Shown here one piece after another: positions 1 through 34,947 of a DNA stretch of 34,947 nucleotides (positions are counted from its first letter, which is position 1; the number at the start of each line of letters is the position of its first letter). Made by a program: the position numbers and the translations under genes. The DNA lies in the UHGV virus genome UHGV-0108399; one strand, 5' to 3'. The notes beneath the pieces are model-generated. The model ran no database searches, was not told the DNA's origin, and worked only from the letters and a program-made list of their open reading frames with translations. Source of the DNA: a virus.

Positions 1-1161
1 TTACCTCGTATTTAAGTAAACTACGTTCTCCTCTTGTGCCGTATTTGTGCCATTGCGACTTATAATCGCATCGATTTTGCTCGCGTGCTCGGTGAGATGC
101 CCAGCTGAAAGGTGGGCGTATCTTTGAACCATTTCGAGAGTTTCCCATCCTCCCATCTCTTTAAGTGCAAGAAGAGAGACACCGGACTGAACCAGCCAGC
201 TTGCCCAGGTATGCCTCAGGTCATGGAAGCGGAAGTTGCTAATGCCTGCCCGCTTTAACGCTCCCTTCCATGCCTTGTTGCTGTCGGTTCTCATCTTCCT
301 TACCGCTGCTGTTTTTGTTCCGTCGCTTCGGTAGGCAGGTTTGGTGTGGACAAATACCCATCTCTTATGGAGCCCCTGCTGTTTTCTTAATATCTGGCAT
401 GCGGTTTCGTTAAGAGGAACTCCGATCGCATTGCCAGCTTTTGTTTCATCAGGGTGCATCCATGCCATTTTCTTATCCAGATCGACCTGTGACCACTCAA
501 GGTCTGTAACGTTGGAACGGCGAAGGCCTGTCGTGATTGCAAACATGACCACAGGGAAGAAATGAGGAGCAATTTCTGCAAACAGGCGCTTCGATTCCTC
601 CTCTGTAAGCCATCTGATGCGTCCATTCTTAACGCGTGGTGTTGATATTTTGGGTGCCCTGTCAAGCCATCCCCATTCAACAGCCATATTGAGAATGGCG
701 CGAAGTATTGCCAGATGCCTCGTCTTCGTTCCTTTGCTTGCCAGCTTTGGTTTATACTCCGGCACCGGATTGCCAAGTCGCAAACACCTGTCCCGGCTCA
801 TCTCCCAGTTCAGGCGATGGCGGCGGTTTTCCATCCCGTCTACCGCCTCCATTATTTTTTCTGTTGTTATGTCAGAGAGAATGGCTTCTCTGAAGTGCAA
901 CATCCAGAACGATATAATGCTCTTGTCATCATCAATGGACTTCTTATCCGATTTCTCACGCAGCCACCGTATGCAGGCTTCCTTGAATAGCTTTTTCGGT
1001 GATTCCCCGAGATTTTTTACTCTCCACGCTTCTGCTTTCAGACGATCGTGAAGTTCTTGCGCTTGCCTTTTGTCCGATGTTTCAAGAGAGCGTCTAACTC
1101 TTGATCCATCTGGCGCGACGAAATCGCAGTGCCACGTGCCACCGCGTAGTTTGATTGACAT
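1..1161 (-). CDS. int: Tyrosine recombinase / phage integrase (P22 Int-like)
   Basis: 386 aa; C-terminal catalytic motifs (HDLRHTWASWLVQ ... MVQRYAH) typical of tyrosine integrases; N-terminus resembles P22 Int; stop codon at window position 1-3. Confidence 0.9.
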   Translation of the reverse strand: MSIKLRGGTWHCDFVAPDGSRVRRSLETSDKRQAQELHDRLKAEAWRVKNLGESPKKLFKEACIRWLREKSDKKSIDDDKSIISFWMLHFREAILSDITTEKIMEAVDGMENRRHRLNWEMSRDRCLRLGNPVPEYKPKLASKGTKTRHLAILRAILNMAVEWGWLDRAPKISTPRVKNGRIRWLTEEESKRLFAEIAPHFFPVVMFAITTGLRRSNVTDLEWSQVDLDKKMAWMHPDETKAGNAIGVPLNETACQILRKQQGLHKRWVFVHTKPAYRSDGTKTAAVRKMRTDSNKAWKGALKRAGISNFRFHDLRHTWASWLVQSGVSLLALKEMGGWETLEMVQRYAHLSAGHLTEHASKIDAIISRNGTNTAQEENVVYLNTR

Positions 1162-1385
1162 GCTTTAACCTCCTGCACATCAACCGCATTCACCGCGCTA
1201 TTGTGTCTCACAGACTTAAGCGCCGCAATGCAGTCTGACTTGCAAATGCGATATGGGCTTTTAGGTTTATCTGGATTTATCTTTGCGGCCTGAAGTCGTC
1301 CACTTCGTATCCACTGCGTGATAGTGCCTTTGTCTACCTTCAGATACGACGCTGCCTCTTCACGAGTGAAGATTTCTTCTTCCAC
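1038..1385 (-). CDS. xis: Excisionase (P22 Xis-like, HTH)
   Basis: 115 aa directly upstream of int and overlapping its 5' end in another frame, as in P22; HTH-like segment TREEAASYLKVDKGTITQWIRSGRL. Confidence 0.75.
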   Translation of the reverse strand: MEEEIFTREEAASYLKVDKGTITQWIRSGRLQAAKINPDKPKSPYRICKSDCIAALKSVRHNSAVNAVDVQEVKACQSNYAVARGTAISSRQMDQELDALLKHRTKGKRKNFTIV

Positions 1386-1475
1386 CTGGAATCTCCATTT
1401 ATTGGATTGGTATTATTGCGGTAGGTCTGGATATCATTGAGCAATGAACAGGCCTCATCGAGTGTGAGGCTGTGG

Positions 1476-1820
1476 TTAGTCCTTGCGTAACTCGCTAATT
1501 CTTCTGTAAGTCTCTGGTGCTTTGTTCCCGTACGTCTTCATTTCAGACTTCAACAGAGCAACGAGTGAATCCCATTCGTTGAGGATTCCTTTGAATGCCG
1601 GAACGCGCTTTGCAACCTTGTCGAATGAATCTCTGATTTCTGGAATCTGCTCAACAAGTGCAACGCATCGTCTGAAATCGGCTGCGTCATGGGGAGCGCC
1701 GAAGTGATGACCATAGATATTCTTTTTCAGCCCACATGCGATTGAGGCAAGAGTTGCGCTACTGATGCCTACATCGCCAGTCGATTGCCATTTCAAAACC
1801 TTCATAGCCAAATCTGACAT
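1476..1820 (-). CDS. Hypothetical protein (114 aa; alternative start at 1847)
   Basis: ORF with GGAGA RBS about 6 nt before the ATG at 1820; the longer track ORF (start 1847) begins inside the upstream terminator hairpin. Confidence 0.5.
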   Translation of the reverse strand: MSDLAMKVLKWQSTGDVGISSATLASIACGLKKNIYGHHFGAPHDAADFRRCVALVEQIPEIRDSFDKVAKRVPAFKGILNEWDSLVALLKSEMKTYGNKAPETYRRISELRKD

Positions 1821-1834
1821 TTCTTGTCTCCAAT

Positions 1835-1862
1835 AAAAAACCGCCATCAGGCGGTTTGGTGT
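1835..1862 (-). terminator. Intrinsic terminator-like hairpin with T-run (AAACCGCC-TGAT-GGCGGTTT-TTTTATT)
   Basis: Perfect 8-bp stem and 4-nt loop followed by T-run on the minus strand; overlaps the stop codon of the small ORF 1847..2014. Confidence 0.5.
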
Positions 1863-2014
1863 TCTTTCAGTTCTTCAATTCGAATATTGGTTACGTCTGC
1901 ATGCGCTATCTGCGCCCATATCATCCAGTGGTTATAGCAGTCGTTGATGTCCTCTGCTTCGATAACTCTGTTGAATGGTTCTCCATTCCATTCACCTGTG
2001 ACTCGGAAGTGCAT
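1847..2014 (-). CDS. Small hypothetical protein (55 aa, MHFRVTGEWNGEPFNRVIEAEDINDCYNHWMIW...)
   Basis: Hand-translated ORF below the track size cutoff; GGAG RBS 7 nt upstream of ATG; TGA stop lies in the loop of the terminator hairpin. Confidence 0.35.
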   Translation of the reverse strand: MHFRVTGEWNGEPFNRVIEAEDINDCYNHWMIWAQIAHADVTNIRIEELKEHQTA

Positions 2015-2132
2015 TTATCATCTCCATAAAACAAAACTCGCCGTAGCGAGTTCAGATAAAAGAAATCCCCGCGAGTGCGAGGATTGTTATTCATTGCCGA
2101 TATTCACCTTTATCGCGAACATCTTTACCGGT

Positions 2133-2375
2133 TTATCTCCTTTGCATAGCACGTAATTTTTTCAGATGGTTCTCCTGTTCTGTTTCAGCCAGGATCTGGT
2201 GATATTCTCTGTGATCAATGTGTTCGAATAAATTATTGAATTTTCTGATGCACACTCTTCCAGGATAGCCATCCATCCTCTTGAAGAATACTGAGTGATC
2301 AGTACTACGAATGATTTTTACTGGATAGCCAGCGCTATCGGTGTATATCTGACCACGTTGAATCAGAGAGAACAT
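2133..2375 (-). CDS. Hypothetical protein (80 aa)
   Basis: Track ORF in the leftward early operon; no recognisable domain. Confidence 0.45.
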   Translation of the reverse strand: MFSLIQRGQIYTDSAGYPVKIIRSTDHSVFFKRMDGYPGRVCIRKFNNLFEHIDHREYHQILAETEQENHLKKLRAMQRR

Positions 2376-2441
2376 TCGTTTATCCCCAGATAAAAATATA
2401 GCAATACCAATTACATAAAATACTTCAGGCCAAGCATCATT

Positions 2442-3089
2442 TCACCCCTGCGGCGGTTCTGGCAGCGGCATCCAGTGTGATGGTATCCACGACGCACCAG
2501 GTATTACCCACCCATCATTAGCGTCAGGATGCCCCGGGATGTAAGTCGCCCATTTCATTCGCCAGTCACCTTTCCTGTCAAACTCCCTGGCAACAAGAAC
2601 GGCTGTTTTGGTATCCGGCATTCGCTCACTACAGCTTATCCAACCATCCGGAGTTACCGGATAGTTGCCAGCCAGCTCGTTCAACTTGTAAGTCTGGCTT
2701 ACAGGTTCGGCACCATGAAGCATGGCGGCACGGCAGGCATTCCAACCATCAACATAATCAAACGTATTGCCATCGTCTGGCTCGATTTCATCCGGCACTA
2801 CCGGCGCTGGTTGGGCGGTGACGTTGGAAAAGGCAGCACGCAACCCTGTCTTAATTTCCTCTACCTCATCAGCGCCTGGCGATGAATCTGACAGTGCGTG
2901 ATGGAATGCGTAAGCCATGTCGTCGTTGATTTCTACAGGCACACTATCAGCTTTGCGACGCTCCTGTAGCTCGCGCAGAGCCGCTGCAACATAATGACTA
3001 TTGTGCTGGTCAGCCCACAGAATGAGCCGAATCAACGTTGCATTTGAAACGTATTCGTCTGTTAGTTTGCTATTGGTAAAAATGGTCAT
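2442..3089 (-). CDS. DUF551-domain protein (Eaa-like early accessory protein)
   Basis: 215 aa; C-terminal W-rich region (WISCSERMPD ... WRMKW ... WMPLPEPP) resembles the DUF551 signature of lambdoid Eaa proteins; start overlaps the stop of the upstream gene (ATGA). Confidence 0.6.
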   Translation of the reverse strand: MTIFTNSKLTDEYVSNATLIRLILWADQHNSHYVAAALRELQERRKADSVPVEINDDMAYAFHHALSDSSPGADEVEEIKTGLRAAFSNVTAQPAPVVPDEIEPDDGNTFDYVDGWNACRAAMLHGAEPVSQTYKLNELAGNYPVTPDGWISCSERMPDTKTAVLVAREFDRKGDWRMKWATYIPGHPDANDGWVIPGASWIPSHWMPLPEPPQG

Positions 3090-3601
3090 GCCGCGTTTCC
3101 TTCTTTCTTATTAACAATTACACCGTCATATATTTCATTAAGGTGCCCTCTCAACTCCATGCGCCTTAATGCAGATAACATGTAATCGCATTCAACCTGC
3201 TTATTTCCAGTAAATGGCTTATCGTCAGGATTACCCCAACAGCAATTACCCTTGGGCCACCCATGTACTTTCCGTACTCTTCCGTTAACAACGTGAAGTA
3301 ATCCCCAGCCAGGTGGTAAATCCTCAATTGAAATAATTCCCGGCTCACTAATAAAGAATCGCCAGTCGCCCATTCCAAGAGACGGATTTTTACGAAAACG
3401 CTTTTTTCTATCTGCCAACAAGTCAGCACGAGAACATTTCGCCTCTATCAGGCATGATGCTGAATTTCTGAATCCCATAGCATCTGGCTGTTCTCCGGTA
3501 CTGGTTACAGCTATAAAGCGGTCATGAAAACAAACCTTGAACCCGTTGCGCTTAAGGAACTTGTACGCAATCTGACAGAGTTCGCGGTGTGTTAGCGCCA
3601 T
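3086..3601 (-). CDS. Putative PD-(D/E)xK-fold nuclease-like protein
   Basis: 171 aa; motif GEQPD ... CLIEAK matches the PD-x(n)-(D/E)xK arrangement of restriction-endonuclease-fold nucleases; translationally coupled to flanking genes. Confidence 0.45.
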   Translation of the reverse strand: MALTHRELCQIAYKFLKRNGFKVCFHDRFIAVTSTGEQPDAMGFRNSASCLIEAKCSRADLLADRKKRFRKNPSLGMGDWRFFISEPGIISIEDLPPGWGLLHVVNGRVRKVHGWPKGNCCWGNPDDKPFTGNKQVECDYMLSALRRMELRGHLNEIYDGVIVNKKEGNAA

Positions 3602-3602
3602 A

Positions 3603-3842
3603 TCACTCTCCTTTGATGCCAGTGTTTAGAACCTGACAAGCCTCTTTGAGCACCCAGTCAACAGCGTCTTTCCATGCTCCGGTTTCGGCTGGCGGATTCT
3701 CACGTTTTACCTGCTCATAGAAGCGCACTGCTTGAACCAGTCCTTCCGGCACTACTGGCGATGGCTGTTTAGCTTCTAAATCAGCAATTCTGTCAACCAC
3801 GGCATCGACAAGCTCTCTGTTAGTCATTCTTTTTCCGCTCAC
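3603..3842 (-). CDS. Hypothetical protein (79 aa, GTG start)
   Basis: Track ORF; start overlaps the stop of the upstream gene (GTGA). Confidence 0.45.
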   Translation of the reverse strand: MSGKRMTNRELVDAVVDRIADLEAKQPSPVVPEGLVQAVRFYEQVKRENPPAETGAWKDAVDWVLKEACQVLNTGIKGE

Positions 3843-4342
3843 TGGTTGCCTCCTTTGCGAAGCTCTGCAGCGAAATATACAGCTGCGGAAACAATAGCTG
3901 CATGTCGGTATTCACCATCAGAAAATAAAGAATCTCCCTTAAGTGCATTGACGATACTCTGATGATTTTTTGCCAGCATCTCCACGCCCTGCGCCCGTAC
4001 TTCAGCCAGAAAAGCATCGGTGGCGGGGGTGTCTGATTGCAGAGACTTTGCGCGATAGTCATTCCACCCTCTTGCATACATGTGATTAACTTGCACTCCA
4101 TCTTTTACGCAATATGCCTGCCCTCCACGGTTGATAACCTTGATTTCGTCCATAGCGCCAGACTTCAGCCCCGCATTCTCCGCTGCCAGCGCCGCGCACT
4201 TGGCCTGCGCTTCAGCAAATTTACGCACCAGATATTCAGCGTTTGTTTCGTTAACCTTTAAATCACTTGGGATGCATTTACCTTTCAGGAATCCATCCAT
4301 CTCAATTAGTGACATTTGTTTCATTTCTTCCCACTCCGCCAC
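3839..4342 (-). CDS. Hypothetical protein, coiled-coil N-terminus (possibly Ead/Ea22-like)
   Basis: 167 aa in the early-left accessory region; family assignment is a guess from composition and position. Confidence 0.5.
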
Positions 4343-4485
4343 ATCGCATTCAGATATTTGTTTTGATTTACTGATGGAAAAGAATTTCTCTTAAGCAATT
4401 CCTCTCTCGATGGCATTGGCTTTACGCGTTGGCGAATAATCATTTCTGCCGGAAGAATGCCGGGATTGTATGCAAGTCCTCTCAT
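4321..4485 (-). CDS. Small hypothetical protein (55 aa, [34 protein letters not shown]...)
   Basis: Internal ATG of track ORF 4321..4635 with GAGGA RBS, located just after the stop of ORF 4496..4789; the upstream part of the track ORF overlaps that gene in another frame. Confidence 0.3.
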
Positions 4486-4495
4486 GGTAAATTCC

Positions 4496-4789
4496 TCAGT
4501 CATTACTGATAGCGCCATAGCGTGAGCGGTAATTACGCAGGCGCGGGTCAATTTCAGGGAAGTGGGTATATGTGGCTTTGCGGAATGGTCGGATTGATGT
4601 CTGGTAAATTCGCTCGCGTTCTTCTTTCTCTGCAAGCCATATACAATGGCGAAATTCCTTTTCCTCTTTCGTTTCCTGCGGTAGCGACATTATCCGGTTG
4701 TAGTTTTTCCTGAATTTATCCAGCACCTCCGATACGGAATTGCCGGAACAGCGGCGCGCGTCATCCGCACCATACAGAGGCGCTGGCAT
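4496..4789 (-). CDS. Hypothetical protein, 97 aa; possible Abc2-like anti-RecBCD protein
   Basis: Strong RBS AGGAGAAAATC-ATG; lies immediately downstream of the recombination module (ssb, SSAP), the position and size of P22 abc2. Assignment is by synteny and size only. Confidence 0.5.
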
Positions 4790-4802
4790 GATTTTCTCCT
4801 GA

Positions 4803-5309
4803 TTAAATTGCGTGAATAGCGTGACGAGGGAAGGGGAGAGTTACTGGTGCAAAGGGTATATCGTCGTCAAAATCCATCGGAGGTTCGTTGTGTTGTGCTG
4901 GTGATGATTGCTGCTGTGGCTTCTGTGATTGCCTGCTGGCTGCTTGTTGTTTGCTGTCGCCAATGCCGCCAAGCATTTGCATCACGCCATTAATTCCGAC
5001 ATGAACCTCGGTTGTGTAACGGTCTTGCCCTGACTGGTCTTTCCACTTTCTGGTTCTCAGCATTCCCTCGAAATAAATCTGATCACCTTTTTTCACATAC
5101 TGCCCCACGACCTCAGCCAGTTTCCCGGATACAGCAACACGATGCCATTCAGTCAATTCCTTTTGCTCGCCAGTATTTTTATCTCGCCATTGTTCTGACG
5201 TGGCTATTGTCAGGTTAGCGAACGCTGTTCCTGATGGTGAGTATCGAACTTCCGGGTCTTGTCCTACCCGACCAAGGATAATCACCTTATTTACGCCTCT
5301 GCTTGCCAT
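4803..5309 (-). CDS. ssb: Single-stranded DNA-binding protein (SSB) with 15-aa extension after the DDDIPF tip
   Basis: OB-fold N-terminus ([36 protein letters not shown]), Q/S-rich linker, conserved [11 protein letters not shown] followed by [15 protein letters not shown] before the stop. Confidence 0.85.
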
Positions 5310-6017
5310 TTATGCCGCCTGTTTTAGTTCGTTAACTCTGATGTTCATTACCTGAACGCATTTAGCCTGCGCCTCCTCGTTGCCAGCCATTAATTGCCAG
5401 TCACGCTGATAACGCTCGATGAGTTTTTTCTTGTCAGTTTCTGTTGACGCATAATCGCTGAAGTCTTTCAGGATTTGTTCGCAGTCAACCGATGGAGATT
5501 TCTGGTTGGTATTTTCTGGTGATGGTTTGTTATCTGATGCTGGGATTGCCCATCCCGGCAGCGATGGAGGGAGCCAGCAAAATCCTGTTCCATCCTTCAG
5601 TTTTGCCCTGTGCCACCCCTGCTTTTTATCGAGAGATGTTTGTGCGAAACCTTCCTCAAGGTTATACAGATACCGACCGATTCCCCACTGAACGGCAGCA
5701 CGCTTCATTGCACCTGAACGACCACCTTTGACGGCTTCTACCTGCGTGTTTTCAGCAGCATCCCATTTGGTTACCCATTCGGAATCAATCTTGATTGATA
5801 TGCCGCATTCAACTCCGCCGTTGTTGGGAATATCGCGGTATTCATTGCGCCATCCTGCTTTGCCGCAAACATCGTCCAGGCGTTTCATGATTGCCCTGTT
5901 CGTGACATAAGCCAGCACCATAGCCCACACCTTTCCATCGCGTGTTTTACCGCTTTGCTGTATTCGCCATTCGATATCTTCAGGGCTGAATGGCTCATCG
6001 AATTTGTTCAAATCCAT
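5310..6017 (-). CDS. Rad52/22-family single-strand annealing recombinase (SSAP)
   Basis: 235 aa; conserved core (VECGISIKIDSEWVTKWDAAEN ... AMKRAAVQWGIGRYLYNL) resembles the Rad52/22 phage recombinase family; sits between kil/cIII and ssb where lambda has bet and P22 has erf. Confidence 0.65.
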   Translation of the reverse strand: MDLNKFDEPFSPEDIEWRIQQSGKTRDGKVWAMVLAYVTNRAIMKRLDDVCGKAGWRNEYRDIPNNGGVECGISIKIDSEWVTKWDAAENTQVEAVKGGRSGAMKRAAVQWGIGRYLYNLEEGFAQTSLDKKQGWHRAKLKDGTGFCWLPPSLPGWAIPASDNKPSPENTNQKSPSVDCEQILKDFSDYASTETDKKKLIERYQRDWQLMAGNEEAQAKCVQVMNIRVNELKQAA

Positions 6018-6025
6018 AATTCACC

Positions 6026-6214
6026 TCAGAATGGTAATTCGGATGGGGAGGAAAGAAATTCGCGCTCATTCATGCGCTCTCTTTGTGCTTGCCATAAACA
6101 AAGTTGTTTCTTTGATTTATCTCCCGCTTTACGCCAGTAACGAGCCTCAGCAATGTGATACTCTCTTTTTAATCGACTTAACTCTGGGGTTTTCGCCAGT
6201 TCTACCGTAATCAT
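6026..6214 (-). CDS. Small hypothetical protein (62 aa; track ORF has an alternative start at 6226)
   Basis: GGAGG RBS before internal ATG; ATGA overlap with the kil-like stop; its TGA stop lies in the RBS of the recombinase gene. Position matches P22 arf, but no similarity is claimed. Confidence 0.4.
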   Translation of the reverse strand: MITVELAKTPELSRLKREYHIAEARYWRKAGDKSKKQLCLWQAQRERMNEREFLSSPSELPF

Positions 6215-6324
6215 TTTGACCTCCATTTTCTGTAGGCTTCGATGGCCTCACGAAACATCTTTTCATCGCCAATAAAAGTGGCGATAGTGAATTTAGTCTG
6301 GATAGCCATAAGTGTTTTATCCAT
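6211..6324 (-). CDS. kil: Kil-like host cell-division inhibitor (37 aa)
   Basis: MDKTLMAIQTKFTIATFIGDEKMFREAIEAYRKW matches my recollection of the lambda Kil N-terminus; ATG overlaps the cIII stop (ATGGATAA). Confidence 0.6.
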   Translation of the reverse strand: MDKTLMAIQTKFTIATFIGDEKMFREAIEAYRKWRSK

Positions 6325-6457
6325 TTTTGGGAACTCCTGGCTGATTAAGTACGTCGATGAGTCGTTTCCATCCGTCACGTAATTTACGGGTGATTCGTTC
6401 AAGTAAAGATTCGGAAGGGCAGCCAGCAACAGGCCACCCTGCAATGGCATATTGCAT
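6317..6457 (-). CDS. cIII: cIII (FtsH/HflB protease inhibitor), 46 aa
   Basis: Hand-translated, not in the track (<60 aa, different frame from track ORF 6211..6450): MQYAIAGWPVAGCPSESLLERITRKLRDGWKRLIDVLNQPGVPKNG, near-identical to the lambda cIII core; RBS TAAGGAG. Confidence 0.8.
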   Translation of the reverse strand: MQYAIAGWPVAGCPSESLLERITRKLRDGWKRLIDVLNQPGVPKNG

Positions 6458-6529
6458 GGTGTGCTCCTTATTTATACATAACGAAAAACGCCTCGAGTGA
6501 AGCGTTATTGGTATGCGGTAACGCCGCGC

Positions 6530-6898
6530 TCAGGCGGCTTTGATAGTCATATCATCTGAATCAAATATTCCTGATGTATCGATATCGGTAATTCTTATTC
6601 CTTCGCTACCATCCATTGGAGGCCATCCTTCCTGACCATTTCCATCATTCCAGTCGAACTCACACACAACACCATATGCATTTAAGTCGCTTGAAATTGC
6701 TATAAGCAGAGCATGTTGCGCCAGCATGATTAATACAGCATTTAATACAGAGCCGTGTTTATTGAGTCGGTATTCAGAGTCTGACCAGAAATTATTAATC
6801 TGGTGAAGTTTTTCCTCTGTCATTACGTCATGGTCGATTTCAATTTCTATTGATGCTTTCCAGTCGTAATCAATGATGTATTTTTTGATGTTTGACAT
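6530..6898 (-). CDS. Hypothetical protein (122 aa), acidic C-terminus
   Basis: Track ORF between cIII and sieB/N with GAGGA RBS; no confident family assignment. Confidence 0.5.
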   Translation of the reverse strand: MSNIKKYIIDYDWKASIEIEIDHDVMTEEKLHQINNFWSDSEYRLNKHGSVLNAVLIMLAQHALLIAISSDLNAYGVVCEFDWNDGNGQEGWPPMDGSEGIRITDIDTSGIFDSDDMTIKAA

Positions 6899-6915
6899 CT
6901 ATTCATATCCTCACA

Positions 6916-6944
6916 GATAAAAAATCGCCCTCACATTGGAGGGC
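6916..6944 (-). terminator. Intrinsic terminator in the pL operon (tL-like): GCCCTC-CAATGT-GAGGGC followed by GATTTTTTATC
   Basis: 6-bp GC stem followed by a T6 run on the minus strand, between the sieB/N region and ORF 6530..6898. Confidence 0.55.
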
Positions 6945-7158
6945 AAAGAAGATTTCCAATAATCAGAACAAGTCGGCTCCTGTTTAGTTACGAGCGACAT
7001 TGCTCAGTGTATTCACTCGTTGGAATGAATACACCGTGCAGTGTTTATTCGTATGCCTGTCTTTTAACCACATCAGGCTCGGTGGTTCTCGTGTACCCCT
7101 ACAGCGAGAAATCGGATAAACTCTATTCACCCCTACAGAGAGCAAAAGAGAAACGCCG

Positions 7159-7740
7159 ATGAACAACTCATGGTGGCAGGAACTAATGCATTTTTTCCTG
7201 CAAGGAATGACACTTAAACAGTTGATTCATATGCTAATCATCCTGATCATATTGATTATTGTTATGCCGGTAAGCGTAAAAGAATGGATAAACCTGCATA
7301 ATCCAGAAATCCTTCCTCATTACTGGATGTATTACATCCTGTTGTTTTGCGTTAGCTATGTGCTTAACGGCGTTGTTAATTCCGCTTATCACGCTGTGAC
7401 TGAAAGAATTGAGGTATTCGCTGCTCAGAAGCGCAAATCTAAAGAAGAGAAATACGTGCAAGATTTGTTTGATTCGTTAACTCTTGGAGAAAGAGCGTAT
7501 TTGGCACTCGCTGTAGTCGCTAATAACCAGCTACAAACGGAAAAGGGAAGCCCTGAAGCAATCTCATTGCTCGAAAAAGGGCTTCTTATTCGGATACCTT
7601 CTGCTACTGGATATCCTGAAATCGACCGTTTTGTTATCCCAGAACGCTATAGAAATGAGTGCTACATTAGGTTTGCTGGGAAGAAAGACAGTCTTATGGA
7701 TGAACTTATCGCTCAGGATAAGCACGGCAAAAACAAGTAA
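7159..7740 (+). CDS. sieB: Superinfection exclusion protein B (SieB)
   Basis: 193 aa; N-terminal MNNSWWQELMHFFLQGMTLKQLIHMLIILIIL... with transmembrane segments, matching lambda SieB as I recall it. Confidence 0.8.
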   Translation: MNNSWWQELMHFFLQGMTLKQLIHMLIILIILIIVMPVSVKEWINLHNPEILPHYWMYYILLFCVSYVLNGVVNSAYHAVTERIEVFAAQKRKSKEEKYVQDLFDSLTLGERAYLALAVVANNQLQTEKGSPEAISLLEKGLLIRIPSATGYPEIDRFVIPERYRNECYIRFAGKKDSLMDELIAQDKHGKNK

Positions 7741-7756
7741 TTAGCAAATTAATTTA

Positions 7757-8140
7757 TCATCTCGCCGTCAGTTGTTTTGATTTCCGGTAGCCTGCCGCGT
7801 AAATGGCTACGTTTGGAAGACATACACCAGTTTCTGGTTGCTTATGTCCAAACTCATTCGCGTACACAATGGCCGCTCGCTCCAGATTGCGTCTGTATTC
7901 TTTCTGTTGCCAGATCACGTCCTGTGCCATGAACTTAATTGGCTTAGCGTCTTCTATGCGCTCAGGCGTTTCGTGAGTACCTTTAGCCTGAATCTGCGCT
8001 CTGCTTAGAGTAGGGCGGTGTAATACTTCTGAACTTATTGCTTCTTCGCGGGCCAGTACGCCGTTAGCTAATGCCTTTGCCTTTAAACGCTCACGACGAC
8101 GAGAACGTGAATTGCCTTTGAACTGAGTTCTGCGTGTCAT
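7757..8140 (-). CDS. N: Antitermination protein N (P22 gp24 / phage 21 N type)
   Basis: Arginine-rich motif near N-terminus (GNSRSRRRERLKAKALANG), C-terminus AIYAAGYRKSKQLTAR; AGGAGG RBS; first gene downstream of pL and nutL. Confidence 0.75.
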   Translation of the reverse strand: MTRRTQFKGNSRSRRRERLKAKALANGVLAREEAISSEVLHRPTLSRAQIQAKGTHETPERIEDAKPIKFMAQDVIWQQKEYRRNLERAAIVYANEFGHKQPETGVCLPNVAIYAAGYRKSKQLTAR

Positions 8141-8305
8141 ATAGACCTCCTGATGAACTTTGGTGGTGTGGTAGGTGGGAGACCCATTTCGACCTGTTTC
8201 GGCCTACTTCAATTCGGCAATAGTCCCGCAGGCCTCGCCGCTTTACGTGCGACATATTCCCGTCCATGAACCCTTCACTACACCCCAAAGTTCACTTTGG
8301 TTATT

Positions 8306-8320
8306 GCGCTTTGTCAGCGC
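8306..8320 (-). promoter_or_regulatory. nutL boxB hairpin (GCGCTGACAAAGCGC, P22-type GACAA loop)
   Basis: Transcribed-strand sequence is a 5-bp stem with GACAA pentaloop, identical in core to the boxB found downstream of cro; no canonical boxA seen next to it. Confidence 0.6.
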
Positions 8321-8388
8321 CGTAGATTCATATTCGAATCGTTGTATATTCACCGCCATGGTGAGTAGTGCGTCCTGCTGATGGCTAA

Positions 8389-8417
8389 ATAGTACGATGT
8401 GTACTTTATTGAGTCAA
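8389..8417 (-). promoter_or_regulatory. pL promoter (-35 TTGACT, 17-nt spacer, -10 TACTAT) overlapping OL operator palindromes
   Basis: Read on the minus strand; the spacer contains the perfect palindrome AGTAC-N5-GTACT (8391..8405); an imperfect second site lies at about 8416..8430. Confidence 0.55.
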
Positions 8418-8480
8418 TACAAAATGTTCTAAATATGGTTGGTTTTTTATAACACTTTGTATTTTATTGATTTATATTTT

Positions 8481-8512
8481 GGAAAAAGAAAACCCGACGC
8501 TAAGGTCGGGTT
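8481..8512 (-). terminator. Intrinsic terminator downstream of cI (AACCCGAC-loop-GTCGGGTT followed by TTTTCTTTTT)
   Basis: 8-bp stem followed by a T-rich run on the minus strand, about 30 nt after the cI stop. Confidence 0.5.
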
Positions 8513-8542
8513 ATTGTTGTGTGTTTTAGAGTGGTGATGCTG

Positions 8543-9202
8543 TTAACTAAATGTCTCTTCAGGCCACTGGCTGGCGATAACTTTCCCTACTACGGAACAG
8601 CTATCATTGCATGGGATCATTGGATATTGCGGGTTTAGTGGTTGTAGGAACACCTGACCGCTATCCCTGATCAGTTTCTTGAAGGTAAACTCCTCACCAC
8701 CAAGTCTGGCTATGCAGAAATCACCTGGCTCAACAGCCTGCTCAGGGTCAACGAGAATTAACATCCCGTCAGGAAAACTTGGCTTGGATCCTGTTGGTGC
8801 GGTCATGGAATTACCTTCAACTTCAAGCCAAAACGCACAATCACTGGCTTTTTTGGTTGTGCTGACCCATCTCTCCGCATCACCTTTGGTAAAGGTTCTA
8901 AGCTCAGGCGAGAACATCCCGGCCTGAACATGAGAAAAAACAGGGTACTCATATTGTTTTTTTACGGGGGCAGATGAGTATTCGCCAACAGGTGAAAATG
9001 TACCGTCGTGGTTGAATGAGACGTTATCAATACCAAGGTATTTAAACACCACACCAATCTCGTCAAGAGATGGATGACGAGATCCGCGCAACCAGTGACC
9101 AATTCCACCCTGCGTCATACCAAGCTCTTCAGCTAACTTCTCTTGAGTTATGCCGAGCTCTTTCATTCTGGATCTAGCCAGTTCATACCATTTCATTTTC
9201 AT
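8543..9202 (-). CDS. cI: CI-type prophage repressor (HTH N-domain + LexA/S24-like C-domain); start at 9202 or 9196
   Basis: C-terminal domain near-identical to the lambda cI C-domain ([39 protein letters not shown] ... [11 protein letters not shown]); N-terminal HTH ([27 protein letters not shown]) is not lambda-like. The track ORF start at 9277 lies in the operator region; AAGGA RBS supports 9202/9196. Confidence 0.85.
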
Positions 9203-9211
9203 ATCCTTATT

Positions 9212-9287
9212 ATTACGCTCTGTACTAAAACCATCCATGCACAAGATGTATTTTTTGTTTGCATTCCAAGAGTACATATCGTATTAT
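9212..9287 (+). promoter_or_regulatory. OR operator region with pR promoter (-35 TTGCAT 9259..9264, -10 TATTAT 9282..9287)
   Basis: Candidate operator palindromes at 9212..9226 (ATTAC-N5-GTACT), 9238..9252 (weak) and 9271..9285 (AGTAC-N5-GTATT); the last sits in the pR spacer. Divergent pRM not precisely mapped. Confidence 0.5.
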
Positions 9288-9313
9288 TGTTTCATGGTTA
9301 CTATGGAGGGCAT

Positions 9314-9529
9314 ATGAGCAACCTACGAAAATATCGAGAGTCACTGAATATCTCTCAAACAACCCTTGCTAAGGCGGTTGGATGCACACAGGGGGCTATC
9401 GGACATTGGGAATCTGGTCGTCGCTTCCCAGACCTTAAAACATGCCGTGCTCTTGTTGCGTGCCTAAACAAGTTAGGCGCAAAAGTCAGTCTTGATGACG
9501 TGTTCCCGCCGGAACACCAAGCCGCTTAA
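9314..9529 (+). CDS. cro: Cro-like repressor (HTH_XRE type, 71 aa)
   Basis: MSNLRKYRESLNISQTTLAKAVGCTQGAIGHWESGRRFP...; GGAGGG RBS; recognition region resembles the cI N-domain (TQG-IGHW). The track ORF 9143..9529 is an upstream extension across OR. Confidence 0.8.
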   Translation: MSNLRKYRESLNISQTTLAKAVGCTQGAIGHWESGRRFPDLKTCRALVACLNKLGAKVSLDDVFPPEHQAA

Positions 9530-9539
9530 TAAGCGGATC

Positions 9540-9585
9540 CGCTCTTTTCACAATGGACATTCGTCCTACGTCGCTGACAAAGCGA
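9540..9585 (+). promoter_or_regulatory. nutR (boxA CGCTCTTT at 9540..9547; boxB CGCTGACAAAGCG at 9572..9584)
   Basis: boxA-like octamer followed about 24 nt later by a boxB hairpin identical to the nutL boxB core; immediately downstream of cro. Confidence 0.65.
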
Positions 9586-9670
9586 GTCCCAAGATATCTG
9601 ACCAACTAAGGCCATATGTGTTTCCACGCATACCTTTCAACTAACTATTCACTAATGGAAATATTAAGAA

Positions 9671-9967
9671 ATGACACAAGCAAGTTACAGCAAGCCAACA
9701 CAGCGAGAAATTGATCGCGCTGAAACTGATTTACTCATCAACCTGTCAACGCTTACCCAGCGCGGTCTGGCAAAGATGATTGGCTGTCATGAATCGAAGA
9801 TAAGCAGAACGGACTGGAGATTTATTGCTTCGGTCTTGTGTGCTTTCGGAATGGCATCAGACATCAGTCCGATTAGCAGGGCTTTTAAGTATGCGCTTGA
9901 TGAAATCACAAAGAAAAAATCCCCGGCCGCCACCGAGGATTTTAAGCAAATTGATATGCAATTCTGA
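9671..9967 (+). CDS. cII: CII transcriptional activator
   Basis: 98 aa; HTH region and C-terminus ([18 protein letters not shown]) resemble lambda cII (KKRPAATERSEQIQMEF). Confidence 0.8.
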
Positions 9968-9999
9968 GGGAATTACTGGATCAATCCACAGGAGTAATT

Positions 10000-10146
10000 A
10001 TGACAAAACAACTCAGTCCTTACCAGGACAAAATTCACAAACACATACTACGTGATCGCTTCCTGTCCAGCTTCAAGCAGCCTGGTCGATTCCGGTCTGA
10101 GTTGGAAAAAGTGAAGCTGATGCAGAAGGAGAAAGGTCATGAGTAA
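10000..10146 (+). CDS. Small hypothetical protein (48 aa) between cII and O
   Basis: Hand-translated ORF ([48 protein letters not shown]) with AGGAG RBS 6 nt upstream; 3' end overlaps the start of the O-like gene. Confidence 0.3.
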
Positions 10147-10999
10147 TATTGCAACCGTAACACATTTAAGGCCTTCACAACGGCCTGTGGAGCGTCGTGT
10201 GGCAGAAGTTGAAGATGGTTATACCCGTCTTGCAAATGCCCTGTATGAAGAGCTTATCGGCGCAGATTTAACGAAAAATCAGAGCAAGGTTGCCCACGCC
10301 ATATGCCGTAAAACATACGGCTACGGTAAAAAGATGGATCGCATCTCTGATAGTCAGTTAGCTCAAATTACCAGGCTGCCAAGACAGAAGGTAAACAAGG
10401 CCAAGAATGAGCTTATCGCGATGAAGGTAATCCTTCGCGAAGGCCAGCAAATCGGGCCTAACAAGAACATCGAGGAATGGCAAATCGAAGGGTGTCACTA
10501 CTCTGGTGATAATGTCACTGCATTGGTGACAAAAAGTGTCACCAAAACGGTGACAGCGCTGTCACCAAAACAGGGACACACAAAAGAAACTATTACAAAA
10601 GAAAAAAGAAATAATAAAAACACTATGTCCGAAAGTGTTCGGACGGAGTGTGAAAAATCATCTGACCGTCACGAAGAAACCGACAAGGCATTCGAGGAAA
10701 TATTCTGGTGTGCAGGCATGCGGAAAGCCGGGAAGAAAAACGCAGCTTCAGCATTCAGAACACAGTTCAGGGAATGGCGTAAAACTACCAGGGGTACGGC
10801 AAGCGAGTTTGCCACGATGCTGGCAGAAGACATCGCATGCAGGAATGGTAAGCAGTTCGGATTCGACAGGTTGTTACCATCGAGCTACCTGAACGGTCAG
10901 CGCTGGAACGACGAAAAGCCAGAAACCATTCAACCACAATCCAAACCATCATCCGCAATCACCGTATCGAAAACTGGCTACGTGTTTTTCGACAGGTGA
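10139..10999 (+). CDS. O: Replication initiator, lambda O-like N-terminal domain
   Basis: N-terminal ~110 aa ([56 protein letters not shown] ... GPNKNIEEW) resembles the lambda O N-domain; C-terminal half is unrelated to lambda O. Confidence 0.8.
10504..10620 (+). repeat. Putative replication origin: GGTGAC / GTCACC iteron palindromes followed by an A-rich segment, inside the O-like gene
   Basis: GGTGATAATGTCAC, GGTGACAAAAAGTGTCACC and GGTGACAGCGCTGTCACC in tandem, then AAAAGAAACTATTACAAAAGAAAAAAGAAATAATAAAAA; architecture matches ori-lambda. Confidence 0.55.
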
Positions 11000-11106
11000 A
11001 CCATGAAATCAAAAATCAAATCGTTACTGGCCGCTGGTTATAACCACGGCTGGTTAAGTATTTCGTTTGTCGATTTCTGGTTTAAAAATCTCAATCTGAG
11101 GGAATC

Positions 11107-12987
11107 ATGACGCCAAGTGAACTTAGCGACCTGCTTTGGGCGCAGGTTGACAGGGTGGCTCCGCACCTGTTGCCAAACGGCAAGAAAGAGGGGCATGAGT
11201 GGGTTGCCGGTAACGTCAACGGTGACAAGGGAAACAGCCTTAAGGTCAACCTTAGCGGCAAGAAAAAATGGGCTGATTTCGCTGAGGGAGACGGCGGTGA
11301 CATGCTTGATTTGTGGATGGCATGTCGTGGAATTAACCTGCATCAGGCTATGCAGGAAGCGAAAGCCTTTCTCGGAATCAAGGATGACGATCACCATTTC
11401 GATGCCAAACGTGAGAAGAAATTCTCCAGACCTGACCGCAAGAAAATCGCCCGCTACGTTACCAGAACAGAATCCCATCTTGAGTACCTGCAATCGCGTG
11501 GCATATCGCCAGAAGTCGTAAAGCGCTACGAGGTTGTCAGCGGCAAGGTGTGGAATGGAGAACGAGAACTTGATGCACTGGTGCTTCCGTACAAACGCGA
11601 TGGTGAGTTGTTGCAGGTCAAGCGAATCAGCACTGAGCGCCCGGACGGGAAGAAAGTCATTATGGCAGAAGGTGATTGCGAACCTTGTCTGTTCGGATGG
11701 CAGGCTCTGGACGCTGGCGTGAGGGCGGTTGTACTTTGCGAAGGCGAAATTGATTGTATGAGCTATGCGCAATACGGCATCTCGGCGTTATCCGTGCCGT
11801 TTGGTGGCGGGAAAGGCGCTAAGCAACAGTGGATTGAGTTTGAGTATCACAACCTCGACAGGTTTGAGGAAATATTCATCTCGATGGATGTTGATGATGT
11901 TGGTCGTGAAGCCGCAAGGGAAATCGCAAGCCGACTCGGTGAACATCGTTGCCGTCTTGTTACTCTGCCGTACAAAGACATCAACGAATGCCTGATGAAC
12001 GGTGTTACCGAGGATGAAATCTGGCAGTACATCGGCACGGCATCCTACTTCGATCCTGAAGAACTCTACAGCGCGCGAGAGTTTTACCAGGACACTATCA
12101 ACGCTTTCTACGGCAAGCAGCAGTATCTGTTTAATCCACCGTGGGAATCTCTGGCAGATAAATTCCAGTTCCGTGAGGCAGAGTTGACGCTGGTCAATGG
12201 TGTGAACGGTCACGGAAAAACGGAGGTTGTCGGGCATATGGCACTTGAGGCAATGCGTCAGGGTGTGAAGACGTGCATCGCGTCACTTGAGCTGAAGCCT
12301 GGTATTCTCCTTAAGCGACTTACCCGTCAGGCAACGTGCTGCAAGATGCCGCCAGTGCTGGAAATTGACTCTGCATTTAAATTTTATGACGAAAGACTCT
12401 GGGTGTTTGGCCTGACCGGAACGGCGAAAGCCGACAGGCTGATCGAAATATTCGACTACGCTCGCCGCCGATACGGCATCCAGTTATTCATCATCGACAG
12501 CCTGATGAAATGCGGCATAGGTGACGATGATTATAACGGGCAGAAAGCATTTGTTGACTCGATTTGCGACTTCAAAAACAAAACAAACTCCCACGTCATT
12601 CTCGTTACTCACTCGCGAAAAGGAGACAGCGAAGAAAAACCAACCGGGAAAATGGACGTAAAAGGCTCTGGAGCGATAACAGACCTGACAGACAACCTTT
12701 TCATCATCTGGCGTAACAAGGCTCGCGAGAGAGCGTTACAGAGAGTTCAGAGTGGTGAAAAGATGTCAGAGAAGGACGAACAGCTACTGGCATCTCCGGC
12801 ATCTGTTTTGATGCTTGAAAAACAACGTAACGGCGAAGGTTGGGAAGGTGGCGTCCCGTTGTTCCTTGACGAGCAATCGCACCAGTTCCTGCAACTTGAA
12901 TCAGGATCGCCATATAGCTACATCGCCAATATGCCGAAATCGGAATATGACGAGGCGTGGCGACAGGAAAACGTGACGGAGTATTAA
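11107..12987 (+). CDS. Bifunctional primase-helicase (DnaG-like TOPRIM + SF4 DnaB/T7 gp4-like helicase)
   Basis: 626 aa; TOPRIM motifs (VVLCEGEIDCMSYAQ; ISMDVDDVGREAA); helicase Walker A NGVNGHGKTE and Walker B LFIIDSLMK; N-terminal region looks like a cysteine-poor relic of a primase zinc-binding domain. Confidence 0.8.
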   Translation: MTPSELSDLLWAQVDRVAPHLLPNGKKEGHEWVAGNVNGDKGNSLKVNLSGKKKWADFAEGDGGDMLDLWMACRGINLHQAMQEAKAFLGIKDDDHHFDAKREKKFSRPDRKKIARYVTRTESHLEYLQSRGISPEVVKRYEVVSGKVWNGERELDALVLPYKRDGELLQVKRISTERPDGKKVIMAEGDCEPCLFGWQALDAGVRAVVLCEGEIDCMSYAQYGISALSVPFGGGKGAKQQWIEFEYHNLDRFEEIFISMDVDDVGREAAREIASRLGEHRCRLVTLPYKDINECLMNGVTEDEIWQYIGTASYFDPEELYSAREFYQDTINAFYGKQQYLFNPPWESLADKFQFREAELTLVNGVNGHGKTEVVGHMALEAMRQGVKTCIASLELKPGILLKRLTRQATCCKMPPVLEIDSAFKFYDERLWVFGLTGTAKADRLIEIFDYARRRYGIQLFIIDSLMKCGIGDDDYNGQKAFVDSICDFKNKTNSHVILVTHSRKGDSEEKPTGKMDVKGSGAITDLTDNLFIIWRNKARERALQRVQSGEKMSEKDEQLLASPASVLMLEKQRNGEGWEGGVPLFLDEQSHQFLQLESGSPYSYIANMPKSEYDEAWRQENVTEY

Positions 12988-13016
12988 ATGACCATCTACA
13001 TCACTGAGCTTGTAAC

Positions 13017-13048
13017 AGGCCTGCTGGTAATCGCAGGCCTTTTTATTT
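13017..13048 (+). terminator. Intrinsic terminator after the primase-helicase gene (AGGCCTGC-loop-GCAGGCCT followed by TTTTTATTT)
   Basis: Perfect 8-bp GC-rich stem followed by a T-run on the plus strand. Confidence 0.6.
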
Positions 13049-13063
13049 GGGGGAGGGTAAATC

Positions 13064-13270
13064 GTGGCTGAGTTAATTTTCTCTGCATTGAGGATTCTCG
13101 GTGCTATGTGGATGGTGGTGACGTTCATTGTGGTTGCCAGCAGTTTTATCCGGTTGGTGGGTGAAGGTAAAGACATGGTGGGTGTGCTTTTCGGTAGCAT
13201 TCTCATGTGGGTGATTATCGGTGTTGCGCCTGTCGCTGTAGCAAAAATGGCGTGGCGTTTTGTGAGTTGA
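13064..13270 (+). CDS. Small hydrophobic membrane protein (68 aa, two predicted TM helices, GTG start)
   Basis: GGGGGAGGG RBS 7 nt before GTG; sequence almost entirely hydrophobic (ILGAMWMVVTFIVVASSF ... VLFGSILMWVIIGVAPVAVA). Confidence 0.45.
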   Translation: MAELIFSALRILGAMWMVVTFIVVASSFIRLVGEGKDMVGVLFGSILMWVIIGVAPVAVAKMAWRFVS

Positions 13271-13287
13271 ACTGATGGTAAGTACCG

Positions 13288-13665
13288 ATGGACGAATCAA
13301 GAAAGCAGTTTGAAGAAAGTTGGTTGCGACGTGGTGGCGAATCTTCAGACCTTATCCGTTACCCTGAAAATCACCATGAAATTGGCAGCGGTAATATTGG
13401 TGGTCAATACGTGATGGACGATGTTCAAGGCCACTGGCAAACGTGGCAGGCATCACGAGCAGCTATTGAACTGGATATCGACTGGCCCGAATCGAATGAC
13501 GACTTTTGGAAAGATGGTGAAGAAGGTGCTTATGCGATGGGTTATGAGGATGGGAGAGACAAAACGGTAATTGCAGTAATGAAAGCTATCAGAGCCGCTG
13601 GAATTAAAGAGAAGAATTTCGATGAAGCAAATATACATACTTCGCAACGAAGCAATCAGAAATAA
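13288..13665 (+). CDS. Hypothetical protein (125 aa)
   Basis: Track ORF upstream of ninB, overlapping its start by 44 nt. Confidence 0.45.
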   Translation: MDESRKQFEESWLRRGGESSDLIRYPENHHEIGSGNIGGQYVMDDVQGHWQTWQASRAAIELDIDWPESNDDFWKDGEEGAYAMGYEDGRDKTVIAVMKAIRAAGIKEKNFDEANIHTSQRSNQK

Positions 13666-14068
13666 CGCCATAGACGCCATTCTCTCACTACCCATCGACG
13701 AAAAGTCACCCCACGAAGTCCACGTTAGAGAACCCAAACGCAGCAAAGCGCAGAATGACCGTATGTGGCCGATGCTGAACGATGTTTCGCGTCAGGTGCT
13801 ATGGCATGGTCAACGGCTGGCGCCGGAAGACTGGAAAGACCTGTTCACTGCCCTGTGGCTTAAGACCAAAAAACTGGAGCAACGAAGTGTTCCTGGTATC
13901 GACGGTGGCGTTGTCATGCTTGGCGTGCGTACCAGCAAAATGCGAAAGGCCAGCATGACTGAGCTTATCGAAATCATGTTCTGGTTCGGCTCAGAGCGCA
14001 ACGTGCGGTGGAGTGATGACTCCCGGCGAGAGTATGAATGGTCACAACGAAAAGGGAGGGCGGCATGA
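13622..14068 (+). CDS. ninB: NinB (Orf-family recombination mediator)
   Basis: 148 aa; conserved segments ([19 protein letters not shown] ... WKDLFTA ... SERNVRWSD) resemble lambda NinB. Confidence 0.8.
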
Positions 14069-14247
14069 GACGACAGCGACGAAGTTTCACCGACATAATC
14101 TGCGAAAACTGCAAATACCTTCCAACGAAACGCTCCAGAAACAAACGCAAGCCAATCCCAAAAGAATCTGACGTAAAAACCTTCAATTACACGGCTCACC
14201 TGTGGGATATACGGTGGCTTAGAGAACGTGCGAGGAAAACAAGGTGA
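14065..14247 (+). CDS. ninE: NinE-like small basic protein (60 aa)
   Basis: [60 protein letters not shown]; GGAGGG RBS; ATGA overlap with the ninB stop. Nin-family name is from memory and may be the wrong member. Confidence 0.5.
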
Positions 14248-14414
14248 TTGACCCAAATCGAAGTTACGAACAAGAAAGCGTCGAGCGGGCTTTAACGTGC
14301 GCTAACTGCGGTCAGAAGCTGCATGTGCTGGAAGTTCACGTGTGCTCCGATTGCTGCGCAGAACTGATGAGCGATCCGAATAGCTCAATGTACGAGGAAG
14401 AAGACGATGAATGA
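14244..14414 (+). CDS. Small Cys-rich protein (56 aa; CxxC ... CxxCC), NinF-like
   Basis: Hand-translated: (V)[55 protein letters not shown]; GTGA overlap with the upstream stop; 3' end overlaps the start of the Rha gene. End coordinate approximate. Confidence 0.4.
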
Positions 14415-15132
14415 GTTAATAAATGGCAATGCCATCAAAATGACAAGCATTGAAATCGCTGAGTTGGTAGAAAGTCGCCATAGCAATGTAAAAGTATCCA
14501 TAGATAGATTGGTGAAACGTGGCGTTATCAAGCCTCCTGCATTGCAGCACACTAACATAATCAATGATTTAGGTGTTATTACCGGGAAGCGTGATTTCTA
14601 CGTCTTCGAAGGCGAACAAGGAAAGCGAGACAGTATTGTCGTTGTAGCCCAGTTGTCGCCGGAATTCACCGCTCGTCTTGTTGACCGTTGGCGAGAGCTT
14701 GAAGAAACTGCGGTTAATATCCCCAAAACGCTACCAGAAGCGTTGCGCCTTGCTGCTGATCTTGCTGAGCAGAAAATGCAACTGGAAAACCAGCTCGCAA
14801 TTGCCGCACCTAAAGTTGAGTTTGCCGATCGAGTTGGCGAGGCCAGCGGAATTTTGATTGGAAACTTTGCAAAGGTTGTTGGAATTGGTCCAAACAAACT
14901 GTTTGCGTGGATGCGCGATCACAAAATCCTTATTGCTTCAGGTTCCCGGCGCAATGTGCCAATGCAGGAATATATGGATCGCGGCTATTTCACAGTGAAA
15001 GAAACAGCGGTCAACACAAATCACGGAATACAGATATCGTTCACCACAAAAATCACCGGACGTGGTCAACAGTGGCTGACCAGAAAGCTGCTCGATAACG
15101 GAATGCTGAAAGTAACAGGGGAGGCTGCTTAA
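14407..15132 (+). CDS. Phage regulatory protein Rha / antirepressor (Rha N-domain + KilA-C/ANT C-domain)
   Basis: N-terminal IEIAELVESRHSNVKVSIDRL... resembles Phage_pRha; C-terminal FAKVVGIGPNKLFAWMRDHKIL... resembles the KilA-C antirepressor domain. Confidence 0.7.
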   Translation: MNELINGNAIKMTSIEIAELVESRHSNVKVSIDRLVKRGVIKPPALQHTNIINDLGVITGKRDFYVFEGEQGKRDSIVVVAQLSPEFTARLVDRWRELEETAVNIPKTLPEALRLAADLAEQKMQLENQLAIAAPKVEFADRVGEASGILIGNFAKVVGIGPNKLFAWMRDHKILIASGSRRNVPMQEYMDRGYFTVKETAVNTNHGIQISFTTKITGRGQQWLTRKLLDNGMLKVTGEAA

Positions 15133-15422
15133 TGGCTAACCTACGCAAAGAAGCACGCGGCAGAGAATGCCAGGTACGTATTTACGGCGTATGCAATGGC
15201 AATCCTGAAACTACAGTTCTGGCACATTACCGGATGTCTGGAATTTGCGGAACGGGAATGAAACCTGACGACCTGATCGGTGCATGGGCTTGTAGCGCGT
15301 GTCACGATGAAATCGACCGACGCACCCATAATCTCGACAACAAAGACGCCAGACTTTACCACCTCGAAGGCGTGATCAGGACGCAGGCGATACTGCTGAA
15401 GGAGGGGAAGATTAAGTCATGA
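15132..15422 (+). CDS. YbcO-like DUF1364 Cys-rich protein (putative nuclease)
   Basis: 96 aa; RECQVRIYGVCNGNPETTVLAHYR ... CSACHDEIDRR resembles DLP12 prophage YbcO; sits immediately upstream of rusA, as in DLP12. Confidence 0.7.
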   Translation: MANLRKEARGRECQVRIYGVCNGNPETTVLAHYRMSGICGTGMKPDDLIGAWACSACHDEIDRRTHNLDNKDARLYHLEGVIRTQAILLKEGKIKS

Positions 15423-15781
15423 ACGAATATCAGTTTGTGCTTCCTTACCCGCCGTCGGTGAATACCTACTGGCGAAGACGGGGAAGCCAATACTACATCA
15501 GCGATAAAGGCCAGAAATACCGAAAAGACGTTCAGCAAATCATCCGCCAACTCAAGTTAGACATTTTCACCAAATCACGACTCCGCATAAAAGTCATCGC
15601 AGACGTTCCAGACTCCCGCCGCCGCGACCTCGATAACATCCTGAAAGGTTTACTCGACTCCCTTATCCATGCCGGATTTGCGGAAGACGACGAGCAATTC
15701 GATGACATTCGCGTAATTCGTGGTGTGAAAGTACCAGGCGGACGGCTTGGAATAAAAATCACCGAACTGGAGAACGTATGA
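15419..15781 (+). CDS. rusA: Holliday junction resolvase RusA
   Basis: 120 aa; LPYPPSVNTYWRRRG ... DVPDSRRRDLDNILKGLLDSLIHAGF ... GGRLGIKITE resembles E. coli RusA. Confidence 0.85.
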   Translation: MNEYQFVLPYPPSVNTYWRRRGSQYYISDKGQKYRKDVQQIIRQLKLDIFTKSRLRIKVIADVPDSRRRDLDNILKGLLDSLIHAGFAEDDEQFDDIRVIRGVKVPGGRLGIKITELENV

Positions 15782-15966
15782 ACGCCACAATTCAAACGAT
15801 ACCAGAGCTTCTTATCAAGACACGAGGCAATCAGACCGAAGTGGCGAGGATGCTTTCCTGCGCAAGAGGAACGGTGCTCAAGTACAACCGAGACAGCAAA
15901 GGCGAGCGTCACGTAATAGTTAACGGCGTCCTGATGGTCACGCCAGGCAAAAAGGGAAGACGATGA
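15778..15966 (+). CDS. ninH: NinH-like small DNA-binding protein
   Basis: 62 aa; TIPELLIKTRGNQTEVARMLSCARGTVLKY ... HVIVNGVLMV resembles lambda NinH. Confidence 0.6.
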   Translation: MNATIQTIPELLIKTRGNQTEVARMLSCARGTVLKYNRDSKGERHVIVNGVLMVTPGKKGRR

Positions 15967-16481
15967 GCATAAGAGAGCTAAATCTCACCAAAGAACAGCA
16001 CGAGTGGCTGAATGGCTGGCTTGAACTGTGGGGCGCATGGGTTTATTCAGGTCGTCTGGAAAAGCGCATGAGCAGCGTAATAGCGAAGTTCATGGAGAGC
16101 GTAGAGCCGGGAAGAGTTATGACAAGGCCAATGTGTAATGATGATGATGGAATGTTGATTTCTCAGGTCGTCGATTCCGTCATGTACATTGACAAGAAAG
16201 CCTTTGGCATCCTCCTCAGCTACTACGCTCATGGTTCATCTAAGCGAGCAATTGCATCCTACTATCACGCGACTGCAAAGCCACGCAAGATGTGTGGACG
16301 TGGTGGCGATGGATGGAGAAAACCTTCACTGGCAACCTGTAGAAACGAAATTGACGACATCCTGAAAGCGTCGTTATTTGTTTTGTACCAACCAATGCAA
16401 AATGCTTTCAAAATGCGTAAACGTGTTGAGAAAGTTAAGCATGTTGCTGTTAAGAGCCTTGACATGCAATTATCCATTTAG
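15963..16481 (+). CDS. Q: Late-gene antiterminator Q (non-lambda type)
   Basis: 172 aa; between ninH and the late promoter and lysis cassette; resembles the Phage_antitermQ family by memory. Confidence 0.65.
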   Translation: MSIRELNLTKEQHEWLNGWLELWGAWVYSGRLEKRMSSVIAKFMESVEPGRVMTRPMCNDDDGMLISQVVDSVMYIDKKAFGILLSYYAHGSSKRAIASYYHATAKPRKMCGRGGDGWRKPSLATCRNEIDDILKASLFVLYQPMQNAFKMRKRVEKVKHVAVKSLDMQLSI

Positions 16482-16488
16482 CCATAAT
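16459..16488 (+). promoter_or_regulatory. Late promoter pR' (-35 TTGACA 16459..16464, 18-nt spacer, -10 CATAAT 16483..16488)
   Basis: Consensus -35 hexamer overlapping the 3' end of Q; predicted start about 16495; the qut site is presumed to overlap. Confidence 0.5.
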
Positions 16489-16498
16489 TAGAAGGTAA

Positions 16499-16540
16499 GC
16501 TGCCGTTAGTGACTCTTAAGTTGCAACGGTGGCTTTTTTT
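16499..16540 (+). terminator. tR'-like intrinsic terminator (9-bp stem with two G-U pairs, followed by T7 run)
   Basis: GCTGCCGTT ... AACGGTGGC-TTTTTTT immediately downstream of the predicted pR' start, giving a short terminated late transcript unless Q-modified. Confidence 0.55.
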
Positions 16541-17078
16541 GTTTGCACAACAGGTAAGAGCATTGAACCCGCAGACCTCGCGGAATTGGTTAAAGGTGCC
16601 GCGCAGTGCTCTTATCGTTGTGGTGAATACGCAGGCTGATGCGTTAATCAGGTGAACGAGATACCCGCCGGTCCGTGATATGGCACACCGTGCCGGTCAT
16701 ATCTGCCGCGGTTAGGTTTACGAGGATTTCGTAAAGCTGGTCTAGGGTGAAGCCGTGAAAGCGGAGGAAGTAAAACGAGGCGTCGGTACACGCCTATCGT
16801 CATTAAGTCGGAGTTCAGCACCGACCGCCACAACCCAAACTGAGCCGTAGCCACTGGCTGTCCTGAATTCATCAGTGATAGTTATGCTGCGGCCTTCTAC
16901 ACATGATCTTCGTGAAAGCGGGCGGCATGAGGTTGCGCTAACAACCTCCTGCCGTTTTGCCCGTGCATATCGGTCACGAACAAATCTGATTACTAAACAC
17001 AGTAGCCTGGATTTGTTCTATCAGTAATCGACCTTATTCCTAATTAAATAGAGCAAATCCCCTTATTGGGGGTAAGAC

Positions 17079-17402
17079 ATGAAGATGCCAGAAAAACATG
17101 ACCTGTTAGCCGCCATTCTCGCGGCAAAGGAACAAGGCATCGGGGCAATCCTTGCGTTTGCAATGGCGTACCTTCGCGGCAGATATAATGGCGGTGCGTT
17201 TACAAAAACAGTAATCGACGCAACGATGTGCGCCATTATCGCCTGGTTCATTCGTGACCTTCTCGACTTCGCCGGACTAAGTAGCAATCTCGCTTATATA
17301 ACGAGCGTGTTCATCGGCTACATCGGTACTGACTCGATTGGTTCGCTTATCAAACGCTTCGCTGCTAAAAAAGCCGGAGTAGAAGATGGTGGAAATCAAT
17401 AA
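17079..17402 (+). CDS. S: Holin (lambda S, class I; dual-start S107/S105)
   Basis: 107 aa, essentially identical to lambda S as I recall it ([41 protein letters not shown]...). Confidence 0.9.
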
Positions 17403-17862
17403 TCAACGTAAGGCGTTCCTCGATATGCTGGCGTGGTCAGAGGGAACAGATAACGGACGACAGAAAACCAGAAATCACGGTTATGACGTCATTGTTGGCG
17501 GAGAGCTATTCACTGATTACTCAGATCACCCTCGCAAACTTGTCACGCTAAACCCCAAACTCAAATCAACAGCAGCCGGACGTTACCAGCTTCTTTCCCG
17601 TTGGTGGGATGCCTATCGTAAGCAGCTTGGCCTGAAAGACTTCTCTCCGAAAAGCCAGGACGCTGTGGCACTGCAACAGATTAAAGAACGTGGCGCTTTA
17701 CCGATGATTGATCGCGGTGATATTCGTCAGGCTATCGACCGTTGCAGCAATATCTGGGCTTCACTGCCTGGCGCTGGTTATGGTCAGTTCGAGCATAAGG
17801 CTGACAGCCTGATAGCAAAATTCAAAGAAGCAGGCGGAACGGTCAGAGAGATTGAGGTATGA
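17386..17862 (+). CDS. R: Endolysin (lambda R lytic transglycosylase)
   Basis: 158 aa, near-identical to lambda R ([42 protein letters not shown]...). Confidence 0.9.
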
Positions 17863-18296
17863 GCAGGGTCACCGCGATTATCTCCGCTCTGGTTATCTGC
17901 ATCATTGTCTGCCTTTCATGGGCTGTTAATCATTACCGTGATAACGCCATCGCCTACAAAGAGCAGCGCGATAAGGCCGCATCCACAATTGCTGACATGC
18001 AGAAGCGTCAACGTGATGTAGCAGAACTCGACGCCAGATACACAAAGGAGCTTGCTGATGCTAACGAGACTATCGAAAGTCTCCGTGCTGATGTTTCTGC
18101 TGGGCGTAAGCGCCTGCAAGTCGCCGCCACCTGTGCAAAGTCAACGACCGGAGCCAGCAGCATGGGCGATGGAGAAAGCCCAAGACTTACAGCAGATGCT
18201 GAACTCAATTATTACCGTCTCAGAAGTGGAATCGATAGGATAACCGCGCAGGTTAACTACCTGCAGGAGTACATCAGGACGCAATGCCTTCGATGA
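17859..18296 (+). CDS. Rz: Inner-membrane spanin Rz
   Basis: 145 aa; N-terminus identical to lambda Rz ([31 protein letters not shown]), coiled-coil central region. Confidence 0.85.
18052..18243 (+). CDS. Rz1: Outer-membrane lipoprotein spanin Rz1 (embedded in Rz, +1 frame)
   Basis: Signal peptide with lipobox (LLGVSAC) and proline-rich mature region; fully nested in Rz; true start probably the ATG at about 18058. Confidence 0.7.
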
Positions 18297-18470
18297 TAGC
18301 GATAATTTTACTCATCATCCTTCACATCTGGCTCTGTAGGCAGGATGGTGAACACTTCTGGAGTGAATCCAGATTAAACATCTCATTGCTGATGCTTGAT
18401 ATTGAGCATATGGCGCGCGGTAAGGGGCTGCGTTGAGATAAGAGCCAGTTCATTACAAATACCAGGATTT

Positions 18471-18496
18471 AGCCTCGCATTTGCGGGGCTTTTTAT
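18471..18496 (+). terminator. Terminator-like hairpin after the lysis cassette (AGCCUCGC-AUUU-GCGGGGCU followed by TTTTTATT)
   Basis: 8-bp stem including one G-U pair, followed by a T-run, about 175 nt after the Rz stop. Confidence 0.4.
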
Positions 18497-18518
18497 TCCC
18501 AACTGCATAGGTAATTTT

Positions 18519-18998
18519 ATGACCCAGCATATTGGCGTAAAACTGATTAACGCCTTTCCGATGACGAGACAGGCATATAACGATTTTCGTGGCTGGCAGC
18601 TTCCTGCCGGAGAAAACGGCGAGGACGAAGGCTATCTGGTTGAATATCTGGATGGCGGAAAACCTAACACCGATCGCTTTGATGGCTACGTTAGCTGGAG
18701 TCCAAAAGAAGTATTCGAAAAGGCTTATCGTCCGGTATCAGGACTAAGTTTCGGCCTTGCCATGGAAGCGTTAAAACAGGGCAAAAGTTTGCAGCGGGCA
18801 GGATGGAATGGGAAAGACCAGTTTGTTTATCTCGTGAAAGGGGAAAAATTAGCGTCTGCGTTGGGTTATGGCTTTGGCGAATATGTTGGCGAGTCAACTT
18901 TCAATGACACGCTTGTATTGAAAAACTCACAGAACCGCCTTGCTACATGGGTTCCATCCATTGGCGACCTGATGGCTGAAGACTGGCAAATCATTTAA
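18519..18998 (+). CDS. DUF2829-like phage protein with extra N-terminal domain (159 aa)
   Basis: C-terminal half (AMEALKQGKSLQRAGWNGKDQFVYLVKGEK ... LATWVPSIGDLMAEDWQII) resembles the DUF2829 signature. The track ORF start 18396 spans the upstream hairpin, so the internal ATG is preferred. Confidence 0.5.
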   Translation: MTQHIGVKLINAFPMTRQAYNDFRGWQLPAGENGEDEGYLVEYLDGGKPNTDRFDGYVSWSPKEVFEKAYRPVSGLSFGLAMEALKQGKSLQRAGWNGKDQFVYLVKGEKLASALGYGFGEYVGESTFNDTLVLKNSQNRLATWVPSIGDLMAEDWQII

Positions 18999-19231
18999 CC
19001 ATGTAGGCATTACAAAGCCTATCTACGGGTGGGCTTGATAATGAAACCGGAATTTATTCTGGGCAACCAGTTACGGCAGTACCGCGAAACAACCCAAGCC
19101 AGTAAGTGGGGAAATAACACTGGCAGCCACTGAAAGATGAACCTCCAGCCTTATGGCAAAAAAGATTCTTTGTGGTGGCGGACTGATGGAAAGACATCCT
19201 AATCAAGCAACCACTCCACAGGGTCATAATT

Positions 19232-19588
19232 ATGAACGACCAGCAAATCGAAAAAGAAATCGTTGAGAAAGGCAAAACGGCACCGCGCGTTACGCCCCAA
19301 TATATCGAAAGCATCATTCTTGAAGAGCATTTCTTTACTGCTTATGACGGTATTCGTGCCGCCAATATGGGCGTTGGCGATGCGTGGACAGCGCATAAAT
19401 CTACAGACCTCCTTACTTTCTGCGTACTGGTGCTGAAGAATGGCTTCACCGTCACCGGAGAGAGTGCCTGTGCAAGCCCGGAAAACTTTGATGCAGAAAT
19501 TGGTCGGAAGATTGCCCGGCAAAATGCTGTAAACAAAATCTGGATGCTCGAAGGTTACTTGCTGAAGCAGAAGCTAAGCGAACAGTAG
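19232..19588 (+). CDS. Hypothetical conserved phage protein (118 aa)
   Basis: Track ORF between the lysis cassette and terS; no confident family assignment. Confidence 0.45.
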   Translation: MNDQQIEKEIVEKGKTAPRVTPQYIESIILEEHFFTAYDGIRAANMGVGDAWTAHKSTDLLTFCVLVLKNGFTVTGESACASPENFDAEIGRKIARQNAVNKIWMLEGYLLKQKLSEQ

Positions 19589-19691
19589 TTATTACAAAAG
19601 CCATTCCTTACTGAGTGGCTTTGACAATGGCTTATACCCTACACGGGATAACTTAACTGATATCCCTTTTAACGGATAAACGGAGCCAACA

Positions 19692-19934
19692 ATGGCAGAG
19701 ATTATTCCCATGACTGAAGAACAGAAATTCCAGTTAGAGATTTACAAGCTGGTCATGAACCAGAACGCAGCAGCAGAGGAAGCATTTCAGTTCATTGGCA
19801 CTGACGAGCTGAAGCTTGAGCTATTCAAAATTCACTTCCAGTCAGGTGGCGCTAATTCAGATATCACGACCCGCACAATCGAAGCGGTGCGTAAATCGAA
19901 GGAAGCGTTAGACCTGTTCACCACCGGAGCATGA
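19692..19934 (+). CDS. Hypothetical protein (80 aa)
   Basis: Track ORF immediately upstream of terS. Confidence 0.45.
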   Translation: MAEIIPMTEEQKFQLEIYKLVMNQNAAAEEAFQFIGTDELKLELFKIHFQSGGANSDITTRTIEAVRKSKEALDLFTTGA

Positions 19935-19969
19935 TGCTCAACCTGAAATAACAACTAAGTGAGATGAAT

Positions 19970-20458
19970 ATGGCAGCACCAAAGGGCAACCGATTTTGGG
20001 AGGCCCGCAGTAGTCATGGGCGAAATCCTAAATTCGAATCGCCTGAGGCGCTGTGGGCTGCTTGTTGTGAATACTTCGAGTGGGTAGAAGCTAACCCGCT
20101 ATGGGAGATGAAGGCGTTCTCGTATCAGGGTGAAGTGATACAAGAGCCTATCGCCAAGATGCGAGCGATGACTATTACAGGCCTCACTCTGTTCATTGAT
20201 GTGACGCTTGAAACATGGCGCACATATCGCCTGCGAGAAGATTTATCTGAAGTCGTTACGCGAGCAGAGCAGGTCATCTACGACCAGAAATTCTCTGGCG
20301 CAGCCGCTGACCTTCTCAACGCTAACATCATCGCCCGTGATTTGGGCCTCAAAGAGCAGTCGCAAGTTGAAGACGTGACACCTGATAAGGGAGATCGCGA
20401 TAAGCGGCGCTCTCGTATCAAGGAGCTTTTCAACCGTGGAACTGGACGCGATTCTTGA
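19970..20458 (+). CDS. Terminase small subunit (P22 gp3-like)
   Basis: 162 aa from [29 protein letters not shown]...; immediately upstream of and overlapping terL; the track ORF begins two codons earlier (19964). Confidence 0.75.
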
Positions 20459-21935
20459 TAACCTGAGCGACGAAGAGCAAATCGAATTGCTCGAACTACT
20501 CGAAGAAGAAGAGAACTACCGGAACACACACCTGCTATATGAATTTACGCCATACAGCAAACAGCGTGAGTTCATCGACGCCGGGTATGACTATCCAGAG
20601 CGATGTTTTATGGCTGGTAACCAGCTTGGCAAGTCATTTACTGGTGCTGCTGAAGTCGCGTTTCACCTTACCGGGCGTTATCCTGGCACAAAAGGCTATC
20701 CTGCTGATGGTAAATATGGCGGTGAGTGGAAAGGTAAGCGTTTCTATGAGCCTGTTGTCTTCTGGATTGGTGGCGAGACAAACGAGACGGTAACCAAAAC
20801 GACTCAACGCATCCTGTGCGGTCGTATCGAAGAGAATGATGAGCCAGGCTACGGTTCCATACCGAAAGAGGACATCATTAGCTGGAAGAAGTCTCCTTTC
20901 TTTCCGAACCTTGTTGATCATCTTCTGGTTAAGCATCACACGGCTGATGGCGTTGAAGATGGCATTTCAATCTGCTACTTCAAGCCATACTCGCAAGGCC
21001 GCGCTCGCTGGCAGGGTGACACAATCCACGGCGTGTGGTTTGACGAAGAGCCACCATACAGCATTTATGGCGAAGGGCTTACCCGTACCAACAAATACGG
21101 GCAATTCTCAATTCTGACGTTTACCCCGCTGATGGGTATGTCTGACGTTGTTACCAAGTTCCTGAAGAATCCCAGCAAGTCGCAGAAAGTGGTCAACATG
21201 ACCATCTATGACGCTGAGCACTATACCGACGAGCAGAAAGAGCAAATCATCGCATCCTATCCTGAGCATGAGAGAGAGGCGCGTGCTCGCGGTATTCCTA
21301 CGATGGGTAGCGGTCGAATCTTCCAGATACCGGAAGAGACGATTAAGTGCCAGCCGTTCGAGTGTCCTGATCACTTCTACGTAATTGGCGGGATGGATTT
21401 CGGATGGGATCACCCGCAGGCGCAGGTTCAGCTTTGGTGGGATAAGGACGCAGACACAATCTACGTTTCACGCGTGTGGAAGGCGAAAGAAAAAACAGCC
21501 GTTCAGGCGTGGGGAGCAGTTAAATCATGGGCGCATAAAGTGCCAACCGCATGGCCTCATGACGGAAACCAGCACGAGAAGGGCGGCGGTGAGCAGCTTA
21601 AAGGGCAGTACGCGGAAGCTGGTTTTATGATGTTGCAGGAGCATGCGACATGGCCTGATGGCGGTAATGCTGTTGAGCCTGGCATCACTGAATTGCGAGA
21701 CATGATGCTCGATGGCCGCTTCAAAGTATTCAACACCTGTGAGCCATTCTTTGAGGAGTTCCGCCTCTATCACCGTGATGAAAACGGGAAGATCGTCAAG
21801 CTTAACGACGACGTTCTCTCAGCCGTTCGCTATGCATACATGATGCGCCGCTTCGCCAAAATGATGCGCGACATCAAAAAACCAAAAGAGAAAAAGATAC
21901 CAGCCCCAATCAGGCCCATCGCACGGAGAACTTAA
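20436..21935 (+). CDS. Terminase large subunit (P22 gp2-like), GTG start
   Basis: 499 aa, same length as P22 gp2; AAGGAG RBS before GTG; C-terminal nuclease-like region. Confidence 0.9.
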
Positions 21936-24101
21936 ATGGCCGACGAAAACAGACTCAATTCCATTCTGTGTAAGTTTGACGCAGACTGGATGGCGAGCGA
22001 TGAAGCCAGAACCGAGGCGACAAATGACCTGTATTTTAGCCGAGTGTCGCAATGGGATGACTGGCTATCAAACTACACCACCCTGCAATATCGCGGACAA
22101 TTCGATGTTGTTCGCCCGGTGGTCAGGAAGCTGGTCGCAGAGATGCGCCGGAACCCTATCGACGTTCTCTTCCGACCCAAAGATGGCGCTAATCCTGATG
22201 CAGCCGATGTGTTGATGGGGATGTATCGTACTGATATGCGCCATAACACGGCAAAGATTGCCGTTAACGTTGGCGTTCGTGAGCAGATAGAGTCCGGCGT
22301 TGGTGCATGGCGTCTGGTCACACAGTACGAAGACAACGACCCAACAAGCAACAATCAGGTAATCCGACGCCTGCCAATCCATGAAGCCTGCTCACACGTC
22401 ATATGGGACGCCAACAGCAAGCAGATGGATAAGAGCGACGCTAAGCACTGCACGGTGATTAACGCTTTGTCACGCAATGGCTGGAAAGAGTTCGCAGAGG
22501 ATTACGGTATTGATCCGGATACCTTGCCATCTTTCCAGAATCCGAACGATACATGGCTGTTCCCTTGGGTATCGAATGATGTCGTCTACGTCGCTGAGTA
22601 TTACGAGGTCGAAGAGAAGAAAGAGAAAGTCTTCATCTACCGCGACCCGCTGACAGGTGAGCCGGTCAGCTATTACCAGCAGGATATCAAAGACGTCATC
22701 GACGACCTGGCTAATCGTGGATTCATTAAGGTAGCAGAGCGCAAGGTGAAGCGTCGGCGTGTGTATAAGTCGATCATCACCTGTACGCAGATACTGAAAG
22801 ACCGCGAGAAGATAGCCGGAGAGCATATTCCAATCGTTCCAGTGTATGGTGAATGGTCATTCGCTGGTGACAAGGAGTGCTACGAAGGAGTGGTAAGGCT
22901 GACGAAAGACGGTCAACGCCTTCGTAACATGATCATGTCGTTCAACGCCGATATTGTTGCTCGTTCACCGAAGAAGAAACCTACCTTCTTCCCTGAGCAA
23001 ATCGAAGGCTACGAATACATGTACGGTGGAAATGATGACTATCCGTACTATCTGCAGAACAGGACCGATGAAAACGGTAACGACCTGCCGATTGGTCCAA
23101 TCTCCTACATGGAAAACCCTGAAGTGCCGCAAGCCAACGCTTACATGCTTGAGGCTGCCACCAACGCAGTGAAAGAGGTGGCTAGTCTTGGCGTTGATGC
23201 GCAGGCAGCAAACTCTCAGGTCGCTTTCGATACCGTCAATCAACTGAACATGCGGGCAGACCTTGAGACATACGTGTTTCAGGATAACCTGGCTACCGCA
23301 ATGCGACGTGATGGCGAGATTTATGCCTCAATGGTAAACGATATTTATGACGTTCCTCGTCATGTAACGCTGACACTTGAAGATGGAAGCGAGAAAGACG
23401 TTCAACTCTATGCGCAAGTTGTCGATTACCAGTCTGGCAATGTGGTCACACTCAACGACATTCGCGGTCGATATGAGTGCTATACAGACGTTGGGCCATC
23501 CTTCCAGAGTATGAAGGAACAGAACCGCGCAGAGATTCAGGAGTTGCTAACCAAGGTTCCGCAAGGTACTCCAGAGTTCCAGATGCTGATGCTGCAATAC
23601 TTCACGCTGCTTGACGGTAAAGGCGTCGAGATGATGCGAGAGTACGCGAACAAGCAACTGGTGATGATGGGGCTGAAGAAACCAGAAACACCTGAAGAGA
23701 TGGAGATGGTACAGCAGGCTCAACAGCAGCCGCAGCAGCCATCAGCAGAGCAAATTCAGGCGCAGGGCATCCTTCTGCAAGGTCAGGCTGAATTGCTCAA
23801 GGCAGAGAACCAACAGGCGCAGATTCAGGTTGAAGCCGCCAAGGTTGAAGCCCAAAACCAACTCAACGCCGCGAAGATTGCAGAAATCTTCAACAATATG
23901 GACCTCGACAAGCAGGCAGAACTGCGTGAGTACCTCAAGCTCGTAGGTCAATTCCAGCAACAGCGCAGCAAGGACGCTCGTGCTAACGCTGAGCTGCTTC
24001 TTAAAGATGCAGACCAGACTCATTCACAACGCATGGATTTCGCGAATCTTATGCGTCAAGTTCAAATCCCCTCCGGCGGAGTAGCCGAGACACCTCAATA
24101 A
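21936..24101 (+). CDS. Portal protein (P22 gp1-like)
   Basis: 721 aa with long Q-rich C-terminal helical region, as in the P22 portal; position after terL. Confidence 0.9.
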
Positions 24102-24114
24102 GAGAGAGTTAATC

Positions 24115-25026
24115 ATGGACCAAACCACCGACATTCAGGCTTCTGAAGAATTAACCCTGCCCGGCAATCATGCAGCGGCATCTGCTGATGGCTTAGTTGT
24201 CGATAATGCCAACGACAACGCAGGTCAGGAAGAAGGCTTCGAGATTGTCCTGAAAGACGATGAGAAACCAAAACAAGACCCGGCAACTAATGCTGAATTT
24301 GCCCGTCGCCGCATCGAACGCAAACGCCAGCGTGAGCTTGAGCAGCAGATGGAAGCGGTTAAGCGAGGGGAGTTGCCGGAGCACCTGCGGGTGAACCCTG
24401 AGTTACCAAAACAACCAGACCCTAACGATTATCTTTCCGAAGACGCACTGGCTAAGTACGACTATGACCAGAGCCGCGCACTGGCTGCCTTCCAGCAGGC
24501 AAACAGTGAATGGCAGATCAAGGCTATGGACGCACGAAGCCAGGCTGTCGCCGAGCAGGGCCGCAAAACTCAGGAGTTCACCCAGCAATCAGCGCAATAC
24601 GTCGAGGCAGCCCGTAAGCACTACGACGCAGCGGAAAAGCTCAATATCCCTGACTATCAGGAGAAAGAGGACGCATTCATGCAACTGGTGCCGCCAGCAG
24701 TCGGTGCCGACATCATGCGCCTCTTCCCGGAGAAATCCGCTGCACTCATGTATCACCTTGGTGCTAATCCTGAGAAAACACGCCAGTTGCTGGCGATGGA
24801 CGGGCAATCCGCGCTGATTGAACTCACTCGACTGTCAGAACGTTTAACTCTCAAGCCTCGAGCCAAACCTGTTTCAGAAGCCCCGCTACCTGATGAACCC
24901 ATTCAGGGACACGCTGTTGCTGCAAATATCTCTGCGATTGAAAAGCAGATGGAAGCGGCAGCAAACAAAGGGGATGTAGAGACGTACCGCAAGCTCAAGG
25001 CGCAACTGAATAAAGGAATTCGATAA
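24115..25026 (+). CDS. Scaffolding protein (P22 gp8-like)
   Basis: 303 aa, same length as P22 gp8; acidic and helical; C-terminus [12 protein letters not shown] resembles the coat-binding helix-turn-helix. Confidence 0.85.
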
Positions 25027-26321
25027 TGGCATTAAATGAAGGTCAACTGGTCACGTATGCTCTGGATGAAATCATCGAAACCGTCCAGAACCTGACGCCA
25101 ATGGCGTCCAAAGTGACAAAATACACCCCTCCGGCAGAATCCATGCAGCGTTCAAGCAACACCGTGTGGATGCCTGTTGAGCAGGAAGCGCCAACCCAGA
25201 CTGGCTGGGATTTAACTGGCAAAGCTACTGGGATTCTGGAACTCTCCGTGAAATGCAACATGGGTGATCCGGATAACGATTTCTTCGAGCTTCGTGCAGA
25301 TGACCTGCGTGATGAGCGTTCTTACCGTCGCCGCATCCAGGCATCCGCCAAAAAACTGGCGAATAACATTGAGTCAGCAATTGCCAAACAGGCAACCGAA
25401 ATGGGCTCACTTGTTGTTCACGATACCCGCGCAATTGGTCCATCTACTGGCCTGTCTGGCTGGGATTTTGTGTCTGATGCAGAGCGCCTGATGTTCTCCC
25501 GTGAGCTAAACCGCGATATGGGCATCAGTTACTTCCTGAACCCTGACGATTACCGCAAAGCAGGCCGCAACCTGGTAGATGGAGACATCTTTGGGCGCGT
25601 TCCTGAAGAAGCGTATCGCAACGGTACTATTCAGCGTCAGATTGCTGGCTTTGATGAAATTCTTCGCTCACCGAAACTTCCGGCAGTTACCAAGTCAACC
25701 GCTACTGGTGTAACTGTTTCTGGTGAGCAGAAGTTTAAGCCGCAGGCATACACCCTTGATACCGATGGTAACAAAGAGAACGTCGACAACCGTGTTGCAA
25801 CGGTGACCGTATCCTCCACCACCGGATTTAAGCGCGGCGACAAAATCAGCTTCACTGGTGTGAAATTCCTGTCTCAGATGGCGAAGAACGTGCTGACTGA
25901 TGACGCGACTTTCTCAATCACCCGTGTGATCGATGGTACTCACATCGAAATCACGCCGAAGCCGATTGCGCTTGATGACGCTTCACTGACAAAAGAAGAG
26001 AAGGCTTACGCTAACGTAAATACTTCTCTTGCTAATAACACTCCGGTAAACGTTCTGAACGTGGCAACAACCACCGCTAACGTGTTCTGGGCTGATGACT
26101 CAATCCGTCTGCTTTCTCAGCCGATCCCGGTAACCCATGAACTGTTTGCTGGCATGAAAACGTCTTCCTTCAGCATTCCAGGTATTGGTGTTAACGGCAT
26201 CTTCGCAACGCAGGGTGATATCAACACTCTGTCTGGTAAGTGCCGTATTGCTGTGTGGTATTCAGCATGTGCTGTACGACCAGAGGCAATTGGTGTTGGT
26301 CTGCCTAACCAGACCGCGTGA
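25026..26321 (+). CDS. Major coat protein (P22 gp5-like)
   Basis: 431 aa; extensive similarity to P22 coat protein throughout (MALNEGQ ... [10 protein letters not shown] ... IAVWY ... [13 protein letters not shown]). Confidence 0.9.
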
Positions 26322-26365
26322 TAACCAGAGGGAGCTTCGGCTCCCTTTTCTATCTGGAGACAAGC

Positions 26366-26614
26366 ATGACACACATGATCTTTCGTCATGGCGACATGAA
26401 GAAGTGGAAAGGCGTTGGCTACGACTTTGAAATCGTGAAAGCCGAAGAGCTTCAGGAATATCTGGATGCTGGTTGGTTTTCACATCCTGATGACCTTTTG
26501 AAGGATGTTGCAGAGCCAGAGCCAGAGCCAGAGCCAGAGCCAGAAGAAAAACAGCGTAAAAAGCCTGGTCGAAAACCTAAGGCGGCAGCAGATGAACCTG
26601 ACAACGAAGGGTGA
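26366..26614 (+). CDS. Small protein with (EP)5 linker and basic C-terminal tail (82 aa)
   Basis: GGAGA RBS before the ATG at 26366; folded-looking N-terminal region, [10 protein letters not shown] encoded by a hexanucleotide repeat, then [13 protein letters not shown]. Confidence 0.45.
26513..26542 (+). repeat. Perfect tandem hexanucleotide repeat (GAGCCA)x5
   Basis: Directly visible at 26513..26542; gives repeat-amino-acid artefacts in several reading frames of the ORF track (SQSQ, GSGS, WLWL). Confidence 0.9.
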
Positions 26615-27092
26615 TTTAGTTCTTGCGGCATTACGTAAGCTCGGTGTGGCATCAAATGCCACGTTAACCGATGTCGAACCGCAGTCTATGGAAGACGGCG
26701 TCAACGACCTTGAAATGATGATGGCTGAATGGCTTGGCGGTGATGCGTCACCTGGTATCAACGTTGGCTACATTTTTGCTGATGCAGATGTTGCTCCGGA
26801 TCCGGGCGATGAGCACGGTTTATCAAATAACGCTATCAATGCCGTCATTTTCAACCTTGCCTGCCGAATTGCTCCAGATTATGCGCTGGAAGCGTCTGCA
26901 AAACTTATAACCACTGCCAGATACGGGAAAGAGCGACTCGTCAAACTGTCTGCAATGGACAGGGCAAAAGCAGCTAAATGTAAGTCCGGTTATCCAAACC
27001 GTATGCCTGTTGGTAGTGGTAACCAGTTTGCGAAGTGGAATGGTTGGAATTACTTCCACCGAAAGGAACCTTGCGATAACGGGAGCGAATAA
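26592..27092 (+). CDS. Head-completion / portal-closure protein (P22 gp4-like)
   Basis: 166 aa from [33 protein letters not shown]...; the track ORF start 26505 is a frame extension through the repeat. Confidence 0.8.
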
Positions 27093-28510
27093 TGCCTATT
27101 CAGAAACTTCCGCTTATGAAAGGTGTCGGCAAAGACTTCCGAAACGCCGATTATATCGACTATCTGCCAGTGAATATGTTGGCTACACCCAAAGAAATCC
27201 TCAACAGTAGCGGATATCTTCGCTCATTCCCGGGCATTGCCAAACGTTCTGATGTGAACGGTGTATCTCGAGGCGTCGAGTACAACATGGCGCAGAGTGC
27301 TGTTTATCGCGTGTGCGGGGGCAAGCTGTATAAGGGCGAAAGCGAAGTCGGTGATGTTGCCGGAAGTGGTCGTGTATCAATGGCGCATGGTCGGACATCA
27401 CAGGCGGTAGGCGTTAATGGTCAACTGGTCGAGTATCGCTATGATGGCACGGTTAAAACAGTCTCAAACTGGCCTACAGACAGCGGATTCACTCAGTATG
27501 AGTTAGGTTCAGTCCGCGACATTACACGCTTACGTGGGCGTTATGCGTGGTCAAAAGACGGCACGGATTCATGGTTTATCACTGACCTTGAAGACGAATC
27601 GCATCCTGACCGTTACAGCGCACAATATCGCGCAGAATCGCAGCCGGACGGCATCATCGGCATAGGTACATGGCGAGACTTCATCGTCTGTTTTGGTTCA
27701 TCGACGATTGAATATTTTTCCCTGACTGGTGCAACCACCGTTGGTGCTGCTTTGTATGTCGCACAGCCATCGCTGATGGTGCAGAAAGGCATTGCCGGAA
27801 CCTACTGCAAAACGCCGTTTGCTGATTCCTATGCGTTCATCAGCAATCCGGCAACAGGTGCTCCGTCTGTATACATCATCGGATCCGGTCAGGTTTCACC
27901 AATCGCCAGCGCGAGCATTGAGAAAATTCTCCGCTCCTACACTGCTGATGAACTGGCTGATGGCGTGATGGAATCGCTGCGATTTGATGCTCATGAGTTG
28001 CTGATTATCCACCTTCCGCGCCACGTCCTCGTGTATGACGCATCTTCAAGCGCTAATGGTCCGCAATGGTGTGTGCTGAAAACAGGCATGTATGACGATG
28101 TGTACCGCGCTATCGACTTCATTTACGAAGGCAATCAGATAACGTGCGGCGATAAGCTGGAGTCCGTGACCGGGAAATTGCAGTTCGATATCAGCAGTCA
28201 GTATGGTCTTCAACAGGAACACCTGCTGTTTACTCCGTTGTTCAAAGCGGATAACGCCAGATGCTTCGATCTGGAGGTGGAATCATCCACTGGCGTAGCT
28301 CAGTACGCCGACCGCCTGTTCCTTTCTGCAACCACTGACGGCATAAATTACGGGCGTGAGCAGATGATTGAGCAGAATGAACCGTTCGTTTACGACAAAC
28401 GCGTTTTGTGGAAGCGTGTCGGGCGAATCAGGAAAAATGTCGGCTTCAAACTTCGCGTTATCACGAAGTCACCTGTAACTCTGTCTGGCGCTCAGATAAG
28501 GATTGAGTAA
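27092..28510 (+). CDS. Tail hub / head-completion protein (P22 gp10-like)
   Basis: 472 aa, same length and position as P22 gp10. Confidence 0.85.
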
Positions 28511-29211
28511 TGGCGGATTCATCACTGAATAATCCTGTCGCGGTTCAGGCTACGCGCCTTGATGCTTCAATTTTGCCACGCAATATATTCAGCCAGTCTT
28601 ACCTGCTGTATGTCATAAATCAGGGTGCTGATGTCGGTGCAATTGCCGGGAAGGCAAATCATGCTGGTCAGGGCGCTTACGAAGCCCAGGTAAAAAACGA
28701 TGAACAGGACGTCGAACTGGCTGATCACGACGCAAGAATCACCGCAAACACAAAAGCGATAAATCTCCTTGAGGTCAGGTTAACAACCGCCGAAGGGAAG
28801 ATAGTCGTACTGCGTAGCGATGTTGATTACTTGCTGGATGAGGTTATCGATATTCAGGCGCATCTGGTCACTGTTGACAAAAGACTGGATAGCGTAGAAA
28901 GCGATGTATCTGACATTAAGAGTGATTACGTATCAAAAACTGTAACCGAATCGCAGTCTCTTGCGTCACCGCTGGATGTAAAAACATCATATTCAGTTGA
29001 TGGAATTCAGGTCGTTGGAGCAAGGCATACCGGATGGACAGCGGCCACAGGCACACCACTTCTTGGCTCATTCAACGCTAACCAGTCATACACAGTCGGC
29101 ACTACGTACACACAATCCGAAGTCGCAGCTATCGCTACAGGTTTGCAGCAGGCGCGGCAGCGTATTCTGGCGCTTGAAACAGCACTTAGATTACATGGGC
29201 TGATTGACTGA
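28510..29211 (+). CDS. Tail needle (P22 gp26-like)
   Basis: 233 aa, same length as P22 gp26; conserved N- and C-terminal tips, variable coiled-coil core. Confidence 0.85.
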
Positions 29212-29666
29212 TGATTACATTCAAACCAACGCGAAACATCGACCTGATAGAAGCCGTGGGAAATCACCCCGACATTATCGCCGGGAGCAACAACGGTGAT
29301 GGATACGACTACAAACCTGAATGCCGTTACTTTGAGGTGAACGTGCACGGGCAGTTCGGCGGAATTGTTTACTATCAGGAGATTCAGCCACTGACATTCG
29401 ATTGCCACGCCATGTACCTGCCAGAGGTTCGTGGATTCAGCAAGGAAATCGGGCTGGCGTTCTGGCGATACATTCTGACCAACACCACCGTTCAGTGCGT
29501 CACATCATTTGCTGCACGCAAATTCCGCCACGGGCAGATGTACTGCGCAATGATTGGCCTTAAGCGTGTAGGAACCATCAAGAAATACTTCAAAGGCGTG
29601 GATGACGTGACGTTTTACAGCGCCACACGCGAAGAACTAATCGACTTCCTGAATCACGGGAGATAG
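29211..29666 (+). CDS. Virion assembly protein (P22 gp14 position)
   Basis: 151 aa between the tail needle and ejection proteins; assigned by synteny. Confidence 0.6.
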   Translation: MITFKPTRNIDLIEAVGNHPDIIAGSNNGDGYDYKPECRYFEVNVHGQFGGIVYYQEIQPLTFDCHAMYLPEVRGFSKEIGLAFWRYILTNTTVQCVTSFAARKFRHGQMYCAMIGLKRVGTIKKYFKGVDDVTFYSATREELIDFLNHGR

Positions 29667-29668
29667 CC

Positions 29669-30364
29669 ATGTTATATGCATTTACGCTGGGCAGAAAACT
29701 GCGCGGCGAGGAACCTTATTGCCCTGAAAAAGGCGGGAAAGGTGGCAGTTCTGATAAAAGCGCAAAGTATGCCGCAGAAGCTCAGAAGTATGCCGCAGAC
29801 CTGCAGAATAAGCAGTGGCAGACGATCATGAAAAACCTTGCTCCGTTCACGCCACTCGCTCAGCAGTACGTATCACAATTGCAGAATCTTTCCTCTCTTC
29901 AGGGGCAAGGTCAGGCACTTAACCAGTATTACAACTCTCAGCAGTACAAAGATCTTGCTGGTCAGGCTCGCTATCAGAGTCTGGCTGCAGCGGAAGCAAC
30001 AGGTGGATTGGGTTCCACTGCAACCGGTAATCAGTTAGCAACAATCGCACCAACGCTTGGTCAGCAGTGGCTGTCTGGTCAGATGAACAACTACCAGAAT
30101 CTGGCAAATATTGGTCTTGGCGCACTGCAAGGTCAGGCAAACGCCGGGCAGACATATGCCAACAACATGAGTCAGATTTCGCAGCAAAGTGCGGCTCTTG
30201 CCGCTGCTAATGCCAATAAACCATCAGGTCTTCAGACAGCAATTAGCGGCGGAGCTTCAGGGGCTATGACTGGCGCTGCTCTTGGCTCTATTGTTCCCGG
30301 ACTTGGCACTGGATTAGGTGCGGCAATTGGCGGCGGACTTGGCCTGCTTGGATCGTTGTTTTAA
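29669..30364 (+). CDS. Ejection protein (P22 gp7-like)
   Basis: 231 aa; Q/N/G-rich low-complexity region and glycine-rich hydrophobic C-terminus, typical of P22 gp7. Confidence 0.75.
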   Translation: MLYAFTLGRKLRGEEPYCPEKGGKGGSSDKSAKYAAEAQKYAADLQNKQWQTIMKNLAPFTPLAQQYVSQLQNLSSLQGQGQALNQYYNSQQYKDLAGQARYQSLAAAEATGGLGSTATGNQLATIAPTLGQQWLSGQMNNYQNLANIGLGALQGQANAGQTYANNMSQISQQSAALAAANANKPSGLQTAISGGASGAMTGAALGSIVPGLGTGLGAAIGGGLGLLGSLF

Positions 30365-30373
30365 GGGGTAATC

Positions 30374-31705
30374 ATGGCTACTTGGCAAGGATCAAATGGC
30401 GGATTGTTGGCTGGTATCGGCGGCGTCAACTCAAACGCTCCGAGCGTAAATGACATCGGCAATACGCTTCAGCTTATCAGGCAGAACAATGATATTGAGC
30501 GTTCAGGCGCTAACAATGTTGGGCTGACTGCTTTGCAAGGCCTTTCAGGTATTGCGGGGGTGTTTCAGCAGGAAAAGCAGGCTCAGCGGCAGAAAGAATT
30601 TCAGCAGGCATACGCTAATGCTTATGCTTCTGGTGATCGCGGAGCTTTGCGTCAGTTGGCTACTCAATATCCAGACCAGATTGAATCCGTTCGTAAAGGC
30701 ATGGGATTCATCGATGAAGAGCAGCGTAATTCTATCGGCACCTTAGCGGCTGGCGCACGCCTTGCGTCATCGTCTCCAGAAGCAATGCAATCATGGCTGC
30801 AAAACAACGCCGGTGAGTTAGCTCGTGTTGGCGTTAATCCTCATGACGTCGCTCAGATGTACCAACAGAACCCGCGGCAGTTCGGCGAATTTGTCGATCA
30901 CCTGGGGATGAACAGTCTCGGGCCAGAAAAATACTTTGACCTACAGGATAAAATGCAGGGTATCCAGGTTACCATGCGCGGTCAGGATCTGGATTCGCAA
31001 ACCGCCGCTCGGAATCAGGCAATCACAATGCGCGGACAAGATATCCAGGCGAATTTAGGTCAGCAGCGCATTAATCTGGACGCAGAAACAAACCGCATTA
31101 ACAACGAAAATAAGCGCCTTGACCGGATGCTATCAGCGGAAACTAACGACCTGAAGCGCCAGGAAATACAGAGCCGCATAGCAGCCAACAACCAGCAGTT
31201 GCAGCAGAAGCAGCAAGCGCTAAATGATGGCTACAAAGACGGCATCAACACCCTCACAACCAGCATGTTCACTCTGAACGATATCGTTAGTTCTCCTTCA
31301 CTTAAGAGCATTACAGGCTTACGTGGAGTAATCCCCAACGTTCCAGGCTCACAGGCTGCAGACACTCAGGCACGACTTGATACCTTTAAATCACAAGCAT
31401 ACCTGACAGCGGTTCAGGCCATGCGAGGCATGGGCGCACTTTCTGATGCCGAGGGCAAAAAGCTCGACCAGGCTGTTGGTTCGCTGCAGAACTCGCAGAG
31501 CGAGGAGTCCTTTCGTCGCAACGCTGGCGTCATCCTGAACACGCTCAACCAGAAGCGTAATGAGGCGGTTGGTAAGTACGTTCAGCAAAACGGTATCAAG
31601 CGAGTGGAAGCGCCTCAGGCTTCTATAGATTACCTGAAGCAGCACCCCGAGCTGTCAATCGACTTCATTAATCGCTACGGATATCTTCCATCTTTGGGGC
31701 AGTAA
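30374..31705 (+). CDS. Ejection protein (P22 gp20-like)
   Basis: 443 aa; position and composition match P22 gp20. Confidence 0.75.
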   Translation: MATWQGSNGGLLAGIGGVNSNAPSVNDIGNTLQLIRQNNDIERSGANNVGLTALQGLSGIAGVFQQEKQAQRQKEFQQAYANAYASGDRGALRQLATQYPDQIESVRKGMGFIDEEQRNSIGTLAAGARLASSSPEAMQSWLQNNAGELARVGVNPHDVAQMYQQNPRQFGEFVDHLGMNSLGPEKYFDLQDKMQGIQVTMRGQDLDSQTAARNQAITMRGQDIQANLGQQRINLDAETNRINNENKRLDRMLSAETNDLKRQEIQSRIAANNQQLQQKQQALNDGYKDGINTLTTSMFTLNDIVSSPSLKSITGLRGVIPNVPGSQAADTQARLDTFKSQAYLTAVQAMRGMGALSDAEGKKLDQAVGSLQNSQSEESFRRNAGVILNTLNQKRNEAVGKYVQQNGIKRVEAPQASIDYLKQHPELSIDFINRYGYLPSLGQ

Positions 31706-34099
31706 ATGGCTAATTACCGTGATTTGTTAGAGCAGGCTGGCGCACGTTACGGTGTGCCAGAAGGGTTGATGACTGCACTGGGTGCCAAGGAGTCTTCTTA
31801 CGACCCTGCCGCAGTAAGCTCCGCCGGGGCTGTAGGATTGACTCAGGTCATGCCTGGGACATGGCGTGATATGGGTTATACCGATGAGCAAATGCAAAAC
31901 CCCGAATATCAGGCTGACGCTGGCGCGCGCTATCTGGCAAAGATGTACCAGCAGTTTGGTAACTGGCGTGACGCTCTTCAGGCTTATCACGACGGTCCCG
32001 GCAACGTTATGAAGGCAAAGCGTGGTGAATATACGCCAGGACCTGAAGGCCGCGGTTACGTTGATGATCGCTTTGCTCAATGGGCGGGTGACCCGGTGAC
32101 AGACTCAACAGTCGAACAGCGCGCCACCTCTGCAAAGGTACATCCTCAGCAAGACCCTAACAACCCGTTTGCACAACTGGAAGTACAGTCATCCGAACAA
32201 GTATCGGCATCAGGTGTGCAGTCAGACCCAAATAATCCATTTGCTCAGATTGAGCAGCAGGCAGCCAGTCAGCAGCCACCTCAACCCGTAAGTTCTGTCG
32301 CACCGAAACCTGTTCAGCAACAAGGCGGAATAATGTCTGACCTTGGTAATGGACTTGCTGAAACCGGGCGCGGCTTACTACAGGCAGGAATCAACGTGGC
32401 GAACATACCTGCTGAACTCACTGATGCTGTAACAAGCGCGGCGGCTTGGGCTGGCGGTAAACTCGGCATTGGCGATGGTACATATCAACCAGCACCACGA
32501 TTAACAACGCAGGGATTAGAGCAGGACTTTGGCCTTCAGCAAGGAGCGCTGACTCCACAAACGACAGAGGGAAGGGTATTTGCTGAAGCATTGCCTTACC
32601 TCACTCCTGCCGGCGTTGAGAGAGCGGCAACACAGGCACCAACACTTGCTGGTCGAATTGCTCAGGGTGCAACTCGCCTTCTCGCTGAAAACGCAGTTGG
32701 ATCACTTGCTGCAAACAGTGTGAAAGATGATGCGGAAGCACTAGCCACCGACTTAGGCGTTGGCGTTCTGGCTGGCGGAGCTATTAACGCTGCCGGACGT
32801 GGATTAGGTGCTGCTTATCGTGGAGTTCGTGGTGCGATAGCGCCAGAAGCGCAACAGGCTATCAGGTTTGCAGAGCGTGAAGGAGTGCCTCTGCACACCA
32901 CAGACCTGTTACAACCTACTTCCCGCGTCGGAAAAATGGCGCAGACTACAGCAGAAAATATCCCTCTGGCTGGCACAAGCGGAATGAGAGCAACGCAACA
33001 GGAAGCGAGAAGCCAGTTGGTGCAGAGATTTGCTGATAAATTCGGTGAGTATGATCCAGCTGTTGTTATTGAAAGCCTTAAAGCGAAAACATCAGGAATT
33101 CGTCGTGCTGCAGGTAATCGACTTGAACAGGTTCAGAATGCAATGGCGGGAGTCAACATTCAGCCTGTGCGAGCAATTCAGCAGATTGATACTGAGATAT
33201 CTAACCTGCAGAAGCTTGGTAAGGTCGCTGATAACGAGACGATTTCAAAACTTCAATCCTATCGTGATGAGCTTATTCGCAATGCTGGTCATGATGGTCC
33301 GGTAAATCTGGATTTGAAGCAATTAAGCGATCTGCGCAGCCAGTTCAGAATGGACGTGAAGGGTGAGCGACCAGTGTTACCAAATCGTTCCGATGCCGCC
33401 ATACAGCGCGTTTACAAGGCGATGACCGACGATATCAATGGTGCCATTGGTCATAATCTTGGCAACGATACTCTCCGTAAATATCAGCAGGCCAATGCCG
33501 TCTACGCTGACGAAGCGGCGAAACTAAAGAATACCAGGCTGAAGAATGTTCTCATGAAAGGCGACCTGACACCGGAAATTGTCAACAACATGCTATTCAG
33601 CAAGAACAAATCGGAAATTAAGACGCTGTATAACTCAGTTGGTCGTGTTGGCAGGGCGCAAATGCGCAATGGCATCATTGGAAAGGCGATGGAGAAATCT
33701 GGCGGATCCCCTGACCAGTTCCTTCGGCAGCTTAACATCCTGCAAAACCAGACTGGCATCACATTTAAGGGGCAGGATGCTGCTTATCTGAAAGGATTGA
33801 AAAATTACCTTCAGTCCACTCAGCAGGCAGCAAAAGCGGCAGTAACAACACCCACAGGGCAGCAAACCATCCCGTTCATTATCGGGTATGGGACGGCAAT
33901 GAACCCGGCGACAACTGGCGCAGCAGTAAGCTACGGACTTCTTACTCGCGCCTATGAGAGCGAACCATTCAGAAATGCAATGCTCAGAATGGCAAACACC
34001 CCACGCGGATCAACAGCCTTTGAGAAAGCAATGCAGCAGGCACAAAAGGCAATTAACGCTCTGACGCAGGGGGCTAAGTCTGATTCGTTGTCAGAATAG
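31706..34099 (+). CDS. Ejection protein (gp16 position) with N-terminal soluble lytic transglycosylase domain
   Basis: 797 aa; N-terminal SLT motif (GAKESSYDPAAVSSAGAVGLTQVMPGTWRDMGY); long A/G/Q-rich extended region; internal DPNNPFAQ duplication. Confidence 0.75.
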   Translation: MANYRDLLEQAGARYGVPEGLMTALGAKESSYDPAAVSSAGAVGLTQVMPGTWRDMGYTDEQMQNPEYQADAGARYLAKMYQQFGNWRDALQAYHDGPGNVMKAKRGEYTPGPEGRGYVDDRFAQWAGDPVTDSTVEQRATSAKVHPQQDPNNPFAQLEVQSSEQVSASGVQSDPNNPFAQIEQQAASQQPPQPVSSVAPKPVQQQGGIMSDLGNGLAETGRGLLQAGINVANIPAELTDAVTSAAAWAGGKLGIGDGTYQPAPRLTTQGLEQDFGLQQGALTPQTTEGRVFAEALPYLTPAGVERAATQAPTLAGRIAQGATRLLAENAVGSLAANSVKDDAEALATDLGVGVLAGGAINAAGRGLGAAYRGVRGAIAPEAQQAIRFAEREGVPLHTTDLLQPTSRVGKMAQTTAENIPLAGTSGMRATQQEARSQLVQRFADKFGEYDPAVVIESLKAKTSGIRRAAGNRLEQVQNAMAGVNIQPVRAIQQIDTEISNLQKLGKVADNETISKLQSYRDELIRNAGHDGPVNLDLKQLSDLRSQFRMDVKGERPVLPNRSDAAIQRVYKAMTDDINGAIGHNLGNDTLRKYQQANAVYADEAAKLKNTRLKNVLMKGDLTPEIVNNMLFSKNKSEIKTLYNSVGRVGRAQMRNGIIGKAMEKSGGSPDQFLRQLNILQNQTGITFKGQDAAYLKGLKNYLQSTQQAAKAAVTTPTGQQTIPFIIGYGTAMNPATTGAAVSYGLLTRAYESEPFRNAMLRMANTPRGSTAFEKAMQQAQKAINALTQGAKSDSLSE

Positions 34100-34262
34100 C
34101 TTTGCAAACACCAGAAATGTGCAAAAACCAAATATATAGAACGCAATATTCAACTGATCTTTTTGCATAGACTCATCTCATAGTTAACAAATCATAACTT
34201 ACATTAATGCAATGCCGGGCAAGTTGCATCTTGTTCCGCATTGCTACGTCTGGAGAAAATTA

Positions 34263-34947
34263 AATGACAGACATTACAGCCAATGTTGTAGTGAGTATGC
34301 CTTCGCAACTCTTCACTATGGCGCGTTCTTTTAAAGCAGTAGCCAACGGCAAAATTTATATCGGAAAAATTGACACTGACCCGGTAAGTCCAGAAAACCA
34401 GATTCAGGTTTATGTAGAGAACGAAGACGGCTCTCATGTTCCTGTTTCGCAGCCAATCATCATTAACGCTGCTGGATATCCGGTATATAACGGGCAGATT
34501 GCCAAATTCGTAACTGTTCAAGGCCATTCTATGGCTGTATATGATGCATATGGCACTCAGCAGTTCTATTTCCCTAATGTGCTGAAGTATGACCCGGATC
34601 AGCTACGGCAGCAGTTAGAAGACCCGGATGGTGCTAAAAAATATCCCGAATTGCAGATTGCACGATGGCGTGATGACAAAGATGTTCGCGGTTGGGGGGC
34701 TATCAGTGATGGAATAACTGACGCTACTGAGGCATTCTCTAACGCAGGCTATAGAATGTTTGTTCCTGATGGCGATTTTGCAGTAAATACTCTCGAAGTT
34801 GATGTATCTTCTGCTCGAGGTATTGGGAGGATTGTTGCAGATAATGGCTCTCTTATTTCCGTTTCTCGTCTACTTGAAACTGACAAACTTGCGCAGAGAA
34901 AAATGATGGAACCTTTTTTTGGTTTTCAGGGAGAAACAAACACAGAA
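34263..34947 (+). CDS. Tailspike protein, N-terminal part (P22 gp9-type head-binding domain + start of divergent receptor-binding domain); truncated by window end
   Basis: Hand-translated: [41 protein letters not shown] ... [15 protein letters not shown] ... NVLKYDPDQ closely matches the P22 tailspike head-binding domain; downstream sequence is not P22-like; no stop before the window end; GGAGA RBS. Confidence 0.85.

What the first reader, a model, noticed from the sequence alone, without database searches (positions are those of the whole stretch)
34100..34947. Tailspike with P22 head-binding domain and non-P22 receptor-binding domain; no immI region upstream
The first ~110 residues match the P22 tailspike head-binding domain, but the following sequence (from about [22 protein letters not shown]...) is different, consistent with modular exchange of receptor specificity. 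Only about 160 bp separate the last ejection-protein gene from the tailspike gene, so the P22 immI cassette (sieA, mnt, arc, ant) is absent. The upstream spacer contains a palindrome ATGCAA-N11-TTGCAT.
Basis: partly seen in the sequence, partly recalled or inferred. Interest (0 to 1): 0.35.

Follow-up and report, generated by a model that had tools for sequence, protein, structure and literature searches.

The report
P22-type tailspike with propeller receptor domain
The window ends in the first 228 codons of a phage tailspike gene: its anchor is the usual P22/Sf6 type, but identical full-length copies elsewhere show an uncharacterised five-bladed propeller in place of the usual beta-helix, and the layout without immI genes is already known from phage Sf6.

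Summary
A tailspike ORF starts at 34264 and is open to the window end (228 codons). Residues 1-113 are a Pfam Head_binding domain (E 1.5e-67), closer to Sf6 (~92%) than to P22 (~75%). The spacer after the last ejection-protein gene is 164 bp, and no Mnt, Arc, Ant or SieA homologue occurs anywhere in the window. This is the known Sf6-type junction; Sf6 has the same spacer at ~89% identity.

Two refinements:
The receptor-binding core begins only at residue ~213 (window ~34900).

The ATGCAA-N11-TTGCAT palindrome is not beyond chance. It sits inside a stable 15-pair mRNA hairpin (34209-34244) of unknown role.

Verdict: an ordinary mosaic P22-like tailspike locus with an uncommon, functionally uncharacterised receptor module. 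Interest is modest.

The parts
31706..34099 (+). Last ejection-protein gene (P22 gp16 / Sf6 gp13 homologue), 797 aa. This version has an N-terminal SLT lytic-transglycosylase domain. It is context for the junction.
   Evidence: ORF list. Pfam SLT PF01464 at residues 7-110, E 9e-25. PHROG 770 'DNA transfer protein' at residues 108-797. 95% identical to the 665-aa 683R2 protein from residue 192 on.
34100..34263 (+). 164-bp spacer, 35% G+C, occupying the position of the immI / 'ant moron' cassette. It encodes no gene.
   Evidence: no Pfam family passes its cut-off for the small overlapping ORFs. 88.8% identical to the Sf6 gene 13-14 spacer and 99.4% to that of 683R2. The first ~70 nt are shared with IME10, which then carries a lone mnt gene. 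The last 15 nt are shared with nearly all E. coli P22-like tailspike genes.
34209..34244 (+). Imperfect hairpin: 7 bp, a C.C mismatch, 7 bp, and a 6-nt loop TTGCAT. It ends 6 nt before the Shine-Dalgarno. There is no U-run after it.
   Evidence: -19.5 kcal/mol, z = -3.84, 0 of 200 shuffles fold as well. It is weaker on the minus strand (-15.8 kcal/mol) because two pairs are G.U. Relatives fold at -22.8 to -29.2 kcal/mol. 95% of cells are paired across 8 variants, but there is no compensatory change. No terminator, promoter or Rfam match.
34207..34229 (.). Its 3' half is the loop of the hairpin above, so the two halves do not pair in the best fold.
   Evidence: (pair I14). Not beyond chance as a 6-mer inverted repeat. 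It is part of a local excess of the TGCAA/TTGCA pentamer (6 observed against 0.34 expected).
34264..34602 (+). Tailspike residues 1-113: the head-binding (tail-hub-binding) domain.
   Evidence: Pfam PF09008 E 1.5e-67. PDB 7sg7 (Sf6) and 1lkt/2vky/8tvr (P22). 997 of 5,426 complete E. coli genomes carry a >80% identical copy.
34603..34740 (+). Residues 114-159: helical linker and the start of a small cap domain. It is shared with other E. coli P22-like tailspikes that carry different receptor domains.
   Evidence: 91% identity to the CUS-3 K1 endosialidase tailspike over residues 1-159. The nucleotide match to CUS-3 and 720R6 ends at 34712. The same linker occurs in P0023. It has low to medium pLDDT and is helical at residues 111-138.
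34675..34881 (+). Residues 138-206: small alpha/beta 'cap' domain carrying the motif [13 protein letters not shown]. It resembles the N-terminal cap that precedes pectate-lyase-type beta-helices and the endosialidase N-terminal extension.
   Evidence: pLDDT 91-95. PHROG 8280 (colanic-acid-degrading tailspike) matches residues 1-206. Profile positions 105-145 match phi29 gp12 and polygalacturonase N-termini at E 5e-5 to 1e-3. PF12218 and PF12708 give weak hits in family members.
34888..34947 (+). Residues 209-228: the first strand and the conserved 'KMMEPFFGF' start of the propeller receptor-binding module. The rest of the module (residues 229-799) lies beyond the window end.
   Evidence: Homologues that lack the head-binding domain (P0014, P0020, P0026) begin to align here. 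The model has strand 209-217. The full gene is held as L001 6365-8764 and L003 8265-10664.

Best explanation
What the window holds. The window ends in the 5' third of the tailspike gene of a P22-like (Lederbergvirus) prophage of E. coli. The gene follows the last ejection-protein gene directly in the late operon, as in Shigella phage Sf6. The optional immI / 'ant moron' cassette is absent.

Domain order of the protein:
- Residues 1-113: an Sf6-type head-binding domain. In P22 and Sf6 this domain docks six trimers onto the tail hub (established for those phages, inferred here).
- Residues 114-~206: a linker and small cap domain, shared with other E. coli tailspikes including the CUS-3 endosialidase.
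- Residue ~209 onward: a receptor-binding module seen in full only in identical copies elsewhere. It is a five-bladed beta-propeller followed by C-terminal beta domains. This is the same overall plan as the 'platform + tower' of the S. aureus phage phi11 receptor-binding protein, not the right-handed beta-helix of P22, Sf6 and HK620.

How it arose. The module was acquired by recombination at conserved boundary sequences. The same propeller family sits behind T7-type, N4-like (PGN829.1) and phi29-like (GA1) adaptors.

How it most likely works (inferred). The propeller's central pocket has residues conserved across the family (Q238, R269, H295, K327, Q428, E492, E494). It binds a host surface glycan, and may also cleave or modify it. 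That positions the phage for needle-mediated DNA delivery.

What is shown and what is open. Virions carrying this tailspike are infectious: Gally lysogenises LF82 cured of Gally. The ligand and any enzymatic activity are unknown. The 15-bp hairpin just upstream of the ribosome-binding site is most likely a feature of the late mRNA (stability or processing). It is neither an operator nor a terminator.
For: Identity and domains:
- Pfam Head_binding E 1.5e-67; PDB Sf6 and P22 head-binding domains.
- 100% identity to the first 228 aa of the 799-aa P0012, a cluster of 262 member sequences.
- 99.9% nucleotide identity to phage vB_EcoP-683R2 and 95.6% to Gally.
- No P22-like sequence after residue 113.
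- 91% identity to the CUS-3 tailspike through residue 159.

Fold:
- Two AlphaFold models (mean pLDDT 76.6 and 83.8, with most of residues 140-600 above 90).
- Foldseek agrees.
- The sequence-level link is weak: PF21311 Phage_RBD_prop at E 0.0067, with 4 of 16 relatives matching at up to E 6e-4; P68 fibre at E 0.01.

Modularity:
- Breakpoints at 34249, ~34600 and ~34712 across 997 genomes.
- At least 12 receptor-domain types behind the same spacer.
- Receptor-domain homologues carry PF03906, PF12571, or no head-binding domain, and PF13884 or none at the C-terminus.
- tblastn hits: PGN829.1 gp49 at 46.7%, Bacillus phage GA1 gp12 at E 3e-44, Pollock, and Tetragenococcus phiYA5_2.

immI absence and the gradient among relatives: and PMC2629481.

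Function:
- Gally virions lysogenise LF82 delta-Gally (PMC9928086).
- Head-binding domain docking is described in PMC9728967.
- The phi11 platform cavity is lined by two Gln residues and is proposed to hold GlcNAc (PMC4901313).

Hairpin.
Against: - Only 228 of 799 codons are in the window. Continuation into the propeller is inferred from 100% identity to intact genes, not seen.
- The fold is a monomer prediction with no experimental structure. The Pfam propeller match is below the curated cut-off (16.5 against 23.7 bits), so homology to phi11 Gp45, as opposed to convergence on a common fold, is not proven.
- Nothing here distinguishes a lectin-like binder from an enzyme. The conserved acidic and basic residues could equally be a structural metal site, as in olfactomedin or glutaminyl cyclase propellers.
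- The receptor is unknown. Carriers belong to at least two O serogroups (O83 and O102), which fits neither a simple one-serogroup model nor, given likely clonal inheritance, a clear serogroup-independent one.
- The hairpin has no covariation support.
Confidence: 0.85

Rival explanations
1. The propeller module is a non-enzymatic, lectin-like receptor binder, as proposed for phi11 Gp45. It recognises a sugar common to several O serogroups or a non-O-antigen glycan (for example a GlcNAc-containing structure, ECA, or a capsule). On this reading this P22-like phage carries no depolymerase.
For: - The closest structures are the non-enzymatic phi11 and NF5 receptor-binding proteins. The phi11 cavity is lined by two Gln residues (PMC4901313), and two Gln residues (Q238, Q428) are conserved at 90% or more here.
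- Receptor domains at least 98.3% identical occur in both O83 and O102 strains.
- Pas et al. [quoted passage not shown]
Against: - Ligand-contact residues of pure binders normally vary with host, yet E492 is invariant and H295, R269, K327 and E494 are conserved at 90% or more across relatives down to 22% identity. That pattern looks more like catalytic or structural conservation.
- P22-like phages studied so far need O-antigen cleavage to reach the membrane (general knowledge).
- The serogroup spread may reflect clonal inheritance in a few lineages.
Confidence: 0.35
2. The propeller module is a glycan-degrading or glycan-modifying enzyme (a depolymerase) with a new catalytic site. It plays the role of the beta-helix endoglycosidases of P22, Sf6 and HK620.
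For: - There is a precedent for a propeller enzyme on the same anchor and linker: the CUS-3 endosialidase.
- The Glu/His/Arg/Lys constellation is strictly conserved.
- Relatives carry the endosialidase-type S74 chaperone.
Against: - No sequence match to any glycoside-hydrolase family.
- GH propellers score well below the phage receptor-binding proteins and the YjiK and glutaminyl-cyclase propellers.
- The catalytic triad of GH43 was not identified.
Confidence: 0.4
3. The spacer palindrome and TGCAA/TTGCA repeats are protein-binding sites that regulate tailspike expression, for example a CytR-like operator or a relic of immI control.
For: - The pentamer occurs 6 times in 164 nt against 0.34 expected. 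Three of 20,000 shuffles reach this, and it is the densest cluster in the window.
- The CytR consensus is TGCAA-N-TTGCA, or octamers about one helical turn apart (PMC3454398).
- Four of the sites are invariant in seven relatives.
Against: - No sigma-70 promoter-like site in the region.
- No CRP half-sites next to the repeats, although CytR needs them (sequence inspection; PMC3454398).
- Two of the repeats are explained as arms of predicted RNA stems.
- G.U pairs make the hairpin strand-specific, which argues for RNA rather than duplex-DNA recognition.
- Spacer identity to Sf6 (~89%) is no higher than that of the flanking genes.
Confidence: 0.1
4. The tailspike gene in the window's source is a truncated or inactivated remnant, so the fragment is not part of a working tailspike.
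For: - The window stops inside the gene.
- IS-truncated remnants of exactly this gene start exist: L011 (ISEc31 after the head-binding domain) and L012 (IS100 after 36 codons).
- In strain MLI108K3 the neighbouring ejection-protein gene is a pseudogene.
Against: - All 684 nt are open and 100% identical to intact 799-aa genes.
- The upstream virion genes in the window are intact ORFs.
Confidence: 0.07

Closest known systems
Shigella phage Sf6 gene 13 - gene 14 junction and gp14 tailspike (NC_005344; PDB 7sg7)
   Same: - Same gene order: ejection protein, then a 164-bp spacer, then the tailspike, with no immI or ant moron.
- The spacer is ~89% identical, including the hairpin.
- The head-binding domain is 92-93% identical.
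   Different: - The Sf6 receptor domain is a beta-helix endorhamnosidase (623 aa); here it is a propeller module (799 aa).
- Sf6 gp13 lacks the SLT domain present in the window's ejection protein.
Salmonella phage P22 gp9 tailspike and immI region (NC_002371)
   Same: - The head-binding domain belongs to the same Pfam family (about 75% identity).
- Same position at the end of the late operon.
   Different: - P22 has 2.9 kb between genes 16 and 9, carrying sieA, orf59a, mnt, arc, sar and ant. None of these is present here.
- The P22 receptor domain is a beta-helix endorhamnosidase with no detectable similarity.
E. coli phage CUS-3 K1 endosialidase tailspike (CP000711)
   Same: - 91% identical through residue 159, covering the head-binding domain and the linker.
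- It also replaces the beta-helix by a propeller-based receptor module.
   Different: - The CUS-3 module is a six-bladed sialidase propeller with a beta-barrel insert and an S74 chaperone (PF12217, PF12195, PF13884). It is unrelated in sequence after residue ~160.
- CUS-3 keeps mnt and ant genes upstream.
S. aureus phage phi11 receptor-binding protein Gp45 (PDB 5efv), 80alpha RBP, NF5 Gp17 and P68 fibre
   Same: - Both have a five-bladed propeller 'platform' followed by C-terminal beta domains, on a trimeric phage adhesin (PMC4901313).
   Different: - 14-15% sequence identity, and the Pfam PF21311 match is below the cut-off.
- phi11 uses an N-terminal coiled-coil stem on a siphovirus baseplate and binds GlcNAc on wall teichoic acid of a Gram-positive host.
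- Here the anchor is a podovirus head-binding domain and the host is E. coli.
Tailspikes of Escherichia phage vB_EcoP-683R2 (ON470594) and LF82 prophage Gally (OV696608); RBP1 (gp49) of Gamaleyavirus PGN829.1
   Same: - 683R2 and Gally carry the same protein: 100% and 99% identity in the receptor domain.
- PGN829.1 gp49 carries the same module at 46.7% identity.
   Different: - Gally keeps mnt and two further ORFs upstream.
- PGN829.1 uses an N4-like/G7C-type anchor.
- None of the three has been characterised for fold, ligand or activity. Pas et al. left the PGN829.1 subtype (X3) unassigned.

Membership tests
P22-like (Lederbergvirus) tailspike | N-terminal head-binding domain (Pfam PF09008) above the curated threshold | tested here: met
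   225.4 bits against a cut-off of 24, covering the full profile 1-113. PDB Sf6 and P22 head-binding domains match at E 1e-45 to 4e-67.
P22-like (Lederbergvirus) tailspike | Gene lies at the end of the late operon, after homologues of P22 genes 7, 20 and 16 | tested here: met
   Pfam P22_gp7 (29669-30364), Inj_translocase (30374-31705) and the gp16-like PHROG 770 (31706-34099) lie immediately upstream on the same strand.
P22-like (Lederbergvirus) tailspike | Right-handed parallel beta-helix receptor domain with endoglycosidase activity (typical of P22, Sf6 and HK620, but not required: CUS-3 lacks it) | tested here: not met
   [not shown]
immI region / ant moron of P22-like phages | Presence of mnt, arc, ant or sieA homologues between gene 16 and the tailspike gene | tested here: not met
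   The gap is 164 bp with no credible ORF. tblastn with 17 immI-region proteins from four phages gives no hit at E < 0.06 in the whole window.
phi11-type phage receptor-binding platform (Pfam PF21311 Phage_RBD_prop) | Sequence match above the Pfam gathering threshold | tested here: not met
   16.5 bits against 23.7 (E 0.0067) for the full-length homologue. Four of 16 relatives match, the best at E 5.9e-4.
phi11-type phage receptor-binding platform (Pfam PF21311 Phage_RBD_prop) | Five-bladed beta-propeller followed by C-terminal beta 'tower' domains in a phage adhesin | tested here: met
   [not shown]
phi11-type phage receptor-binding platform (Pfam PF21311 Phage_RBD_prop) | Binds GlcNAc-bearing glycopolymer without degrading it | not testable with these tools
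   This needs binding and cleavage assays. The only clue is two conserved Gln residues, as in the phi11 cavity.
GH43/GH32-type five-bladed propeller glycosidases | Family sequence signature and catalytic Asp/Glu residues | tested here: inconclusive
   [not shown]
Intrinsic (Rho-independent) terminator (for the hairpin at 34209-34244) | G+C-rich stem followed by a run of U | tested here: not met
   The stem is followed by UACGUCUGGAG. The terminator scan finds nothing there.
CytR operator (for the TGCAA/TTGCA repeats) | Paired CytR half-sites flanked within 5 nt or less by CRP sites at a promoter | tested here: not met
   Half-site-like repeats are present. No promoter-like site was found, and no TGTGA-N6-TCACA site adjoins them (sequence). 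Criteria are from PMC3454398.

The most novel reading that the evidence does not exclude
A P22-like coliphage has swapped its O-antigen-cutting beta-helix for a phi11-type 'platform + tower' adhesin that is otherwise characterised only in phages of Gram-positive bacteria. This module would recognise a glycan feature shared across O serogroups (O83, O102 and perhaps O11 and O86), such as a GlcNAc-containing epitope, ECA or a capsule. It would do so either without depolymerase activity or with a new propeller-based catalytic site built on the invariant E492 and the E494/H295/R269/K327 constellation. That would make it a route to O-serogroup-independent adsorption in a podovirus family thought to depend on serotype-specific O-antigen cleavage.
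Probability: 0.2. Interest if true: 0.55.

Novelty: new member of a known kind. Interest (0 to 1): 0.3.

Why it matters
The locus is one more example of the textbook mosaicism of P22-like tailspikes, and of the optional nature of the immI / ant moron. As stated, the finding adds little.

What is worth keeping is the receptor module. It belongs to a small family: 203 clusters at 50% identity among 1.84 billion proteins. The family is uncharacterised and links coliphage tailspikes to the receptor-binding proteins of staphylococcal, Bacillus and Tetragenococcus phages.

It is also carried by prophages of clinically relevant E. coli: the adherent-invasive strain LF82 and other O83 strains, and many O102 isolates. 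Knowing its ligand would help predict host range for these prophages. It would also show whether P22-like phages can adsorb without a classical beta-helix depolymerase.

Tried and rejected
- **Protein search with residues 110-228 alone.** It returned only short fragments. The full-length protein was obtained through the phage record and a second search.
- **PDB sequence search with the full-length protein.** Nothing matched the propeller. Only the head-binding domain matched, plus a 60-residue stretch of 9vvr.
- **Spacer scans.** Rfam, sigma-70 promoter and terminator scans found nothing.
- **The upstream hairpin 34120-34167.** It is not significant (z = -1.5).
- **Covariation test of the main hairpin.** No compensatory change was found. 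The search pattern also fixed much of the 5' arm, so the test is weak.
- **CytR idea for the TGCAA repeats.** The half-site consensus fits, but no CRP sites or promoter are present.
- **Small ORFs overlapping the spacer.** No Pfam family passed its cut-off for any of them; only two sub-threshold zinc-finger-type matches for the 106-aa antisense ORF.
- **O-serogroup typing of all 44 carriers.** This was only partly achieved. Seven are O83 and at least 17 are O102. About 20 remain untyped, because only 60 of 106 O102 genomes were listed and locating rfb clusters by coordinate guessing was too costly. No conclusion on serogroup independence is drawn.
- **Spacer conservation relative to flanking genes.** It is not higher: ~89% to Sf6 in both.
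Full report
**1. What is in the sequence**

The last large ORF before the finding (31706-34099, + strand, 797 aa) is the homologue of P22 gene 16 and Sf6 gene 13. It is preceded by clear homologues of P22 gp7 and gp20. After its stop codon come 164 bp of AT-rich spacer (34100-34263, 35% G+C). Next is GGAG at 34251-34254, then an ATG at 34264 that opens a reading frame running to the last base of the window, 228 codons in all.

Residues 1-113 match Pfam Head_binding over the whole profile (E 1.5e-67). They also match the solved head-binding domains of Sf6 gp14 (E 4e-67) and P22 gp9 (E about 1e-50). The domain is closer to Sf6 (92-93% identity) than to P22 (74-76%). Similarity to P22 ends at YDPDQ, residue 113.

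**2. No immI**

P22 has 2,890 bp between genes 16 and 9, carrying sieA, orf59a, mnt, arc, sar and ant. tblastn with these proteins, and with the corresponding proteins of Gally, CUS-3 and VSe13, finds nothing in the whole window at E < 0.06. No Pfam family passes its cut-off for the small ORFs that overlap the spacer.

Relatives form a graded series:
- P22 and CUS-3 carry six genes.
- Gally and VSe13 carry mnt plus two ORFs.
- IME10 carries mnt alone in a 423-bp gap.
- Sf6, vB_EcoP-683R2 and this window carry nothing.

The Sf6 spacer is also 164 bp long and ~89% identical.

The spacer is composite:
- Its first ~70 nt also follow gene 16 in IME10, and its first 45 nt do so in Gally.
- Its last 15 nt precede almost every E. 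coli P22-like tailspike gene.
- The central ~80 nt are specific to the Sf6-type junction.

At least 91 of 5,426 complete E. coli genomes have this contiguous junction. Absence of the 'ant moron' in Sf6 and its variability among P22-like phages were described in 2008 (PMC2629481).

**3. What the rest of the protein is**

The fragment is 100% identical over all 228 residues to P0012. This is a 799-aa E. coli protein annotated only as 'phage head-binding domain-containing protein' and standing for 262 member sequences. The same gene is intact in phage vB_EcoP-683R2 (99.9% nucleotide identity), in strain MLI108K3 (100%), and in Gally, the most active prophage of the adherent-invasive strain LF82.

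The sequence [22 protein letters not shown]... is shared at 91% identity, through residue 159, with the K1 endosialidase tailspike of CUS-3. It is also shared with a second E. coli tailspike type, P0023.

Residues 138-206 form a small, confidently modelled cap domain. Several lines tie it to other adhesins:
- PHROG 8280, a colanic-acid-degrading tailspike, matches residues 1-206.
- Its [13 protein letters not shown] motif resembles the N-terminal cap of pectate-lyase-type helices.

Homologues that lack the head-binding domain begin to align only at KMMEPFFGF, residue 213, which is window position ~34900. The window therefore holds only about 20 residues of the true receptor-binding module.

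**4. Fold of the receptor-binding module**

Two AlphaFold2 models were built. One used 16 aligned relatives (mean pLDDT 76.6). The other used 51 (mean 83.8, with most of residues 140-600 above 90). Both show five four-stranded blades between residues ~209 and ~530, followed by beta-rich C-terminal domains.

- Generic five-bladed propellers: YjiK at 17-18, glutaminyl cyclase at 15-16, and GH43/62/32/130 at 12-15.

Foldseek also finds phi11, 80alpha, NF5 and the P68 fibre. At the sequence level the link is only suggestive. Pfam Phage_RBD_prop scores 16.5 bits against a cut-off of 23.7, four of 16 relatives reach E 6e-4, and the P68 fibre reaches E 0.01.

phi11 Gp45 is a trimer made of a stem, a five-bladed 'platform' and a beta 'tower'. 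Its platform has a cavity lined by two Gln residues that is proposed to hold GlcNAc of wall teichoic acid (PMC4901313). I therefore file the module as working like a phi11-type platform-tower adhesin. Family membership is supported by fold but not by the curated sequence threshold.

**5. The module as a mobile unit**

An exhaustive profile search found only 203 cluster representatives among 1.84 billion proteins. The module sits at varying distances from the N-terminus in proteins of 600-1,450 aa. Relatives carry T7-type (PF03906) or tail-collar (PF12571) anchors, or no recognisable anchor. At the C-terminus they carry either an S74 chaperone or none.

Among sequenced phages the module occurs in:
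- PGN829.1 gp49, an N4-like Gamaleyavirus (46.7% identity).
- Bacillus phage GA1 gp12 (E 3e-44).
- Phage Pollock.
- Several vB_EcoP phages.
- A Tetragenococcus phage.

Across 51 relatives, down to 22% identity, G328 and E492 are invariant. Q238, R269, H295, K327, Q428, Y474, E494 and several Trp residues are conserved at 90% or more. This points to one conserved pocket. Whether it is catalytic, ligand-binding or a structural metal site cannot be decided here.

**6. Evidence for exchange**

Of the 5,426 complete E. coli genomes, 997 match window 34100-34947. Most of these matches start at 34249 and end at 34595-34621 or at 34700-34712. Only 41 extend to the window end. Some genomes share 27000-34602 at ~95% identity and then diverge. 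Conversely, Gally shares the tailspike but not the upstream region. The same hairpin-bearing spacer is joined to at least 12 different post-head-binding sequences in IMG/VR contigs and E. coli loci.

**7. Receptor clues**

Forty-four complete genomes carry the receptor domain at 98.3% nucleotide identity or more.
- Seven of them are O83 (LF82 in two assemblies, NRG 857C, A0 34/86 and three others), out of 35 O83 genomes in the collection.
- At least 17 are O102, out of 106 O102 genomes of which only 60 were listed.

The two rfb clusters have different gene content. Pas et al. 2023 noted prophage relatives of PGN829.1 RBP1 in O11, O83, O86 and O102 strains and suspected a non-O-antigen receptor (PMC10408124). 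Clonal inheritance could produce the same pattern, so I treat this as open.

Gally virions do lysogenise LF82 cured of Gally, although they form no plaques (PMC9928086). The tailspike type is therefore functional.

**8. The spacer elements**

The palindrome ATGCAA-N11-TTGCAT exists, but 24% of shuffles have as many 6-nt inverted repeats.

The real structure is a 15-position hairpin at 34209-34244, in which TTGCAT is the loop:
- It folds at -19.5 kcal/mol (z = -3.84).
- Relatives fold at -22.8 to -29.2 kcal/mol.
- It is weaker on the minus strand because of G.U pairs.
- It has no U-run, no promoter and no Rfam match.
- It has no compensatory substitutions.

I read it as a late-mRNA element of unknown role.

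Separately, the pentamer TGCAA/TTGCA occurs six times in the spacer against 0.34 expected. It resembles CytR half-sites (PMC3454398), but the required CRP sites and a promoter are missing. This remains unexplained.

**9. Verdict**

Both the mosaic tailspike and the immI-less layout are established features of P22-like phages, and the very same gene is already in public phage and genome records.

The one element of moderate interest is the propeller-type receptor module. Its fold is uncommon for a P22-like tailspike, its ligand and activity are unknown, and it is present in LF82 and many O102 clinical isolates.

Noticed in passing
window 31706-34099: The gp16-type ejection protein is 797 aa. 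Its first ~190 aa carry an SLT lytic-transglycosylase domain (PF01464, E 9e-25). This region replaces the unrelated 63-aa N-terminus of the 665-aa homologues in 683R2 and Sf6; P22 gp16 also lacks an SLT domain. IME10 has the same 797-aa form. A cell-wall-cutting domain on an ejected protein recalls T7 gp16.
   Followed up: partly
window 34100-34263: The pentamer TGCAA/TTGCA occurs 6 times (at 34102/3, 34120, 34163, 34208 and 34224) against 0.34 expected. Three of 20,000 shuffles reach this count, and it is the densest cluster in the whole window. It resembles CytR half-sites, but there is no CRP site or promoter nearby. Unexplained.
   Followed up: partly
L001 8884-9420 (-) and 9580-10272 (+); L003 10784-11320 and 11516-12172: In 683R2 and strain MLI108K3 the tailspike gene is followed by a GDSL/SGNH esterase gene on the opposite strand (PF13472, E 1e-21) and a DUF1796 putative cysteine-peptidase gene. 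This is the slot where P22 has gtrABC and Sf6 has oac, so they are candidate lysogenic-conversion genes, possibly a glycan deacetylase. Gally has a different small ORF there.
   Followed up: partly
protein P0023 (910 aa, 264 member sequences): A second E. coli prophage tailspike has the same head-binding domain and linker, but a propeller module only 37% identical and a C-terminal Peptidase_S74 chaperone. At least two propeller-type receptor modules therefore circulate on this anchor.
   Followed up: no
L011 565-870 and L012 1659-1766: IS-truncated remnants of this tailspike gene occur in E. coli chromosomes. ISEc31 is inserted just after the head-binding domain, and IS100 after 36 codons. In both, the 164-bp spacer is retained upstream.
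   Followed up: no
L003 6319-8100 and 13652-15948: In strain MLI108K3, which is 100% identical to window 33000-34947, the ejection-protein gene is annotated as a 5'-truncated pseudogene. The prophage remnant also lies next to an 'RNA-directed DNA polymerase' gene, which may be a retron or group II intron.
   Followed up: no
window 1-1161 (-) and window end: The window begins with an ORF that I did not characterise; I take it to be an integrase only from its position, because 683R2 has a CPS-53-type integrase gene downstream of its tailspike. The window stops inside the tailspike gene. If that reading is right, relative to 683R2 it lacks about 1.7 kb of tailspike plus about 1.6 kb of moron genes, and may be a contig broken in the variable tailspike region.
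   Followed up: no
PDB 9vvr_A (843-aa 'tail spike protein'): Residues 213-278 of this recently solved tailspike match residues 113-175 of the window protein (E 3e-14). The linker and cap segment therefore also occurs internally in a larger, differently anchored tailspike. Its organism was not identified.
   Followed up: no
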